A DNA stretch of 64,000 nucleotides. Source: Myxococcota bacterium. GTDB taxonomy: Bacteria; Myxococcota_A; Polyangia; Nannocystales; Nannocystaceae. The stretch covers positions 96,001-160,000 of the forward strand of contig JBCCHT010000009.1 in NCBI GenBank assembly GCA_039028615.1. Direction: 5' to 3'. Made by a program: the position numbers and the translations under genes. The notes beneath the pieces were generated by a model. It ran no database searches, was not told the DNA's origin, and worked only from the letters and a program-made list of their open reading frames with translations. Shown in pieces: positions 1 through 64,000 of this stretch (the stretch's first letter is position 1; each line of letters begins with the position of its first letter).

Positions 1-711
1 GCACCGTTCCCGCCGCAAGAGGGAGACAAGTTCGTCATCCTCTCGAGCGGCAATGCCAGCGAGCTGACCATCCCAGGGTTCTACGCTTCGACGGCCGTCG
101 GTTTTGGTGGTGGGCCTCTGCCTCCGCCGCTCGACACCGCGCCCGTCTCGGCCACCGACGACTGTGCTTCGGACCCGTCGCTCATCGGCTCGGGTGACTG
201 CTCGAACACGATCCAGGTGCAGTGGGATCAGGGCGACGGCGAAGCGCACGACTACGCGGAGATGCGCTTCACCGCCGAGGTGCCGCAGGGCACCCCGGGC
301 TTCGCGTACAACTTCGCGATGTTCTCGACGGAGTACCCGGTCTACTACCAGTCGATGTTCAACGACATGTACATCGCCTGGCTCGAGTCGGAGATCTGGA
401 CGGGCAACGTGTCGTTCGACGACATGGGCAACCCGATCTCGCTCAACGCGGGCTTCCTCGACTACAAGGACGCGCCGAACGACTTCGACTGTCCGGCTCC
501 CTGTGCCGCGCCCGAGCTGGCCGGTACCGCGATGGAAGGCCACGCAGGTACGCGCTGGCTGACCACCAGCGCGGGCGTCGTGCCCGGCGAGACCATGGAA
601 CTCGTGCTCGCGGTGTTCGACCTCTCGGACGGCATCCTCGACACGGTGATCATCCTGGATAACTTCCACTGGGCCTGCGTCGGCGGACCCCCGGTGACCA
701 TCCCCGGCTGA
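1..711 (+). CDS. Choice-of-anchor L-like domain protein, 5'-truncated by the window edge
   Basis: Frame 1 is open from base 1 (APFPPQEGDKFVILSSGNAS...). Motifs FSTEYP..FND.YIAW, NVSFD, WLTT.A.V.PGE and VFD.SDG.LDT.IILDNF.W are typical of this secreted myxobacterial domain. Confidence 0.7.
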   Translation, partial: APFPPQEGDKFVILSSGNASELTIPGFYASTAVGFGGGPLPPPLDTAPVSATDDCASDPSLIGSGDCSNTIQVQWDQGDGEAHDYAEMRFTAEVPQGTPGFAYNFAMFSTEYPVYYQSMFNDMYIAWLESEIWTGNVSFDDMGNPISLNAGFLDYKDAPNDFDCPAPCAAPELAGTAMEGHAGTRWLTTSAGVVPGETMELVLAVFDLSDGILDTVIILDNFHWACVGGPPVTIPG

Positions 712-730
712 TCGTCGCCACTACGAGAAC

Positions 731-769
731 AAAGAGCGGAGCGCCCACGGGCCTCCGCTCTTTTTCTTT
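731..769. terminator. Intrinsic, probably bidirectional, terminator
   Basis: AAAGAGCGGAG-(GCCC AC GGGC)-CTCCGCTCTTT stem followed by a T-run, lying between convergent genes. Confidence 0.8.
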
Positions 770-811
770 GCCCGGGCTATGGGTCTCGGGCGAAACGCCC
801 GGTGAGGCGGC

Positions 812-1855
812 CTACAGCTGGCTGTCGAGCATCAGCTCGAGGTCGGGCGGCAGGACCTTCTTGCCCTTCACCCGGTAGGTGGGCGTGACCTTGATCTTCA
901 GCTTGCGCGCCGCCGCGGCCTCGGTGTCGGCCCACTCGTAAGTCTGCGGGTCCTCGAGGCAGATCATGAACGAGGGCTCGTCGAGCTTCAGCGCTCGGGC
1001 GCCGTCGAGCACGTCGAGGTCGGCACGCCCGGGGCGATTGGCGAACAGCCACGCGTCCATCTCCCAGAACTTGCCTTGCTCGTGGGCGCAGTGAGCCGCG
1101 CGCACCGAAAGGCACCCGTGGTTGCGCTCGTTGCAGCGCATGCGGGGCTGGTGGCGACGGATGACTCGCAGTCGGTCGCCATCGGTGGCGAGGCGTCGAC
1201 GGGTGCGATTGGTCGCGATGGCGCAGTGGGGGCAGCCGTAGTCGACGAACTCCTCGATGGTGATCGTCGGGTTCTCGGCGCCGACCCAGTGGTGGCCCTG
1301 TTCGGTGACCCCAGTGGGGTGGGGGACGTCGCTCTGCCAGGTCAGCGGCGCCCAGTAGGGCGGGACCAGCAGCGCGGTCGCCAGCACGATGGTGGCCGGG
1401 ACGGCGATGGCCGAGAAGATCGAAGAGCCGGAGATCGCCTCGCCGTGCTTGCGGTGTGAGCGGAAGGCGACGATGGCGAGCAGCACCGACAGCACGTGGA
1501 CCGCCTCGCACATGAGGCAGACGCTACCGACGTGCAGCAGGCTCTCGAGCAGTAATCCGATGGAGGCCAGGGCCGAGAACGCCGCGAGCGGCCACAGCAG
1601 CTTGCTGCGCTGCCAGGCGGCGATGGTCATGGCCAGGAAGCCGGCGGCACCCCACAGCGGTAGGGGGACGCCGAGCAGCACCGACATGCGCGACAGCGCG
1701 ACCGTGCTGCAATCGAAGCTCTCGTTGACTTTGCAGAAGCTGTCGACCGAGGGCATCAGGTAGGTCTTGGCGTGGATCCACTCCAAGACCCCAGAAACGA
1801 CGAGGCCCGCGACTGCCAACAGTAGAGGCAGCAGCCGCGGGACCTTGTTGCTCAT
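812..1855 (-). CDS. Vitamin K epoxide reductase (VKOR) family protein fused to a DsbA/thioredoxin domain
   Basis: Membrane N-terminus with the C-x7-C loop (CKVNESFDC) and CLMC active site. C-terminal EEFVDYGCPHC, A..CAHEQGKFWEM and the cis-Pro motif VTPT. Confidence 0.85.
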   Translation of the reverse strand: MSNKVPRLLPLLLAVAGLVVSGVLEWIHAKTYLMPSVDSFCKVNESFDCSTVALSRMSVLLGVPLPLWGAAGFLAMTIAAWQRSKLLWPLAAFSALASIGLLLESLLHVGSVCLMCEAVHVLSVLLAIVAFRSHRKHGEAISGSSIFSAIAVPATIVLATALLVPPYWAPLTWQSDVPHPTGVTEQGHHWVGAENPTITIEEFVDYGCPHCAIATNRTRRRLATDGDRLRVIRRHQPRMRCNERNHGCLSVRAAHCAHEQGKFWEMDAWLFANRPGRADLDVLDGARALKLDEPSFMICLEDPQTYEWADTEAAAARKLKIKVTPTYRVKGKKVLPPDLELMLDSQL

Positions 1856-1903
1856 CAGTTCGGTTCCCTTCCGTGATTCACGAACGTGGGACCGAAGTGC
1901 TCA

Positions 1904-3250
1904 TCAGCCGCCGACCAGGAAGGTGGCGAAGTTGAGCTGAGCGCCCACCGAAGCGGTGAACTCGGTGCCGATCTCGCCGACGATGGTGACGGCCTCTTCG
2001 AGGGCCGGCAGCACGCAGTCGATGCGACCCGGGGCGATGTCGAACTCGCCGCTGAGGCCAGCGCTGACCAGGCCCGAGAACTGGGTCTGGATGTTGGCGA
2101 ACGGAGCGGGGTCGAAGACCACCTCGCCGTTGACCTCACCGTCGAGCAGAGCCTGCGCGCGGGCGAAGCCCTGGATGATGGCGACACCGCGGACGCGGAG
2201 CTCGCCGATGCGGGCCTGGAAGGCCGCCTGGGCGCTGGCGTCGAGACCGGCCTCGAACTCGTAGACGAGGTCGATGCTGGGCGGGGTGCACTCGATGTTC
2301 GCCTCGGCCTGGGCGGAGGCCTGAGCCTCGCAGTCGGCCGACGCCTCGCACTCGCACTCGGCGGAAGCGCTGGGCGGGGTGAAGCTGCCCTCGCAGGAGC
2401 CCGAGCACTCGCCCATGCAGCTGCCGGAGCACTCGACGCTGCCCTCGCAGCCGCCGGGATCGAAGTCGCCGCGGCAGGTGCCGTGGCAGGTGCCGGAGCA
2501 GGACGCTCCGCCCGAGACCTCGCAGGTGCCCTGGCACATGCCGGAGCACTCGCCCTCGCACTGGCCCTCGGCGTTGGTGAGCGAGCACTCACCGTCGCAG
2601 GCGCCGCGGCAGGTGCCTTCGCAGGACGCGGCGACGTCCAGCTCGCAGGCGCCCTCGCACATGGCGGTGCACTCGAAGCCGGCCGAGGGGGCCTGGCAAG
2701 CGATGTCACCCATGCACTCGGCCGAGCAACCGCCGCGGCAGGTGCCTTCGCACGAGACCGAGACCTCGCCGGGGTCGACCTCGACGTCGCACTCGCAGCC
2801 CGCGTTGGCCTCGCAGCTGGCCTGCGCCTCGACGGAGACGGCAACGTTGGCCGAGCAGCTGGGGGGCACGTACTCGACGGAGATTCCAGCCGAGAGGTTG
2901 GCGTCGAAGTCCGCCTGGATGGCGGCGATGACCTGGTCGACGAACGCGGCGTCGACGCTCACGTCGGCTCCGGCCTCGACCACGCCGTACACCTCGGCGA
3001 GCGCCGTGATGTTCGCGTTGAAGTCCGCGGTGATGGTGCCCGTCGCCCCTTGCAGGTCGGCGAGGGCGTTGAAAAATCCGTCGAGACGGGCGTCGCCCGA
3101 GATGGAGAGCTGGCCGCTGGAGATGCTGCCGCACGGGCCACAGATCCCGCCTCCGTCGCCACAGCCGTCAAGCGTGGTGACGCCTGCCGCAGCGCCAACG
3201 ACGAGGCCGATGCTCGCGAGAGTGAAGCCCTGTTTCCGAATAGCCTTCAT
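1904..3250 (-). CDS. Cys-rich secreted/lipoprotein with CxGxCxGxC repeats (myxobacterial family)
   Basis: N-terminal signal ending in DGC, many CEGTCRGxC repeats, GC-rich third codon positions, and an AGGAG RBS upstream. Confidence 0.75.
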   Translation of the reverse strand: MKAIRKQGFTLASIGLVVGAAAGVTTLDGCGDGGGICGPCGSISSGQLSISGDARLDGFFNALADLQGATGTITADFNANITALAEVYGVVEAGADVSVDAAFVDQVIAAIQADFDANLSAGISVEYVPPSCSANVAVSVEAQASCEANAGCECDVEVDPGEVSVSCEGTCRGGCSAECMGDIACQAPSAGFECTAMCEGACELDVAASCEGTCRGACDGECSLTNAEGQCEGECSGMCQGTCEVSGGASCSGTCHGTCRGDFDPGGCEGSVECSGSCMGECSGSCEGSFTPPSASAECECEASADCEAQASAQAEANIECTPPSIDLVYEFEAGLDASAQAAFQARIGELRVRGVAIIQGFARAQALLDGEVNGEVVFDPAPFANIQTQFSGLVSAGLSGEFDIAPGRIDCVLPALEEAVTIVGEIGTEFTASVGAQLNFATFLVGG

Positions 3251-3739
3251 GATGTCCGATTCTCCTGAGTGATCAGCGAGTGAGTGTGCCGAGAGTTCTC
3301 GTTGTTGAAGCTCGGCGCGCTGCCGTTAGCGTGTTCGAGTCGGGGGGGTTGTTTTCGTCGACTCGTTGGAGGCGCCGCGGATGGTCCCATACCCCCGTCC
3401 GGCCTCGCAACGCCCCTTCTGCAAGGGGCGTGTCATCGTGGCATTTCACGAACGACCGCGGGTTGGACCGATGCCGGGCGAGAATCTTCAAAGTGCAGCC
3501 AGTTAACGATTTCGCGGCCCGAATTCGGCCTTTGCATCATCCTGCCCACGGCAAAAAAGTCGCGATGCTCCGCACGTTTTGCCCGATGAGGCCTCGAGTG
3601 GCTGCGGCGCGGCGTTTTGCCTCTGCGGTCGGCTTCGCCCCAACCGATTCCTCCCATTCATCACGCCGCCACAACGAACGATCGATGACGCGCCGAGGCC
3701 CGATAGAGGAAAGAGGTTCCGCCCTGGGCCGGAACGTCG

Positions 3740-4693
3740 TCATGAAGGATGGCGTTGCGATCCCCCCGGTCGATCGATCACCACGGGGCAGTGATCGCTG
3801 ATGCCCTGGAGGTCGGGGTCGGGGTGATGCTCGGAGGCGTGCACGGGATCACATGCGTGTCGTGCACAGTGAGCGCCGGACCACGCGACGCGCTGGTCGG
3901 GATCGGGAGGCGACGTGATCGGACTCCAGGCGAGATCGAGTCGGGAAGGCTCCCACCACGAGTCCCGCCGAGATCCTTCCCAATAGGCGGTACAGCCGCC
4001 GTTGGACGCCCAAACGCCGAGGCCGACGGAGGCGAGGACGCGCTCGAGCTGGCGTAGCTCGGCGGTGGCGGGGGTGGAGGTTCCGCCCGCGACGTTGAAG
4101 TCACCGACGAGCAGGACGTCGTGCATGCGGTGGCTCGGGGCAAGGGATTCACCGAGGATTCGTGTGAGCACGGCCCATTGCTGCCGACGCATGGGCAGAC
4201 CATCACGGGTGGCCTTGAGGTGCACGTTGACGAGTCGGAATGCAGATCCGGCATTCCGGCCGAGCGGCTGTACCCACGCCGACAACCCGGGGCGAACCTT
4301 GCCGCCCATGCTGAGCTGTCGATGTTCGACGATGTCGTGCAGATCGACGCGGGTGGGATCCCACCCGAACACCAAACGCTGATCGTGACGGCCTCCGGTC
4401 TCCGAGGTGTGCCAGCGCCACTGGGGACGCAGGGCGAACAGAGCCTCGGGATCGCGCACCTCTTGGGCCGCGAGCACGGCGGGGGCGAGCTCGTCGAGGT
4501 GCTCGCGAAGGCGATCGAGGTCGTGCGTGCCCGGGAAGTTGCGCAGGTTCCAGGAAACGACCCGTAGGTGGTCGTGGCCTGCCGCGGGCACGGTGCGGCC
4601 CTGGTGCTCGAGCGCGGCGTGGCGGAGAGCGGGATAGCTACAGACCAACGCCGCGACGGCGAGGGGCAGACGCCAACGGGACCACGCGCGCAT
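3740..4693 (-). CDS. Endonuclease/exonuclease/phosphatase family protein
   Basis: SWNLRNF, AQEV, VHLKA, GDFN and terminal SDHCPV motifs. Start placed at MRAWSRW and uncertain. Confidence 0.85.
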   Translation of the reverse strand: MRAWSRWRLPLAVAALVCSYPALRHAALEHQGRTVPAAGHDHLRVVSWNLRNFPGTHDLDRLREHLDELAPAVLAAQEVRDPEALFALRPQWRWHTSETGGRHDQRLVFGWDPTRVDLHDIVEHRQLSMGGKVRPGLSAWVQPLGRNAGSAFRLVNVHLKATRDGLPMRRQQWAVLTRILGESLAPSHRMHDVLLVGDFNVAGGTSTPATAELRQLERVLASVGLGVWASNGGCTAYWEGSRRDSWWEPSRLDLAWSPITSPPDPDQRVAWSGAHCARHACDPVHASEHHPDPDLQGISDHCPVVIDRPGGSQRHPS

Positions 4694-4803
4694 CGGGGCG
4701 GTTGTCGACCATCGGGCGCGGCCCGTTGCGCCGTTCGAAACAAAAGAAGGCGGGCGAGTCGAAGACTCTCCCACCTTCCATTCGATGGATGTCGCGCGAA
4801 GGC

Positions 4804-5088
4804 CTAGCGGTCTTGAAGCCGCTTACGCTCGCGACGCTTGCGGCGACGCTCGGCCTCGCGGAGCTTTCTCTTGCTCTTCACGCTCGGCTTCTCGTGATGG
4901 CGACGACGCTTGATCTCTCGGAGCACGCCCTCGCTGGCGAGGAGGCGGCGAAGCTTGCGGATGGCTCGCTCGACGCCGCGGTCATCGACCCGAACTTCGA
5001 GGGGGCGACCCTGCACGGGCTCGTACTGGACGACTTGCTCGGCCGCGTTGACGGTGGGCTCGGGAGTGGCTTGTTCAGGCGTCGACAT
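4804..5088 (-). CDS. rpsU: 30S ribosomal protein S21
   Basis: EVRV..VERAIRKLRR...EGVLREIKRRRHHEKPSVK.KRK..A signature, with a short N-terminal extension. Confidence 0.9.
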   Translation of the reverse strand: MSTPEQATPEPTVNAAEQVVQYEPVQGRPLEVRVDDRGVERAIRKLRRLLASEGVLREIKRRRHHEKPSVKSKRKLREAERRRKRRERKRLQDR

Positions 5089-5262
5089 CGAAGGGCTAGG
5101 ACGTATAGAAGTCGCGGCGCGGGCGGTCAAGCCCCGAGATGCAGGGGATTGGATCCGCGGGCTCACAGGCGCGCTGCGTGATGTGCGCGGTGTCTGCCGT
5201 GTGGGCAGAGGCCGCCCGAGGGCCGGCAAATCGCCGGATCCGCGCTCGCACTGGGGAACAGG

Positions 5263-6042
5263 TCACGGGCGGCGACCGCCCGCGGCCGCGAGCCGACCGC
5301 CATCGACGGCGAGGATCTGCCCGGTGACGTGGCGGCTGCCCGCAAAGAACACCACCGCCGCGGCGACATCGGCCGGCGTGCCGATGCGGCCGAGGGGGAT
5401 CTCGTCGATGATCGCGCGCTGGCGGTCGGGGGTGTCGAGCTCGGCCGGCCAATCGACGGTCCCGGGCGCGACGCCGTTGACCCGCAGGGGCGCCAGCTCC
5501 ACCGCGAGCCCGCGCGTGGCGGCGAGCAGCCCGGCCTTGGCGGTGCAGTGGTCGAGGTATTCGGGCCAGGGGTGTACCCCGGCCACGTCGAGGATGTTGA
5601 TGATCGCGCCGCCCCGGGCCTGCAGGGCGGGGGCGCACGCGCGGGCCAGCGACAAGGGCGCGATCAGGTTGAGCTCGAGGACCCGGCGGAGATCGCCATC
5701 GCCGCGCTCGAGGAACGGACCGCGCTCGAACCCGGCGGCATTGTTGACCAGCAGATCGAGCCGCCCTCCGGCCGGGCCCTGCGGATCGGTCACCGTGCGC
5801 GCGAGTGACCGCCGCTGCGCTTCGTCCATGAGATCTGCCGCGACGGGCCCCAGGGGCGGCGGCGTCGAGGCCTCGGACAAGCTGGCATGCCGCTGGGTGG
5901 CCGCCTCGCCCGAGCGATGGTGGTGCATCCACACGCGGTAGCCGGCCTCGGCGAGGGCGGTGGTGATGGCTGCGCCGACGCGGATTGCCGATCCCGTGAC
6001 CAGCGCGACGGGGGCGTCGGCGTACCGATCGAAATCGGTCAT
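5263..6042 (-). CDS. SDR oxidoreductase, pteridine reductase/FolM-like
   Basis: VALVTGSAIRVG (the Arg is characteristic of PTR1/FolM), LVNNAA, IINILD, HCTAK in place of YxxxK, and ELAP.RVNGVAPG. Adjacent to folE. Confidence 0.8.
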   Translation of the reverse strand: MTDFDRYADAPVALVTGSAIRVGAAITTALAEAGYRVWMHHHRSGEAATQRHASLSEASTPPPLGPVAADLMDEAQRRSLARTVTDPQGPAGGRLDLLVNNAAGFERGPFLERGDGDLRRVLELNLIAPLSLARACAPALQARGGAIINILDVAGVHPWPEYLDHCTAKAGLLAATRGLAVELAPLRVNGVAPGTVDWPAELDTPDRQRAIIDEIPLGRIGTPADVAAAVVFFAGSRHVTGQILAVDGGRLAAAGGRRP

Positions 6043-6125
6043 GGGGGCATGGTAGCCGACCCGCGCGACGGGCTCGAATTGACAGGCATGCCGGCAGCGG
6101 GCAGCGTTGCCGTCAGGGTCACGCC

Positions 6126-6650
6126 GTGGCGGATCGTTATCTGACGCTCAAGGACATGACGAGTGGAGGCCGTTGTACGCCTCGCACCGTCCGGTACTAC
6201 GAGCGCCAGGGGTTGTTGCGCGCCACCCGGAGCGCGGGGGGGCATCGGCTCTTCGCCGCCATCGAGCTCGAGCGCCTCAACTTCGTCATCGCGTTGCGAG
6301 AGGCGGGGTGGGCCCTCGAGGAGATCGTCGAGGTCCTCGGGGCCCGGGATACCGCGCCCACCGATCGCGAGGCGGCCAAGCGTCTCGATGGTCTGCTGGC
6401 CACGCATCTCGAGCGGCTCGACCGGAAGCTCGAGATCCTCAACCGGCTGCGTGAAGAGCTGCGCAGCACTCAGCAGGCCCTGCGCGTGTGCCTCGAGTGC
6501 ACGGGGGAGCACGACGAGGTCTCGTGCGAGTCGTGTCATCGACTCCCCGAGCTCGTAAAGCTTCCCCGGGGGTTCCGGCTCACGTGGCGCGGACGAGAGG
6601 ACGGCGACCCGCCCTTCGACGAGCCGGCCTCGCCCGCGGGCGCGGAGTAA
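6126..6650 (+). CDS. MerR-family transcriptional regulator with a Cys-rich C-terminus
   Basis: TPRTVRYYE..GLL...RS.GGHR.F HTH, a coiled-coil, then CLEC...CESC. Confidence 0.85.
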   Translation: MADRYLTLKDMTSGGRCTPRTVRYYERQGLLRATRSAGGHRLFAAIELERLNFVIALREAGWALEEIVEVLGARDTAPTDREAAKRLDGLLATHLERLDRKLEILNRLREELRSTQQALRVCLECTGEHDEVSCESCHRLPELVKLPRGFRLTWRGREDGDPPFDEPASPAGAE

Positions 6651-6664
6651 GGTATCCCGCGAGG

Positions 6665-7231
6665 GTGAGCGAGCCCGCGGACGATCCCACCGTGCAGGCC
6701 TTGGTGCCGGCCGTCGATCAGTTCTTGCGCGCGTGCGGCCAGGACCTGGAGCACAAGGACTTCAGCGACACCCCGGCGCGCGTGGCCAAGCTGTGGCGCG
6801 AGAAGTTCCTGTCGGGCGAGACCATGGACCCGGCGCAGATCCTCGGCGACCCGGTCGAAGGCGAGGCGCCGACCGAGCTGGTCATCATTCGCGACCTGCC
6901 CTACCACGGCATGTGCCCGCATCACCTGCTGCCCTACGTGGGGCGGGCCACGGTGGCCTACCTGCCGGGGGAGCAGCTCGTGGGCTTCGGCCGGCTCGGC
7001 GATCTGGTCAACTGCTTCACCCGGCGGCTCACGCTGCAAGAGCGAGCCTGCAACGAGATCGTCGACGCCCTCATGAGGCACCTCGACGCTCGCGGGGCGG
7101 GCTGCGTGATGGTGGGCGAGCACATGTGCCTGAAGATCCCGGACAACCGTCATCGGGCCGAGGTCGTCACCGCGTCCTTTCGCGGCGAGCTGCAGCGTCG
7201 CACCGAGCTCCAAGATCGGCTGTGGTCATGA
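6665..7231 (+). CDS. folE: GTP cyclohydrolase I
   Basis: DTPARVAK, Zn-ligand motif MCPHHLLPY, RRLTLQER and EHMC. GTG start at 6665. Confidence 0.9.
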   Translation: MSEPADDPTVQALVPAVDQFLRACGQDLEHKDFSDTPARVAKLWREKFLSGETMDPAQILGDPVEGEAPTELVIIRDLPYHGMCPHHLLPYVGRATVAYLPGEQLVGFGRLGDLVNCFTRRLTLQERACNEIVDALMRHLDARGAGCVMVGEHMCLKIPDNRHRAEVVTASFRGELQRRTELQDRLWS

Positions 7232-7905
7232 GCGCTCGCGGCCTTCGTCTGTACGTGTTGCGGCACGGCGAGCCCGATCGTCGCGACATCTTCTACGGCT
7301 TCCACGACGTCGGGCTCTCCGAGCGAGGGCTCGCGCAGGCGCAAGGCCAGGCCGAGTGCCTGGGCTCGATTCCCTTCACCGCCATCTACTCCAGCGACCT
7401 TCAGCGGGCGCGCCGAGGGGCCGAGCTCATCGCCGAGCGACGCGACCTCGACGTCCGCATCGAGACCGAGCTGCGTGAGATGAGCCTCGGCGAGCTCGAG
7501 GGCGTGCCGCATCAAGAAGCCAAGGAGCGCTATCCCGAATGGGCCGGGCGTTCGTACTTCGACATGCTCGACGCGCGGATGCCCGGGGGCGGCGAGAGCG
7601 TGCGTGACCTTTCGGTGCGCGTGCTCGCGTGCCTCGAACGCATTGCGGCAGAACACGCCGATGTCCCCGACCAAGGGCGTTGGCCTACCGTGCTGGTCTA
7701 TGCACACAACACCGTGGCCCGCGTGTTGTTGGCCCAGGCGGCAGGCGTCGGAGTGTCCGGATATCCACGTTTCCTGCAGCGCTACGGTGCGATCAACCGC
7801 ATCGAGGTGCCCGTGGTCGAACCCGGCGATTCCGACGACGGCGCCGGCTGCATCCAGTGGGACAGAGCCACGATTGCGTATTGCAACCGCGATCCGCTGG
7901 CCTAG
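7228..7905 (+). CDS. Histidine phosphatase (PGM/CobC-like) family protein
   Basis: LYVLRHGE, YSSDLQRA, LREM.LGE.EG, PGGGES and VYAHN. The ATGA start overlaps the folE stop. Confidence 0.85.
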   Translation: MSARGLRLYVLRHGEPDRRDIFYGFHDVGLSERGLAQAQGQAECLGSIPFTAIYSSDLQRARRGAELIAERRDLDVRIETELREMSLGELEGVPHQEAKERYPEWAGRSYFDMLDARMPGGGESVRDLSVRVLACLERIAAEHADVPDQGRWPTVLVYAHNTVARVLLAQAAGVGVSGYPRFLQRYGAINRIEVPVVEPGDSDDGAGCIQWDRATIAYCNRDPLA

Positions 7906-8158
7906 GGTGGTGGGTGGCGCTACGCTCGATGGACACCTGAAGAAGTCGTGCCCCCCACTGCGCGGATTCGAGGTTCTCGAGTACGTGTCAGCGCACATTG
8001 GGTGACGTCGTCGCGCTTTTCGGCCGTGGTCTGGGTCGGTCCGTGGCTCGGCGAGAAGTCGCGTGTGGGGTGAAACCGTCGAGATCGGGGACCTATCGGC
8101 CTCTGGCTCGCCTGACTACCTCGGACCCGCTACAGTGAACCGTAACGATCCTCTCGCC

Positions 8159-8878
8159 ATGTTGGACGATGCTCGAAAACCCGCTGCGGAGGTACTGGCT
8201 GCACTGCCCGTATTCCCACTTCCCAATGCGGTGCTGTTGCCGGGCATGGTGTTGCCGTTGAACGTCTTCGAGGGGCGGTATCTCGAGCTGGTCGATCACG
8301 TGCGGGCCGGCGGCGGTCACCTCGGCATCCCGCTGCTGCGTCCGGGGTTCGAGGCCGAGTACGAGGGGCGCCCCGCCATCGAGTCCGTGTTCGGGCTGGG
8401 GCGGCTCGCGTCGCACCAGCGCTTGCCCGACGGCCGCCGTTTCATTCGTGTCGAGGGGCTCGGCCGCGTGCGAACCCTGCAGGAGCTCCCGCCGCGAGCG
8501 ACCTTTCGCGAGCTTTCGGTCGAGGTCCTGCCCGAGCCGGAGCCCCGCGACGTGCACCAGCTGTCGGTCCTCGAGGCCCAGCTCGAGCGCATCTCGGGCA
8601 CGCTCGGCCCCGACGACGCCCACATGGTCGAGTCCGTCCTGCGCATCACCGACGTCGGCCTCAAGCTCTACGCGATCACGGCCATCATGCCGACGCTCGG
8701 GTTTTTGGCGCACGGCAATCGCATCAGCAACGGTCGCCCCGCGCTGCTCGAGTTTCAGCAGCAGTGCTTGGCCGCCGACGATGGCGACGGTCAGGTCGAG
8801 GTGCTGATCGAGTGCGCCGCGGGCATCTGCGACGAGATGGCCGACAGCGGGCGCTGGCCCAAGCGCATGCTGAACTAG
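8159..8878 (+). CDS. Lon protease substrate-binding (N-terminal) domain protein
   Basis: LPVFPLPNAVLLPGMVLPLNVFEGRY and LPDGR..I.VEG..R. No ATPase or protease domain. Confidence 0.85.
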   Translation: MLDDARKPAAEVLAALPVFPLPNAVLLPGMVLPLNVFEGRYLELVDHVRAGGGHLGIPLLRPGFEAEYEGRPAIESVFGLGRLASHQRLPDGRRFIRVEGLGRVRTLQELPPRATFRELSVEVLPEPEPRDVHQLSVLEAQLERISGTLGPDDAHMVESVLRITDVGLKLYAITAIMPTLGFLAHGNRISNGRPALLEFQQQCLAADDGDGQVEVLIECAAGICDEMADSGRWPKRMLN

Positions 8879-8909
8879 AGCTCCGGCCGACGGTGTCGCG
8901 AAGGTGCGG

Positions 8910-10001
8910 CTAGTCGACGGTACGCAGCAGGCTGCTGCGCTTGGGGCCGGTGGCGCTGCGCTTGCTCGTGCCCAGGGCGGCCGCGGCCGCGAGGTCGAAG
9001 AACGCCTGCGCGTGCGGGGAGTCGGGGTTGCTCTCGACGACGGGGACGCCGGCTTCACCACCGAACGCAATGGCCGGCTCGATGGGGATCTGGGCGAGCA
9101 GCTCGGTGTCGATTTCCTTGGCCAAGCGTTCGCCTCCGCCCGCGCCGAAGATCTCGTCGTGGTGACCACACGCCGGGCAGCGGTAGTAGCTCATGTTTTC
9201 CGTCACGCCGAGCACGGGCACCTCGAGCTTGCCGAACATGTTCACCGCCTTGCGCACGTCGATGAGCGCGACCTCTTGCGGGGTGGTGACGATGACGGAT
9301 CCGTTGATGGGGATGAGCTGCGCCAGCGACAGCTGGGCGTCACCGGTGCCGGGCGGTAGATCGACGATGAGGTAGTCGAGCTCGCCCCACTGCACGTCCT
9401 CGAGGAACTGGGTGAGCAGCTTGTGGATCATGGGCCCGCGCCAGATGACGGCGGACCCGGGCTCCACGAAGTAGTCGACGCTCATGACGGCCAGGCCGCG
9501 GTACAGCGCGGGGGCGATGCCCTTGCCCTCGGGCGCGGTGCCGGCCTCGCGATCGGCCTTGCCGAGCATCTTGGGCACGCTGGGGCCGTAGATGTCGGCG
9601 TCGAGGATGCCGACCGAAGCCCCGAGCTTCTGTAGGGCCAGCGCGACGTTGACGCTGACCGTGCTCTTGCCCACGCCGCCCTTGCCGGCCGCGATGGCGA
9701 TGACGTTCTTGACGGTGGGGAGCCGGTTGAGGTCCTGGCGTGCGGGCTTTTTGGGCACGGCCAGGCCCCAGTCGAACTCGACGCCGGGCAGCGACAGCGA
9801 CTCGAGCGCTTGCCGCACGTCCTTCTCCAGCGTGTCGCGCAGCGGATAGCCCGGAGAGATGAGGTTGATGCTCAGCGTGGCCGCGCCGTCGTCGGCGACG
9901 CTCACCGAAGTGAGCTGACCGGAGGCCACGATGCCGTGACCGGTGGCAGGGTCCTTGACCGAACCCAGTGCGCTACGGATGGTTGCTTCGGTCGTGGACA
10001 T
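8910..10001 (-). CDS. mrp: Mrp/NBP35 family Fe-S cluster carrier ATPase (ApbC)
   Basis: N-terminal DUF59-like domain, AGKGGVGKST, DADIYGPS, WRGPM, DLPPGTGD and ENMS...CPAC. Confidence 0.95.
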   Translation of the reverse strand: MSTTEATIRSALGSVKDPATGHGIVASGQLTSVSVADDGAATLSINLISPGYPLRDTLEKDVRQALESLSLPGVEFDWGLAVPKKPARQDLNRLPTVKNVIAIAAGKGGVGKSTVSVNVALALQKLGASVGILDADIYGPSVPKMLGKADREAGTAPEGKGIAPALYRGLAVMSVDYFVEPGSAVIWRGPMIHKLLTQFLEDVQWGELDYLIVDLPPGTGDAQLSLAQLIPINGSVIVTTPQEVALIDVRKAVNMFGKLEVPVLGVTENMSYYRCPACGHHDEIFGAGGGERLAKEIDTELLAQIPIEPAIAFGGEAGVPVVESNPDSPHAQAFFDLAAAAALGTSKRSATGPKRSSLLRTVD

Positions 10002-10143
10002 GAGCGCTGGCGCATGTAGCACTGGCCGCGACGACAAGCTACCCTTCCGTCACCCTTTGCCGCCCTTCGCGCAGGTCCAATGTGGCGCGTGCCGTTCGCG
10101 TGCCACCCAGCCTGTCGCCGAGCGCGGACCCAGTACCAGGATC

Positions 10144-10680
10144 ATGGCCGTTCTCGACATCGTCACCTATCCCGATCCCCGCCTTCGCGAGGCCACCTTT
10201 GATGTGAAAGAGGTCGACGACAGCGTGCGCGCGCTGGTGAAGGACATGACCGACACGATGTACGCGCACAACGGCGCAGGCATCGCGGCGATTCAGGTCG
10301 GCCGCTTCGAGCGGATTTTCCTCATCGATGGCCGCGTGGCCACCGGGCAAGAGGACGCCGACCCGGTGGTGTTCATCAACCCGCAAGTGGTGGAGTCCGG
10401 CAAGGGCGAGATCGTCGAAGAAGAAGGCTGCCTCAGCTTCCCTGGTGTGTTCGTCTCCGTGAAGCGTCCGCGCTGGGCCAAGGTCCGCGCGATGAACATG
10501 GACGGCGACACCTTCGAGTGCGAGGGCGAGGGCCTGCTCGGCCGGGCGCTCCAGCACGAGCGTGATCATCTCAATGGCAAGCTCATGTACGACCTCGTCG
10601 GCATGGTCAAAAAAGAGATGATCAAGCGCAAGATGAAGCGCTACCACAACGACCAGGGCCGCGAAGCGGCCAGCCAGTAA
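10144..10680 (+). CDS. def: Peptide deformylase
   Basis: GAGIAAIQ, EGCLS and QHERDHLNG motifs. Confidence 0.95.
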   Translation: MAVLDIVTYPDPRLREATFDVKEVDDSVRALVKDMTDTMYAHNGAGIAAIQVGRFERIFLIDGRVATGQEDADPVVFINPQVVESGKGEIVEEEGCLSFPGVFVSVKRPRWAKVRAMNMDGDTFECEGEGLLGRALQHERDHLNGKLMYDLVGMVKKEMIKRKMKRYHNDQGREAASQ

Positions 10681-10775
10681 CGGGTAGTCCGTGCCGGATG
10701 ACTGCTCGTAGGCCCGTGCCGAGAGCCCGTCGTTCGCGAACCCCGAGGCGCAGGCGTGGCGTCGTGCGAGCGCCC

Positions 10776-13700
10776 ATGACTCGGCTCGGGCTCGTGGTCG
10801 CGATGGTGTCGTTCGTGATCGTCGGCGCGTGGTCGCGGCTCGTGCACGCGCACGAGCTGGGGATCGCGGTCCTGTCGACGACCGTGCCGTCCCGGTTCTG
10901 TCCCGGCGAGCGACGAGGCGTGCCCCTCACGGTGCGCAACGTCGGGCAAGAGGCCTGGGACCCGGCCAAGGGCGATCGCCTCGCGTACCACTGGCTCGAC
11001 CCGTCCGGGGAGATGGTGGAGCGCGATGGTCATCGGACGCTGCTGCCTGGTCCCATCGAGCCCGCCGCTGCGTTCGAGACCCTGGCGCATGTCGAGGCGC
11101 CCGCCGAGCCCGGGCGCTACCGGCTGCAGTGGGCGCTGGTGCGCGAGCAGGTGGACTGGGTGCACACGGGCGATCCGGGGGTGGAGACCGAGGTCGGCGG
11201 CTCCGGGCCCCCGCTGTCGTGGCGCATGGTCGCAGGCGGGCAGCCCGAGCCCATGCGCGTGGGCGAGACGGGCACGGCCTCCCTGACCGTGCGTAACGAC
11301 GGGTGTTCGTCGTGGGCGGCCGAGCAGGGCGACCACATGGCCTACCACTGGTACGACGCCGACGGGCGGGTGGTGGAGCCCGAGGGGCTACGCAGTCCCA
11401 TGCCCGCGCTCGGACCCGGCGAAGAGGCCACCTTCGACGCGAAGGTGCTGCCGCCCTTGGAGCCCGGGGACTACGTTTTGCAGTGGCACCCGGTGCGGGA
11501 AGGCCAGGCGTGGTTTCCCGAGCAGGAGGCCATGGCCGCGGTCTCGGTCGGCGACTCGGCCTGGGCGTGGTCGATGCACATGCTCGAGCCCTTCGACTCG
11601 ATCGCGGCCGGGGAGGTCGCCGACTTCGAGGTTTGGCTCCGCCACGACGGGCTCGACGACTGGTCGACCGCTCAGGGGGATGCGTTCTCGTACCGCTGGC
11701 TCGACGCCGACGGGGCGGTCGTGGCCGAAGGGGCGCGGGTCTCGTTGCCGTCGCCGTGGCTGCCCGGGGATGCGGCGCTCGTCACCGCCAAGGTCGTCGC
11801 GCCCGCGAAGCCGGGCCAGTACACGCTCGCGTGGGAGCCCGTGCGGGAAAACGTGCGGTGGTTCGGCGCGGCCTCGACGATCGGCGATCGACTCGCGGTG
11901 GAGGTCACCACGCCTCGCCTGGGCTGGGCCGTGGAGCAGATCGAGGTCCCCAGCCGGGCCTGGGTCGCGCGACAGGACACGGTACCCGTGGTGCTGCGCA
12001 ACACCGGGGCCGAGGCCTGGGATCCCGCGCGCGGCGATGGGCTCTCGTATCGCTGGTACGACGCCGACGGAGAGACGCTCCTGAGCGATGGCATGCGAAC
12101 CGTCTTGCCCGGCGTGGTGGAGCCGGGGGAGACCGTCGCGCTCGATGCCCGGGTCCGCGGCCCCCTCGAGCCGGGGCAGTTCGTGCTGGGCCTGGAGATG
12201 GTGCGCGAGCACGTCCGCTGGTACGGGGCACCCACCGCGGGGCAGGGTCGGATGGAGGTCCGGGTCGAGCGATGGTCGAGCTACCTGGTGACGCTGCTCG
12301 GCGCAGCGGGCATCGTCTTGGTGGTGGCCTTGCGTCGCCGCCCCGCGCCTGGCCCCGCGTGGTGGGTCGCGTGGCGAGTCGGTCCCGCGCTGTGGTGCGG
12401 GCTGGCCATGGCGGTGGTGGTGCACTGCTTCGTCGACCTCAGCGGCGCGGAGCCCTGGGAGGGTCGGCAGTGGGTGGTGATCGGCCCCGGCTTCGGCCTG
12501 GCCCTGGCGGTGCTGCCCTGGTCGCCGCGCATCCAGGCGTGGGCGGGCGCGGTGGTGCTGGGGCTGTGCACCTTCATCGCCCTGGCCGATCTGGCGTACC
12601 TGCACTTTTTCGGCAGCATCGTGCCGATCTCGGCGGTCTGGGCGGTGCACCACCTGTCGGACGCCGAGGCCACCGTGTCCTCGCTGCTGCAGCCCTCCCA
12701 CGGGTGGCTGGTGACCGTGCCCATCCTGGCGATCGGGCTGGCCATCGCTTGGCCGGGGCGCCTCACCGACGCCCGCCCGCCCGCTCGCCGTCGCCGAATC
12801 TTGGTGGCGATCGGGCTCGGCGTGCTGCTGGGGGCCATGCCCATGGTGCGCACCTTTCAGAAGGTGTTCTCCACCAGCCTGGGTCGCCGCGTCTTCAACG
12901 AGGAGGACAACGTGGGTCGCCTGGGCGTGGTGGGGGCCCACCTGTTCCAGGTGATTCGAGAGCTTCGCGACCTGCTGGGCCCCGACGAGCTGACCGGCGA
13001 GCGGGCGGAGGTCATGGCCCGCGAGCTCGCCGAGCGTCGCGAGGCCCGGGCGCAGGCCAAGCCCCAGACCCCGGGCTTCGGGGCGGCCGAGGGCTACGAC
13101 GTGGTGCTGATCCAGGTCGAAGCGCTCCAGCAGTGGGTCATCGGCGCGAGCGTGCAAGGCCAGGAAGTCACGCCCTTCCTCAATGCGGCCACCCACAATG
13201 CGCTCTACTTCGACCAGGTCTTCGATCAGACCGCGCAGGGGCGGACCTCCGACGCCGAGTACCTGGTGCTCGGAGCCGGCCACCCCCCGGCTCGGGGCGC
13301 GCTGGCGTTTCAGTACCAGGACAACGACTTCTATACGGTCGCCCACGTCCTCGCCGACCGCGGCTACACCACGTTCTCGGCCCATCCCTACAAGCGCGGC
13401 TTCTGGAACCGAGCGCGGATCCACCCCCGCTATGGCTTCGGAAGCTCGCGCTTTCGTCGAGAGTTCGGCCCGGGCCCGATGGTGGGGTGGGGGCTGAGCG
13501 ATGAGGCGTTCTTGGAGCGAATGACGCCCGACATCGTCGGCGCGCCACGGCCCTCGCTCACCTTCATGATCACGCTCAGCCTGCATCATCCCTACGATTC
13601 GTTCCCGTCCGCGTTCAAGCGCTTGGATCTGGGCGGGCTCGAGGGGCACTGGGTGGGCAACTACCTCCATGCCATGCATCACTTCGACGTGGCGTTCGAG

Positions 13701-14240
13701 ACCTTGATGACCACGCTCGAAGAAGAAGGTCGGCTCGAGCACACGCTGGTGGTCCTGTATGGCGATCACGTCACCGGGATGGAAGAGCCGCCCGAGGTGC
13801 TGGCGTTCGCGGGACGTGAGACCTGGGACCCGGGGGCCCACGTTGCGTTGCATCGGGTGCCCGTGTTCTTCTGGGTCGGCGACTCACCGCCCGAAGAGCT
13901 TCGTGGTCAACGCAACCGCGTCGGGGGGCACGTCGACATCGGACCGACGACGCTGCACCTGCTGGGCATCGACGATCCTCGACCGGCCGCATTGGGGCGA
14001 CCTTTGCTCGAGCCGGGGCCGGGCTTCGCCGTGCTGTCCTCGGGTGGGGCCGTCGATGCCGAGCTCGCGCTGGCCATGGCGGGCGAGGGCATCCCTCGCG
14101 AGGGCACGTGCTTCGAGCGGCACGGAGGCCGGAGTGTCGCGCTCGAACGCTGCGCGTCGCTCGCCGCGCGGGCCGAAGTCGAGCTCGAAATCGCCCGGGA
14201 ACTACTCACGCACGACGTGCACCGCGCGCCGCCCGAGTGA
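10776..14240 (+). CDS. LtaS-family (sulfatase-like) membrane enzyme with four N-terminal Ig-like repeats
   Basis: Four repeats of W...GD.LAYHW.D..G....G.R..LP, then a TM region and a catalytic domain with IQVEA, QGRTSDAEY, FWNR, ITLSLHHPY and YGDH. Confidence 0.85.
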   Translation: MTRLGLVVAMVSFVIVGAWSRLVHAHELGIAVLSTTVPSRFCPGERRGVPLTVRNVGQEAWDPAKGDRLAYHWLDPSGEMVERDGHRTLLPGPIEPAAAFETLAHVEAPAEPGRYRLQWALVREQVDWVHTGDPGVETEVGGSGPPLSWRMVAGGQPEPMRVGETGTASLTVRNDGCSSWAAEQGDHMAYHWYDADGRVVEPEGLRSPMPALGPGEEATFDAKVLPPLEPGDYVLQWHPVREGQAWFPEQEAMAAVSVGDSAWAWSMHMLEPFDSIAAGEVADFEVWLRHDGLDDWSTAQGDAFSYRWLDADGAVVAEGARVSLPSPWLPGDAALVTAKVVAPAKPGQYTLAWEPVRENVRWFGAASTIGDRLAVEVTTPRLGWAVEQIEVPSRAWVARQDTVPVVLRNTGAEAWDPARGDGLSYRWYDADGETLLSDGMRTVLPGVVEPGETVALDARVRGPLEPGQFVLGLEMVREHVRWYGAPTAGQGRMEVRVERWSSYLVTLLGAAGIVLVVALRRRPAPGPAWWVAWRVGPALWCGLAMAVVVHCFVDLSGAEPWEGRQWVVIGPGFGLALAVLPWSPRIQAWAGAVVLGLCTFIALADLAYLHFFGSIVPISAVWAVHHLSDAEATVSSLLQPSHGWLVTVPILAIGLAIAWPGRLTDARPPARRRRILVAIGLGVLLGAMPMVRTFQKVFSTSLGRRVFNEEDNVGRLGVVGAHLFQVIRELRDLLGPDELTGERAEVMARELAERREARAQAKPQTPGFGAAEGYDVVLIQVEALQQWVIGASVQGQEVTPFLNAATHNALYFDQVFDQTAQGRTSDAEYLVLGAGHPPARGALAFQYQDNDFYTVAHVLADRGYTTFSAHPYKRGFWNRARIHPRYGFGSSRFRREFGPGPMVGWGLSDEAFLERMTPDIVGAPRPSLTFMITLSLHHPYDSFPSAFKRLDLGGLEGHWVGNYLHAMHHFDVAFETLMTTLEEEGRLEHTLVVLYGDHVTGMEEPPEVLAFAGRETWDPGAHVALHRVPVFFWVGDSPPEELRGQRNRVGGHVDIGPTTLHLLGIDDPRPAALGRPLLEPGPGFAVLSSGGAVDAELALAMAGEGIPREGTCFERHGGRSVALERCASLAARAEVELEIARELLTHDVHRAPPE

Positions 14241-14504
14241 CGGTTTCGCGCCGTTTTTGATCTGCGCGCCCGATCCATGGCGAGATCTGCCGGGCGACTC
14301 CCCGGTTCGCGGGAGAACGGTACTCGAAAGCACAAAAGCGGCGCCGATTCTGGCCTGAGATGGGCGGAATCGAGCATTGATGGCTAGTGGTTATGCTACC
14401 AGTGGCTACAAGTATAGCCATATAGGTTTTGGGCATACAATGTAGGCATGTGTAGACACACGTAGTTTCTCCAATGATTCCTACATGTAGGTCAATGGTG
14501 GGCC

Positions 14505-14519
14505 TGGCACACACATTGC
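14505..14519 (+). promoter_or_regulatory. Sigma-54 (-24/-12) promoter
   Basis: TGGCAC-ACACA-TTGC matches TGGCAC-N5-TTGC. It lies about 95 bp upstream of the 14615 start, downstream of an AT-rich tract. Confidence 0.75.
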
Positions 14520-14614
14520 GTAGGGGGGGAGCGCGAGGCCAGTGGCCACCCGCAACCGCAACCGTCACCCACGACGCCCGTCCTAACCGCCCAAGAGCTT
14601 CTCGAGGAATCAAG

Positions 14615-16768
14615 ATGATGAAAGCCAACAAGATCGCCTGGCTGACCGCTTTGACCATTCTGGCTGGCTGCGCCGATGCAGGGACGGACAACGAGCCCGG
14701 CGACGAGCTGAGCCCGGACTTCCGTGACGGCTCGTACCACTACGTGTTCGGGTACGACCCCGAGACCGGCGAGCAGATTCGCGGCGGCGCGCACATGGTC
14801 CTGACCTTCGACGAAGAGGGCAAGACCGAGGCCATCGACTCCGCCAACCGCACCTCGCGATTCCACCCCTCGCTGACCACGGGCAGCGAGTACGCCCGCT
14901 TCGACGCGAGCCTCACCGAGGGCGAGACCGACTGGGACGTGTTCGCCTCCACCTGGTGGCCGCAGTCCAAGAACGGCACCGCTTGGCGCTGGCAGCCCGG
15001 CGCCAACCAGGACTACGCCGACCTCAGCGACGTCGACACCCTCTCCCCCATGGAGAAGTACGACCTGCTGTTCTACCCGGGCCAGGGCGATACGGTCCCC
15101 GCGACCGAGAACTGCACCTACGCCGACTACGCCGAGGACCGCGACAACTGCGAGAAGACCTCGCACCCCGAGCTGACCGTGGCCGGCCCCGCTACCAAGT
15201 GGGAGATCGAGAACCAGGGCCAGTACCAGTGGGTGCAGCCCGAGAACTGGTGGGGCCACTGCAACGGCTGGGCCTCCTACGCCACCGCCGAGCCCATGGG
15301 CTACCCGCACCGCGACGTCCGCGTGAAGCTGGTCGACGACAAGGTCACCGAGTGCGTCGAGGGTGATGACGACGCCAGCTGCGTGCTGTGGAAGATGGCC
15401 GACGTCGAGGGCCTGTTCACCGAGCTTCACTTCAGCGACCAGGCCACCTTCACCGGCCGACGCTGCCGCACCGCCGCCGACGAGATCGAGCGCGACGAGT
15501 TCGGTCGTCCCACCGACGTGTCCTGCCGCGACCTCAACCCCGGCTCCTTCCACATCGCCATCACCGGCCTGCTGGGCCGTGGCACCCGCAACCTGACCAC
15601 CAACGAGGACGGCCGCCCGCCCTTCGTGGTCGACCACACCGCGGACTACGAGGTCTGGAACTTCCCCGTGACCGCGTTCACGGCGGACTACGAGACCGTC
15701 ACCGCCGAGCAGGCCAACGAGCTCATCGGGGCCAACGGCTCCGACTACGTCTTCAACGACGACGCCGTGTCCTTCCAGCGGGTCGCCCTGACCTACACCA
15801 TGATCTCGGACGCCGTGCCCGAGAACGAGCTGCTCAAGCGCGCCGACACCCGCAACGTCGACCCGCACCTGGTCGAGCTCAACTACGTGCTCGAGCTGGA
15901 CGAGGGCGGCCGCATCATCGGCGGCGAGTGGATCAAGGATCCCGTCACCACCGGTCCCAACAACCAAGAGCTGCACCCGGACTTCGCCTGGATGGCCGTG
16001 GGCGCCATTGGCTACGGCGAGGGGTCGGATGACACCGGCGGCGACAACGACAACCCCTACATCGCGCTGTCCAAGGCTCGCGCCCTGCTCCAGTGCGCCA
16101 ACGAGCCCGAGTCCTGCGCCCCCGAGGGCCGCGACGGCGAGCTCGAGCCCCTGCTCGACGTGACCGAGATGGTCGCCGAGGACGAGACCCGCACCTACGC
16201 CACCGAGGAGCTTCCCGCGGGCGAGTTCACCGTGACCCTGGCCCACACCGAGGCCAATCCCGGCGGCGACGCGGACCTCTACGTCCGGGTGGGCGAAGGC
16301 CCGACCATGGAGGAGTACGACTGCCGCCCCTGGGAGACCGGCAGCGACGAGGTGTGCGTGGTCAACCTGACCGAGGCCAGCCGCATCGACATCATGGTCC
16401 ACGGCTACCCGGGCGAGGGCGACAGCCACTTCCGCCTGACCGTGACCGGTGACGTCGGCGAGCCCGAGCCCGAGGTCTGGGGCGGCCTGAACGAGAGCGG
16501 CACCGTGGTCGCGGGCGAGGAAGTTCGCTTCACCACGCCCAGCCTGCCCGTCGGGAGCTATCTGTTCGACATGAAGGGTGACGAGGACGCAGACCTCTAC
16601 GTCGCGGTGGGCAGCGAGCCGACCACTTCGGTCTACGAGTGCCGCCCCTACCTCAACGGCTCCGAAGAGCAGTGCACCGTCACGCTGAGCGAGCCCGCCG
16701 AGATTCACGTCATGGTCCGCGGCTACGCCGACCGCTCCAACTGGCAGCTCACTGGCGCCGCCCAGTAG
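14615..16768 (+). CDS. Secreted lipoprotein with a transglutaminase-elicitor (GP42)-like domain and two C-terminal PPC domains
   Basis: Lipobox ILAGC; motifs PMEKYD, WWGHCNGW, DLNPGSFH, VVD..A..EVWNFPV, YVLELD..G.IIGGEW and HPDF.W; two GDADLYV..G..PT...YDCRP...GS.E.C repeats. GAGGA RBS. Confidence 0.8.
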   Translation: MMKANKIAWLTALTILAGCADAGTDNEPGDELSPDFRDGSYHYVFGYDPETGEQIRGGAHMVLTFDEEGKTEAIDSANRTSRFHPSLTTGSEYARFDASLTEGETDWDVFASTWWPQSKNGTAWRWQPGANQDYADLSDVDTLSPMEKYDLLFYPGQGDTVPATENCTYADYAEDRDNCEKTSHPELTVAGPATKWEIENQGQYQWVQPENWWGHCNGWASYATAEPMGYPHRDVRVKLVDDKVTECVEGDDDASCVLWKMADVEGLFTELHFSDQATFTGRRCRTAADEIERDEFGRPTDVSCRDLNPGSFHIAITGLLGRGTRNLTTNEDGRPPFVVDHTADYEVWNFPVTAFTADYETVTAEQANELIGANGSDYVFNDDAVSFQRVALTYTMISDAVPENELLKRADTRNVDPHLVELNYVLELDEGGRIIGGEWIKDPVTTGPNNQELHPDFAWMAVGAIGYGEGSDDTGGDNDNPYIALSKARALLQCANEPESCAPEGRDGELEPLLDVTEMVAEDETRTYATEELPAGEFTVTLAHTEANPGGDADLYVRVGEGPTMEEYDCRPWETGSDEVCVVNLTEASRIDIMVHGYPGEGDSHFRLTVTGDVGEPEPEVWGGLNESGTVVAGEEVRFTTPSLPVGSYLFDMKGDEDADLYVAVGSEPTTSVYECRPYLNGSEEQCTVTLSEPAEIHVMVRGYADRSNWQLTGAAQ

Positions 16769-16803
16769 TGCCGACGGGGAAGAGGTTTCGGGGATGAAAA
16801 AAC

Positions 16804-17024
16804 GGCGCGCCTAGGTGCGCCACGGAGGAGGAGCGGGGGCTCTTCCTCCACTCGAGGGGAGCTTGGGGAAGCTCCCCTCACTTTTTCGGTTGGTCACCAA
16901 CCACGCAGAAGGGGCAGCCGCGTCGTCGCGGGCTGCCCCTTTCGTTCGTCCCACGCAAAGAGGGGAGCCGCGTCGTCGCGAGCTCCCCTCCGTCGTCGAG
17001 TCCGGGCCCAGCGTGCGCTGGGCC
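16804..17024. repeat. Cluster of about 7 GC-rich hairpins, including two ~40-bp imperfect direct repeats and a probable terminator at 16854-16886
   Basis: GAGGGGAGCTT-GGGG-AAGCTCCCCTC plus ACTTTTT. CCACGCA..AGGGG..GCCGCGTCGTCGCG..CT.CCCT occurs at 16901 and 16951. Confidence 0.7.
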
Positions 17025-17040
17025 GAACCGGTCGTGGCTT

Positions 17041-17376
17041 CTAGCCGAGCGCCTTGGACACGAACGCCTTGACCTTGGCCGACGAGCCCGGGTTGCCGAT
17101 CATCTTGTCGGCGACCTGGCCATCCTTGAACAGGATGAGGGTCGGCACCGAGCGCACGCCGAGCTTCGACGGCGTCTGCGGGTTGTTGTCGATGTCCATC
17201 TTCACGACCTTGAGCTTGCCCGCGAACTCGTGGGCCACGGTCTCGACGTGGGGCGCCAGGGCGCGGCACGGCCCGCACCAGGTGGCCCAGAAATCTACGA
17301 GTACGGGAACCTGCGACTGGAGTACTTCGCTGTCGAAGCCGTCGTCGGTCGTGTCCGAGATGATGTCGCTCGCCAT
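17041..17376 (-). CDS. trxA: Thioredoxin
   Basis: VLVDFWATWCGPC and VRSVPTL.LFK.G. Confidence 0.95.
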   Translation of the reverse strand: MASDIISDTTDDGFDSEVLQSQVPVLVDFWATWCGPCRALAPHVETVAHEFAGKLKVVKMDIDNNPQTPSKLGVRSVPTLILFKDGQVADKMIGNPGSSAKVKAFVSKALG

Positions 17377-17490
17377 TTCGCGAAGGGTAACGCACGGACC
17401 GAGCCCGTGCGGTGCGCAAAGGCTTGCGCTAGCGCACTTGCGACGCTAGCGCGAACCGAGCGGAAGCGGGCGTGGTTGGCCCTTTGGGCC

Positions 17491-18180
17491 TCAGGCGGCG
17501 CGACTGCCGAGCCAGCCCGGCCGATCTCCGAGGCTCGCCTGAGGTTTTTTGATCATGCCGATGAAGCGCTCGACGATGTCGTCGACGGTGGAGCCCTGCA
17601 CACTCGGACGTTCGAGTAGGGCGTTGTGCCACGCCTGCACCTTGGGCAGGCCGTCGAAGGGGTCGAGGCTGGCTTCGATGTCGGTGGACCAGCGGGCGCG
17701 CTGCATGAAGGGCGCGACGGCCGAGTCGACGAGGGAAAACTCGGATCCGTTGAAGTAGGGCCCCTTGCCCAGCTGACCTTCGATGCGCTCGAGCTTGGCG
17801 CGCTGGTCGGCGAGGAACTTGCGGGTCTGCTCTTCGGTCTCGGCCATGCTCATGCGGTACTGATCGAAGAGCAGCGACGAGCCGAACTCGATCCACGCCC
17901 GGTTGTGGGCGCGGCGCAGCGGATCTGCGGGGTGGAGGCGAGGCCCGGGCGTGGTCTCGTCGAGGTACTCGTTGATCACCGCCGACTCGAAGAGCACCAC
18001 GTCATCGTCGACCACCAGTACCGGCACCTTGCCGAAGGGGGAGATGTCGAGGAACCACTGCGGCTTGTTGGACAGGTCGATGTACTCGATGTCGTACTCG
18101 ACGCCCTTTTCCAGCAAGGTGATGATGGAGCGCTGTACGAAGGGGCACAGCTTGAACGAGACCAGCTTGTAGTGCGGCAT
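17491..18180 (-). CDS. Glutathione S-transferase family protein
   Basis: LCPFVQR, KPQWFL.ISPFGKVPVL, LFESAVINEYLDE and FSLVD.A.AP. Confidence 0.9.
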   Translation of the reverse strand: MPHYKLVSFKLCPFVQRSIITLLEKGVEYDIEYIDLSNKPQWFLDISPFGKVPVLVVDDDVVLFESAVINEYLDETTPGPRLHPADPLRRAHNRAWIEFGSSLLFDQYRMSMAETEEQTRKFLADQRAKLERIEGQLGKGPYFNGSEFSLVDSAVAPFMQRARWSTDIEASLDPFDGLPKVQAWHNALLERPSVQGSTVDDIVERFIGMIKKPQASLGDRPGWLGSRAA

Positions 18181-18233
18181 GGTGGACGGAAGCTCCTGCG
18201 GATGCAGGGCAATCGCCACGCGCGACGCCTCGG

Positions 18234-19763
18234 TTACATCCGGTAGCGGTGCTTGATGGACTGAGCCTTGCGCGCCTCGGAGAACCGCGTGCTGCGGACG
18301 AGATTCTCGATGCAGCTGGCGCCCTTGCGGCTGACCGAGCCCTGGGCCTTGGCCGACTGCACGCGGCCATTGGGGCTGATCTTGACGGCGACCTCGATGG
18401 ACTCGCCCGGGAACAGGCCGGCCTTCTTGCCGCAGCTGCGAATCTTGGCGTCGAGCCGGGCGAGGCGGCTGCGAACCTCGCGGGTCGTGCGGCGGACGGG
18501 CAGCTCGGCGTCGGCCTGCGTCGGCTCGGCGTCCTCGGTGGGCTCGTCGGTCGCGGGGGGATCGGCGGTCGAGGAATCGGCTGCGTCCAGCGCAGCTGGG
18601 TCCGCGTCGGCTTCACCACCCTCGGGCGCGGGCTCGGCGAGCTCGGCCTTGGCTGGCTCGGCCTCGTGCGGGGTCGGTTCGGCCGGCGGGGCCTCGGGGG
18701 TCGCTTTGGCCTCGTCGTTCAGGCCCGCGATGCTGGCTCCGGCCGCCGCGGAGGGCTCGGCCTCCTCGCCTTGCAGCATCGACCACGCCCCGATGCCCAG
18801 CCCCAGCAACACCGTGGCTGCCCCGGCGAGCGCGAGCCCACGGAGCCGGCCCCCGCTCGGCGCCGACGCGGTCGCGTCGACGGCCTCGATGGCCTCGATG
18901 AAATCCTCGGCGGTGGCGAACCGCTCGTCGCGGTCTCTGGCCAGCGCCTTGAGCACGAGCGCGTCGATCTGCGGGCCGATCTCCGCCTCGGGGCAGGCCT
19001 TGCTCGGCGGCACCCGGTCGGCGTGGATGTGCTGGTAGAGGATCGCCATCGGGTTGTTGCCGCGATAGGGCACTTCCCCGGTGAGCATGCGATAGAGGAT
19101 GACCCCCACCGAGTACAGGTCGGTCCGACCGTCGATGTCCTCGCCCAGGCCCTGCTCGGGCGACATGTACTCCGCCGTGCCGATGATCGCTCCCGTCTGG
19201 GTCAGCTGTTCCTCGGAGCCGTCGCCGTAGAGCTTGGCGATGCCGAAGTCGATGACCTTGACGAAGTCTTGGTTGCCGGGACGCGGGGTGATGAAGCAGT
19301 TGTGCGGCTTGATGTCGCGGTGGATGATGCCCGCTTCGTGGGCGGCCGACAGAGCGCCCAGCAGCTGGATGCAGATCGGCTTGATGCGCGACCAGGGCAG
19401 GCGTTTTTCCCGTTTGACGAGGAAGCGCAGGTCCTCGCCCTCGAGGTACTCCATCACGAAGAACGCACAGCCGTCGCTCTCGCCGTAGTCGGTGATGTCG
19501 ACGATGTTCTCGTGGCGGATCCGCGACGATGCCTTGGCCTCCTGGAGGAAGCGCCCCACCGTTCGAGGGCGGCGCATCTGCTCCGGCGCCAGCACCTTGA
19601 TGGCGACGTCCTTGTCGATCTTCAGGTGTTTGGCGAGGTAAACGTCGCCCATGCCCCCCTCGCCGATGAGGGAGTCGATGCGGTAGCGCCCGGCGAGAAC
19701 CGTGCCCGAGGACAGGGTTGTCCGTTCGATCAACGGATCTCCGTTGGTCGCCAGGGTTTGCAT
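18234..19763 (-). CDS. Ser/Thr protein kinase, membrane-anchored, with a small C-terminal domain
   Basis: IGEGGMGDVY, VAIK, HRDIKPHN, DFG and GTAEYMSPEQ, followed by a TM helix and a Pro/Ala linker. Start uncertain. Confidence 0.9.
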   Translation of the reverse strand: MQTLATNGDPLIERTTLSSGTVLAGRYRIDSLIGEGGMGDVYLAKHLKIDKDVAIKVLAPEQMRRPRTVGRFLQEAKASSRIRHENIVDITDYGESDGCAFFVMEYLEGEDLRFLVKREKRLPWSRIKPICIQLLGALSAAHEAGIIHRDIKPHNCFITPRPGNQDFVKVIDFGIAKLYGDGSEEQLTQTGAIIGTAEYMSPEQGLGEDIDGRTDLYSVGVILYRMLTGEVPYRGNNPMAILYQHIHADRVPPSKACPEAEIGPQIDALVLKALARDRDERFATAEDFIEAIEAVDATASAPSGGRLRGLALAGAATVLLGLGIGAWSMLQGEEAEPSAAAGASIAGLNDEAKATPEAPPAEPTPHEAEPAKAELAEPAPEGGEADADPAALDAADSSTADPPATDEPTEDAEPTQADAELPVRRTTREVRSRLARLDAKIRSCGKKAGLFPGESIEVAVKISPNGRVQSAKAQGSVSRKGASCIENLVRSTRFSEARKAQSIKHRYRM

Positions 19764-19923
19764 CTCGTCGGGCGTGTAGGTCGTCACCAAAGAAGAAGCC
19801 GTGCCACCATGGTAGCGGTGAGCAGGTGTCGGCGCAGCAATCCGGCTTGAGCCGCCCCGGTCACCCTGCATATCATCTCGGCTCGAAATGTCGGCGGATC
19901 ACGGACAGGCCCCGCAAAAAGCG

Positions 19924-20844
19924 ATGACGCGCGCGCTGGCGACGGCGATTGCAGCGATGCTCGCAATGCCCGGCACCGTGATTGCCGCTCCGGCGAAGGG
20001 CGAAGCCGCGGAAGGCGCAGTCGGGGGGGACACGACGGCGCCGGCTCCCGTCGACATCGGTGAGCTGTGGCAGCAGGCGCAGACCCGGATGGGCACGGCG
20101 GATTACGACGAGGCGATCGTCGCGTTGACCCGCCTCTATGATGCGATCGCGCTCGATCCAGAGGCGTCGGCATTGCGCCTGCGTGTGCAATGGACCCTGC
20201 ACCGAGCGCATGTCGGCGCCCACGGGGTCGATGGCGATCTCACGCATCTGTACTTCGCCCGGGATCTACTGGCGACGTACCTCGAGACCTTGCCCGAGGC
20301 CGAGGTCGAGCGACGCCAGGAGGCCACCGCGGCGCAGAAGGAAGTGCTCGCTCGCATCGAGGAGCAGGAGGCCGCCGAGGCAGCCGAGGCCGAAGCGCAG
20401 GCCGAGGCCGCGAGGTTGGCCGCCGAGCGCGAGGCCGAAGCCGCCCGACAGCGAGCCGCCGCGGCCGAGGCCGAGCGCGCCGCTCGAGAGGCGGAAGCCA
20501 AGGCCAAGGCGCCGCCCCCCGAGTCGAACCACCGCACCTTCATCATCATCGGCTCGGTGGGCGTCGGCTTGGGCGTGGCCGGCTTGGCCACCATGGGCGG
20601 AGGCCTCGGGCTCTCCGGCAACGCCATCCAGACCTTCGAGACCGAGCCCGATATGCGAGCCCAGGCGCGCGACGACGTGCAGCGCGGTAACACCATCGCG
20701 CTCGCCGGCGGTATCGCGGGTGGATTGTTGCTGGCCGGCGGTGCCGCGGTCCTGGCCTTGGGCCTCAAGCGCCGGGCCGAGTTCAAGGGCTCGCTGGCGG
20801 CCGGTCCGAGCCCGCTGGGCATCGGTTGGCGCTGGCGTTTTTAG
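19924..20844 (+). CDS. Secreted TPR-like/coiled-coil protein with C-terminal Gly-rich hydrophobic helices
   Basis: Signal peptide, helical repeat, EAEAxA coiled coil, Gly-zipper TM segments and a terminal W-R-F. Divergent from the kinase gene. Confidence 0.65.
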   Translation: MTRALATAIAAMLAMPGTVIAAPAKGEAAEGAVGGDTTAPAPVDIGELWQQAQTRMGTADYDEAIVALTRLYDAIALDPEASALRLRVQWTLHRAHVGAHGVDGDLTHLYFARDLLATYLETLPEAEVERRQEATAAQKEVLARIEEQEAAEAAEAEAQAEAARLAAEREAEAARQRAAAAEAERAAREAEAKAKAPPPESNHRTFIIIGSVGVGLGVAGLATMGGGLGLSGNAIQTFETEPDMRAQARDDVQRGNTIALAGGIAGGLLLAGGAAVLALGLKRRAEFKGSLAAGPSPLGIGWRWRF

Positions 20845-20857
20845 AGGACCACCCGAC

Positions 20858-22048
20858 ATGAGCAGACCGTCCTTCGTTCGCCGTTGGTTTCGCCGCTCGT
20901 TGCGGATCGCGGGGGCCTTGTTCGGCCTGTTCCTCGTCGTGGCGCTCGTCGCCCTCGTGCAGGCCTGGGAGGCGCTCGGCAAGGCGCCCGAGGGCGAACG
21001 CCTCGACCGCATGAAGCAGTCGGCGCAGTGGAAGGACGACATCTTTCACAACCCGCAGCCGCTGTGGAACGACGCGGTCGGCTCGGTCACGGGGATGTTC
21101 AGCGCCAGCGAGTACGGCAGCCCGTCGGATCCGCTGCCGGTCGTGAAGGTCGACCCACAGGTGTTGAAGACGGCACCCGAGTCGGGCCTGCGGGTGACGT
21201 GGCTGGGGCACTCCACCTTGCTCATCGAGGTCGATGGCGTTCGGCTGCTCACCGATCCGGTCTGGGGCGAGCGGACCTCGCCGCTGTCCTGGGTCGGGCC
21301 CGAGCGCTGGTACGAGCCATTGATCGCGCTCGACGAGCTGCCGCCGATCGACGCGGTGGTGCTCTCCCACGATCACTACGACCACCTCGACTTCCCCACC
21401 ATCGTGGCGATGAAGGACTGGGACACCCGCTTCGTCGCGCCGCTGGGGGTGGGGGCGCACCTGGCCTACTGGGGCGTGCCCGAGGATCGGATCGTCGAGG
21501 TCGACTGGTGGGACACGGTGAAGCTGGGCGAGGACGAAGCGTTCGAGCTGCACTGCGTGCCCGCCCGTCATGCCTCCGGGCGGCAGGTCTTCGACCAAAA
21601 CCGCACCCTGTGGTCGGGCTACGCGATGATCGGTGCGGAGCATCGGGTCTACTTCTCCGGCGACACGGGGTTGTTCCCCGGCATGACCGAGATCGGCGAA
21701 CGCTTCGGGCCCTTCGATCTCACGATGATCGAGGCGGGGGCATACGGCCAGGAGTGGCCGGATTGGCACATCGGCCCCGAGCAGGCGGTGCGCGCCCACG
21801 GCATGGTGAAGGGCAAGGTCTACCTGCCGATCCACTGGGGGTTGTTCAACCTCGCGTTCCATGGCTGGACCGAACCCATCGAGCGCTCGGTGGTGGCGGC
21901 GAAGGAAGCGGGGATCGCCATGGTGGTGCCCAAGCCGGGGCAGAGCATCGAGCCCACGGTCGAGGTCGAGGCCATCGAGCCCTGGTGGCCGCAGGTCCCG
22001 TGGCGTACGGCGGCCGAGTACCCCATCGTCTCGACGAAGGTCGACTAG
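20858..22048 (+). CDS. MBL-fold metallo-hydrolase (NAPE-PLD/RomA-like)
   Basis: TWLGHST, LTDPVW, SHDHYDHLD, PARH.SGR, YFSGDTG and PIHWG. Confidence 0.9.
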   Translation: MSRPSFVRRWFRRSLRIAGALFGLFLVVALVALVQAWEALGKAPEGERLDRMKQSAQWKDDIFHNPQPLWNDAVGSVTGMFSASEYGSPSDPLPVVKVDPQVLKTAPESGLRVTWLGHSTLLIEVDGVRLLTDPVWGERTSPLSWVGPERWYEPLIALDELPPIDAVVLSHDHYDHLDFPTIVAMKDWDTRFVAPLGVGAHLAYWGVPEDRIVEVDWWDTVKLGEDEAFELHCVPARHASGRQVFDQNRTLWSGYAMIGAEHRVYFSGDTGLFPGMTEIGERFGPFDLTMIEAGAYGQEWPDWHIGPEQAVRAHGMVKGKVYLPIHWGLFNLAFHGWTEPIERSVVAAKEAGIAMVVPKPGQSIEPTVEVEAIEPWWPQVPWRTAAEYPIVSTKVD

Positions 22049-22060
22049 AACTGGTTTGTC

Positions 22061-22324
22061 TCAGTCCTCGGCGGGGAGGGGGCGCAGGCGAGCCCGACCC
22101 GCGCGTCGCTTGAGGCGGTACTCGAGCGACTGCGCTTCGCCGCGGGTCTCGAAGGGGCCGTGGGTGATGCCGACCGTCCAGGGGCGCCCGGCTCGGGTCG
22201 ACTTGGCGCCGCCCGGTTGCTCCCCGTTGTGCTGCTCGAGCCGGCGATCGAGGTCGTTGGTGATGCCTACGTAGGTCCGCCGACCATTGCTGGATACCAG
22301 CACGTACACCGTCCACTCGGACAC
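22061..22324 (-). CDS. Stand-alone GIY-YIG nuclease (UPF0213/SLX1-like)
   Basis: WTVYVL...RTYVGIT.DL.RRL.QHNG...GGAK.TR..RPW and A..LE..LK. GTG start inferred. Confidence 0.85.
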   Translation of the reverse strand: MSEWTVYVLVSSNGRRTYVGITNDLDRRLEQHNGEQPGGAKSTRAGRPWTVGITHGPFETRGEAQSLEYRLKRRAGRARLRPLPAED

Positions 22325-22491
22325 CCCCGCAGCGTCGCCGATGGGTCGCGCCGTGTCCAGGGCGCTGCGGTCCACGCCGACGCCCGAGCGGGGAAACCAT
22401 GAACGTCGCGCGGAACGAAGGTCCGCGCGAGCCCAACGGGCATCCATCTCCCGTGTTGACCCCGCCCGAATCCGCGTGCGATCGATGATGG

Positions 22492-23220
22492 GTGACCGTG
22501 AAATCCCGCCCCGATCGTAGCCCCCTCGTCGTCCCTCGCCGCGGCTTCCTGGTCGCCGCGGGTGCGCTCGCAGGGGTCACCGTGCTCCCGCGCTGGGCGG
22601 TGGCCGGGACCCACTACGCGTTCGTGAAGATCGAGGCCAACGGCACCGTCGTCACGGGGAACACGGACATCACCAACATCGGCGGCGAGGAACTGCCCCG
22701 CGCGGAGTGGATTCAGTGCAAGCGGGTCAGCTACGGGCTCAAGCGCGACATCGGCACGGGCGCTCGCGTCAGCGGTCACACGCACTACGACCGCATCGAG
22801 TTCGATGCCAAGGGCGGCCCCGGCTACAAGGGGCTCACTTCGGCGCTGAAGCGCGATCCCAAGCACAAGTCCTATACCCACATCGGCTTGTATTGCCCCC
22901 GGAGCACGTCGGCCCCCTTGCTCGCCCAGGCCCTCGAGCGCGGCCACACCGTCAACCTGGAGATGCGGTTCTTCCACTCGGGCAGTGCCAAGGGCGACGA
23001 GGCCACCAAGTACATGGAGATCGTGTGCACCGATGGCCGTCTCGCCGGCGTCAAGGTCATCAACCAGACCCGGCCCGAGGCCAAAGGGACGACGGACGTG
23101 GAGGGGGAGGCCAACATGATGATCCACTACGCCTTCCATCAGATGCAGATCGACCACGTGGGCGATGACGGTGCGACCTCGGCCCACTTCGAGTGGACGG
23201 GCATGAGCAAGGCCGACTAG
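22492..23220 (+). CDS. Hcp/TssD (T6SS tube)-like protein with a twin-arginine signal peptide
   Basis: RRGFL plus a hydrophobic stretch plus AVA. The mature part has AFVKIE..G...G, EWI...V.YG..R..GTG..SG, S.PLLAQAL..G, FF, KY.EI...D and F..M......G......W. Confidence 0.65.
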   Translation: MTVKSRPDRSPLVVPRRGFLVAAGALAGVTVLPRWAVAGTHYAFVKIEANGTVVTGNTDITNIGGEELPRAEWIQCKRVSYGLKRDIGTGARVSGHTHYDRIEFDAKGGPGYKGLTSALKRDPKHKSYTHIGLYCPRSTSAPLLAQALERGHTVNLEMRFFHSGSAKGDEATKYMEIVCTDGRLAGVKVINQTRPEAKGTTDVEGEANMMIHYAFHQMQIDHVGDDGATSAHFEWTGMSKAD

Positions 23221-23247
23221 CCATCGCGCACCGGGAGGTCTCGCGAC

Positions 23248-24747
23248 TCATCGAGGCAGCGTCACTCGGATGGTGTCGGTGCGGATCGTCCCGCCCCAAT
23301 CATCCTTCGTCAGCCTCCAGCGGTCGCGTTTCCGTTGCGTGTCGTTGTGACGATCCTGCACCGCCGGGTCCTGAGATAGCTCGAAGCCGAGAGTGACGAC
23401 CTCCCCGGGGCTGGCGGGCACGCCGTACTCGGTGTGCTGTGCGGCTTCACCCGTCTCGGGATCGACGCCGACGTTCTCGGCGGGGTTGCGGACGAGCAAG
23501 GCCTTGCGCCCCTCGTCGTAGGCGAGGCGGAGCTCGAACCTCAACGTGTCACCCGCGTGCATGCGCAGGAGCTTCCCTTGCGTCGCCGCTCTGATGTTGC
23601 CGGCCCCCGGGAAATCGTAGTGCTGCAGCGGGGCCCAGGTGCCATCGGGCCTCGCGAAGTGAAGCGTGCTGCCATCGACGAAGCGGGTGCTGTGTGTGTT
23701 CGTGACGGGGGCTCGATAGCGGCCTGGCAGTGATTCCTGGATGGACGACAGCCGGACCATCCGAAGGCTCTCGTTGCGGATGGTCACGATGGCCGTGAAC
23801 TCTTTGCCATCGCTACCGGCCTGCGGCCCATCCTCGATGGACAACGAGACCGCCAGCGTCTCCGTTGGCGCTTCGGCGACGCCATCGAGGACGCCGGGAT
23901 GAAATCCCTCGATCTCGAGGCCCGGGCGAGCCGCCAGGAGGTCGCGAAGAGCCTTTTGTTGTTCGCGGTCGATCCGTGTGGAGTCGATGCCGAACGAACC
24001 GAGCACGCTCAACCGCTCGAGGTTGGGCAGCTCCGCGAGGCGGGACAGCGCGCCGAGGGGGAGCTGGTCGTTGTCGCGAAGGTCGAGCGTTCGCAGCCGT
24101 TTCATCGCGAGGACGTGGTCGAAGCCGGCCTCGTCGAGCCCGTAGTTCGCGAGGTGGAGGTGTTCCAGGTGCTCGAGCTTCGCGACGGTGCTCAGCTCGG
24201 TACCCCCGGTGACCTCGGCGTGGGTGAAGCGATGGTCTGCGAGGTTGAGGGCTCGCAGACTGGACAGCGCCGCCAAGTTGGAGAGCGCCGCGTCTTCGTA
24301 GGGCAAGCCCGCGAGGTCCAGTGCCGCGAGGCGATTGAGTTCGGTCGGGCCCCAGTGGCAGTGGTCTTGGCTGGACTGGTGATCGGAGGCGATATAGCCG
24401 TCGAAGTAGGGGAGGAACCCGCCCCGTGGTGAGTCGGGCTGGCACAGGGTCGACAACCAGCGCGCCGTGGGCTCGAGGGATGCGGGGTTGTTCGTGTGCG
24501 GCGTAAAGCCTGGCGGGGTCGACAGCAGGTCGAGGCGAAACCAGTCGATCGGCTCATCCCATGCGGCAACGCTCTGCCCGTCGTCAGTCTTCGCGGCCCC
24601 GGCGGAGCTTTGGCCCTCGGCCTGCGGTGCCGTCGACGGCGGAGCGCTCGTCTCGGGCGGTGGCGAGGGACGGTGCGCGCAGCCACTCGCAAAGAGCACT
24701 GCGATCGACATGAGTTGGGTCAGAGGCTTCACGATGTTGATCGCCAT
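23248..24747 (-). CDS. Leucine-rich-repeat lipoprotein
   Basis: Lipobox FASGC and LxxLxxLxL repeats (LSSLRALNL, LEHLEHLHL, RLRTLDLRDN, LPNLERLSV). Confidence 0.7.
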   Translation of the reverse strand: MAINIVKPLTQLMSIAVLFASGCAHRPSPPPETSAPPSTAPQAEGQSSAGAAKTDDGQSVAAWDEPIDWFRLDLLSTPPGFTPHTNNPASLEPTARWLSTLCQPDSPRGGFLPYFDGYIASDHQSSQDHCHWGPTELNRLAALDLAGLPYEDAALSNLAALSSLRALNLADHRFTHAEVTGGTELSTVAKLEHLEHLHLANYGLDEAGFDHVLAMKRLRTLDLRDNDQLPLGALSRLAELPNLERLSVLGSFGIDSTRIDREQQKALRDLLAARPGLEIEGFHPGVLDGVAEAPTETLAVSLSIEDGPQAGSDGKEFTAIVTIRNESLRMVRLSSIQESLPGRYRAPVTNTHSTRFVDGSTLHFARPDGTWAPLQHYDFPGAGNIRAATQGKLLRMHAGDTLRFELRLAYDEGRKALLVRNPAENVGVDPETGEAAQHTEYGVPASPGEVVTLGFELSQDPAVQDRHNDTQRKRDRWRLTKDDWGGTIRTDTIRVTLPR

Positions 24748-24825
24748 TGTAGTGCACCGCATTGGAACTCTGACAGACGAGCATGGCGACCGAGTCGTAT
24801 TGCGCTAGCCTCGACGCGAGGCACG

Positions 24826-25635
24826 ATGAGAATCCTGGTCACGGGCGCAACCTCGGGCATCGGCAAGGAGACGGCGAGGGCTCTCGCGGCTCAGGGCCAT
24901 ACGGTGCTCGTGCATGGTCGCAGCGAGGACAAGAGCCATCGAGCGGTCGCGGACATCGTGGCTGGGCAGTCGGAGGCCCGCTGTATTCCCGAGGTTTGTG
25001 ACTTGTCGTCCCAGGCCGCAATTCGGTCGTGGGCGAAACAGCTCTGTGCGGCCCAGCCGATCGATGTGATCGTGCACAACGCAGGCGTCTGGTTGAATGA
25101 GCCGACGCGGACCGTCGACGGGCGAGAGACCACGTGGGCCGTCAACCACCTCGCCCCGTTCCTGCTGACGACGCTGCTGCTCGACCGCCTCTTGGCCCGC
25201 CCGGCGAGCCGAGTCATCAACGTCTCTTCCATCGGTCACACAGCGGGCACGATCCGTTTCGACGATCCCGATCTCACCGGTCGCTTCGATGGCCTCTCGG
25301 CCTATTGTCAGTCCAAGCTGGCCAATGTGCTGTTCACGCAGGAACTCGCTCGCCGCACGAAGGGGACGGGGTTGGTGACCCACGCCCTACATCCCGGGGT
25401 GGTCGATACCAAGATGCTGCAGGTCACCGGGTTCGGGGCGCAGCCCTCGATCTCGCCCGAGCGTGGGGCGCAGACCAGCATCTTTCTCGCCACGGACCCC
25501 GCCGTGGCTCGGACGAGCGGACGATACTTCGTGGACTGCGAAGAGCAGCGCCCGGCGACCACGAACGCCGCGCTCGCGGAGCGACTATGGACGTTGTCCG
25601 AGCAGCAGACCCAGCCTCGGGCCCACGAGGACTAG
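24826..25635 (+). CDS. SDR oxidoreductase (retinol dehydrogenase/WWOX-like)
   Basis: VTGATSGIG, HNAG, VNHLAPFLLT, AYCQSKLAN and LHPGVV.T. Confidence 0.9.
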   Translation: MRILVTGATSGIGKETARALAAQGHTVLVHGRSEDKSHRAVADIVAGQSEARCIPEVCDLSSQAAIRSWAKQLCAAQPIDVIVHNAGVWLNEPTRTVDGRETTWAVNHLAPFLLTTLLLDRLLARPASRVINVSSIGHTAGTIRFDDPDLTGRFDGLSAYCQSKLANVLFTQELARRTKGTGLVTHALHPGVVDTKMLQVTGFGAQPSISPERGAQTSIFLATDPAVARTSGRYFVDCEEQRPATTNAALAERLWTLSEQQTQPRAHED

Positions 25636-26252
25636 CGCCCCAAAATCAGGTCGAGGGAGCTCCCCGCGGCACGGCGCAGACGGCCGGGCTCCGTGTTCGT
25701 GCGAAGGGCCCGCAGCGGCTCGATGAAATCGGCCCAGCCGATGATCCCCGCGACCTCGGCCGCCGCGACCGCGACCTCGAGCGAATCCGACTCGAGGCCT
25801 CGTAGCACCCCACGTACCGTATTCTTCGCCGGCTCGTTGGGGGCCGAGTAGCCGAGCCGATACAGTATCGACGGGTCGCTCGAGTCCGCGGCCGAGGCAC
25901 ACAGCGCCTCGTGGGACTCGGCTGGAATCAGGCGCTCGAAGACCTCGACCAACCGTCCCAGCTCGGCGGCATCGGACGACTCCAGGCGGAGGTAGCGAAC
26001 TCGCCCGAGGTAGTCCTCCCACAGCTCGATATGACTGGTCTCGGGCTCATCGGAGAAACGGGTGCGCCGCGTGGTATCGGACTCGTCGTGCGCCGACTCC
26101 ACGAACTCGAACCCCAGCTCGTCCAGCGCGTCGATGCACTCGAACAGGAGCTTGCGCAGCGCTTCACGCTCTGCAAACGGCAGGCGTGGGACCAGGTACT
26201 GTTCGGCGCTCATCAGTCGAAGGGGTCTGCCCTTCCGACCCTCGACGGTCAT
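25632..26252 (-). CDS. Hypothetical protein with C-terminal HEAT-like helices
   Basis: Coding-like frame ending GLESDSLEVAVAAAEVAGIIGWADFIEPLRAL. Start may be 26213 instead. Confidence 0.55.
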   Translation of the reverse strand: MTVEGRKGRPLRLMSAEQYLVPRLPFAEREALRKLLFECIDALDELGFEFVESAHDESDTTRRTRFSDEPETSHIELWEDYLGRVRYLRLESSDAAELGRLVEVFERLIPAESHEALCASAADSSDPSILYRLGYSAPNEPAKNTVRGVLRGLESDSLEVAVAAAEVAGIIGWADFIEPLRALRTNTEPGRLRRAAGSSLDLILGR

Positions 26253-26284
26253 GCGGGCTCTGCAATCGTACAATGCCGTCGACC

Positions 26285-27277
26285 ATGCGGATCGGGCTGA
26301 CATCCTTCCTTTTGTTTGCGGCCGGGTGCGCTGCGTCTCCCACCGTGCCCACCTCTGCGCCGGGACCCGGGGCGGTCGAGCCCGTGGCGATCTCGGAGTC
26401 CGCCTCCGAAGGGGCAGAGCCCGCGGCGAGTTCGGGGCCCGCGTTCGAGACGAGCGACCCCGGGGCGAGCGAGTTCGCCCCGAACGTTGCTCCCGGTTCA
26501 CTCACGTGGAAGGAGGCGGTCGAAGTCGAAGCGGCCACGCTCGAGGCGGCGTACCCAGAGGCCGACATTCGCATCATGGTGCTGGATTCATCGGGGTCCG
26601 ACATGCTGGCCGATCATGGCGATGTGGACCGGAGGTCACCGATCGGAGACACCACGAAGCCGGTGGCCATCTATGCTGCGCTCGGCGAAGGCCTCGACCC
26701 CGCGATGACCTTCGATACGTCGAAGCCGGTCGTGCTGGACGGACTGGAGGTCCGCGACGAGAGATCCAGTGGCGTGCTCACCCTGTCGCAGGCGATCGCC
26801 GGGTCCTCGAACGTCGCCGTGGCTCAGGTGCTGGAGATGGTGCCGTGGAAGGCGGTCTACGCTCGTGTCGCTTACTTTCTGCCGATTCCCGAGTCGGGCC
26901 GCGAGACCCTGCAGGAGGTGGCGGGGCAGCTCATTGGGTTCACCTGCGAGGTTCCGCTGCGCGACCTCGGGCGGGCCTACGCGAGGATGGTGGCAGAGCC
27001 CGACAGCGCGGCCATCGTCGACGTGCTGCGCCTGGCGGTGGGGCCCGACGCGACCGGAGCGCGGGCCGCCGTACCCGGCCTGGATGTCCTGGGCAAGACG
27101 GGGACGGCCGGAGATCCAGGCAATCGCATCGCGGTGTTCATCGGGCGTGTCAGCGATGGTGAGACGACAGCCTGGATCGGAGTCTCGGTCGGCGGGGCGG
27201 GCAAAGGCGAGGACGGAGGTTCGGTGGCGGCTCCGGCCTTCGCCCGGATTGCTCGCGCGGTGCTCGGAGGATCCTGA
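26285..27277 (+). CDS. Penicillin-binding transpeptidase-domain lipoprotein, probably catalytically inactive
   Basis: Lipobox FAAGC. SSN and KTGT motifs are present, but the SxxK position reads GDTTKP. Confidence 0.75.
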   Translation: MRIGLTSFLLFAAGCAASPTVPTSAPGPGAVEPVAISESASEGAEPAASSGPAFETSDPGASEFAPNVAPGSLTWKEAVEVEAATLEAAYPEADIRIMVLDSSGSDMLADHGDVDRRSPIGDTTKPVAIYAALGEGLDPAMTFDTSKPVVLDGLEVRDERSSGVLTLSQAIAGSSNVAVAQVLEMVPWKAVYARVAYFLPIPESGRETLQEVAGQLIGFTCEVPLRDLGRAYARMVAEPDSAAIVDVLRLAVGPDATGARAAVPGLDVLGKTGTAGDPGNRIAVFIGRVSDGETTAWIGVSVGGAGKGEDGGSVAAPAFARIARAVLGGS

Positions 27278-27481
27278 CCTTCGTTTCCGTCCGAAGACCG
27301 ACGCGCCTCGAGCCGCTCGCGAGCGGTGACGAGGTGTCAGCCCGATTCCATCGCGGTGTGTCGTCGTGACGGCGTGCTTCTGCGCTTGGCGCCGCAAAGC
27401 CCCGTGAACTCGACGAATGGGGCTCGGTACCATTGTTGCTACAGCTCTGAGCCCGCCCCTTGCCCGGGAGTCTCAGTCCAA

Positions 27482-28993
27482 ATGCCTCGCCCCCGAAATC
27501 TTCGCCGCCTGTTTTTCATCGCCGTCACCTGCGGAGCGTGCGGCCCCGATGACCTCGGCGACGAGCCGGCCATGCTCGGCGAGCGGTGTGGGAGTACCGA
27601 GCCGACGCAGTTGCTGCCGCTCCTGCCCGAGGAGATTGTCTCCTTTGGCGCGAACTCTACCGCCCCCTACGAGGATGGATGGTTGGTCGCGGTCACGACC
27701 CTCGATGCTCCGTTCGACGGGACCTTGGCGGGTCAGGCCGTCGCCCACCGCGTGGTGTCGGTGGATGCGTGCGGACAACGGGAGCCGGAGCTGGTCCTCG
27801 AGGGGGTCGATCGCATCTTCCCTCCTCCCGCGTCGGGCGATCTGCCGTGGCTGGCGTGCTCGAGCGCGACCGATGAGATGTTCACGTTCGACCCCGAAGG
27901 CGAGGGGCAGGCGAGCTCGCAGGGAGTCGTCGAGCACTGTTTGTTCCGCGTATCCGGTGACCGGATCTGGATGTCGACCACCCGAAACGGCGGCCAGCAC
28001 GAGCTCATCAGTCTGTCCCCGAGCCCCGGCGGCATTGCAGGGACCACGTCTTGGACCGTGACCGATGAGCTCGCCCCAGGTCTCGGAAGTTTCGCGGTCG
28101 ATGCCGCCGGAGACTACGCGTGGATGGTCAACGACGCAGGTGAGCTCATCGAGATCGAACTCGAGCCCCGCGGATTCACCCTCTTGGCCGAAGGTGTCGG
28201 GACCGTCTTCACCGCGCTCGATGGGCGTTTCGTGGTCTGGGGATCCGAGGCCGACACGTTCACCCCCGGGGAGTGGACGATCCTCGATCGTGAGTCCGGC
28301 GAGCACATCGACGTCGACGTCGACGGGGAGCGCGAGCTGTTGGTCAGGGGCTCGCCATTTTCTCTGGTGTTCGAGGCCGGGCGCGACGAGCAGACCAGCG
28401 ACTACGCGATCGTGCGACTACCGACCCTCGAGGTCTCGGCGCTGACCGGCGGCCGCTGGGGGCGTTTCGTCGACAACGGCCCGGGTGACATGGTCTTGCT
28501 CGAGCTGGGACCCGAGCCCGATCTCCACGTACTTCGGTCGGGATCCAGCACGCCCGAGCTGCTCTACGAAGGCAACGTGGTCGACTTTCGTGTCGACGAC
28601 GGCGTCGTCTGGGCGTGGGACTACTACGACTACCAACCGTCGCCCGCGCTCCGCGACAACCAGACGCGCTTGGTTCGAATCCCGCTCGACGGGAGCGCGC
28701 CGGAGGTCGTGGTGGACGGGGTCTGGCAGCCTCGGGGGCTGGACGACGGGCGCTGGCTGGCGGTGCAGGACCACGGTGGCGATGGCCTGGGGGAGCTGCG
28801 AGTCCTCGATCCAGTCGAAGGGACCTCGCAGTGGATCGACGACGACGTCTCCCTCTGGTTCACGCGTCTCAGCGGGTTCGCACACTCCTTTTCGGGTGAG
28901 ACCACGCTGTCCTCGGACGACCCGTTCCTGTACAGCGTGCATCACTCGGAGCGCAGCGGGCTGTGGGCGGCGACCCTCGCCGCTCGGGAGTGA
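27482..28993 (+). CDS. Hypothetical lipoprotein, probably beta-propeller-like
   Basis: Basic N-terminus plus CGAC lipobox-like motif, and a beta-strand-rich acidic sequence. Confidence 0.6.
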   Translation: MPRPRNLRRLFFIAVTCGACGPDDLGDEPAMLGERCGSTEPTQLLPLLPEEIVSFGANSTAPYEDGWLVAVTTLDAPFDGTLAGQAVAHRVVSVDACGQREPELVLEGVDRIFPPPASGDLPWLACSSATDEMFTFDPEGEGQASSQGVVEHCLFRVSGDRIWMSTTRNGGQHELISLSPSPGGIAGTTSWTVTDELAPGLGSFAVDAAGDYAWMVNDAGELIEIELEPRGFTLLAEGVGTVFTALDGRFVVWGSEADTFTPGEWTILDRESGEHIDVDVDGERELLVRGSPFSLVFEAGRDEQTSDYAIVRLPTLEVSALTGGRWGRFVDNGPGDMVLLELGPEPDLHVLRSGSSTPELLYEGNVVDFRVDDGVVWAWDYYDYQPSPALRDNQTRLVRIPLDGSAPEVVVDGVWQPRGLDDGRWLAVQDHGGDGLGELRVLDPVEGTSQWIDDDVSLWFTRLSGFAHSFSGETTLSSDDPFLYSVHHSERSGLWAATLAARE

Positions 28994-29070
28994 GCCCGAC
29001 TCGATATCGCTGAGGACCTTGGGTTGCGCCCACGCTTGCGCGCCGTGAAGATCGCGCCCAGACTGCGACG

Positions 29071-29820
29071 GTGGCCGACCCCGACGAGCACCCCGCGAAA
29101 CCGTCGGGCTCGGCGCAGGTGGCCGAGGACCTCGTCGACGCGGCAACGGGGCTGGACGGAAGGGCCTGGCAGACCTTGCGAGACCTCGTGCTGCGACCGT
29201 GGACGATGATCCAGCGCGCGGCGTTCGACCACGACCCTCGGTACGTCAGCGCCGTCAAGCTCTCGCTGGCAATGTCCACCCTCTCCATCGTGCTGATGAG
29301 CTGGCTGGTGCCCAGCGAGGCCTACTTCGATCGTCTCCGAGTCTCTTCACCGGAGGCGTGGGCGCAGCTCACCGCTCAGCTCGACGCGCACGGGGTTTGT
29401 TTCCCTCACTTCGCGGATCGTTTCTCGAGCCGCCACGAGTTGCTCAACACGATCGCCACGCTGTTCGAGTGCGGGGTCTTTGGCCTGTTCTTGTACGTCC
29501 TCGACCGGGCTCGTCCGTACCTGTCGCACCTGAACTTCGTGCTGTACTGCTACTCGCTGTGGTTGCTGGCCACCGCCCCGCTGCAGTTCGTGGTGGTCGC
29601 AGACCTCGGCGGGTCCGGCTTCCTCGCGGGAGTGGGAATGATCGTGCTGCTCCCCGGGCTGATGCTCATGGGGCTGCGTCGGCTCTATCCGGCGCCGTGG
29701 CTCAGGCAGGTGGTCCGCGGGTCGATGCTCCTGGTCCTGACGGCGGTCCTGCTCGGCGCGACCGTGGTCATGATCTCGTCGGGGGCGATGGCCTGGACGC
29801 GCGCCTCGTTCGGCCTTTGA
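29071..29820 (+). CDS. Membrane protein, DUF3667-like
   Basis: DGR.W.TL..L..RP...RYV.AVKL.L, R.Y..HL.F.LY and several TM helices. Confidence 0.65.
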   Translation: MADPDEHPAKPSGSAQVAEDLVDAATGLDGRAWQTLRDLVLRPWTMIQRAAFDHDPRYVSAVKLSLAMSTLSIVLMSWLVPSEAYFDRLRVSSPEAWAQLTAQLDAHGVCFPHFADRFSSRHELLNTIATLFECGVFGLFLYVLDRARPYLSHLNFVLYCYSLWLLATAPLQFVVVADLGGSGFLAGVGMIVLLPGLMLMGLRRLYPAPWLRQVVRGSMLLVLTAVLLGATVVMISSGAMAWTRASFGL

Positions 29821-29884
29821 GCCCCGGATCTCGGGAGGCCTCCAAGCCGCCATCACGGGGCGACTTGGAGGTCCCGACAGTCGT

Positions 29885-31768
29885 TCAGCCCGGCGGCGGC
29901 AGCTCGGCCGGGGGCACCAGGATGAACACGTCGCGCTCGTCGAGCTCACCGCAGTCGTCGGCCAGGACTCGAATCGTGGCCACGAACAGCCGCGGATCAG
30001 ACGCTTGCGGCACGAAGTCGTTGTAGGCCTCGACGGTGAAGGTGACGTCGGTGTTGGGCACCACGCCCTCGAAGGTCGTGGGCGTGAGCACCGGGTCCGC
30101 GACGCCGGGCACGGGCACGGGCCCATGCGACAGCGGCACGACGGACACGATGAAGTCCGCGGTGGTGGTCCCCGGAGGGAGGGCGATGCCGTCTTGATCG
30201 GTGTCGATGCCCTCCCACTCGCGGGTCACGTCGAAGGGCGAGAACAGCGTGACCATCTCGATCCCCGAGACGATGGAGTTGTCGACGCCCGCCCCGGTCC
30301 CCGAAGCGAGATAGGTCAGCGGGCACATGCCCGAGGCGTCGGGAGCTTGCCCCGCGCCGTTGATCCCCGTGCAGCACTGTCCGATGGCACACCCCGCGGG
30401 GTGACCCGCGACGTCCCATGCCTCCGGGGGCACGATGGCTCCGGTGGCGTTGTTCCACTCGATCCCGTCGGACTGCGCGGAGCAGGTGGCCCCGGATGCG
30501 GTCGCGACCTGCACCACGCGGGCACAGATGTCGTTGAGCGCGGCCATCGTCGTCGCTTGGTCGTGAGCCACGGCGGTGACGGATCCGGTCGTGTACTGCT
30601 CCTGGAAGCATGCCGCGCTGCCCGGATCGTGGCTGATCGCGTCGGTGATGTTGACGACGACCGGCATCGTGCCTTCGCGGAAGCCGACCCCGCCGATCCC
30701 CGAGGCATTGGGGGGCACGTTGGTGGGCGCCGGCCCGGCGAGCCCGTCGCCCGTCGCGATCTGGTACAGCGCCTCCAGAGCGGACTCTGGCGTGTCGTTG
30801 CCGCACCCGATCGCGTTGCCGGCAATGCCCAGCTGACCCACGGCGGCCTGCACGGCCGGGATGTCGTTGGTGATCTCGCTGAACAGCTCGAAGGGCTGAT
30901 CCGGGCCTCCCACCGCGCCGTAGGTGCACGAGACCTCACCGTATGGGAGCACGGGGAAATCGTCGTAGGCACCGACGCCGAACCAGGTATCGGGCACCGC
31001 CGCCTCGATGCCCGGGATCACGGTCGAGGTCAGCGAGTTTTGCAGGTTGGTGACCTCGCCATCCATCGACCCCGTGGTGTCCATGTTGAAGAACACGTCG
31101 AGGCTCTTGACGTCGGTGCTGAAGGTCAGCTCGTTGGTCTGGTTCCCGTCACGATCTTCGTAGGGCAGCACGAAGAAGAAGTCGGGCTCCTCTCCGCTCT
31201 GCTGGTACGCCGCGACGGTGACCTGCGCTTGCCCCTGTCGCTCTCCGTAGTTGGCGGTGACGATGGTCGACGCGAAGTAGTTGGTGGGAAAGCCCGGGAT
31301 CTCGAGGGTGGGCCCGTTCATCGTGCCCACCGTCATGTTGGACAGCTCCCAGGTCACGTCGGTCGTCACGTCCTCCTGCATGCCGCCGTCGTAGAAGGCG
31401 GTCACGGTGAAGTCGGTGGTCGCCGGAGTCTCGAGGTCGAGCTCGATCACCGAGTTGGGCGGCGAGACGAGCACGTAGAGCAGCTCTGCATCACCCGGCG
31501 GTCCGGTCGTCGACGAGCCGGAGTCCGCGGCGGTGTCCATGCCGTCGCTACCCGAGCCGCCCTGGTCACCGCCGCCGGAGCCATCGTCGGTTCCGCTGCC
31601 ACCGGTGCCGGTACCCGTGGCCGAGCCCGCGGGGCCTACGGACGCAATGCCGCCTCCGTCGTCGTCACCTCCTCCACCGCTACCCGTACATCCCGCGGTC
31701 AGCGTCAATGCAGTCCATGAGACCAATAGCCTCAAACGCAGCAGCCCTGCCTTCGAGTCTTCCATCAT
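29885..31768 (-). CDS. vWA-domain lipoprotein with an Ig-like domain
   Basis: Lipobox LTAGC, Gly/Ser/Asp linker, MIDAS DVFFNMDTTGSM, GNDTPES.LEAL, GVGFR and ITDA. Confidence 0.8.
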   Translation of the reverse strand: MMEDSKAGLLRLRLLVSWTALTLTAGCTGSGGGGDDDGGGIASVGPAGSATGTGTGGSGTDDGSGGGDQGGSGSDGMDTAADSGSSTTGPPGDAELLYVLVSPPNSVIELDLETPATTDFTVTAFYDGGMQEDVTTDVTWELSNMTVGTMNGPTLEIPGFPTNYFASTIVTANYGERQGQAQVTVAAYQQSGEEPDFFFVLPYEDRDGNQTNELTFSTDVKSLDVFFNMDTTGSMDGEVTNLQNSLTSTVIPGIEAAVPDTWFGVGAYDDFPVLPYGEVSCTYGAVGGPDQPFELFSEITNDIPAVQAAVGQLGIAGNAIGCGNDTPESALEALYQIATGDGLAGPAPTNVPPNASGIGGVGFREGTMPVVVNITDAISHDPGSAACFQEQYTTGSVTAVAHDQATTMAALNDICARVVQVATASGATCSAQSDGIEWNNATGAIVPPEAWDVAGHPAGCAIGQCCTGINGAGQAPDASGMCPLTYLASGTGAGVDNSIVSGIEMVTLFSPFDVTREWEGIDTDQDGIALPPGTTTADFIVSVVPLSHGPVPVPGVADPVLTPTTFEGVVPNTDVTFTVEAYNDFVPQASDPRLFVATIRVLADDCGELDERDVFILVPPAELPPPG

Positions 31769-32465
31769 CGTTCCCCCTTGCTCTTCCGGAGCAATGCCAC
31801 GGTAGGGGTTGCGTCCGCGGATTGTCAAAACGAAGTCGATGACGGCAATGACCGTGAAAGGCCTCGCACGGCCATTGCCGACGCGATACGTCCAACACCC
31901 AACAAACCAGATCGTGCGAAACGAACATGGGGCTTCGTCCCCCCGCATTGCCCATGGGTCTCGGGGGCTCGAGTTGACACGGTGGCACGATGCACACGGG
32001 GCTCGACAAGGCGGCGCGTCTTTGGGCGGCTCGTCGCCGACGTGGAGCGACACGTCCCGCGGCTCGAAGCGATGGTCATGTCGCCGACCGAGATCACCGA
32101 GCTCGGTCCAGGGTTCATCGGCAAGTCGATGCGCGAAGTTGAAACCGGTCACGAATCGACGCGCGAGTCTCAGGGGTCGCGACTTCCTGCTGGCTCACGA
32201 CGTGCGCCTCGATCCGCTCGCCGAGTCTTCATCATCGTCCACGGTCGCCGCACGGCCGTGACCACGGACGCTCGTTCACCGTCGCGAGTCCAAGGCGTCC
32301 CACGTCTTCGAAGAACACCGGCTATTCGTTTCTCGTCGTTCGCGGCCACGGTGGCTCGCACGGCGGGACGGACGCTGGGGCGACCGTTCCTTGACACCCC
32401 CGGACTACGGTGGCAGCGTCATTACGGTGGTAGGGCACTCGATGCCGGCGGTCTTTCGGGAGGGC

Positions 32466-33389
32466 ATGCTTCTCGGAAACCGTCGAGAAATTGTCTCCAT
32501 GGGGGGCTTGTCGGTTGCTCTGATCGTCGCGTTGGGCGGATGTACGGCCGTCAACCCTGCGTACGGTGTGTCGGAATCCGCGACCGGTGGCGCCGATGGG
32601 AGCGGCGGCGCTTCGATGGGCAGCGGCGTCTCGATGGGGCCCGGCACGTCCATGGGCGCCGACGCCTCGATGGGGGGCGGTGGGGCGACCAGCGTCGCGA
32701 CTGAACCCCCCGCCGAAGAGGGGGTGGCGACCACAGACGAGCCGAAGTCGGTTTGTGGCGACGGCATGCTGGACGATGGCGAGGAATGCGATGACGGCAA
32801 CGATGATCCGCACGACGGATGCATCGCCGATTGCGTGATTCCGAAGTCATGCCTGGAGATCCTCGAAGCGCAGCCGGAGGCCGAAGATGGCGATTTCCTC
32901 ATCGCTCCCGTAGACGGAGAGCTGCTCGACGTCCACTGCGACATGACCACGGACGGAGGCGGCTACACGTTCCTTGCGTTCGAGGGCAAGGACTTGATCC
33001 GCACTCAGGACGCGGATGGAATCTGCGCCAGCCTCGGGATGCAGCTATGGATCCCACGAACCGAGGCGCATCGGAATTCGAGCTGCGAGCTGGGCGACCC
33101 CAACGTCATGATGCGCATCATGGGGCTCTACCCTGGTGAAATGGGGGCGGGCTGTCAGGCGCCGATGCACAGCGACAGCCGAGATTGTTACTGGGTCGCA
33201 AGTGATGGCGGGCCGTTCTGGGTCCGCAGCCGACCTCGCGTCGAACCCAATGGAAGCGCGACGATCAACGAGGGCGCCTGGTACGAATGGGACGAGCAAT
33301 GCGAGGTCGTCAACATGGATGACCAGGGAGGCCAGGATCGCAGCACTGGATTCTATTGTGATGTCGGCGACAAGTGGGGGCTGGAGTAG
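32466..33389 (+). CDS. Cys-rich lipoprotein with a myxobacterial CGDG repeat and a fibrinogen-like domain
   Basis: ALGGC lipobox, CGDG.LD.GEECDDGN, and SC.EI......DG.F.I.P...V.CDMTTDGGGYT. Start uncertain. Confidence 0.75.
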   Translation: MLLGNRREIVSMGGLSVALIVALGGCTAVNPAYGVSESATGGADGSGGASMGSGVSMGPGTSMGADASMGGGGATSVATEPPAEEGVATTDEPKSVCGDGMLDDGEECDDGNDDPHDGCIADCVIPKSCLEILEAQPEAEDGDFLIAPVDGELLDVHCDMTTDGGGYTFLAFEGKDLIRTQDADGICASLGMQLWIPRTEAHRNSSCELGDPNVMMRIMGLYPGEMGAGCQAPMHSDSRDCYWVASDGGPFWVRSRPRVEPNGSATINEGAWYEWDEQCEVVNMDDQGGQDRSTGFYCDVGDKWGLE

Positions 33390-33463
33390 CGGGGCGCCGA
33401 ACGGAGCGATGGTGAATCTGGGCCGCTGTCGAGCAGCCGCCGCGCCACGCTAGACTCCGGCCG

Positions 33464-34522
33464 ATGACCAGCGGGATCGTTCGTGGGCGCGGCGTGATCC
33501 GAGAGCGTGGTGTTCGAGAGGGCTGCGCGTCAGCCTTCGCTCGTCTTGCCTTCGTGCTCGCGGCGACCTCGGTTGCGTGCGCGTCCGAACCGGCACCGAC
33601 GGCCCCCGCGGAGGAGGTGGTCCTGCCGCAGGCTCCCGTGCCGGGCAGCAGTGGAGCGCCGACGACCGATAGTGAGGCGGAGCCGGCCTCCGCAGATTCG
33701 GCCATCGAGGCTCCCGCGGAGGATGAAGACCGGGCCGACTACCAGCGCGACGACGTCGATCGCAGCAAGGCCGTCGTCGTTCCCTTCGCGGTCCGCGACT
33801 CCACGATCCCGATCGAAGTGACGCTGGATGGCCCGGGGGGTCCGGCGGCGGCCAACTACCTGTTCGACACCGGCGCTTCGTTCATGACGGTCTCGACCGC
33901 GATGGCTCGTCGCATCGGGCTGGAGATCCCACCCGATGCTCCCACGCTCGAATTTCGTATGGCGACGGGAACCTTCACGCATTCGTTGGTGCGGTTGCCC
34001 GCGCTCGAAGTAGGGGCGACGCGACTCGAAAAAGTGCTCGTGTCGGTCTGCGACACCTGCGTCGAAGAGCGAGCCGGCATCGACGGCTTGCTGGGAGGCA
34101 ATGTCATTCGGGAGTTTCTGGTCGAGATGGACTATCGCGACGGAAACTTGGTGCTCCTGCCCTGGACGACAGTCAGAGACAACCGAGCCGGGGACCTGGA
34201 GGTCATGGTCCGACTCAGCGTCGAAGGCACGCCCTCGATGTTGCTCGGGGCCGTGGACTGGTCCGTGAAGGTCGAGAACATGTCGCCCCATCCCATGGCG
34301 GAGCTGAGGCCGGTGGTGGAGTTCGACGGCGGCGTTCGTCTCGTGGGGACCACCATCGAGCACATACCGCCGCGGGGGGTGGCATCATCGAAGGTCGAAG
34401 GACGGGCCCGTGAATGGGGCACGGACTCGAGCCCCATCCGCTACACGCTGGGGCTCGAACACGGTCGCTGGGCATCCGATCCGTCGCCGGACTCGAAGGC
34501 GGCTGCCGACCCCAGCCGCTAG
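33464..34522 (+). CDS. Retropepsin-like aspartic protease lipoprotein
   Basis: Catalytic YLFDTGAS motif, DGLLG and a VAC lipobox. Confidence 0.8.
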   Translation: MTSGIVRGRGVIRERGVREGCASAFARLAFVLAATSVACASEPAPTAPAEEVVLPQAPVPGSSGAPTTDSEAEPASADSAIEAPAEDEDRADYQRDDVDRSKAVVVPFAVRDSTIPIEVTLDGPGGPAAANYLFDTGASFMTVSTAMARRIGLEIPPDAPTLEFRMATGTFTHSLVRLPALEVGATRLEKVLVSVCDTCVEERAGIDGLLGGNVIREFLVEMDYRDGNLVLLPWTTVRDNRAGDLEVMVRLSVEGTPSMLLGAVDWSVKVENMSPHPMAELRPVVEFDGGVRLVGTTIEHIPPRGVASSKVEGRAREWGTDSSPIRYTLGLEHGRWASDPSPDSKAAADPSR

Positions 34523-34833
34523 AGGTACACGAACAGCCAGTTGCAGAGCCAAAGCGTCACCATACCGCCACCGAGGGTGAGCGCTACGCTGCGGGTGTAC
34601 CAGGCGATGAGCACGGCGACGATGGCGGGCACGAGGCGCTCGGGCGGAGGCCCGCCCACGGCGTCGTGGGGCAGCAGGGTCGACGCCACCAGCAAGGGCA
34701 GGACGGCAGCGGGGACCCGCTGGAGCACTCGATCGGCGCGGGTGGCCTCGGACGAGCGCGGGATGAGGAACATGGAAAGCCGCAGGGCGAAGGTGGCGAG
34801 CCCCACGAGGACGATGGTGAAAAGGACGGTCAT
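34519..34833 (-). CDS. azlD: AzlD family branched-chain amino acid export protein
   Basis: IVLVGLATFALR, L..VPAAVL..LV and TRS..LT..GGM. Overlaps the azlC stop. Confidence 0.8.
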   Translation of the reverse strand: MTVLFTIVLVGLATFALRLSMFLIPRSSEATRADRVLQRVPAAVLPLLVASTLLPHDAVGGPPPERLVPAIVAVLIAWYTRSVALTLGGGMVTLWLCNWLFVYL

Positions 34834-35510
34834 CGTTCGCGATCCAGGAATGCACCGACGGCGAGGCCGACGGCCACGGCGGTCATGAGACGAAAGGAGG
34901 CGGGCAGCCCCGAGACCAGGAAGTAGGTGCACAGCGACGCGGCGGCGGTGGCCAGGTTGGTGCGCCCGCGACAGGCGGGGACGGCGAGGGCGATGAACGC
35001 CAACGGGGCGGCAAAATCGACGCCGAGGGCCGGGGGGGCGCCCATGCCCACCGTGGCCCCGACCACCGTGCCGAGCTGCCATGCGCACCACAGCGTCAGG
35101 CCGACGCCGAGGTAGAACGCGGTGTCGTGGGTATGGCCCTCGGGCTCTTCGTGGCGGGCCACGGTGAGCGCGTAGGCGTGGTCGGTGAGCAGGTACGCGA
35201 GCCCGAGCTTGCGTAGCAGGGAGTGCCCGCTGAAGGCTCGGGACAGCCCCGCGCTATAGAGCACGAGCCGCGAGTTGATGACCACGGCGACCAAGACGAG
35301 CATGCCGATCGAGGCCCCGGTGGTCGAAAGCTCGAGCACCGCGAGCTGAGCCGCCCCCGCGAAGACGCCGATGGACATGAACGCGGCTTGCAGCGGGGAC
35401 CAGCCGGCCTCGGTGGCGGCGATGCCCGCCGCGATGCCGAAGGGGAAGGCCCCGGCCGCGAGCGCGAGGCTGCGTCGAACCCCCTGCCAGGCTGCTTGGC
35501 GGGCGTTCAC
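34830..35510 (-). CDS. azlC: AzlC family permease
   Basis: PFGIAAG, MS..VFAGAAQL, VINSR..LYS, LLTD..YA and W...T..G. Confidence 0.9.
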   Translation of the reverse strand: MNARQAAWQGVRRSLALAAGAFPFGIAAGIAATEAGWSPLQAAFMSIGVFAGAAQLAVLELSTTGASIGMLVLVAVVINSRLVLYSAGLSRAFSGHSLLRKLGLAYLLTDHAYALTVARHEEPEGHTHDTAFYLGVGLTLWCAWQLGTVVGATVGMGAPPALGVDFAAPLAFIALAVPACRGRTNLATAAASLCTYFLVSGLPASFRLMTAVAVGLAVGAFLDRER

Positions 35511-36448
35511 AGCGTCAGCTCCATCATGAGGTCGCCGCGATCGTACTTGGGGTGAGGACCGCTATGGGTGACCCGGAAGCCGTGCTTGCGATAGAGGTTG
35601 ATCGCGGGGACGAGCTTGGAGTTGGTGACCAGGTGCAGCTTGGGCAGGCCGAGCTCACGCGCGCGCTCGATGGCGGCCCGCAGCAGCTTCACGCCGATGC
35701 GGCGGCCCTGCCACCGTTCGGTGACCGCCATCTTGGTCAGCTCGCAGGACTCGCCCTCTCGCTGCAGGGCGCAGGTACCCACGATCTGGTCGTCGACCCG
35801 CGCGAAGAGGATGGCCCCGCCGTCGCGGACGAGCACCGAGGGGTCGGCAAAGAGCTCTTCGTCGATGGGCTCGACCGTGAAGTACTTGTCCAGCCACTCG
35901 ATGTTGAGCCGGCTGAAGTGATCGGCGAGGGCGGGGTCGAAGTCGACGATCTCGACGGTGTCGAGCATGCGTCGGCGCTGGCGATCGGACACGCGCTCGC
36001 TGAGGCTCTGCACGGCCAGCGCGCTCTCGAGGCCCTGGACGGCGGCGAGGACGTCGACGCCGCCGTAGTCGACGGCGTCGCGCAGGCTCGACTCGATGTC
36101 GTCCCATAGCTCGCGCAGCCGCGGAAGCATGGCGACGCCGGCCTCGGACAAGGACAGCAGGCGGCGGCGCTCGTCGTCGGCATCGCGCGAGGCTTCGATG
36201 AGGCCGCGCTCGAGCAAGCGCTTGGCGGTCTGACTGACGGCGGCGTGGGTGAGCCCCAGCTCGCGCGCGCACTCGCCCACCGTCAGCTCGCCGCGATCGG
36301 CCAGTACCCGAAAGACGGGGAACCACCGCGGCTCGAAGCGCACCTCGGCGCCCCGGTACACGATCACGCCGCTGCTCATGATGCGGTCGCTCAGGCGACG
36401 CAGGCGGCTGCCGAGCGCGAGGAGGCCCAGGTCATCGATAAAATCCAT
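35507..36448 (-). CDS. Bifunctional MarR-type HTH regulator / GNAT acetyltransferase
   Basis: LALGSRLRRLS, THAAVSQ and D.DERRR, then LN.EW..KYF..E, ELTKMAV...QG..IG and A..LY.K.GF. Confidence 0.9.
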   Translation of the reverse strand: MDFIDDLGLLALGSRLRRLSDRIMSSGVIVYRGAEVRFEPRWFPVFRVLADRGELTVGECARELGLTHAAVSQTAKRLLERGLIEASRDADDERRRLLSLSEAGVAMLPRLRELWDDIESSLRDAVDYGGVDVLAAVQGLESALAVQSLSERVSDRQRRRMLDTVEIVDFDPALADHFSRLNIEWLDKYFTVEPIDEELFADPSVLVRDGGAILFARVDDQIVGTCALQREGESCELTKMAVTERWQGRRIGVKLLRAAIERARELGLPKLHLVTNSKLVPAINLYRKHGFRVTHSGPHPKYDRGDLMMELTL

Positions 36449-36459
36449 CGTGAATGACT

Positions 36460-36477
36460 TCCGTTAGTGCTTACGGA
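36460..36477. promoter_or_regulatory. Palindromic operator upstream of the MarR-GNAT/azlCD operon
   Basis: TCCGTTAG-TG-CTTACGGA (one mismatch), 11 bp upstream of the start codon, in an AT-rich tract. Confidence 0.55.
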
Positions 36478-36571
36478 GTTAATAACGCAAAAGGAAAGAA
36501 GCGCCAGAAACTCCATGAGTGACCGGAATTAGACCATTCCGGTCGCTAATGAACAGCGGGGGACGCGCCGA

Positions 36572-38725
36572 TTACGGGATGGGGCCCGGGAAGCAGTCGC
36601 CGCCGACGCAGCAGAACTCGGTGAGGATCGTGCAGTCCGGGAGGCACACGAGCATGCCTTGGCTGCCCGCGCCCTGGGACGAGCAGGTCTCGCCGTCGAA
36701 GTCGGTGCCGTCGCACTCTTCGCTGCCTTCTTGCACCCCGTTGCCGCACTGGTGGCAGCTGCTGGTGTTGAAGTCACAGCTCGCCGTGCACGACAGGCTC
36801 CCGCCCGTGAAGCCTTGGCCGACGCAGGTGGCACCGCCCAGGTTGCCGCCGTCACAGTCTTCGCCGGCGTTGATGGCCCCGTCGCCGCACTCGTAGCAGT
36901 TCGAGGTGACGAGGTTGCAGCTGCCGTTGCACGACAGGCTGCCGCCGTCGAAGCCCTGACCCACGCAGGTGTTGCCGCCGAGGTTGGCCGAGTCGCATTG
37001 CTCGCCCGGGTTCACGTCGCCATCGCCACACTCGTAGCACGCCGAGGTGTTGTAGGTGCAGCTACCCGTGCAGCCGAGCGGGCCGCCGTCGAAGCCGAGC
37101 GAGCCGCAGCTGCCGGTCCCGAGGTCGGAGCCGTCGCACTGCTCGCCGCTGTCGAGGTTGCCGTCGCCGCACTCGAAGCACGCGCTGGTGTCGAAGGTGC
37201 ACGAGCCGGAGCACAGCAGCGAGCCGCCGTCGAAGCCCTGGCCGGCGCAGGTGTTGCCGCCCAAGTTGCCGCCGTCGCAGCTCTCGCCCGGGTCGATGCT
37301 CCCGTCGCCGCACTCGTAGCAGGCGGAGGTGTCGAGGTTGCACGAGCCGGTGCACCCCAGCGTGCCGCCGTCGAAGCCGGCGCTGCCGCAGGTGTTGCCG
37401 CCGAGGTTGGTGCCGTCGCACTGCTCACCGGGGTCGACGCTGCCGTCGCCACAGCCCGCGCCCTCGCACGACCCGGTGTCGTAGGTGCAGGTGGGCGAGC
37501 AGCCCAAGGTACCGCTGAAGAAGCCCAGGCTCTGGCAGGTGGCGCCGCCCAGGTCGAGCTGGTCGCACTGCTCGCTGCCGTCGATGGCCCCGTTGCCGCA
37601 GTCGCTACAGCCGGTGGCGTCGAGGCTGCAGGTGGGCGTACACGCCAGCGAGCCGCCCGTGAAGCCCAGATCTTGGCAGGTGGCGCCGCCGAGGTCGTCG
37701 GCGTCGCAGTCCTCGCTGCCGGTCGCGACTCCGTCGCCGCAGGCCGAGCACTCGCTCGAATCGAAGCTGCACTCGGCCGTGCACTGGAGCGCGCCGTCGT
37801 CGAAGCCGAGGTCCTGGCAGGTGGTGCCGCCCAGGTCGGCGCCGTCGCAGTCTTCACCCGGGTCCTGGGTCGCGTCGCCACACGCCGCGCAGCCGTCGGT
37901 GTCGAAGTTGCAGCCCTTGGTGCACTGGAGCACGCCGCCGTCGAAGCCCTGGCTCTCGCAGGTCTCGGCGCCGACGTTGCCGGGCTCGCAGTCCTCGGGC
38001 GGCATGATCGTCCCGTCGCCACAGGCACTGCAGGCCGAGTAGTCGTGGCGACACTCGGCATCGCAGCCGAGCGGCTCGGTCACCTCGCCCAGGTTGACGT
38101 CGGCACAGGTCGAGTTGGCTCCGAGATCCGCGCCGTCGCACTGCTCGTCGCCATCGATGGCCCCGTTGCCGCACTGCGTGCAGTTGGTGGTTTCGAAGGT
38201 GCAGTCGGCCGCGCACGAGAGCGCCCCTCCGGCGAAGCCGATGGAGCCGCACTCGGCATCGGCCAGGTCGGCGCCGTCGCAGTCCTCGCCTTCTTCGGCG
38301 ATGCCGTTGCCGCACTCGGGAGGATCGGGGGGCAGCTGGGGCCCGTCGTCGCCCGACTCGCCGGAGTCCCCGTCCCCCGTCTCGGCGCCGTCGTCCAGCG
38401 GGACGCAGAAGTTGGCCAGCCCCACCACCGCCGCCGCGCCGTAGCGCTGGCCCGAGGCGCAGTTGTCGTCGGGGACGCTACAGTAGCCCGTGTCCTGGCA
38501 GACCCCGGTGGCGCCGCCCTGGAAGCACTGCTCGTTGGTCTGGCACTGGAAGTTGGTGGTGGTGCGGCAGCCGGCCGCCGTCAGCAAACCGAGGGTGAAT
38601 CCGAGCCAAGGGCTCTGCCATTTCCAGCGTCTGCGATCGACCCCCACCGCGGCCAGAGTAACGTGCGCACCGCGGACTCGCCACATCGATCGGCGGTCCG
38701 ACGGACGCGTCGTATTCGTGCGCAC
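36572..38725 (-). CDS. Cys-rich tandem-repeat lipoprotein (12 repeats of about 47 aa)
   Basis: Lipobox TAAGC and the repeat CGxG.....E.CDG..LGG.TC...GF.GG.L.C...C.FDT..C. True start is probably downstream of 38725. Confidence 0.8.
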   Translation of the reverse strand: MRTNTTRPSDRRSMWRVRGAHVTLAAVGVDRRRWKWQSPWLGFTLGLLTAAGCRTTTNFQCQTNEQCFQGGATGVCQDTGYCSVPDDNCASGQRYGAAAVVGLANFCVPLDDGAETGDGDSGESGDDGPQLPPDPPECGNGIAEEGEDCDGADLADAECGSIGFAGGALSCAADCTFETTNCTQCGNGAIDGDEQCDGADLGANSTCADVNLGEVTEPLGCDAECRHDYSACSACGDGTIMPPEDCEPGNVGAETCESQGFDGGVLQCTKGCNFDTDGCAACGDATQDPGEDCDGADLGGTTCQDLGFDDGALQCTAECSFDSSECSACGDGVATGSEDCDADDLGGATCQDLGFTGGSLACTPTCSLDATGCSDCGNGAIDGSEQCDQLDLGGATCQSLGFFSGTLGCSPTCTYDTGSCEGAGCGDGSVDPGEQCDGTNLGGNTCGSAGFDGGTLGCTGSCNLDTSACYECGDGSIDPGESCDGGNLGGNTCAGQGFDGGSLLCSGSCTFDTSACFECGDGNLDSGEQCDGSDLGTGSCGSLGFDGGPLGCTGSCTYNTSACYECGDGDVNPGEQCDSANLGGNTCVGQGFDGGSLSCNGSCNLVTSNCYECGDGAINAGEDCDGGNLGGATCVGQGFTGGSLSCTASCDFNTSSCHQCGNGVQEGSEECDGTDFDGETCSSQGAGSQGMLVCLPDCTILTEFCCVGGDCFPGPIP

Positions 38726-38774
38726 GCCTCTTTCTCTGGCCGAGACGTGCGCACGAGCGCAGGGCGATTTTCGC

Positions 38775-39008
38775 CTAGCGGTGCTCGAAACAGTCCCGGT
38801 CGGGATGGCACGCCTCGGGCACGCACAGCGAGTGATCGGGACCGGTCACGAACTGAGTGCGCAGGCAGTGGTAGCTGCTCGAGCGGCTGGTGACGTACGC
38901 GTCCGGTGTCTCCTGGCCGTAGACGTGCAGCGCTTTCGTTCGCAAGTGGCGGCAGACGGGGGTCCCGGCCTCGAGGTGGTGGCGGCTGTGCTCGTCGAAA
39001 GTGGGCAT
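38775..39008 (-). CDS. Small Cys/His-rich hypothetical protein (77 aa)
   Basis: ATG 12 bp after the FAD-subunit stop, with a GAG RBS-like element. Pattern C.HLRTK...Y.CL.T...GPD...C.PE.C...R.C. Confidence 0.65.
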   Translation of the reverse strand: MPTFDEHSRHHLEAGTPVCRHLRTKALHVYGQETPDAYVTSRSSSYHCLRTQFVTGPDHSLCVPEACHPDRDCFEHR

Positions 39009-39020
39009 GGCGGGTCGCTC

Positions 39021-40034
39021 CTACTCGGGCAATGGAATGTCGGTGGCGTGGTGAAGGGCTTCGCGGAGCAGCCCCTGCACCAGCGGGACCTTGTAGCCGT
39101 TGCCCTCGAGGGGCTGGGCGGGCGCGGTGGCGGCCTCGGCTGCGCGAGCGAACAGCTCGGCACTGGGGGCCTGACCCTCGAGCGCGGACTCGGCCTCGGC
39201 ACTCCGCCACGGAACGGGGGCCACATGCCCCAATCCCACCCGAACGTCGCGGAGCGTGCCCCCCTCGAGGCGCAGGCGAACGCTCGCCTCGGCCAGCGGC
39301 CAGTCCTGCGACTGCTTTTCCTTGGCGGTGGCGTAGGCGGAGCGCTGCTGCTTGCCCGGCGCCGGCAGGTGCACCGAGAGCAACACCTCGCCCGCCTTCA
39401 GGCTGTGCTCGCGCATCGGGTCGACCGTCGGCCCGATGAAGAGCTTTTCGATCGGCATGCGCCGGGTCTTGCCGCCCGGGCTCCACACCTCGATCTCGGC
39501 ATCGAGGGCCACCAGCGGTGAACCCAGGCTCGAGGGGTGCACGATGTAGCTGGGGCCGCCGCCGAGGATCGCGTGGTAGCGATGGTCGCCGGTCAGGGCG
39601 AGGCACATGTCGCCGCCCTTTTTGAGGCACACGAGGTCGGAGTGGCGGTAGTACCAGCAGCGCGGTCGCTGCAGCAGGTTGCCGCCCACGGTGGCCGCGT
39701 TGCGGATGCCCGGCGTGGCCGCGATGCCGGCCGCCTGGGCCACGGCCCGGAACGCGTCGGGCAGGGCATCGAAGCCGCTGAGCTGGCCCAGGGTGACCAA
39801 GGCCCCGATACGCAGGCTGCCGTCGGAGCCGGACTCGATGCCCCGCAGGGCCTTGCCCTCTTCGCCGCCGATGGCGTGCAGCTCGACCAGCTCGTCGGGG
39901 GCGTCGAGGCCCTCTTTCATGCGGTCGATGAGGTCGATGCCGCCCGCACGAAACACGCGGGCGTCGTCGCGGGCGGTGACCCGTGCGCTGGCGTCTTGGA
40001 GCGTGGGCACGCGAACGATGGAGAAGCGGTTCAT
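39021..40034 (-). CDS. Xanthine dehydrogenase family FAD-binding subunit (PaoB/YagS-like)
   Basis: AGG.DL...MK, IRN.AT.GGNLLQRPRCWYYR, HPS, GHVAPVPWR and N.YKV.L. Confidence 0.9.
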   Translation of the reverse strand: MNRFSIVRVPTLQDASARVTARDDARVFRAGGIDLIDRMKEGLDAPDELVELHAIGGEEGKALRGIESGSDGSLRIGALVTLGQLSGFDALPDAFRAVAQAAGIAATPGIRNAATVGGNLLQRPRCWYYRHSDLVCLKKGGDMCLALTGDHRYHAILGGGPSYIVHPSSLGSPLVALDAEIEVWSPGGKTRRMPIEKLFIGPTVDPMREHSLKAGEVLLSVHLPAPGKQQRSAYATAKEKQSQDWPLAEASVRLRLEGGTLRDVRVGLGHVAPVPWRSAEAESALEGQAPSAELFARAAEAATAPAQPLEGNGYKVPLVQGLLREALHHATDIPLPE

Positions 40035-42403
40035 CGGCTCGTCCCCTTGGCGAGGGTGGTGACGGAGGGCTTGGACTTGCCCGGGACCTTGCCCAGCGCG
40101 GCGAGGACCCGCGCCGGAGTGATGGGCAGCTGCCGCACCGGAGCGCCCAGGGCGTCGAAGACCGCACAGGCGATGGCGGCTGCGGTGGGAATGGTGGAGG
40201 GCTCGCCGATGCCGGCCGCCCCCGTGCTGTTGGCGCCCGTATAGACCTCGGTGAGCACCACGTCGATCTTCGGCACGTCGCGGGCGCCCAAGATCTTGTA
40301 GCTCTCGAGGTTGGGGTTGAGCATGCGACCGAGGTCGTTGTCGAGCACGCGCTCCTCCATGAGGGCGTAGCTCGTGCCCAGGATGACCCCGCCGTTGATC
40401 TGGCTGCGTAGGGTCAGCTCGTTCATCACCCGACCGCAGTCGTGCAGGGCGAGGACCTCGGTGGCTCGGACCTCGCCGGTCCAGGTGTCGACCTCGACCT
40501 CGGCGAACTGGATGCCCGCGATCTGGTGCATGGGAGCGCCGGGCAAGGGCAGAGGCGCGTTGCCGTAGGTGCGCGGCCGCGTGCCCGTGGCCACGATGGA
40601 CTCGCCCTCGATCTTCTTGCACAGCTGGGTGAAGGTGATCGAAGAGTCGCCGCCGTGGGCGGTGCCTTCGTCGTCCCAGCGGACCTTGCTGGGGTCGACC
40701 TTCAGGCGCTCGGCCGCCAGCGCGGTGAGCTCGACCTTGGCCTTCTCGCAGGCGTTGCGCACGGCCGGGGTCACGCTGGAGGTGGTCTGCGACCCGCCGC
40801 TGCCCACCGACGAGCCGAACTCGCTGCGGCCGTAGCGGACCCGAATGGTCTCGAGCGGGCGGTGGAACACCTCGGCGCCGATCTGCGCCAGCACGGTGGC
40901 AATGCCCCCGCCGATGTCCTGCACCCCGTTTTTGACCTCGATGGTGCCGTCGCGGTGGATCTCGGCCGTGGCCACGGCGGCCCGGCCTCGACCGAAGTCA
41001 CCCCAGATGGAGGCGGCCACGCCCACGCCGCGTCGCAGCCGGGTCTTGCGGGCTCGCATGTCGGCGGAGCGACGACGACGCTCGACCCAGCCGAAGCGCT
41101 CGCGACCGTGCTCGAGCTGTTTCTTTCGCACCGGGTGCTCGTCGTGGTCCAGGCGCATCTGCACCGGATCGATGTCCATCGCCGCGCCCAGCTCGTCCAT
41201 GGCCAGCTCGAGCGCGAACGCCCCTTGCGGGTGTCCGGGCGCCCGCATGGCCGTGCCCGGGCCGCCGTTGGTGAACACGTCGTGGGCCTTGACCAGCACG
41301 TGCGGGCACTTGGTGTAGATGCCGGTCGCGTTGCGCCCGATGCCCGCGCCCGTGCCCACGCCCGCCGTGCCGTGCGACTCGATCTCGATGGCGTGCAGCA
41401 AGCCCTTGCGGCCGCCGAGCTTCACCTTCTGCCGCGAGTCGGGCCGGTTGCCCGTGCACACGTGCTCCTCGTGGCGATCGCACATCAGCTTGACCGGGAC
41501 CTTGGCCTTCTTCGCGAGCTCGCCCGCGATGAAGCCGAGCCGGCTGCCGGGCGCGCTGGCGCCGAACTTGGCTCCGAAGCCGCCGCCCAGGTAGTCGGTG
41601 ATGACGTGCACGTCTTGGGAGCGGAGCCCGAAGATCCCCGCCATCTCGTCGCGCACGCTGAAGATGGCCTGGGTCGAGGCCCACACCGTCATCGCCGAGT
41701 CCGAGTCCCAGCGCACGAGCAACCCGTGGGTCTCGAGCGCGGAATGGGTCTGGACCTGGGTGATGTAGGTGGCCTCGTGGACGACCTGCGACTCCTTGAA
41801 GCCCTTGGCCGTGTCGCCGCGTTGGGAGGGGGGCAAGGGGCGAACGTTGCCCTGGAGCGTGCCGCCGCCGCCCGTGCCGGGCTCGTCACCCTCGGTGCGT
41901 CGCTCTTTGATTGGGGCCGAGTGCACGATGGCCGACTTGGGTCGCATCGCGCCTTCGGTGTCGACCACGTAAGGCAGCTGCTCGTACTCGACCACGATAT
42001 GGTCGAGGGCATCCCGCGCTTGCTCGGGTCGATCGGCCGCGATGGCGGCGACGTCCTGGCCGGCGAAGCGCAGCACGCTGCCGGGCTCGGCCACGGCAAT
42101 GACCGCCTTGACGCCCGGCTGCTTCTTCGCCGCCCCGAGATCGATGGACTTGATCCGCGCCGCCGGATGGGGACTCCGCAGCACGGCGGCCCACAGCATG
42201 CCGGGCACCGCGATGTCGAAGGTGTACTTGGCGCGGCCGCTGACCTTGAGGTGGCCGTCGATCCGCGGCACCGGCTTGCCCACCACCTTGAGCTTGGTAT
42301 CGGCGTCCCAGGGTCGGGGCTCGCTGTCGGGCACGGTGACCGACTGCTTGCGGACGTTGCCCTCGAAGCCCAGCTTGAGCGTCTCTTTGCGGTTGTCGGG
42401 CAT
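40031..42403 (-). CDS. Xanthine dehydrogenase family molybdopterin-binding subunit (PaoC/YagR-like)
   Basis: RIDG..KV.G.AKYT.D, GGGFGAK, AMRAPG, QDIG.G, SGGS and GIGEP. Confidence 0.92.
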   Translation of the reverse strand: MPDNRKETLKLGFEGNVRKQSVTVPDSEPRPWDADTKLKVVGKPVPRIDGHLKVSGRAKYTFDIAVPGMLWAAVLRSPHPAARIKSIDLGAAKKQPGVKAVIAVAEPGSVLRFAGQDVAAIAADRPEQARDALDHIVVEYEQLPYVVDTEGAMRPKSAIVHSAPIKERRTEGDEPGTGGGGTLQGNVRPLPPSQRGDTAKGFKESQVVHEATYITQVQTHSALETHGLLVRWDSDSAMTVWASTQAIFSVRDEMAGIFGLRSQDVHVITDYLGGGFGAKFGASAPGSRLGFIAGELAKKAKVPVKLMCDRHEEHVCTGNRPDSRQKVKLGGRKGLLHAIEIESHGTAGVGTGAGIGRNATGIYTKCPHVLVKAHDVFTNGGPGTAMRAPGHPQGAFALELAMDELGAAMDIDPVQMRLDHDEHPVRKKQLEHGRERFGWVERRRRSADMRARKTRLRRGVGVAASIWGDFGRGRAAVATAEIHRDGTIEVKNGVQDIGGGIATVLAQIGAEVFHRPLETIRVRYGRSEFGSSVGSGGSQTTSSVTPAVRNACEKAKVELTALAAERLKVDPSKVRWDDEGTAHGGDSSITFTQLCKKIEGESIVATGTRPRTYGNAPLPLPGAPMHQIAGIQFAEVEVDTWTGEVRATEVLALHDCGRVMNELTLRSQINGGVILGTSYALMEERVLDNDLGRMLNPNLESYKILGARDVPKIDVVLTEVYTGANSTGAAGIGEPSTIPTAAAIACAVFDALGAPVRQLPITPARVLAALGKVPGKSKPSVTTLAKGTSR

Positions 42404-43038
42404 CAGGCCTCTCCCCTCTGGCCCGCGGCCTCGAGCACCGCGGCCACCACATGGGGGTAGGTGCCGCAGCGGCACAGGTTGCCGGAAATCGCGTCCTCCA
42501 CGTGCTCGGCGGTCATCGCCTCACCCTTGGGGTGACGGCGCAGCAACGAGGTGCAGGAGATCAACATGCCGGAGGTACAAAAGCCGCACTGCAGGGCGTC
42601 GTGCTTGACGAAAGCCGCCTGTAGGGCGCTCAGTTCCTCGCCTTCGGCCAGCCCCTCCACGGTGGTCACGTCGCGGCCGGCCACGTCGTGGGCGAGCATC
42701 ATGCAGCTGTTGCGCGGCAGGCCATCCACGATCACGAGGCAGGCACTGCACGAACCGCGATCACACACGACCTTGGGGCCCGTGGTGTCGAGGTCGATGC
42801 GTAGTGCCTCGAGCAACGTGGTGCGGGGCTCGACCGAGGTCTCGACCGGCGTGCCGTTCAAAGAAAAACGAAGGGGGGAGGGGTCGGGGCCGAGCTCGGC
42901 GGGGGCGGTGGCGTCGTCCACTGCCGCTCCGTCCGGGGGTCCTTCGGTCCCGTTGCCACGAACGCAGCTGCTGACCAGCGTCGCCGTGCCTACACCTCGA
43001 AACAACCCCCGTCGAGTCAGCTTGGTGCGTTCTGACAT
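42403..43038 (-). CDS. 2Fe-2S subunit with a Tat (lipo)signal (PaoA/YagT-like)
   Basis: TRRGLF...VSSC, CDRGSCSAC...SC, QCGFC and GNLCRC. Confidence 0.92.
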   Translation of the reverse strand: MSERTKLTRRGLFRGVGTATLVSSCVRGNGTEGPPDGAAVDDATAPAELGPDPSPLRFSLNGTPVETSVEPRTTLLEALRIDLDTTGPKVVCDRGSCSACLVIVDGLPRNSCMMLAHDVAGRDVTTVEGLAEGEELSALQAAFVKHDALQCGFCTSGMLISCTSLLRRHPKGEAMTAEHVEDAISGNLCRCGTYPHVVAAVLEAAGQRGEA

Positions 43039-43074
43039 CCCGCGCAGGATATCAGCTCGTGTCGGGGGCCGAGT

Positions 43075-43908
43075 TCAGGGCGCAGTCGGCGTCGACCAGA
43101 AGGGCGCGTAGGCTTGTTCGCGGTTGCGGTGGATGTCGACGAGGCAGGCCTCGAGTCGCTCTCGGCCGTCGCCTTGGGCCACGCCCTCGAAATTCTTGCG
43201 GGCGATGTCGGCGGACAGCGACGAGTCGGGCTGGACGCTGCGCTCGAGGATCGCCACCAGTCGCGGATCGAGGCGCTCGGCCTCGGCCAGGAGCTTGGCG
43301 TGGGACGCTTGCTGGGCCTGAAACCGGACTTGGTCGAGGACCTCGGCTCGCACGCATTGGATCACCGGATCCGGAGTCCGTCGCAGCAGGGGCACGAGGC
43401 TGTCGGGGGTCAGGCGCGGGGGCTTCTCTCCCGGTTCCATGATCCCGCTGCGCGGGTGGAAGCCCACCATGAAGAACGTGGGCACGGGCAGCTCGTCGTA
43501 GAGGGCGCGGACTTGCTTGACGAACACGTCGAAGGGTCGCGCATGCTCCCACTGCAGCGCGGACGTCGAGCGTACGAAGGTGATCAGGATGATCTCCGCG
43601 TCCGGAGCGTCCGCGACCACCGCGGCGATGCGAGCGGCGACGCGCTCGGGGGTCGCCGGGTCGTCGTAGACGAGCGGTCGATGCACTCGCGCTTGCTCGC
43701 GGCTGCGGCGAGCGAAGGGGCACAGGCCGAGCTGCTCCACCACTTCGAGCAAGTAGCGGTCGTGGACCGCATGCACCACCGACGGCGGCGGGGCGCCGGG
43801 AGGCGCCGATTCATCGTGACGGCATGCACCCTCCACGGGCACCGAGTGTACGGCGGCCGCTGCCCCTCGCGGAACTCCCTCGGGGTCGGGACGCGCGAGT
43901 TCCAGCAC
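43075..43908 (-). CDS. Hypothetical protein, DUF1415-like
   Basis: VVE.LGLCPFA, FHP and RRTP.P.IQ..R motifs. Confidence 0.65.
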   Translation of the reverse strand: MLELARPDPEGVPRGAAAAVHSVPVEGACRHDESAPPGAPPPSVVHAVHDRYLLEVVEQLGLCPFARRSREQARVHRPLVYDDPATPERVAARIAAVVADAPDAEIILITFVRSTSALQWEHARPFDVFVKQVRALYDELPVPTFFMVGFHPRSGIMEPGEKPPRLTPDSLVPLLRRTPDPVIQCVRAEVLDQVRFQAQQASHAKLLAEAERLDPRLVAILERSVQPDSSLSADIARKNFEGVAQGDGRERLEACLVDIHRNREQAYAPFWSTPTAP

Positions 43909-43927
43909 GGACTGCTATGGTCGTGAG

Positions 43928-45655
43928 GTGGCGCCGTCGGCCGAGTCAGGGCAGCAAGGCCCCGAAGCGCCCGTGCGCGAGCGTCTACCGCATTGGCTGA
44001 GCCTGCTGCTGCTGGGGCTGGTGCTGCTGCGGGTCGGCTATCACGCCAGCTACCTGACCGACGATCCTTTTGCCCTGGCCACGTTCTCGGACGGGCGGGT
44101 GTACGAACAGGCCGCGCTGGACCTGCTCGAGCACCCGCCGCTGGGGAGCCGCCCGTTCTACTTGCAGGGGCTGTACGCGGCTCAGCTGGCGCTGCCCATG
44201 GCGATCGTGCCGTGGATCTCGCTGGCCATGCTGCTCCAGCTGACCCTGGCCGGCCTGGCGCTTTGGGGCTTGTTTCGCGCTATGGCGTGGGTGGTGGGGC
44301 GCCGCGAAGCCGCGATGGGGCTGGCGGTGCTGTTGGCCTATCCCGGCCTGGCCTTCTACGAAAACAAGTACCTCACCGCGTCGCTCGGGGTGGTGACCAT
44401 GGCGCTGATGGTCATCGCCTTGGCCCGGCTTCAGCGTCGGCCCACCGCAAAGGCGGTGGTGGGGCTCGGGGTCGCGACCGGGTTGGCCGTGCTCGCTCGG
44501 GGCAACATGCTGCTGGCGGTCCCCGGGGTCGCGATGGCGGCGGTGCTCGTGTGGCGGCAGACCGACCAGGCTCGCTGGCGCGCGGTGGCGTGGTTGTCGC
44601 TCGGCCTGGCGTTGGCGCTGGGCCCCATGGCGGCTCGCAACGCCATCGTCATCGGTCGCCCCGCCGTCATGCCGGCCCATGGCGGCGGCACTTCCTTCTA
44701 TATCGGCAACAACCGACACGCCCGCGGGGTCTGGAACAACGCGGGCGGGCTCATCAGCGGCGAGGTGGTGCACGAGCGCGAGGAGCTCGTGACCGAGCTG
44801 GGCGTGGCCCCCGGCTCCGAGAGCGAGCAGGCCGCGGCGATCGGCCGGGCCCTGTATCGGCGAGCCTTCGACGAGATGGCCGAAGACCCCGGGGCATGGG
44901 TGTGGCTCGAGCTCCGCAAGACGTGGCTGATGGTGGGCAACGACGAGCTCACCCAGGACTACGACGTCTACGGCGAGCGGGAGATGCTGCCCTGGTGGAG
45001 CGGTCGAGGCCTGCCGTTTTCGGTGTTGCTCGCGCTCGGCTGCGTGGGAGCGATCGCCACCGTCCGTCGGGTGGCCGCGGGCCAGCTCGAGGCCTCGCAC
45101 TGGCGACCTTGGTGGTGGATGCTCGGCTTCCAGGCGCTCGCGGTCGTGGCCGCCAACCTGCTGTTCTTCACGTCGGCCCAGCATCGGGTGCCCCTGGTCG
45201 TGCCGTTGGTGGTGTTCATCGGCCCCGGCATCGACTGGCTGGTGCGCGGGCGCAGCCACGAGGCCGCCGCGAAGGGCCGCAGGTGGTGGTGGGGCTCGGT
45301 GATCCTGGCGGTGGTGATCCTGGGACAGGCGGCTCAGCCTCGGCACAAGCGACACGAACCGAGCGCGGTGCACTACTACAACCTCGCGCTGGCCCACGTG
45401 CGTCTGGGACAGCCGAAGCTGGCCATTGCGGCGTTCGATCGGGCGGTGGAACGCCGGCCCGACCATCCCGTCATTCGCCTCGAGCGGGCGGTGCTGCATC
45501 GTCGTCGGGGGCACCTCGACCAAGCCCAAGCCGATCTCGACGTCCTGCGGGGTCTGCCGGAGTCCACGAGCTGGGTGCAGCAGCGGGTCGCCGACGAGCA
45601 GCGGCGAGTGATCGCGCTGCGCCGGGTCGAGGCCGCCAGCCGTCGGCGGCGTTGA
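43928..45655 (+). CDS. GT-C (family 39/PMT-like) glycosyltransferase with a C-terminal TPR
   Basis: Multiple TM helices, SD...Y, RN......GG..FYIGNN..A.G, R.P and a TPR (YYNLALA...G....AI..F..A). Confidence 0.75.
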   Translation: MAPSAESGQQGPEAPVRERLPHWLSLLLLGLVLLRVGYHASYLTDDPFALATFSDGRVYEQAALDLLEHPPLGSRPFYLQGLYAAQLALPMAIVPWISLAMLLQLTLAGLALWGLFRAMAWVVGRREAAMGLAVLLAYPGLAFYENKYLTASLGVVTMALMVIALARLQRRPTAKAVVGLGVATGLAVLARGNMLLAVPGVAMAAVLVWRQTDQARWRAVAWLSLGLALALGPMAARNAIVIGRPAVMPAHGGGTSFYIGNNRHARGVWNNAGGLISGEVVHEREELVTELGVAPGSESEQAAAIGRALYRRAFDEMAEDPGAWVWLELRKTWLMVGNDELTQDYDVYGEREMLPWWSGRGLPFSVLLALGCVGAIATVRRVAAGQLEASHWRPWWWMLGFQALAVVAANLLFFTSAQHRVPLVVPLVVFIGPGIDWLVRGRSHEAAAKGRRWWWGSVILAVVILGQAAQPRHKRHEPSAVHYYNLALAHVRLGQPKLAIAAFDRAVERRPDHPVIRLERAVLHRRRGHLDQAQADLDVLRGLPESTSWVQQRVADEQRRVIALRRVEAASRRRR

Positions 45656-45695
45656 GCGCTTGCTCGCCCGGGTCGGCCGTTGCACCCTGACCTTC

Positions 45696-46757
45696 GTGAC
45701 TCGAGAGGCTGCGACCGAGGCCCAGGCCCGCGAGGTTCTTCCCGCCTTCGGCATCACGCCGGCCACCGTCGGCCCGCTGGGGCACGGGCTCATCAATGAC
45801 ACCTTCGCCGTGAGCGGGCCCGACGGGGACTACGTGCTCCAGCGGGTGCACCCCGTGTTCGCGCCCGAGATCCACCTCAACATCGCCGCGGTGACCCAGC
45901 ACCTGGTGCGCAAGTCCATGGTGACTCCGCGGCTCGTCTACAGCCTCGACGGCAGCCCTTGGGTCGAGCGCGGGGGGAAGGTCTGGCGGCTGATGACCCG
46001 GATGCCCGGGGTCAGCGTCGACGCGGCCGACGACCCGGCGCAGGCTCATGCGGCGGCACGGCTGCTGGGGCGGTTTCACTCCGCGCTCGACGACCTCGAG
46101 CACGAGTTCGTGGGGTTGCGGGCCAACGTGCACGATACCCCCACGCACCTGCAGCGGCTCCGCGATGCCGTCGAGCAGCACCCGGGACACCGACTCTTCG
46201 CTCAGGTCGAGCCGATCGCCCACCAGATCCTGCGCCAGGCCGAGACCTTGCCGCCGCTGGCCGGGGCACGCACCCGCATCGTGCACGGTGACCCCAAGCT
46301 CAACAACGTGCTCTTCGAAAGCGACACCGGCCCGGGGCGGCGGCAGGCCCAGTGCTGGATCGATCTCGACACGGTGGCGCCGATGTCCCTGGCCGTCGAG
46401 CTGGGCGATGCATGGCGCTCGTGGTGCAACCGCAGCGGCGAGGACGAGGCCGAGGCTCGCTTCGACGCCGAGGTCTTCGAGGCCTCGTGGCGGGGCTATC
46501 GGGCGGGGTGCACCCTGGAGCTCGACGCCGACGAGCGCGAGGGGCTGCTGCACGGCGTCGAGTGGATCACGCTCGAGCTCGCCGCTCGTTTCACCGCGGA
46601 CGCGTTGTTCGAGAACTACTTCGGGTGGGACTCCAGCCGCTTCGCCAGCGCGGGAGACCACAACCTGCGGCGGGCGCAAGGGCAGTGGTCGCTGCACCAC
46701 GCGGTCATGAAGGCCAGGGTCGAGAGGGCGCGAATCCTGTCCGCCGATGGCGCTTGA
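45696..46757 (+). CDS. Aminoglycoside phosphotransferase family protein (N-acetylhexosamine-1-kinase-like)
   Basis: GLINDTF, YVLQR, HDTP, HGDPKLNNVLF, IDLDT, LELAARF..D and HNL.RA..Q. Confidence 0.85.
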   Translation: MTREAATEAQAREVLPAFGITPATVGPLGHGLINDTFAVSGPDGDYVLQRVHPVFAPEIHLNIAAVTQHLVRKSMVTPRLVYSLDGSPWVERGGKVWRLMTRMPGVSVDAADDPAQAHAAARLLGRFHSALDDLEHEFVGLRANVHDTPTHLQRLRDAVEQHPGHRLFAQVEPIAHQILRQAETLPPLAGARTRIVHGDPKLNNVLFESDTGPGRRQAQCWIDLDTVAPMSLAVELGDAWRSWCNRSGEDEAEARFDAEVFEASWRGYRAGCTLELDADEREGLLHGVEWITLELAARFTADALFENYFGWDSSRFASAGDHNLRRAQGQWSLHHAVMKARVERARILSADGA

Positions 46758-46835
46758 CCGATTGGTCAAGGGGGCTGTGCCCCACATCCCGCGGCCTCCG
46801 CAAGCGCGAGAGATCGGGTAATCTAGTCCGCGGAG

Positions 46836-49007
46836 ATGGGGGAGACCGAGGACAGCCGCTCGATCGGCGATGGTTCGATCCATCCGTCCGAGGTCACCCA
46901 GGCGTCCCGAAGCGGCGGTCCACCCGAAGACGCCGCGGCTGCGCTGCAGGAGCTGGTCGCCCGCAAGGTGAAAAAGCAGCTCTTCGGTGGCCCCAACTCC
47001 ACGCGCACGATCGGTCGCTACACGGTGCTCGACACCCTCGGCGAGGGCGGCATGGGCACGGTGTTGCGGGGCTTCGATCCCGAGCTCGATCGCCAGGTCG
47101 CTCTCAAGGTCCTGCAGAGCCAGATCAGCCACCGCGAAGCGGCGCGCCTGCGTCGTGAGGCGCAAGCCATGGCCCGGCTCTCGCATCCCAATGTGGTGCA
47201 GGTCTACGAGGTCGGTGAGTCCAATGGGCGCATCTTCGTAGCGATGGAGCTGGTCGCCGGCCAGACCCTGCGCGAGTGGATGAAGGAGGGGCACGGCTGG
47301 CGCGAGTGCGTGGCGCTGTTCATCTCGTTGGGCGAAGGCCTCGCGGCGGCCCACGAAGGCGGGCTCGTGCATCGCGACTTCAAGCCCGGTAACGCGCTCA
47401 TCGACACCAAAGGCCGGCCCCGTGTGCTCGACTTCGGCCTGGCTCGCCAGACCGACGGCTACGACGACTACGAAGACGACCCCTCGCTCAGCTCGGTGAG
47501 GAACGCGCTGGTGACCACGGGCGAGGCGGTGCTGGCCGACACCCCGCTGACCAAGACGGGCGCGGTGGTGGGGACGCCCGCCTATATGTCGCCCGAGCAG
47601 TATCACGGCGACACCGTCGACACGCGTAGCGACCAGTTCAGCTTCTGCGTCACGATGTACGAGGCGCTCTACGGCGAGCGCCCCTTCGCGGGCAGTGAGC
47701 TCGAGAACATCATGGAGGCGGTGCGGCTCGGTGAGCTGACGCCGGTCGCCAAAGGGCGCAGCGTGCCGCGAGCGCTCCGCAAGATCTTGGTGCGCGGCAT
47801 GGCCCTGGATCCCAACGATCGGTGGCCCTCGATCGACGCGTTGCTCTCCGAGCTGCGTGCGATGGTCGCGTCGCGCTGGCGAGCCTGGGCCGTAGCCGGT
47901 CTCGCGTCGGTGCTGCTGGCGACGGGCGGGGCCCTGGCGGCGGCGGCCTACCTCGGCGACGATGGTATCTCCTGCGATGGGCTCGAGCGCGAGCTGCAGG
48001 GCGTTTGGGACCCCCAGCGAAAGCAGGGCGTCGAGGCGGCATTCACTGCGACCCAGGCGGAAGGGGCCGCACAGACCTGGGCTGAGGTCGAGGCTGGCCT
48101 CGATGACTACACCCGTCGCTGGGTGGCGGTGCGCACCGATGCGTGTCGAGCCGCCGCGCGCCCGGAGCAGGCGCTCGATGCGGTCGTGGCCGACGCAGAG
48201 TGCCTCGAAGACCAGCGGTTGGCCCTGCGCGAGACCGTCGATGCGTTGACCGACATCGATGCCGATGGGGTCTCCGCGGCGGCTTCACGAGTCTCGCGGC
48301 TCGCGACGCCCGGCGACTGTCGCGGTGGCGACGATGCGCTCGCTTCTGTCGAAGGCGGGGAGGAACCCTCCGACTCGGCGAGCGCATCGTCCGACGTCTT
48401 GCTCCTCGACGACTGCCCCTACGATCCGTCGCTGGCGCTGTGCCTGCGCTTCGAGTCGATCGAAGGCAGCACCGTCTACGAGGACACCAACCCGTCGATT
48501 CGAGGCGAAATCTCCGGCGACGCTCGGATCGAGCCCGGCCCGCACGGCAACGCGCTGGTGCTGCCCGGCCACGATGGCCGGCTCACGCTCGATCGCCCCA
48601 TCAACCCTCCGGGCTCGTTCAGCATCGACCTTCAGCTGTGGATGAACGACGGCGCACAGCGGTGGTCCGGCATCGTCGACAACTGGATCAAGGACGAAGG
48701 CATCTGGCTGGGGGTCACCACGCGCCCGGGGGGCCTCGCGTTCTGGGTCGACGGCGTCTCGATCTCGATCGAGGACGTCCCCAAAGATCGCTGGATCCAC
48801 GTGCTCGCCACCTTCGACGTCGGTACCGGGGTCATGTCCATGTACGTCGACGGCAAGCTGGTCGCGCTCGGACAGCACAGCGGGCCCGCGACGCCGCGGC
48901 CTGGACCGATGATCCTCGGCTGGGGGGTCGACGACGATGCGCCCTTCGGAGGCAAGGTCGACACGGTGAGGATCTGGCACCGCGTGCTCGAGCCTCCACC
49001 GCAGTAG
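46836..49007 (+). CDS. Ser/Thr protein kinase with an extracellular LamG/concanavalin-A-like domain
   Basis: LGEGGMG, HRDFKPGN, DFG and GTPAYMSPEQ, a TM helix, then W.HV.ATFD....MYVDG and F.G.VD.VRIW.R.L. Confidence 0.9.
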   Translation: MGETEDSRSIGDGSIHPSEVTQASRSGGPPEDAAAALQELVARKVKKQLFGGPNSTRTIGRYTVLDTLGEGGMGTVLRGFDPELDRQVALKVLQSQISHREAARLRREAQAMARLSHPNVVQVYEVGESNGRIFVAMELVAGQTLREWMKEGHGWRECVALFISLGEGLAAAHEGGLVHRDFKPGNALIDTKGRPRVLDFGLARQTDGYDDYEDDPSLSSVRNALVTTGEAVLADTPLTKTGAVVGTPAYMSPEQYHGDTVDTRSDQFSFCVTMYEALYGERPFAGSELENIMEAVRLGELTPVAKGRSVPRALRKILVRGMALDPNDRWPSIDALLSELRAMVASRWRAWAVAGLASVLLATGGALAAAAYLGDDGISCDGLERELQGVWDPQRKQGVEAAFTATQAEGAAQTWAEVEAGLDDYTRRWVAVRTDACRAAARPEQALDAVVADAECLEDQRLALRETVDALTDIDADGVSAAASRVSRLATPGDCRGGDDALASVEGGEEPSDSASASSDVLLLDDCPYDPSLALCLRFESIEGSTVYEDTNPSIRGEISGDARIEPGPHGNALVLPGHDGRLTLDRPINPPGSFSIDLQLWMNDGAQRWSGIVDNWIKDEGIWLGVTTRPGGLAFWVDGVSISIEDVPKDRWIHVLATFDVGTGVMSMYVDGKLVALGQHSGPATPRPGPMILGWGVDDDAPFGGKVDTVRIWHRVLEPPPQ

Positions 49008-49085
49008 GAGCGACCCCCTCGTTCGGGTGGCGCGCTCGCGGGCAGGCTGCCGTACCGTGGGACCTTCCCCTGGCTCGGACCGACG

Positions 49086-49538
49086 ATGAAGCTCCCTCGA
49101 ATCCACCGTTACGCGTCGTCTTACGCTCCTGCGCCCACGGGGGCGGTGGCCTCCTCTCGCGGCCTCACGCCGAACTCGAAAAAGAAGAAGAACAAGTCGA
49201 CCGAGTACGTCGTGCGAGGAGGTCAGTGCAACACGCAAGACTTCATCAACGGCGCAGAGAACAACGGCTTCGTGCAGGACGATGACGACGAGATCGACGG
49301 GCTCTCGGTCAACCTGGTGACCGCACCCACCTCGATCAAGTCGACCCAGTCATCGGTGTACTTCTGTGACACCACGCTGCCGCAAAAGAGCCGCTGCGCC
49401 GCCAAACGCAGCGACATCGAGGGGGCCGGAGGCACCGTCGAGGAAGACCCGATCAAGGGGAACGCCGACCATGCCAAGGTCTCGGGGCTCACGGCGAAGC
49501 AGCTGAACTCGCTGTTCACGCGCCATTTCTCGTGCTGA
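49086..49538 (+). CDS. Hypothetical protein resembling a polymorphic-toxin C-terminal domain
   Basis: VVRGG...F..G, GLSVN, I..AGG.V..DP..GN..HA...G.T...L..LF. Confidence 0.55.
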   Translation: MKLPRIHRYASSYAPAPTGAVASSRGLTPNSKKKKNKSTEYVVRGGQCNTQDFINGAENNGFVQDDDDEIDGLSVNLVTAPTSIKSTQSSVYFCDTTLPQKSRCAAKRSDIEGAGGTVEEDPIKGNADHAKVSGLTAKQLNSLFTRHFSC

Positions 49539-49563
49539 GCCCGGTCGACGGCGCGCGGCCGGC

Positions 49564-50511
49564 TCAGGCCGCGCGAGCAGCCCGGAACGCCCGTGGGCTC
49601 TCGCCCGTGGCTCGCTTGAACGCTCGGCTGAACGCCGCCTCGCTCGCGTAGCCCACCGCGGCGGCCGTCTCGGCCAGGCTCGCCCCGTGCCGAAGATCGC
49701 GAGCGGCGACCTGCATGCGCCAGCGCGTGAGGTAGGCGGCCGGCGTCTCTCCGACCTTCTCCGTGAAGCGGTTGTACAACGCCGTGCGCGACATCCCGGC
49801 GCGGCGCGCCAGTGAACCGGCCGTCCATGCGGTGGCCGGCTCGGCGTGGATGAGCCCCAGCACCCGCGACAACTTCGGATCACCGAGCGCGCTGAGCCAC
49901 CCGATGCTATCGGCGGGCGCCTCGGCGATGAACCGACGCACGGCCTGCACGAAGAGCACGTCGGCGAGCCGAGCGACGACGGTCTCCGACCCGGGCTGGC
50001 CACCGCTCGTCTCGGCGCCGAGCAACCGCAGGGTGGCGTCGAGCCAGGCCGCGGCGGGGCCTTCGGCACACCGCACGTGCAGCAGCGGCGGCAGCTGGGG
50101 TCGCAGCATGGCGGCCGCTTCGGCGGTGAAGTGGAAGCTCCCACACAGGACCGAAGTGCGTGCTCCGTCGCCGCCGTGGGTGATGCAAGGCAGGCCGTCT
50201 TCGCCCGGCGGGGCGTCGAGGCTGGCGATGGGGGAGGGGACGATGGCGGGATCGGAGCTGAGCACGTGCGCGTCGCCGTGCGGCATGATCAGCACGTCGC
50301 CGCTGCGAAACGTGACCCGATCGTCGCCGCCGTGCACCCGGGCAAAGCCGGCGCCGCGCACCACGACATGGAAGATCGCGGGACGGTCGGGCCCGGGCTC
50401 GCCGCTGCCGCGCGTGGAGACCGACCAGGGCTCGCCCAGCTCGGCGCGGCTGAACACCGTCCCGCGGACGCCGGACCGATGGAGAAGCTCACTGAGTGGA
50501 TCTGGATGCAT
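49564..50511 (-). CDS. AraC family regulator with a Cupin_6 N-terminal domain (RclR-like)
   Basis: DPLSELL, FHVV.RG, GD...PHGDAH, GWL.AL.DP, WT...LA...GMSR and VGY.SEAAFSRAFKR. Confidence 0.9.
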   Translation of the reverse strand: MHPDPLSELLHRSGVRGTVFSRAELGEPWSVSTRGSGEPGPDRPAIFHVVVRGAGFARVHGGDDRVTFRSGDVLIMPHGDAHVLSSDPAIVPSPIASLDAPPGEDGLPCITHGGDGARTSVLCGSFHFTAEAAAMLRPQLPPLLHVRCAEGPAAAWLDATLRLLGAETSGGQPGSETVVARLADVLFVQAVRRFIAEAPADSIGWLSALGDPKLSRVLGLIHAEPATAWTAGSLARRAGMSRTALYNRFTEKVGETPAAYLTRWRMQVAARDLRHGASLAETAAAVGYASEAAFSRAFKRATGESPRAFRAARAA

Positions 50512-50628
50512 GATTGTGTACGAATGAGCAAGTAAATGGGACGTGAAATGATACCATCGTCCAGCGCTCGGGACTATTCCTATTGAGGCCGGCGATGGAC
50601 GCCGGCCCCGAAGACCCGGAGTAGACCG

Positions 50629-50907
50629 ATGACCCGCACCCTCGTTGCCACCGTCCTGAACTTCCTTTTTCCCGGCGCCGGCTACCTCGTCCTGGGCCAT
50701 CGCGTGCCCCTGGCATTGATGTGGCTGGTGGGCGTGATGGGGCTGACCTATGTGGAGCTCGGCATTCAGACGGCGGCGCCCTCGTACTACTGGCCCATGT
50801 TCGCGTCGGTGTTCCTCATGAACACCGCGTTTGCCATCGACGCCTATCGCGTGGGCAAGGCCAAGGCGCAGGAGCAGGCGGGGGGCATGGCCCTGCAAGC
50901 GGCCTGA
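50629..50907 (+). CDS. Small membrane protein (92 aa, about 3 TM)
   Basis: GGAG RBS, LNFLFPGAGYL.LG motif, divergent from the AraC gene. Confidence 0.7.
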   Translation: MTRTLVATVLNFLFPGAGYLVLGHRVPLALMWLVGVMGLTYVELGIQTAAPSYYWPMFASVFLMNTAFAIDAYRVGKAKAQEQAGGMALQAA

Positions 50908-50928
50908 ACCGCCGTTATACTCCGCGAA

Positions 50929-51450
50929 GTGTCCGACCCAGCGCCGAAACCCGAGCGCCAGCCGAGGACCGCGGTGTACCCGGGGTCCTTCGATCCGATG
51001 ACCGTTGGCCACCTCGACATCCTCGAGCGTGCAGTCAAGATCTTCGACAAGGTGATCGTGGCGGTGGGTCAGCACCCGACCAAGCGCGGCTACTTCACGG
51101 TGGAAGAGCGCGTTCAGCTCATCCGCCGCAGCGCCGAGCACCTGGGCGACGGATTCGAGGCGGTCTCGTTCTCCGGGTTGGTCATCGACTTTTGTCGAGC
51201 GCGCGGCGCTCAGCTCATCGTTCGCGGCCTGCGAGCGGTCAGCGACTTCGAGCCGGAGTTCCAGATGGGCCTGGCCAACCGGGATCTGCACCCGGAGGTC
51301 GAGACGGTGTTCCTGATCCCGCGGCCCGACCGGATGTTCGTCAGCAGCTCGCTGGTGCGGGAGATCGCCAGCCACGGCGGCGACTACCAGCGCTACGTGA
51401 GCCCCGCCGTGGCCGAGGCCATGAAGGCCCGCAGCCACAAGGGTTCCTGA
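50929..51450 (+). CDS. coaD: Phosphopantetheine adenylyltransferase
   Basis: AVYPGSFDPMT.GH.DI, IVRGLR..SDFE.E.QM and SSSLVRE. Confidence 0.95.
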   Translation: MSDPAPKPERQPRTAVYPGSFDPMTVGHLDILERAVKIFDKVIVAVGQHPTKRGYFTVEERVQLIRRSAEHLGDGFEAVSFSGLVIDFCRARGAQLIVRGLRAVSDFEPEFQMGLANRDLHPEVETVFLIPRPDRMFVSSSLVREIASHGGDYQRYVSPAVAEAMKARSHKGS

Positions 51451-51452
51451 GC

Positions 51453-52085
51453 GTGGCCAACAGCGACCCCAAAAAGGCCCTCGCGCATCGTCCCGGCTCC
51501 GACCTCGAGCCCTGGCGAGGGGACGACCACCTGGTGAAGGTCGAGGCCGCGGCCGAGGCCGGACTGCCGCGCAACGAGGCCGAGCTCGACCTGTACACCA
51601 AGGGGTTTTCGGCGGGCATGACCGTCGAGGACGACCACGACGGAGCGATCGTGGCCCGAGGCCGGACGGTGCTCTCGGATCGAGAGCTCCGCAAGAGCGT
51701 GCGGGCGCCGTTGCAGTACCTCGGCGTCGCGATGGATGCGGTGAAGGTTCGGGTGCACGACGGCGACTTCGAGCTGCGCGTGGCCAAGCATGCGGCCGAA
51801 GCCAGCCAGCCCGCGCTCGAGTCGGGCAAGGTGGCGCTCAAGCTGTGGTTCGGCTTCGGTTTACTCGGTCTTGCCTGCTACCAAATCCTCGCCATCCCAG
51901 CGGCGGCGGCCGTGTTGTGGGGGATCGGCTTGATGCTCGGCGGGTGGCAGCTGCGACAGGGCATGGCCAGCGGTCGCATGATGCTCGCCGGTCGGCTCGC
52001 GGTAGGCCTGGGTATGTTGGCCCAAGAAGAAAAGATCATCCTGCCCCCGGGTGACGCCCCGACCCTCGAGCTCGGCGGAGACTGA
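51453..52085 (+). CDS. Hypothetical membrane protein
   Basis: GTG 2 bp after the coaD stop, two TM helices near the C-terminus, coding-like codon usage. Confidence 0.65.
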   Translation: MANSDPKKALAHRPGSDLEPWRGDDHLVKVEAAAEAGLPRNEAELDLYTKGFSAGMTVEDDHDGAIVARGRTVLSDRELRKSVRAPLQYLGVAMDAVKVRVHDGDFELRVAKHAAEASQPALESGKVALKLWFGFGLLGLACYQILAIPAAAAVLWGIGLMLGGWQLRQGMASGRMMLAGRLAVGLGMLAQEEKIILPPGDAPTLELGGD

Positions 52086-52152
52086 CACTGACTCCACGTC
52101 GGGCGGTGATGATACCTTCGGGGCGCCAATGCGATCGAAGGGAGCTTCACGG

Positions 52153-53685
52153 ATGCACGACGTCGGGCAGGTGCGGAGATGGGGAAGGCCGGCTGCGCTC
52201 GCGGGCGCCATGATGGCCGCGCTGGCGGCTCCCCGCGCGGCGGAGGCCGGGGGCTTCTACGTGCCCGAGATCGGCCCCCGTGAGACGGCGATGGCCGGGG
52301 CCGCGGTGGCGCAATCCTCCGAGACCAGCACCGCCGCCATCTTCCACAACCCGGCGAACTTGGCTGGGCCCACGGGCACCCGCATCCAGGTCGCAGGCAG
52401 CATCTTTTTGCCCAACGTCGAGTTTTATCGGCGGCCGGTCGACGACCCGCTCAGCGGCGAGCGCATTCGCTTTGGTCGCACCCGCAACTCCAACCGCATC
52501 GGCGGCGCGCCCTACCTCGGGGTCGCGAGCGACTTCGGCGTGCCCAACTTGGCGGCCGGCGTCGCGGTGCACGTGCCCTTCGGCGCCCACCTGGTGTTCC
52601 CGCGCGACGGCGAGGGCCGCCACGTGGTCACCGAGGTCAACCTGCGCACCATCTACGTGACGCCGACGGTGGCCTACAAGCTCTTCGATCGGCTGAGCAT
52701 CGGCGTGGGCTTCAACTACATCTATGCCGACCTGTCGCTCGACCAGGTCAACGCGGCGCACTTCGTGACCGGGGACCCCGAGCTCATTCCGCAGCCCGAT
52801 CCCAGCCAGGAGGGCATCACCCAGCTGCGGGGGCGCGACGCGGCGAGCTTCGGGGCGAACATCGGCATCACGTACACCGACCCGGAGAACCGCTACGCGT
52901 TCGGGGCCAGCCTGATGACCCCGGGCAAGCTGCACTTCCGTGGTCCCGTGCAGGTCATCAACGGCGAGATCACGCCGCTGGTCGACGAGGAGGGCAACGA
53001 GCTACAGCCCGCCGGGGTCCGCAGCGACATGCAGACCACGACCTATCCGCTGCCGATGATCCTGCGGCTGGGCACGATGTTCCGTCCCCACGATCAGGTG
53101 ATGGTCGAGGTCGACTACAACTGGCAGCGCTGGAAGACCTTCGACCAGATCACCGCGCAGTTCGACAACAACTACGAGCTGCTACCCACCCCCGGGGCGT
53201 ACATGGCCGACGTGGTGCTCGAGCAGCACTGGACCAACAGCCACACGCTGCGCCTGGGCACCGAGTTCTCGCCGCTGCCGGTCGAGCGTCTGCCGCTGCG
53301 GTTGCGGGCGGGCGTGCTGCTCGACCAGAGCCCCATCCGCGACAAGTACTTCGACTTGCTCGCCCCCGACTCCGACAAGATCGGGCTGAGCGTCGGTGCG
53401 GGCTACACGTTCGCGGTGGGCGACAAGGTGAAGATCGACGCCGACCTGGGGTTCATGCACCTCATGTTCCGAGAGCGAAATATCGCTCCAGAGACGGTCG
53501 GAGCGCCGCTTTCCGGGAACGACGACGATGCGTCGCCGCTCAACGACTCGATGGACAACCCCTTCGGTCGCGAGGTGCCCGGCTCGAGCAAGACCATCTT
53601 GAACAAGCCCGCGCCGAGCTTCTTTCACGGGGTGACACGCGCGTTCTTCGACATCCTCGGCGTCGGGGTGACGGTGCGGCTATGA
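52153..53685 (+). CDS. OmpP1/FadL family outer-membrane transporter
   Basis: Signal ending AEA, then GGF...E.G....MAGA, AIFHNPA.L, PFG, TPT.AYK, W..W..F and R.G...DQSP. Start uncertain. Confidence 0.85.
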   Translation: MHDVGQVRRWGRPAALAGAMMAALAAPRAAEAGGFYVPEIGPRETAMAGAAVAQSSETSTAAIFHNPANLAGPTGTRIQVAGSIFLPNVEFYRRPVDDPLSGERIRFGRTRNSNRIGGAPYLGVASDFGVPNLAAGVAVHVPFGAHLVFPRDGEGRHVVTEVNLRTIYVTPTVAYKLFDRLSIGVGFNYIYADLSLDQVNAAHFVTGDPELIPQPDPSQEGITQLRGRDAASFGANIGITYTDPENRYAFGASLMTPGKLHFRGPVQVINGEITPLVDEEGNELQPAGVRSDMQTTTYPLPMILRLGTMFRPHDQVMVEVDYNWQRWKTFDQITAQFDNNYELLPTPGAYMADVVLEQHWTNSHTLRLGTEFSPLPVERLPLRLRAGVLLDQSPIRDKYFDLLAPDSDKIGLSVGAGYTFAVGDKVKIDADLGFMHLMFRERNIAPETVGAPLSGNDDDASPLNDSMDNPFGREVPGSSKTILNKPAPSFFHGVTRAFFDILGVGVTVRL

Positions 53686-53845
53686 GCTGCGCACGAAGTC
53701 GGCCGGGGTACGGCGCGGACGCGGGGGCGCCCCGCGGCCGTAGCGATGGGCACGGTGCTGCGGTATCGTGGCTTGCACCGCGATGGATCGCCGCATCGGG
53801 CTCGGCCGGCGGAGGGCACGCAAACGGGTGGAGTGGAGGGAACCG

Positions 53846-54838
53846 ATGATTCGTCTTCGAATGCTGAGCACGGCCGCGTTGATCGTGGGTCTGGGTACGG
53901 GCTGTGGCTTTGGCGTCGACCCCTTCGCCGACGACATCGGTGGAGCCGGGGGTGACGAAGGCGATGCCGACGGCGGGGGCCCGGCCGATGGCACGACCTC
54001 CGGCGGCGGCGTCGACCCGATGGACGAGACCTCGGTGGGCGAAGGCTCGGCCGAAGGGTCCGAGGACGACGGGGCGACCGACGACGCGGGCGAGACGGGC
54101 ATGGCCGAGCCGCAGTGCGAGCCCACGCCCACGCGCATGGTCGTGCTGGGCGACAGCATCTTCGCGTGCTTCGGGGTCGGCGGGAAACAAAGCGCCGACT
54201 GCTCCGCGCTCCAGCTGCACAGCTACATCTCGGACACGGTGGGGCCGGTCAGCTACGAGAACCTCGCGGTCAACGGTGCCCGCACCACCGACGTCATCAA
54301 CAACCAGATCCCGGCGATGGAGGTCGGGATGCCGGGCCACGTGTTCGTGCTCGTCTTCATCGGCGGCAACGACCTGGCCGCGCACATCTTCTCGTCGGAC
54401 GACGCGGCCACCAACGCGTGGGAGAACACCACGGGGCCCGACGTCGCCAACCACTGGGAGAACATCTTCGCGTTCTTCGAGAACCCGGCGAACTTCCCCG
54501 ACGGGGTCACCGTGCTGATGAACACGCAGTACAACCCCTTCGACGATTGCACCGCGTCGCCCTATCCCACGGTGACGCCGGTCAAAAATGAAATTCTCGG
54601 AATGCACAATGTTGCGCTTACGGCCCGGGCCGACGCGCGCGACTATGTGTTCATCGCCGATCAACACGCGCCGTTCCTGGGGCACGGGCACCACTTCGAC
54701 AAGCCGGAGTGCCCCGGCTACATCGCGGGGGCGGAGAACTGGATGAACGATCTCATCCACCCCGACGCGGCCGGACACGCCAACATCGGGCAGGTGCTCA
54801 GCAACGCGGTCGACGGCATGTACGTCGACTGTGAGTGA
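53846..54838 (+). CDS. SGNH/GDSL hydrolase lipoprotein
   Basis: GTGC lipobox, VLGDS, NLAVNGA, IGGND and D.IHP...GH. Confidence 0.85.
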   Translation: MIRLRMLSTAALIVGLGTGCGFGVDPFADDIGGAGGDEGDADGGGPADGTTSGGGVDPMDETSVGEGSAEGSEDDGATDDAGETGMAEPQCEPTPTRMVVLGDSIFACFGVGGKQSADCSALQLHSYISDTVGPVSYENLAVNGARTTDVINNQIPAMEVGMPGHVFVLVFIGGNDLAAHIFSSDDAATNAWENTTGPDVANHWENIFAFFENPANFPDGVTVLMNTQYNPFDDCTASPYPTVTPVKNEILGMHNVALTARADARDYVFIADQHAPFLGHGHHFDKPECPGYIAGAENWMNDLIHPDAAGHANIGQVLSNAVDGMYVDCE

Positions 54839-55132
54839 TCTTTGCCGCCGCGCCGCCTCGTAACGTTCGTTGCATTTGTCCCCCCGTTTCCGGGTGCGTT
54901 CGGGGCGCGCCGGTTGGCGCCCGCGTGTCCCGAAGTGGAGATGGCAGGAGGCCGGTGAGCGTCGTCGCACACTCGATGGGTCGCAGACCCGGACCCGTCG
55001 TGGCCGGCCCCCTTCGATCGCTGGTCCCGCGGGCGCGTCGCCTGAGCGAACGTGGCCGCGCTTACACGCTGAGCTTACGCACGCGGCCTCGATGGTCGGT
55101 CGAGGGGATGCGGTTTAGAGTCCCTGCGATCG

Positions 55133-55834
55133 ATGGCGGACTCGTCGGACATTCCGCGGCTCATCAGCGAGCTGTGCGATCAGTTCTATGGGCTGGGCTG
55201 GGTCTCGGGGACCGGCGGCGGCATCTCGATCCGTGGCGACGAAGGCATCTACATGGCGCCCTCCGGCGTCCAAAAAGAGCGCATCGCGCCCGACGACGTC
55301 TTCCTCCTGGATGGCTCAGAGCTGACGCAATGCCGGGTTGTCCGGCGTCCGGCCAGCAGCGCGCTACGGGTCAGCGAGTGTCAGCCGCTGTTCTACAACG
55401 CCTTCCGCATGCGGGGCGCGGGCGCGGTGATCCACAGCCACTCGATCTGGGCCATGCTCGCCACGCGCCTGTGCTCGCCGCAGGGCCGGGCCGGGGTGTT
55501 CGCGTGCGAGGGGCTCGAGATGCAGAAGGGACTGCGCGGCAAGGGCTGCTTCGAGCGCATCGAGGTCCCCATCATCGCCAATACCGCTCGCGAGTCCGAG
55601 CTCACCGAGTCGATGGCCGCGGCCATGGCAGCGCACCCGGATGTCGATGCGGTGCTCGTCGCGGGGCATGGTGTGTACGTGTGGGGCGAGACCTGGGTGA
55701 AGGCCAAGACCCAGGCGGAGTGCTACGACTACCTCTTCCGGGCCGTGGTCGAGGCGCACCGCCTCGGGATTCCACTGACCACCGCGAAGGCGACCGGGCC
55801 CACCTTGGCCCCGGCACAGGGAGCGAACCAATGA
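55133..55834 (+). CDS. mtnB: Methylthioribulose-1-phosphate dehydratase
   Basis: GWVSGTGGGIS, APSGVQKERI, AVIHSHS, HGVYVWG and ECYDYLF. Confidence 0.9.
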   Translation: MADSSDIPRLISELCDQFYGLGWVSGTGGGISIRGDEGIYMAPSGVQKERIAPDDVFLLDGSELTQCRVVRRPASSALRVSECQPLFYNAFRMRGAGAVIHSHSIWAMLATRLCSPQGRAGVFACEGLEMQKGLRGKGCFERIEVPIIANTARESELTESMAAAMAAHPDVDAVLVAGHGVYVWGETWVKAKTQAECYDYLFRAVVEAHRLGIPLTTAKATGPTLAPAQGANQ

Positions 55835-56298
55835 TTCTCGAGTGGCTCGACGACAACGCGGGGCAGGCTCCGTGTACGCCCGATGACCTCAATGCCGCCG
55901 GCGTGCTGCACGAGCGCCTCGAGGTCGACCCCGTCGCCTATCAGCCGCCGCTCGATCGCCTCAAGGCCGAGCGCGGGTACGTCGAGCAAGACATCATCGA
56001 GCTCCGCCCCGACACGCCCAAGCTCGACGACCTGTGCGCCAAGTTTGCCCCCGAGCACCTGCATACCGACGACGAGGTGCGCTACGTGCTCGAGGGCGAG
56101 GGCATCTTCGACATTCGTTCCACCGATGACCGGTGGATGCGAGTCACGGTGCAGCAGGGCGACCTGCTCGTCGTGCCCGCCAACATCCACCATCGCTTCT
56201 TCCTGACCGATCGCAAGCAGATTCGCTGCGTACGGTTGTTCAAGGACAGCTCGGGTTGGGTGCCGCACTACCGCGAGCACGCACCCGATCCGGCCTGA
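55831..56298 (+). CDS. mtnD: Acireductone dioxygenase
   Basis: F..EHLH.DDEVRY..EGEG.FD.R...D.W.R..GDL...PA.I.HRF. ATGA overlap with mtnB. Confidence 0.9.
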
Positions 56299-56342
56299 CC
56301 CACGCCTTCATCTGCGAAGGACCACACCGAGGAATTTCTTCC

Positions 56343-57668
<1,326 letters not shown>

Positions 57669-57696
57669 TTCTCTGTTCGCCATCGGCGAACGCATC

Positions 57697-57735
57697 GACG
57701 CCCGCGTGCTTCCTCGGAAGCCGCGGGCGTCTTCG
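57697..57735 (+). terminator. Probable terminator hairpin after ahcY
   Basis: GACGCCCGCG-(GCTTCC..GGAAGC)-CGCGGGCGTC stem with a weak U-tail. Confidence 0.5.
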
Positions 57736-57807
57736 TGGTTGCAGTCTTTGCAAACGGCGCAATCGCAAGCCAATTGCAAAAGAATGGCGTTCGAGTACCC
57801 TGCGCCA

Positions 57808-60144
57808 ATGTCCCTTGGAGGTCTCGCTGCGGCGCTCTCGCTGAGTTCCGTGTTGCTGGTCGGCGGAGCCCCGTCCGCTTCTTCCGACCCCTTTCGTCAG
57901 CTCGAGGAGATCCTGCCCACTCCCACCACGACGCGCACGGGCTCGGGCGCGCCGGGTCACGAGTACTGGCAGCAGGAAGTCGACTACCGCATCGAAGTCT
58001 CGATCGATGACAAAGATCATCGGCTCCATGGTCGAGAGCGGGTTCGCTACCAGAACAACTCGCCCGACACGCTGGAGTACCTGTGGCTGCAGCTCGACGC
58101 GAACGTCTACAGCCCCACGGCGGGTCGAGCCAGCACGGCCACCGCTCCGACCTTCGATCGGGTCCCGTACCGCGCCTTGGGCTACCTGGTCGCGGGCCGG
58201 ACCTTCGATGGCTCGGTCGAGCTGTCCGAGGTCGTCGATCGACGCGGCCGCTCGCTCGACTACACGGTGTCCGGCACGATGATGCGGATCGATCTGCCCA
58301 AGCCGCTCAAGCCCAAGGGCAGCTTCGTGTTCGAGATCGAGTGGTCCTACGCGATCAACGACAGCGAGCTCGTACCGGGGCGCACCGGGTTCGAGCGCTT
58401 CGATGATGGCAACATCATCTACGAGATCGCGCAGTGGTTCCCCCGGCTGGCCGCCTACGAGGACGTCAACGGCTGGCAGAACAAGCAGTTCCTGGGCGGG
58501 GGAGAGTTCACGCTGGAGTTCGGCGACTACGACGTGTCGATCACCATGCCCGACGACTACGTGGTCGCGGCGACGGGTGAGCTACAAAATGCGCGGTCCG
58601 TGCTCTCGGCGAGCCAGCGCGAGCGGCTAGAGGACGCCGAGGAGGCGGACGCGCCCGTGTTCATCGTCAACCCCGCCGAGGCCGAGGCCAACCAGGCCGC
58701 GACGCCTTCCAAAGGCACGAAGAGCTGGCGCTTCAAGGCCGAGGACGTGCGGGACTTCGCGTTCGCGGCGTCGCGGAAGTTCATCTGGGACGCGCAGCAG
58801 GTGGAGGTCGGCGGCAAGCCGGTCTGGGCCATGTCGTACTACCCGCTCGAGGGCGAGCCCCTGTGGAGCAAGTACTCGACCAAGGCCATCATCCACACGC
58901 TGAACGTCTACGGGCGCTACGCCTTCGACTACCCCTATCCGGTCGCGATCTCGGTCAACGGCCCCGTCGGGGGCATGGAGTACCCGATGATCTGCTTCAA
59001 CGGGCCTCGCCCCGAGGAGGACGGGACCTACGACAAACGGACGAAGTACGGCCTCATCTCGGTGATCATCCACGAGGTTGGCCACAACTTCTTCCCCATG
59101 ATCGTCAACAGCGACGAGCGCCAGTGGACCTGGATGGACGAGGGGCTCAACACCTTCCTCCAGTACCGAGCCGAGCAGGAGTGGGAGGCGGGCTATCCGT
59201 CACGGCGGGGCGAGCCGCGGAAGATCGTCGAGTACATGCTCAGCGAGGAGCAGGTGCCGATCATGACGAACTCGGACTCGCTGCTTCAGTTCGGCAACAA
59301 CGCCTATGCCAAGCCCGCCACCGCGCTCAACATCCTGCGCGAGACGGTCATGGGGCGGGAGCTGTTCGACTATGCGTTTCGGCGCTACGCCCAGCGCTGG
59401 AAGTTCCGGCGCCCGATGCCCTCGGACTTCTTTCGCACCATGGAGGACGCCTCGGCCATCGACCTCGACTGGTTCTGGCGCGGGTGGTTTTACACGACCG
59501 ATCACGTCGACATCGCGATTCGGTCCGTGCGGGAGTATGTCCCCGACCCGGGCGGGCCCGTGGCGGACAAGAACGCCGAGCGCGAGCTTCGGGACGCGAC
59601 GCCCAAGAGCCTCTCGGAGCAGCGAGACGAGGCGCTGCCCAAGGTGGCCGATGAAGACAAGGACATCCTGGACTTCTACAACTCGTTCGACGAGCTCGAC
59701 CTCACCGCGGCGGACGAGCAGGCGGACGCGAAGCAGCGAGAGGCGCTGACCCCGGAGGAGCGCGCGCTGCTGGACCTCGAGGCGCACTACTTCGTGATCG
59801 AGCTGGACAATGTCGGGGGCCTGGTGATGCCGGTCATTCTCGACCTTCGATTCGAGAGCGGGGCCCGACGCGAGGTTCGGATCCCGGCCGAGGTGTGGCG
59901 CAGGAACTCGCAGCGGATCGGCAAGCTGCTCATCGTCGACGAGCCCATCGTCTCCGTGACCGTCGATCCCCACCTCGAGACCGCCGATGCCGACCTGAAC
60001 AACAACCATTGGCCGCCCAAGCCGCAAAAGAGCCGGTTCCAGATCTACAAGGACGAAAAGAAGAAGAACCCCATGCAGGAGGCGGGGCTCGGCAAGCCGG
60101 TGGAGGCCAAGGAGACCAAGGCGACCCAGGAGCAGGCCCGATGA
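57808..60144 (+). CDS. M1 family metallopeptidase, secreted
   Basis: YWQQ..DY.I, GGMEYPMI, HEVGH-x18-E (WMDEG) and YAKP. Confidence 0.9.
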   Translation: MSLGGLAAALSLSSVLLVGGAPSASSDPFRQLEEILPTPTTTRTGSGAPGHEYWQQEVDYRIEVSIDDKDHRLHGRERVRYQNNSPDTLEYLWLQLDANVYSPTAGRASTATAPTFDRVPYRALGYLVAGRTFDGSVELSEVVDRRGRSLDYTVSGTMMRIDLPKPLKPKGSFVFEIEWSYAINDSELVPGRTGFERFDDGNIIYEIAQWFPRLAAYEDVNGWQNKQFLGGGEFTLEFGDYDVSITMPDDYVVAATGELQNARSVLSASQRERLEDAEEADAPVFIVNPAEAEANQAATPSKGTKSWRFKAEDVRDFAFAASRKFIWDAQQVEVGGKPVWAMSYYPLEGEPLWSKYSTKAIIHTLNVYGRYAFDYPYPVAISVNGPVGGMEYPMICFNGPRPEEDGTYDKRTKYGLISVIIHEVGHNFFPMIVNSDERQWTWMDEGLNTFLQYRAEQEWEAGYPSRRGEPRKIVEYMLSEEQVPIMTNSDSLLQFGNNAYAKPATALNILRETVMGRELFDYAFRRYAQRWKFRRPMPSDFFRTMEDASAIDLDWFWRGWFYTTDHVDIAIRSVREYVPDPGGPVADKNAERELRDATPKSLSEQRDEALPKVADEDKDILDFYNSFDELDLTAADEQADAKQREALTPEERALLDLEAHYFVIELDNVGGLVMPVILDLRFESGARREVRIPAEVWRRNSQRIGKLLIVDEPIVSVTVDPHLETADADLNNNHWPPKPQKSRFQIYKDEKKKNPMQEAGLGKPVEAKETKATQEQAR

Positions 60145-60620
60145 TCGGCCGTCGAGCGCTGCTCGCTGGCCTGGCCGGAGCGCTGGTGGCCCGAAGCGCC
60201 GGGGCGCATCCCTATCACGTGAGCACGGCCGAGGCCTGGGTCCGGGATGGCCGGCTCGAGGTCGCGCTGAAGGTCTCGCCCGAAGATCTCCAAGAGGCCC
60301 TGCGCCGAGCCGCGGGCAAGAAGGTCGACATCGACGGCGACATCTCGGCCCTCATCCGGGCCTACCTGCGGAAGCACTTCACCGTGCGCGGCCCGGACGG
60401 ACTCGTGCCGATGAAGTGGGTGGGCAGTGAGGTCGAGGTGGAGACCGCGTGGCTGTACTTCGAATACGAGACGCCCGGCTCGGCCAAGGGCTATGCGCTG
60501 TACAGCGGGGTGTTCTTCGACATCGCCCCCGCGCAGGTCAACCGGGTCCTGGTTCACCACGGTACGGCCTCGCGAACCCTTCGCTTTCGCCCTGGCGACC
60601 GACCCCGCCGCCTGGGCTAG
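60141..60620 (+). CDS. DUF6702-like exported protein
   Basis: RR signal ending AGA, then HPYHVS.AE, DL..AL, WVG.E.E and Q.N.V. ATGA overlap with the peptidase gene. Confidence 0.7.
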   Translation: MIGRRALLAGLAGALVARSAGAHPYHVSTAEAWVRDGRLEVALKVSPEDLQEALRRAAGKKVDIDGDISALIRAYLRKHFTVRGPDGLVPMKWVGSEVEVETAWLYFEYETPGSAKGYALYSGVFFDIAPAQVNRVLVHHGTASRTLRFRPGDRPRRLG

Positions 60621-60704
60621 CCGAGGCGGCAACGCGGGCGACTTCGCCCCGTGCGCAGGCTCGATCCGCCGTTTCGAGCCCGTCGGAGAGAAAATTCATG
60701 GAGG

Positions 60705-60731
60705 TGTAAGAAACGAGGGGGGGCGTGCGTC
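60705..60731 (+). promoter_or_regulatory. Putative ECF-sigma promoter (TGTAAG-N17-CGTC)
   Basis: -35 TGTAAG at 60705-60710 and -10 CGTC at 60728-60731, upstream of the metallothionein-like ORF and the sigma gene. Confidence 0.5.
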
Positions 60732-60777
60732 AGCACGAGCACGAAGGGCCGGGATGGCCCAAAACCGAGGAAACCCC

Positions 60778-60927
60778 ATGGAAGACACCTGCAAATGCCC
60801 GTGCACGCAATGCGAGAGCCATTGCTCCTGCCCCTGTTCGCCTCCCCAAGACGGCGGCTGTTGCTGCGGCGCGACGTGCACCTGCGGCGACAACTGCCCG
60901 TGCGATGAGTCCTGCGGCTGTCCTTGA
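60778..60927 (+). CDS. Metallothionein-like protein (49 aa, 16 Cys)
   Basis: GAGG RBS 7 nt before the ATG. Sequence MEDTCKCPCTQCESHCSCPCSPPQDGGCCCGATCTCGDNCPCDESCGCP, with no aromatic residues and no signal peptide. Confidence 0.8.
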   Translation: MEDTCKCPCTQCESHCSCPCSPPQDGGCCCGATCTCGDNCPCDESCGCP

Positions 60928-60954
60928 TGCCGTGAAGTACACTGATCGTCGTTG

Positions 60955-61521
60955 ATGGCCGTTCAGGCGAAAGTCCCCTCGAGGGAGACCCTGATCGCGG
61001 ATGCTCTTCGTGAGCACGCCGCCCAGTTCCGTGCGTTCGTCGGCGCGCGCGTGCCTCCGGGCGAGGTCGAGGACATCCTGCAGACCGCGGCTTTTCGCGC
61101 CGTCGAGCGCTCCGGGTCCCTGAAGGACTCGGAGCGTCTCCTGCCGTGGCTGTACCGGCTGCATCGCAACATCATCGTCGACACCATGCGCCGACGAGCG
61201 AGCCGCGAGCGCGTGGTCGACCCCCATGCGGTGGCGCCCGAGCCCTCGGCCCAGCCCTCCGAAGACCCGTGTCACTGCGCCCTCGTGCTGGCCCGGCAGC
61301 TGAGCCCGGCCTACGCGTCGATGCTGTCGCTGGTGGACGCGGGAGATGCTTCGGTGGCGGAGGCCGCCGAGGCGCTGGGAATCTCCACCAACAATGCCGC
61401 CGTTCGTCTTCATCGTGCACGCAAGGCCTTGCGAAAAGCGATGCTCGAGCACTGCGGCGTACGCAGCCCGAGCGAGTGCGCCGACTGTCGCTGCGCATTC
61501 GAAGGTTGCTGCGCGATGTGA
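60955..61521 (+). CDS. ECF RNA polymerase sigma factor, CorE-like (metal-responsive, Cys-rich C-terminus)
   Basis: Sigma2 (EDILQ, WLYRL.RN..VD..RR), CHC linker motif, sigma4 (EAA..LGIS.NNA.VRLHRAR..LR) and C-terminal CGVRSPSECADCRCAFEGCC. Confidence 0.85.
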   Translation: MAVQAKVPSRETLIADALREHAAQFRAFVGARVPPGEVEDILQTAAFRAVERSGSLKDSERLLPWLYRLHRNIIVDTMRRRASRERVVDPHAVAPEPSAQPSEDPCHCALVLARQLSPAYASMLSLVDAGDASVAEAAEALGISTNNAAVRLHRARKALRKAMLEHCGVRSPSECADCRCAFEGCCAM

Positions 61522-61599
61522 TGCCCACGGACGAAGGTCCGGCGCCCGTGCCCGCGATTTGAGGCTGTTCGCGGGCTCGTGCTATGGGATGACGTCGAG

Positions 61600-62409
61600 A
61601 TGGCGAAGTTCAACGTCTGTGCCCGGCGGATTCTCGTGGGCACGGCCGTCGCCAGCAGCTACGACTGGATCGACTTTCACCGCTGCGTGGAGGGCCTCGC
61701 CCGCCTGACCGGAGAGCCCTTCACGGCCGTCTTTGCTCGGCTGGAGAAGCAGCACGGCTTCGGTCGTCGCCCCGGTAGCTGGCCGGACGGGAGCACGCTG
61801 CGGGCGGCGACCCGGCAGCTGGTCGAAGAGCGCGAGGCCTGGCTGGCTCGTTACCGTGCCTTCGTCGAGCAACGTCGTCGCGAGAAGAAACAGGGCCTCC
61901 GCCACCGTCGCCGCGAGCCCCTCGAGGAGCTGGAGGCCAGTCGACGCCAGCATGCGGCGTTTCGGCCCCGGCTCGGCTACTGGGGCTGGGCTCGGCTCCG
62001 CGAGGGGCTCGGCACGGTCGTCCCTCACCAGGACTCGCGGCTCCGCTTTCCGATCGTGCGCGGCGGCGGCCTGAGGGTCTGTCTCGATCTGCGCCGTCAC
62101 CCGGAGCCGGCCCTCGATCGAAGCGCGTTCGAGGGACTCGAAGGGGCGCTGGGGAGGACCGAGCTCCGCTCGCGGGTGCTGGTGGTCGTCGCCACGGCGA
62201 AGATTGCTGCGGCCTGGCTGGAGAACCCCGGCGGCCCCGAGCTGCGACGTGCACTGAAGCTGGGGCGGCGGCTCGGCGGTTTTCGTCGCGAGATCTGGCT
62301 GGCCCATCGCACGCCGGCTCACGCGGCCGAGCGCTGGCCCGCGGTGAGCGATGAACTTCGAGCCATCATCGACGGCGAGGGCTGGACGTTGCGGGCGATC
62401 CGGCTATAG
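61600..62409 (+). CDS. Hypothetical protein, Arg-rich
   Basis: Long open frame with GC-rich third positions and no recognised motif. Confidence 0.5.
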   Translation: MAKFNVCARRILVGTAVASSYDWIDFHRCVEGLARLTGEPFTAVFARLEKQHGFGRRPGSWPDGSTLRAATRQLVEEREAWLARYRAFVEQRRREKKQGLRHRRREPLEELEASRRQHAAFRPRLGYWGWARLREGLGTVVPHQDSRLRFPIVRGGGLRVCLDLRRHPEPALDRSAFEGLEGALGRTELRSRVLVVVATAKIAAAWLENPGGPELRRALKLGRRLGGFRREIWLAHRTPAHAAERWPAVSDELRAIIDGEGWTLRAIRL

Positions 62410-62420
62410 CGACCTCGGCG

Positions 62421-64000
62421 TTACTGCCCGCGTGCAAACTCGATGTCCTCGATGCACTGATCCGCGCCACACATGCGACCAATGACGCGCGCGTGCAGTG
62501 AGCCGACCAGGGGCTCGGGCGAGCCCTCGCCATCCCAGGCGTCGATGCTCAGCGTGCCTTGATGCAGGAACCCGACGTAGTCGAAGTTGCCCGCTTCTCC
62601 CAGCCGGACGACGAGGCCCTTGGCGTCCTCCCAGTCGTCGACCCGAATCTGGGCGCCGGCCTGGAGTGCGTCGCGGTCGACCTCCACTTGGGTCGCGAGG
62701 ACGCCTTCGCCGTAGGTGCCCCGGAAGGTCAGGGTCACGGGGCTGTAGCCCCCGGGATCGACGGCTTCCGCCGTGGCATCGGTGACATCCCACGGCTCAC
62801 CGTCGAGCATGGGCATGACGGTGGCCTCGCCGGGGGCGGGGGGTTGGTCTGCCGAGCCCACCGTCGCCTCGAAGGTCACGTCGAGGGTCCCGCGGTCCAC
62901 GATGCACAAGGCGCTGTACTCGTCGATCTCCCACTGGGGCTCGGCGGCGAGGTCGGCCTCGACTCGGGCGCGCTGCGTCAGCAGGAAGTCGCGCTTGATG
63001 CCCTGGGCAAACTCCACGAGCTCTTCCTCGTCGGGATCGATGTGCGGGGCGACCAGCGCGGCCTGGCGATCGAACTCCGTCACCAGCGCGTCCTCGTCCC
63101 ACACCGTCGCCAAAAGCTCCCGGAGCCGGTCTTCATAGGCGGCGCGGCCCTCGGGGTGGAGATAGAGGCGACGTGCCAGCCGGGCGTTGGCCTTCACCGA
63201 GGCCAGCGTGCCTCCATCCGAACCCCAGAACAGCGTGCCATCGACGCCCCACGGGATGAAGGTGAAGCGTCCGTCCTGGTCGCCGTAGATCCAGAAGTTG
63301 TTCTTGTTCTGGGGGTAGCCGTCGTCGTTGTTAATGAGGACTTCGACGGCCCAGTAGGCATAGAAACGGTCCAGATCGACGACTGCATCGAGAGCCGGGA
63401 TGAGATCGTCGTCGGGGACGGCGGCCGCGGTGACCACCGCGCCCAGATCGAGGCGGCTGGGGTCGGACTCGTTGGTCTTCTTGTCGAAGGTTCCCGTCAG
63501 CGTGGGGCGGAAGTCGCTCTCGTGGCCCTCGTAGAGGTTGCCCTCGTCGGACTCGAAGTGCTGCGCCAAGAAGGGCTTTTTGATGGGCTCGACGTTGACG
63601 TAGAGCCCGAGGTCCTGACCGTTGACGTACACGTGGACGTACGAGCAGCGCGGCGCGGGCACGCCCGCCGCCGCATAGATGCCGTAGCTGATGCACTGGC
63701 CGACCTTGGAGGGGTCTTGCTCGGCGTTGTTGAGCGTCATCCGCTTCATGCCGCCGAGCTCCAGATCCTGGTCGAAGTGATGGAACTTCAGCTTCAGGGC
63801 GGGGCGCTCGTCGTCCATCGACCCGAAGCCCTTCTTGCGCACGCCGACGGGTGCCAAGGGGAATCCATCGACGGTGACGTCGGCCGAAAACCAGGTGAAC
63901 GGCTTCGGGAAGGGGCTGGTGAAGCAGCCGGCTCCCTCGTCGCCGAGGATGTGCTCGTAGTCCCGGCTCTGGTGACGCAGCGCGTCCCAGTCCGCTTCGT
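62421..64000 (-). CDS. CotH kinase family protein, 5'-truncated by the window edge
   Basis: VGVRKKG..GS, P.LKLKF, TLNN..QD, G.Y.NVE, GNLYEG, DGY...NN and FIPWG.D. The frame stays open to base 64000. Confidence 0.88.
   Translation of the reverse strand, partial: EADWDALRHQSRDYEHILGDEGAGCFTSPFPKPFTWFSADVTVDGFPLAPVGVRKKGFGSMDDERPALKLKFHHFDQDLELGGMKRMTLNNAEQDPSKVGQCISYGIYAAAGVPAPRCSYVHVYVNGQDLGLYVNVEPIKKPFLAQHFESDEGNLYEGHESDFRPTLTGTFDKKTNESDPSRLDLGAVVTAAAVPDDDLIPALDAVVDLDRFYAYWAVEVLINNDDGYPQNKNNFWIYGDQDGRFTFIPWGVDGTLFWGSDGGTLASVKANARLARRLYLHPEGRAAYEDRLRELLATVWDEDALVTEFDRQAALVAPHIDPDEEELVEFAQGIKRDFLLTQRARVEADLAAEPQWEIDEYSALCIVDRGTLDVTFEATVGSADQPPAPGEATVMPMLDGEPWDVTDATAEAVDPGGYSPVTLTFRGTYGEGVLATQVEVDRDALQAGAQIRVDDWEDAKGLVVRLGEAGNFDYVGFLHQGTLSIDAWDGEGSPEPLVGSLHARVIGRMCGADQCIEDIEFARGQ

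Follow-up and report, generated by a model that had tools for sequence, protein, structure and literature searches.

The window analyzed here, a stretch of 64,000 nucleotides from the genome of a marine myxobacterium of the Nannocystaceae, encodes a protein with the fold of Hcp, the tube protein of type VI secretion systems (T6SSs), behind a predicted twin-arginine (Tat) signal peptide. It belongs to a family whose members are predicted to leave the cell by the Tat, Sec or eukaryotic secretory route and that tracks a leaderless Hcp at the tube-contact loop, which points to a second job for a protein commonly regarded as a cytosolic T6SS marker. The explanation we put forward, tentatively and at somewhat less than an even chance, is a Tat-exported mimic that traps the rings of a foreign T6SS tube, or what they carry, and does not itself lengthen a tube. 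The features of the gene are collected in Table 1.

Table 1. Features of the exported Hcp gene and its product (positions are those of the window)
Feature	Position	Strand	Basis or detail
Tat-leader Hcp-fold protein gene	22492..23220	+	242 aa and stop, GTG start
Predicted twin-arginine signal peptide, residues 1-38	22492..22605	+	RR at 22537-22542, terminal AVA cleavage motif
Predicted mature Hcp-fold domain, residues 39-242	22606..23217	+	First residue corresponds to position 2 of leaderless members
Near-invariant segment, residues 83-105, overhang loop L2,3 and native strand 3	22738..22806	+	HMM alignment to 5URW
29-residue insert (residues 106-134) that repeats the helix 1–strand 3 unit in tandem	22807..22893	+	Self-repeat, AlphaFold
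Replaced loop L4,5, residues 162-172	22975..23007	+	Identity to leaderless forms

The reading frame has a GC3 of 0.91; the opposite-strand frame is also open, the usual shadow of a high-GC gene. No sigma-70 promoter or terminator pattern was found at the gene. Its GTG start pairs in alignment with a GTG in the related locus L009 and is retained in a contig from sequencing run X2, where the alternative GTG at 22498 reads GCG; the protein collection sets the start at 22498, giving 240 aa. The leader is made up of P-R16-R17-G-F-L, 16 uncharged residues, R34 and A36-V37-A38, and its RRGFL, uncharged h-region, R34 and AVA match the Tat motif rules (R-R-x-F-L, a basic residue in the c-region, A-x-A), so at the level of sequence it reads as the leader of a Tat substrate. 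The host genome has tatC (contig C27, 220.9 bits). The RR motif, h-region and AxA site described in the earlier note are thus all present, with weak HMM support: PF10518 reaches 13.7 bits (cut-off 22.7) and TIGR01409 gives no match for the window protein, while the relative P0021 passes TIGR01409 (17.3 against 16.7) and P0022 and P0023 fall narrowly below. Over positions 16-38, identity to the window leader is 18/23 in L009, 13/23 in L010, 14/23 in L011 and 11/20 in L012, with silent changes within the identical residues at 6/18, 8/13, 11/14 and 7 positions, respectively. The earlier note took the leader to be translated, a claim in doubt had homologues started downstream of it; L009-L011 keep the leader with silent changes, and the leader appears to be genuinely translated. 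Export by Tat and cleavage after AVA are predicted for the window protein.

Standard family models capture the protein poorly. TIGR03344 matches at E 2e-5 with 24.4 bits, below its cut-off of 58.9, and PF05638 gives no match at E 0.1. Six of eight relatives scanned pass PF05638, and relatives that lack the insert lie above the PF05638 cut-off and below that of TIGR03344. A single-sequence phmmer search of the PDB with the window protein found no match; a 12-row family profile searched against solved sequences returned three matches, all Hcp, the best being Myxococcus xanthus 5URW (E 7.5e-7). The AlphaFold model (pLDDT 71, pTM 0.66) has the β-sandwich and outer helix of the Hcp/TssD fold. With this predicted model all top Foldseek rows are Hcp (best E 6.4e-10), and VIA aligns 136 residues to EAEC Hcp1 (4HKH) at Z 15.6 and rmsd 2.6; an Atlas result is also consistent with the Hcp fold. 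Hcps score Z 10.5-15.6 in VIA and phage or eCIS tubes Z 8.9 or less. A tail-tube identity was rejected, since all Hcps rank higher and no family member occurs in viral contigs, phages or plasmids. The earlier assignment to Hcp holds, with the fold recovered by Foldseek, by the family profile through 5URW and by VIA. Complex prediction with four copies of residues 39-240 gave a median of 0.36 against a mark of 0.42 (runs 0.50, 0.17 and 0.36) and carries no weight in the readings below.

The gene lies among genes for a metallo-β-lactamase-fold protein, a GIY-YIG protein, an LRR protein and a short-chain dehydrogenase. When the window was scanned with 30 ORFs from the T6SS and vgrG regions of the same genome, only Ser/Thr kinases matched, which bears out the earlier statement that the window has no T6SS gene. 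T6SS genes were likewise not seen near the gene in L009-L012, and among 12 window ORFs only a generic kinase matches those loci, leaving no conserved neighbor. The earlier description of the gene as an orphan fits the locus and fails for the genome, which has a complete T6SS on contigs C34 and C19 (C34:126000-144943 and C19:1-3600, broken at the contig ends within tssC) and four vgrG loci on other contigs. The canonical Hcp of the host is leaderless and scores 96 bits on TIGR03344; the window protein is 17% identical to it, and a tblastn search with the window protein does not find it. Together with separation in the tree, this rules out a recent paralogue of the host Hcp.

Other features of these loci deserve mention. 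A stand-alone GIY-YIG nuclease gene (22061-22447, minus strand) is divergent to the Hcp gene. A probable lipoprotein (14474-16768, plus strand) has a WWGHCNGW motif, presumably transglutaminase-elicitor-like, and C-terminal repeat domains. A large protein (10698-14240, plus strand) has about four repeated units, presumably extracellular and Ig-like, ahead of a membrane and sulfatase portion that is presumably related to LTA synthase. Two genomes from a single genus have an MsrA-like gene immediately upstream of the Tat-Hcp gene (L010:7354-7767 and L011:6844-7341); it is absent from the window and from L009.

The family is small. It comprises 29 clusters among 2,655 candidates, or 31 among 4,728 when a profile is used. 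The 29 clusters include 5 leaderless ones (172-173 aa), 22 with leaders and 2 fragments; nine of the leaders are of the RR type, nine are hydrophobic without RR, and four belong to gene calls cut within the leader. In 17 of the 22 the leader ends in Ala directly ahead of leaderless residue 2. A Tat leader, predicted for the window protein as in the earlier note, is not essential to the family, in which Sec-type and eukaryote-type leaders also exist. Bacterial members with names are Myxococcales and Nannocystaceae MAGs, and the window protein is 79% identical to a leaderless Hcp from other organisms. Protist records with hydrophobic leaders come from the alga Chromera velia (Cvel_22785, Cvel_13547) and from the diplonemids Flectonema neradi (two) and Rhynchopus humris, and four further members on contigs of 95-742 kb group with the diplonemid proteins in the tree. 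Protist membership rests on sequence records, and contamination is possible. Eukaryote-type paralogues occur as pairs in three records: P0017 and P0020 on one 720-kb contig, Cvel_22785 and Cvel_13547, and P0015 and P0031.

Among 185,579 species genomes, two search patterns found three loci, all Tat forms and none leaderless. Within the Nannocystaceae the family is present in 4 of 73 genomes and any Hcp-like match in 47 of 73; samples of the class and phylum yielded 4 and 1 of 401 genomes (E 1e-15), all Nannocystaceae. Every member from a species genome is a Tat form carrying the insert. Metagenome contigs contributed one locus, and viral contigs, phages and plasmids none. Sequencing runs X1-X4 held one related gene copy, in X2, and no leaderless form. 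Two genomes with the gene (G031 and G066, 86-87% complete) have no VipB, TssF or PF05638 match; a third, G016, has a VipB match. Leaderless clusters P0005, P0007, P0010, P0011, P0044 and P0053 are nearly all on contigs about the size of a gene (594-3,511 bp), a pattern that could reflect assembled transcripts, or genes whose multiple copies fragment an assembly; one leaderless member is on a 17-kb contig.

In the tree, the family forms one clade separate from 13 canonical Nannocystaceae Hcps (support 100/100, with the bootstrap incompletely settled), and its interior is star-like. The tree test did not reject one common origin for all exported forms (p-AU 0.33, for 21 rows with short forms and long branches omitted), and repeated independent gains of leaders were not demonstrated.

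The earlier note had described an insertion of about 28 aa that partly repeats the segment upstream. The insertion is real and has 29 residues, but the repeat register was wrong. An LKRD-to-LKRD register (offset 36) was rejected because the second LKRD closes the duplicated helix and does not copy the first; the true period is 29, which pairs H96-T-H-Y with H125-K-S-Y. Insert-bearing relatives show a self-repeat period of 28-29. The repeat is beyond chance in five of six such relatives (L009, P0004, P0006, P0008 and P0009; 0-1 of 200 shuffles), the exception being P0019. For the window protein, too, the repeat does not rise above chance (33 of 200 shuffles, at another offset); there the second helix of the duplication has drifted. 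In the AlphaFold models of the window protein and P0009, the duplicate strand (about residues 128-136) sits in the core, and the L2,3 loop and native strand are disordered. Disorder of L2,3 is common in free Hcp, and the other register is possible for these modeled inserts.

Loop L4,5 is the second rearranged region. Its identity to leaderless forms is 0-22% in the window protein, P0004 and L009 and 66-100% in the other insert-bearing clade and the eukaryote-type forms. In the clade of P0006, P0008 and P0009 the N-terminal arm is altered instead (27-42% identity). The inner-barrel strands of the window protein are 88-100% kept. In eight short forms conservation is limited to the N-terminal half, strands 5-9 being only 0-26% identical. 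Short Tat or Sec forms (P0021-P0023, P0025-P0028, P0030 and L012:2381-2893) have this half nearly intact and strands 5-9 swapped for unrelated-looking sequence that ends in a probable helix.

The near-invariant segment is where the exported forms stand apart from canonical Hcps. In the window protein, residues 83-105 are 95% identical to the nearest leaderless form, and they form the conservation peak of the family. For the comparison, leaders and inserts were stripped and each of 24 exported forms was set against its closest counterpart among 9 leaderless sequences; 351 pairs from 27 canonical Hcps served as the control; fragments (P0014, P0024, P0041 and P0042), the truncated P0012 and near-duplicates (P0003, P0032, P0037 and P0038) were left out of the tables. 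Exported forms in which the remainder is less than 50% identical keep 78-100% of this segment (12 rows, means 0.94 and 0.90), whereas canonical Nannocystaceae Hcp pairs at the same divergence (n=77) keep 21% and 38% on average and at most 55%. In sliding 23-residue windows the exported forms peak at residues 83-105 (0.90-0.91), and canonical Hcps show no peak there (0.56-0.57, against 0.58 overall). Silent-site changes within the patch, 2-4 of 11-12 per pair, fit selection at the protein level. Four-fold sites differ at 18 of 67 positions inside the patch and 186 of 454 outside, small and nonindependent counts that leave some DNA-level homogenization possible.

The first searches relied on shared exact words and were therefore biased toward relatives with an intact patch. 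A word-free profile search over 1.84 billion representatives gave 80 matches. Among these are distant Tat or Sec forms with a worn yet recognizable loop (P0046, P0057, P0043 and P0051) and P0045, which is leaderless with the loop replaced; P0044 and P0053 represent related leaderless groups on short contigs. Many signal-bearing Hcps of other types also occur, with a hydrophobic N-terminal stretch in 23 of 75 new distant matches. Exact patches of 10-26 residues of the leaderless Hcp appear in otherwise unrelated, mostly secreted-looking proteins (P0052, P0056, P0059, P0064, P0072 and P0082). The patches kept by secreted-looking proteins include the C-terminal 21-26 residues and strands 5-6. P0064 (1,328 aa) carries the C-terminal patch twice, and P0072, a 56-aa peptide, has the strand 3 patch behind Gly-Gly. 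As judged from these sequences, the invariance of the loop is valid for the close family, and the copying extends beyond L2,3. Longer fused forms of the window Hcp were absent among 7,997 candidates, which is weak evidence, and the word-free search did return long proteins with patches. Four Planctomycete-type proteins of 1,048-1,446 aa (P0050, P0054, P0068 and P0106) have six tandem Hcp domains each; one has a weak Planctomycete extracellular motif and one has dockerin and Ig domains, and their sequences suggest candidate single-chain Hcp rings outside the cell.

What the two loops do in canonical Hcps gives a frame for these observations. The extended loop is required for ring stacking (PMC4650826), L2,3 is required for effector delivery (PMC5874247), L4,5 is located at the ring–ring interface (PMC3925092), and Hcp protomers wrap stepwise around cargo (PMC13323088).

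In the proposed mechanism, Tat would export the window protein to the periplasm or surface, and cleavage after AVA would leave the same N terminus as the leaderless protein has after removal of its Met. The duplicate strand would occupy the strand 3 slot, as modeled, and so display the invariant segment. That segment would be kept since it must match an outside partner, either the cognate leaderless Hcp, which would be the T6SS tube protein of a foreign attacker, or its effector. Without L4,5 and with an extra helix, the mimic would not extend a tube, and its binding of incoming rings or cargo would protect the cell. This trapping role is favored because exported forms conserve L2,3 and strand 3 much more strongly than the remainder and because 17 of the 22 leaders end in Ala just ahead of leaderless residue 2. 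It gains further from a family that is far from canonical Hcps, sporadic and without a conserved neighbor, from the presence of the gene in G031 and G066, and from leader-bearing forms in Chromera velia and two diplonemid records. It is weakened most because the supposed model is rarer than the mimics (5 leaderless against 22 leader-bearing clusters) and because the leaderless members sit on short contigs that keep their neighborhood out of view. Worn loops in distant forms, different exact patches in other secreted proteins, the compatibility of a single origin and the below-cut-off Tat HMM score weaken it as well. The earlier note had proposed a repurposed Hcp outside the cytoplasm, acting for example as a chaperone, pore, filament or decoy: we infer such a location too, the conservation pattern speaks for the decoy, and the pore has no support.

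Another explanation, which has a genuine though minor share of our confidence, is a T6SS-independent ring or short tube in the envelope or at the surface that has a task of its own, such as scaffolding, carrying or ligand binding. In that case the invariant loop would be for self-assembly or for a conserved ligand, possibly a metal held by H96, H98 and D100, and the leaderless forms would be cytosolic isoforms. The Tat pathway exports folded oligomers, the inner barrel of the window protein is well kept, exported forms outnumber leaderless ones, nearly a third of the new distant matches have a hydrophobic N-terminal stretch, and the six-domain proteins suggest extracellular single-chain rings. 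Such a ring is harder to square with the eight short forms that have lost most of strands 5-9, with bare patches in unrelated proteins and with the replaced L4,5 of the window clade; self-assembly alone would leave partners free to drift together and the near-identity of bacterial and protist segments unexplained. Those bare patches, P0064 and P0072 among them, together with the extrusion of the invariant segment in both AlphaFold models, instead speak for the view that the Hcp fold is a carrier for an exact peptide read by a receptor, sensor or protease, foreign or own, which would be mimicry of a signal and not a jamming of tubes. We consider this doubtful: the whole fold is kept at 79% identity, beyond the needs of one epitope, and the gene is not accompanied by one for a receptor or partner.

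A link to the secretion system of the host itself is improbable. The host does carry a complete T6SS along with four vgrG loci, and G016 has a VipB match, as would suit a periplasmic cap, guide or chaperone, but the protein is only 17% identical to the host Hcp and its gene is unlinked. G031 and G066 lack VipB, TssF and Hcp matches, the Tat form is far rarer among Nannocystaceae than Hcp-like matches are (4 against 47 of 73 genomes), and the T6SS is absent from protists. Least credible of all, and to our minds very improbable, is that the leader is untranslated or nonfunctional and the gene a drifting hcp relic. A Met-initiated start and a clear ribosome-binding site are absent and the Tat HMMs score below cut-off; against this, four other loci keep the leader with mostly silent changes, the frame is intact throughout, the leaderless start position has no Met, and the leaders of 17 of 22 clusters terminate at the same residue.

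If the exported Hcp is a decoy, the defense would be aimed at the injection device and not at individual toxins and would be common to bacteria and protists. If it is a free ring, it would offer a natural exported Hcp scaffold. A wider version of the decoy idea, which we think rather unlikely to be right in full, is that myxobacteria, other bacteria and marine protists export matched copies or patches of a foreign T6SS tube protein as a cross-kingdom defense against injection. The Tat form would display the stacking loop and the freed strand as bait and, having no second stacking loop, would cap or strip tubes and hold cargo. In either case, PF05638 matches in genomes and protists such as Chromera merit a check of the N terminus before they are called T6SS or contamination.

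Among known systems, signal-bearing Hcps as such are not unique to this family. PEP-CTERM-bearing Hcp-domain proteins are a class filtered out in PMC8262886, where the available text describes no function for them. They resemble the window protein in having an Hcp domain exported by a general route; the window protein differs in having a Tat-type leader and no C-terminal sorting signal. Specialized Hcp effectors, as far as PMC13323088 and PMC8262886 are available, are likewise Hcp domains with additions, but they exit via the T6SS with a C-terminal toxin domain, whereas the window protein carries its export signal at the N terminus and lacks any added domain. In the accessible part of PMC13323088 Tat appears as an analogy only, and that of bioRxiv 10.1101/2024.11.06.622250 mentions proteins with Hcp domains in a secretome but gives no details of signal peptides. 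In the main texts of the open-access literature, we found no work on an Hcp that bears a signal peptide, on Hcp from Chromera or diplonemids, or on a decoy role for Hcp. The Tat-type Hcp, the protist members and the loop conservation thus appear to be new with respect to that literature, and supplements of surveys of horizontal gene transfer in these protists could list the genes.

The closest comparison is with Hcp/TssD itself (PF05638, TIGR03344). A canonical T6SS tube protein is cytosolic without a signal peptide and belongs to a T6SS cluster or an hcp–vgrG island; the window gene has a conserved RR leader and lies in neither setting. Canonical tube proteins also form hexameric rings that pile up head to tail and leave the cell on sheath contraction with effectors in the lumen; the window protein keeps L2,3 and has L4,5 replaced. 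The nearest solved Hcp is M. xanthus 5URW by sequence and EAEC Hcp1 4HKH by fold. Unlike Hcp/TssD, the window protein has a twin-arginine leader, no T6SS gene nearby, the 29-residue duplication and a replaced L4,5; it also falls under the family cut-offs, is 11-17% identical to solved Hcps and has relatives in protist records. What the two share is the fold, the order of the strands (Z 13.4-15.6), the helix and the strands of the inner barrel.

Follow-up and report, generated by a model that had tools for sequence, protein, structure and literature searches.

The window, by which is meant the whole stretch of 64,000 nucleotides that was analysed, belongs to a genome of 12.27 Mb (68% GC, 96.7% complete). 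On its forward strand it carries a short cysteine-rich ORF followed by a gene for an ECF sigma factor, the two being preceded by a predicted promoter (Table 1). About one-third of the residues of the encoded peptide are cysteine (positions 5, 7, 9, 12, 16, 18, 20, 28, 29, 30, 34, 36, 40, 42, 46 and 48), and it possesses a single histidine and no phenylalanine, tryptophan or tyrosine. Its frame is open from 60427 and contains a further ATG at 60754; homologous peptides start at the equivalent of 60778 (alignment of 24 members), and ribosome-binding sites of the GGAG/AGGA type were seen by eye ahead of most of these starts.

Table 1. Features of the peptide-sigma locus, numbered by position in the window
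Feature	Position	Strand	Remark
Predicted -35 element TGTAAG, ECF44-type	60705..60710	+	motif match
Predicted -10 element CGTC, 17-nt spacer	60728..60731	+	motif match
Shine-Dalgarno-like GAGGA	60766..60772	+	just 5' of peptide ATG
Candidate metallothionein ORF	60778-60927	+	49 aa, 16 Cys
Peptide N-terminal block			CxC-x2-C-x3-CxC; 5 conserved Cys, 7 in the window's copy
Peptide linker between Cys blocks			variable; Pro/Gly/Asp
Peptide C-terminal 9-Cys block			CCCG-x2-CxC-x2/3-CxC-x3-CxC
ECF sigma factor, former group ECF44 (CorE-like)	60955..61521	+	188 aa; linker CxC 106/108

A preliminary description of this DNA had proposed a 49-codon gene that was missed as a stand-alone call, with its own ribosome-binding site, 16 cysteines, one histidine, no aromatic residues and no signal peptide. 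These points hold: the mechanical ORF list had merged the peptide into a 166-aa frame from GTG 60427, GAGGA lies just ahead of the ATG, re-translation gives the same composition, and inspection by eye showed no hydrophobic stretch that would suggest a signal peptide.

The cysteine-rich peptide and its relatives

Related peptides from 31 loci are 43-61 aa long with 23-33% cysteine; aromatic residues are absent from 29 of them and occur once each in the other two. An alignment of 24 members shows 14 conserved cysteine columns, and one glycine is the sole conserved position that is not cysteine. TGC and TGT both occur at each cysteine column, and identity at codon positions 1, 2 and 3 is 0.59, 0.63 and 0.42. 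For the selection test seven near-duplicates were dropped from the 31 members, and pS exceeded pN in 275 of the 276 pairs among the remaining 24, a result somewhat favoured by the frame and alignment having been picked on the protein level; it indicates coding-type selection on the peptide gene. Only 2 of 128,513 stop-terminal 48-residue windows of the genome hold 16 cysteines. The 49-codon ORF is thus confirmed as a real, conserved small gene. It was not found in a collection of 15 billion proteins that does contain the sigma factor, from which it follows that gene callers overlooked the peptide.

The peptide profile matched 19 proteins in a word-indexed library and 20 among 1.84 billion representative proteins, and it was found in 19 of 401 genomes of the class and 10 of 401 genomes of the phylum, in one copy each. 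Named carriers of homologues are Labilithrix, Minicystis, Polyangiaceae, Nannocystaceae, Anaeromyxobacteraceae, Myxococcales and one member of the Pseudomonadota, all of these homologues being annotated as hypothetical protein. These labels suggest a myxobacterial host for the window, whose possible source is the one sequencing run containing it, labelled marine metagenome. The distribution of the family is patchy, and it is under-counted because gene callers miss the gene.

Comparison with Pfam gave no significant match for the 24 members (best E 3.3, to PF02067, Metallothio_5, in 2 of the 24), and none of the 24 matched in NCBIfam. There was likewise no significant match in the PDB, the best hit (E 0.38) being 5ML1, which we take to be the metallothionein of Littorina littorea. 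A metal-free AlphaFold model of the peptide was of low confidence (pLDDT 63), and a Foldseek search of the PDB with this model returned no match. In an atlas feature search three unnamed clusters ranked at the top (0.88-0.91), with metallothionein clusters at 0.82-0.85, below the lead threshold. The members are nevertheless small, gene-encoded and cysteine-rich with CxC, CxxC and CC motifs, the features by which metallothioneins are recognised, and the peptide probably represents a family of bacterial metallothioneins that has not been described before.

The preliminary description had called the peptide eukaryote-like, and this stands for its composition only: no eukaryotic metallothionein model or structure matches it significantly. 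In common with animal metallothioneins it has about 30% cysteine, an abundance of CxC, almost no histidine or aromatic residues, and two cysteine blocks joined by a linker, one of them of nine cysteines. The beta domain of mammalian metallothionein also contains nine cysteines. Convergent composition is the simpler reading of this likeness.

The sigma factor, its promoter motif and its pairing with the peptide

The sigma gene begins with an ATG 27 nt past the peptide stop, as had been noted previously; an in-frame TTG occurs at 60952 and no clear Shine-Dalgarno sequence was seen. Its product matches sigma4 (PF08281) and TIGR02937 above their cut-offs and sigma2 (PF04542) with 23.4 bits, just under the 24-bit cut-off, while the top NCBIfam model, SigZ, lies below its cut-off. 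Sigma2 and sigma4 are its only domains, as is characteristic of ECF sigma factors. In this, in the CxC of the linker and in having no anti-sigma factor, it resembles CorE and CorE2 of Myxococcus xanthus (former group ECF44, now in or beside ECF238; PMC3107203 and PMC4937300). The linker cysteines (C106 and C108) and the six-cysteine tail described earlier were both recovered. The former are invariant in 60 aligned relatives and in 120 of the 120 closest proteins, and the latter reads C167-x7-C175-x2-C178-x-C180-x4-C185-C186. Four of the tail residues (C167, C175, C178 and C180) are spaced as CorE Cys181, 189, 192 and 194 and include the equivalent of the essential CorE Cys189/CorE2 Cys178, in a register that was set by the published cysteine numbering and not by aligning the CorE and CorE2 sequences. 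The tail differs from theirs in an extra terminal CC, present in 118 of the 120 closest relatives, and in having no cysteine at CorE 184 or CorE2 173/174: the CorE Cys184 position is occupied by Arg170 and the CorE2 Cys174 position by Ser171, with cysteine at these two positions in 0 of the 120.

In a quick IQ-TREE run (120 rows, tail removed, five loci without a scorable tail left out) the window-type sigmas form one clade of 47 (SH-aLRT 98). A scan of a genome collection with the window's sigma alone gave at least 71 mostly distant ECFs (27-50% identity), which served solely as outgroup. The protein is therefore a member of ECF44 by the features tested and an orthologue of neither CorE nor CorE2. 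This qualifies the earlier description of a CorE-type sigma, which is borne out for the CxC, the tail and the missing anti-sigma and not for orthology. Since the clade is separate and has neither CorE Cys184 nor CorE2 Cys173/174, the published rules of metal specificity are not directly transferable to it.

The claim that no anti-sigma gene is adjacent was upheld, as none of the flanking ORFs matches an anti-sigma family: they encode an M1 peptidase, a protein of DUF6702 and, downstream, a product that falls in no Pfam family; the genes that flank the sigma vary from one related locus to another. The genome yielded a single CorE-like sigma. Of 401 genomes sampled from the phylum, 39 gave matches to the sigma at E <= 1e-20, in at least 30 loci; the clade went undetected in 401 genomes sampled from the phylum of genome G723, and no plasmid match to the sigma was obtained at E 1e-15. 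Close sigma proteins also carry the labels of Actinomycetota and Pseudomonadota MAGs.

Upstream of the pair, the arrangement TGTAAG-N17-CGTC noted earlier was surveyed over related loci. Of 31 sigma-first loci with the peptide, 30 have TGTAA[G/T]-N16/17-CGTC no more than 140 nt from the start (the exception starts inside the -35 box), against 16 of 93,000 shuffled upstream regions. The motif also precedes 19 of 19 loci found with the peptide first, and 14 of 14 once the window's own locus and four seed loci are removed. It accompanies the peptide even in the 5 of 19 cases where the sigma lies divergently or upstream or is missing; this travelling with the peptide away from the sigma is as expected of a target gene. 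Of 43 sites that accompany sigmas of the window's clade, 34 have a spacer of 17 nt, whereas a 16-nt spacer is usual next to CorE-type sigmas (53 of 58). Beside the latter, 25 of 32 ORFs that follow the motif encode a P1B-ATPase, HMA, YHS, HMBD or multicopper oxidase protein, the 32 having been hand-picked by eye from 85 non-cysteine ORFs, with sigma frames and plainly wrong frames set aside. The ATPases possess CPC in 5 of 5 inspected and YN with MxxSS in 4 of 4 complete ones, which together are the signature of Cu(I)-ATPases. The motif thus heads metal genes in agreement with the CorE regulon, to which copA, copB, cuoB and a metallochaperone belong (available text of PMC3107203 and PMC6851896), and it is probably the ECF44 promoter. 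The motif also fits a published hint, namely AAC at -35 followed by a G after 16-18 nt (PMC3107203, in the portion available). The 2021 reclassification reported no conserved promoter motif at the level of ECF238, and TGTAA[G/T]-N16/17-CGTC would offer a testable consensus promoter for ECF44 sigmas.

Very probably, to judge from this comparison, the window's sigma reads TGTAAG-N17-CGTC, and transcription is expected to start at about 60737-60739. Against a matrix built without the window's own site (training range 19.3-32.2) that site scored 28.8, with 18.2 for the next in the 12.3-Mb genome. A wider regulon was considered and rejected, as no second site falls in the training range and the oxidase, MerC and HMA genes have no site closer than 3 kb that scores above 13; the predicted regulon in this genome is the single peptide-sigma operon. 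Among 35 loose sites in the genome, 22 read TGTAAG/T with CGTT, two of these lying at another ECF gene pair on contig C4; a different ECF of the genome appears to use TGTAAG with CGTT and might also read the window's promoter. Neither a sigma70 promoter nor a T-tailed terminator was seen at the locus. A conserved 5' leader structure or riboswitch was also rejected, leader lengths and folds differing over 30 loci.

The two-gene cassette proposed for the window recurs elsewhere. In a metagenome scan with a sigma profile, of which the best 80 of 280 confirmed loci were taken, the peptide immediately precedes the sigma at 22 of the 23 closest loci, the 23rd having 17 nt of flank; in the tree, an inner clade of 32 sigmas has the peptide in 31, the exception again being the locus with 17 nt of flank. 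Conversely, 16 of 19 peptide-first hits have a CorE-like sigma within about 1.5 kb: it is directly downstream in 14, divergent or upstream in two, and absent from that distance in three. After removal of the own locus and four seed loci, a sigma is near 11 of 14 hits, one of the 14 having a peptide identical to that of a seed. Where a sigma-first locus has 300 nt or more of upstream sequence, the profile places the peptide ahead of 29 of 34 window-type sigmas versus 4 of 54 of the CorE type, a contrast that is inflated because 23 of the 24 profile sequences came from window-type loci. Another, mostly shorter cysteine-rich ORF was found by eye beside the sigma in 19 of 66 CorE-type loci. Together these counts show that pairing with a cysteine-rich peptide recurs in ECF44 and is nearly fixed in the window's clade.

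Neighbouring genes and the likely metal

Loci with zinc-type genes nearby (MerC, CobW, Fur, ZIP, FolE or phytochelatin synthase) number 15 of 48 in the window's clade versus 0 of 68 of the CorE type, and those with copper-type genes 2 of 48 versus 40 of 68, in counts for which the family seeds came from the same loci. Without the seed and peptide-first loci the figures are 5 of 34 versus 0 of 54 for zinc-type and 2 of 34 versus 28 of 54 for copper-type genes; as the window-type sigmas have one origin, this split amounts to a single evolutionary contrast. MerC, named for mercury uptake, adjoins the pair in 7 of 11 genome stretches of 12 kb, and it was counted as a zinc gene by its neighbours at these loci, the literature searched giving no link between MerC and zinc. 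One locus (L218) has the peptide and promoter with no sigma, among cobW, fur, folE, a carbonic anhydrase-like gene of the metal-independent kind, an AztD-like gene and a TonB receptor gene, a set that we take to be a zinc-starvation cluster; its Fur and AztD-like proteins score under the curated Zur and AztD cut-offs. The neighbourhood of L218 recalls the zinc bank of marine Synechococcus WH8102, which is formed by a Zur-activated BmtA (PMC9337993, in the text available). Around the peptide-sigma pair of the window itself there is no metal gene.

By a published rule a cysteine at the CorE2-174 position marks a Cd/Zn response (PMC4937300, in the text available), so that by this rule the window's sigma, which has none there, would respond to copper or show leaky activity. 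Taken together, Zn(II)/Cd(II) would be the most likely inducer, with roughly even confidence; copper is possible though doubtful in this role, and mercury or arsenic, or a mixture of metals, is unlikely. On balance the locus is read with fair confidence as a sigma-driven metallothionein cassette, in which the metal would be divalent by preference or unspecified.

The same circuit may instead be copper-specific, with a Cu(I)-thionein under a CorE-like copper sensor and the peptide in place of the lost Cys184 off-switch. Published mutants lend themselves to this: CorE2 Cys174 is a Cd/Zn determinant, which the window's sigma does not have, and C174A is constitutive and responds to copper (available text of PMC4937300), and CorE Cys184, absent from all 120 closest sigmas, is needed for inactivation, C184A being constitutive and failing to peak or shut off (available text of PMC3107203). 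The promoter motif shared with the sister clades heads Cu(I)-type ATPases there, short cysteine-rich ORFs also stand beside their sigmas at the loci counted above, and no P-type ATPase was detected in the genome of the window. The neighbour counts of the clade, however, run the other way. Replacement of P-type ATPases by the peptide looks true of this genome but was rejected as a rule: such an ATPase is present in 17 of the 18 other genomes that carry the peptide and in 17 of 20 relatives that do not, so that the peptide is no general replacement. A copper-specific circuit is accordingly regarded as rather improbable, although it is, together with a direct partner role of the peptide, the chief rival.

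A putative sense-and-buffer circuit

The preferred reading, a sigma-driven metallothionein cassette, would describe a self-contained sense-and-buffer unit for thiophilic metals. By analogy with CorE and CorE2, the sigma would bind metal through its linker CxC and cysteine-rich tail and so become active; it would then recognise TGTAAG-N17-CGTC, as the comparative data strongly suggest, and transcribe a message of two genes, with the cytoplasmic metallothionein first and the sigma second. Gene order points to positive autoregulation, both products coming from one message, and the peptide-sigma operon is predicted to be autoregulated. According to the portions of the sources available, CorE2 is not autoregulated (PMC4937300), CorE is only partly so (PMC6851896) and the published description of ECF238 gives the group as not autoregulated. 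From its cysteine count the peptide may bind metal in thiolate clusters, with about three divalent ions in the nine-cysteine block and one or two in the N-terminal block, and its composition suggests a capacity of about 4-5 divalent ions or more monovalent ones. The free metal would thereby fall and the sigma return to rest, closing a negative feedback. As a conjecture, the loss of the Cys184 equivalent makes such an external off-switch attractive. If Zn(II)/Cd(II) is the inducer, the peptide would serve as a zinc store and overflow buffer.

The peptide could alternatively be a regulatory partner, anti-sigma-like or a metal relay, one that engages the sigma through binding or direct exchange of metal and is not a bulk chelator. 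Tight operon coupling, a single peptide copy in each of 19 of 19 genomes and a sigma clade with no intrinsic inactivating cysteine are in line with this, as is the co-transcription of canonical anti-sigma genes with their sigma (PMC3107203, available text). The peptide, however, offers no conserved surface other than cysteine and one glycine, stands apart from the sigma under a separate promoter in 3 of the 19 peptide-first loci and is divergent from or downstream of the sigma in two more, and sits in the slot that is held by transporters and chaperones beside CorE-type sigmas; 5 of the 34 clade sigmas with enough flank have no upstream peptide. Direct partnership is thus improbable.

Still less probable is a thiol or redox buffer, or a trap for soft metalloids (As, Hg), under a sigma that senses thiol chemistry and not Zn/Cu occupancy: phytochelatin synthase genes at L219 and L221, ArsC and ArsM-like genes at L221 and MerC as the commonest neighbour would suit it, but CobW, Fur, ZIP, FolE and AztD-like neighbours suit zinc economy better, and merA and merR families were not seen in the neighbour scan, which covered 51 of 101 neighbour ORFs and another 15 of 30. 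That the gene encodes a disulfide-rich or RiPP peptide, classes that exist among small cysteine-rich peptides and would explain why no metallothionein model matches, or is a non-coding artefact, is scarcely credible given the clear coding selection, the lack of a hydrophobic export signal or leader in the 24 aligned members and the fact that the neighbour ORFs scanned show no recurring family of radical-SAM or other modifying enzymes.

The cassette, read as a metallothionein under its own sigma, differs from the CorE and CorE2 systems in that its apparent target is a chelator peptide and not exporters, and in that the sigma apparently shares an operon with that target; the type of promoter, found at related loci ahead of genes for P1B-ATPases, chaperones and oxidases, is common to both. 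Among bacterial proteins the BmtA family (SmtA, PflQ2 MT) is likewise small, cysteine-rich and cytoplasmic, with a likely role in zinc buffering or storage and a link to zinc-uptake genes. Its Pfam model is presumably Metallothio_Pro, and 0 of the 24 peptide members match the family in Pfam or NCBIfam. The peptide family is also richer in cysteine than BmtA (about 16%; available text of PMC13578184), and BmtAs have histidine ligands and a GATA-type zinc-finger fold (PMC7387436, available text), whereas the peptide family has no conserved histidine or aromatic residue. Control of BmtAs by SmtB or Zur contrasts with the probable control of the peptide by an ECF sigma. MymT of Mycobacterium tuberculosis is another small thiolate-rich bacterial chelator under a metal sensor, but it is a copper metallothionein under the RicR repressor, and the peptide family has CCC, its 14 conserved cysteines and no conserved histidine. 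No library match links MymT to the peptide family; as the libraries may hold no MymT model, the two are set apart by description. The CsoR family was not found among the neighbour ORFs scanned.

According to the available text of PMC7387436, functionally studied bacterial metallothioneins are of two kinds only, SmtA/BmtA and MymT, and the sources available name SmtB, Zur and RicR as metallothionein regulators and not a sigma factor. No metallothionein paired with a CorE-like sigma was described in the literature searched, which included few subscription papers; the soil-metagenome metallothioneins of Li et al. 2020 might include a member. The word metallothionein is absent from the main text of PMC3107203, PMC6851896 and PMC8999054 and from four supplements of PMC4937300, and neither CCCG nor CTCG appears in four supplements of PMC11705764. 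The same literature contained no metallothionein of such a type in myxobacteria, as had been stated in the preliminary description. New with respect to that literature are the candidate metallothionein family and the distinct ECF44 clade.

Yeast Ace1-CUP1 and animal MTF-1-metallothionein share a logic in which a metal-activated, cysteine-rich transcription factor induces a chelator that removes the signal. The proposed cassette would follow the same loop, with the difference that its sensor is an RNA polymerase sigma subunit encoded together with the chelator, and no homology is implied. At its widest, and tentatively, the family might be a further kind of bacterial metallothionein, unrelated to BmtA or MymT and animal-like in composition, that co-evolved with an ECF44 clade devoid of CorE's cysteine off-switch. 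Thionein draining the sigma tail would then be the off-switch, a two-gene bacterial counterpart of the MTF-1/metallothionein loop that in myxobacteria, and possibly in other bacteria of the sea, is tied to zinc economy (MerC, CobW and Fur-family neighbours). If true, this would add an unannotated metallothionein family and a new regulatory logic. The tail of the window's sigma provides a natural variant for how cysteine arrangement sets metal specificity and shut-off, and the whole circuit spans about 820 bp, which makes testing in a laboratory host feasible and might allow it to serve as a compact metal biosensor.

Metal-related genes around the peptide in relatives

The Cys-rich peptide gene of the cassette also occurs in related bacteria among genes of metal-related type (see table). 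At one such locus, L218, the peptide gene and its promoter are surrounded by cobW, fur, folE, a metal-independent carbonic anhydrase-like gene, an AztD-like gene and a gene for a TonB receptor, while the sigma factor of that genome is encoded on a separate contig (L223), where it is accompanied by another copy of the motif. At two further loci (L219 and L221), a phytochelatin synthase is encoded in the vicinity of the peptide gene. In a single protein of 144 aa (P0143), the N-terminal part corresponds to the peptide and the C-terminal end to a sigma-like Cys tail; it probably represents a deletion or a frameshifted assembly of the peptide and sigma genes.

Other Cys-rich ORFs beside ECF44 sigma genes

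Small Cys-rich ORFs are also found next to CorE-type sigma genes. The ORF at locus L089 encodes 106 aa, and its 26 Cys are arranged in repeats of the type CxCxxCxCxxCxC; it is a candidate for a longer, multi-domain metallothionein. Others, located directly 5' or 3' of the sigma gene, are mostly shorter (24-57 aa, 6-11 Cys), and at these 13 loci the ORF usually lies behind the same promoter motif as the peptide gene. Locus L155 carries a sigma gene of the same clade as that of the window but without the peptide; upstream of it and divergent, on the opposite strand, is a 72-aa Cys-rich ORF, similar to the GDCCVxC family, towards which one copy of the motif is also directed.

Features and their positions
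Feature	Position	Strand	Remark
Peptide gene and promoter amid metal-type cluster	L218:2600-10050		
Phytochelatin synthase	within L219:4455-6600		divergent from peptide-sigma operon
Phytochelatin synthase	within L221:1533-6417		downstream of peptide, with arsC- and arsM-like genes
106-aa Cys-rich ORF	L089, about 470-150 nt upstream of sigma		
Shorter Cys-rich ORFs	L139, L141, L153, L158, L159, L161, L165, L167, L168, L170, L177, L099, L107		
TGTAA[G/T]-N16/17-CGTT, example sites	C4:224382, C4:223696	minus	motif in G000
Three metabolic-enzyme-like ORFs	window 55133-57668	+	judged by eye

Genomic background of the cassette

Searches of the genome carrying the window (G000; 12.3 Mb, 96.7% complete) for P-type ATPases of all kinds were negative: PF00122 gave 0 matches (control searches positive in 14/14), tblastn with three P1B queries gave none, and the DKTGT motif was not found. 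P-type ATPases are present in 5/5 tested genomes of the same genus, and their absence here may reflect assembly gaps. The genome encodes one CDF protein and no CzcA-type pump above the cut-off.

A variant motif ending in CGTT occurs at 22 sites in G000, upstream of many lipoprotein- or surface-like genes as well as of an ECF sigma gene and its downstream partner on contig C4. These sites probably constitute the regulon of another ECF sigma factor with the same -35 box.

Within the window, three ORFs upstream of the cassette, which by eye resemble a methionine-salvage dehydratase, an acireductone dioxygenase and an adenosylhomocysteinase, are followed by genes for an M1 peptidase and a DUF6702 protein; this group is apparently unrelated to the cassette.
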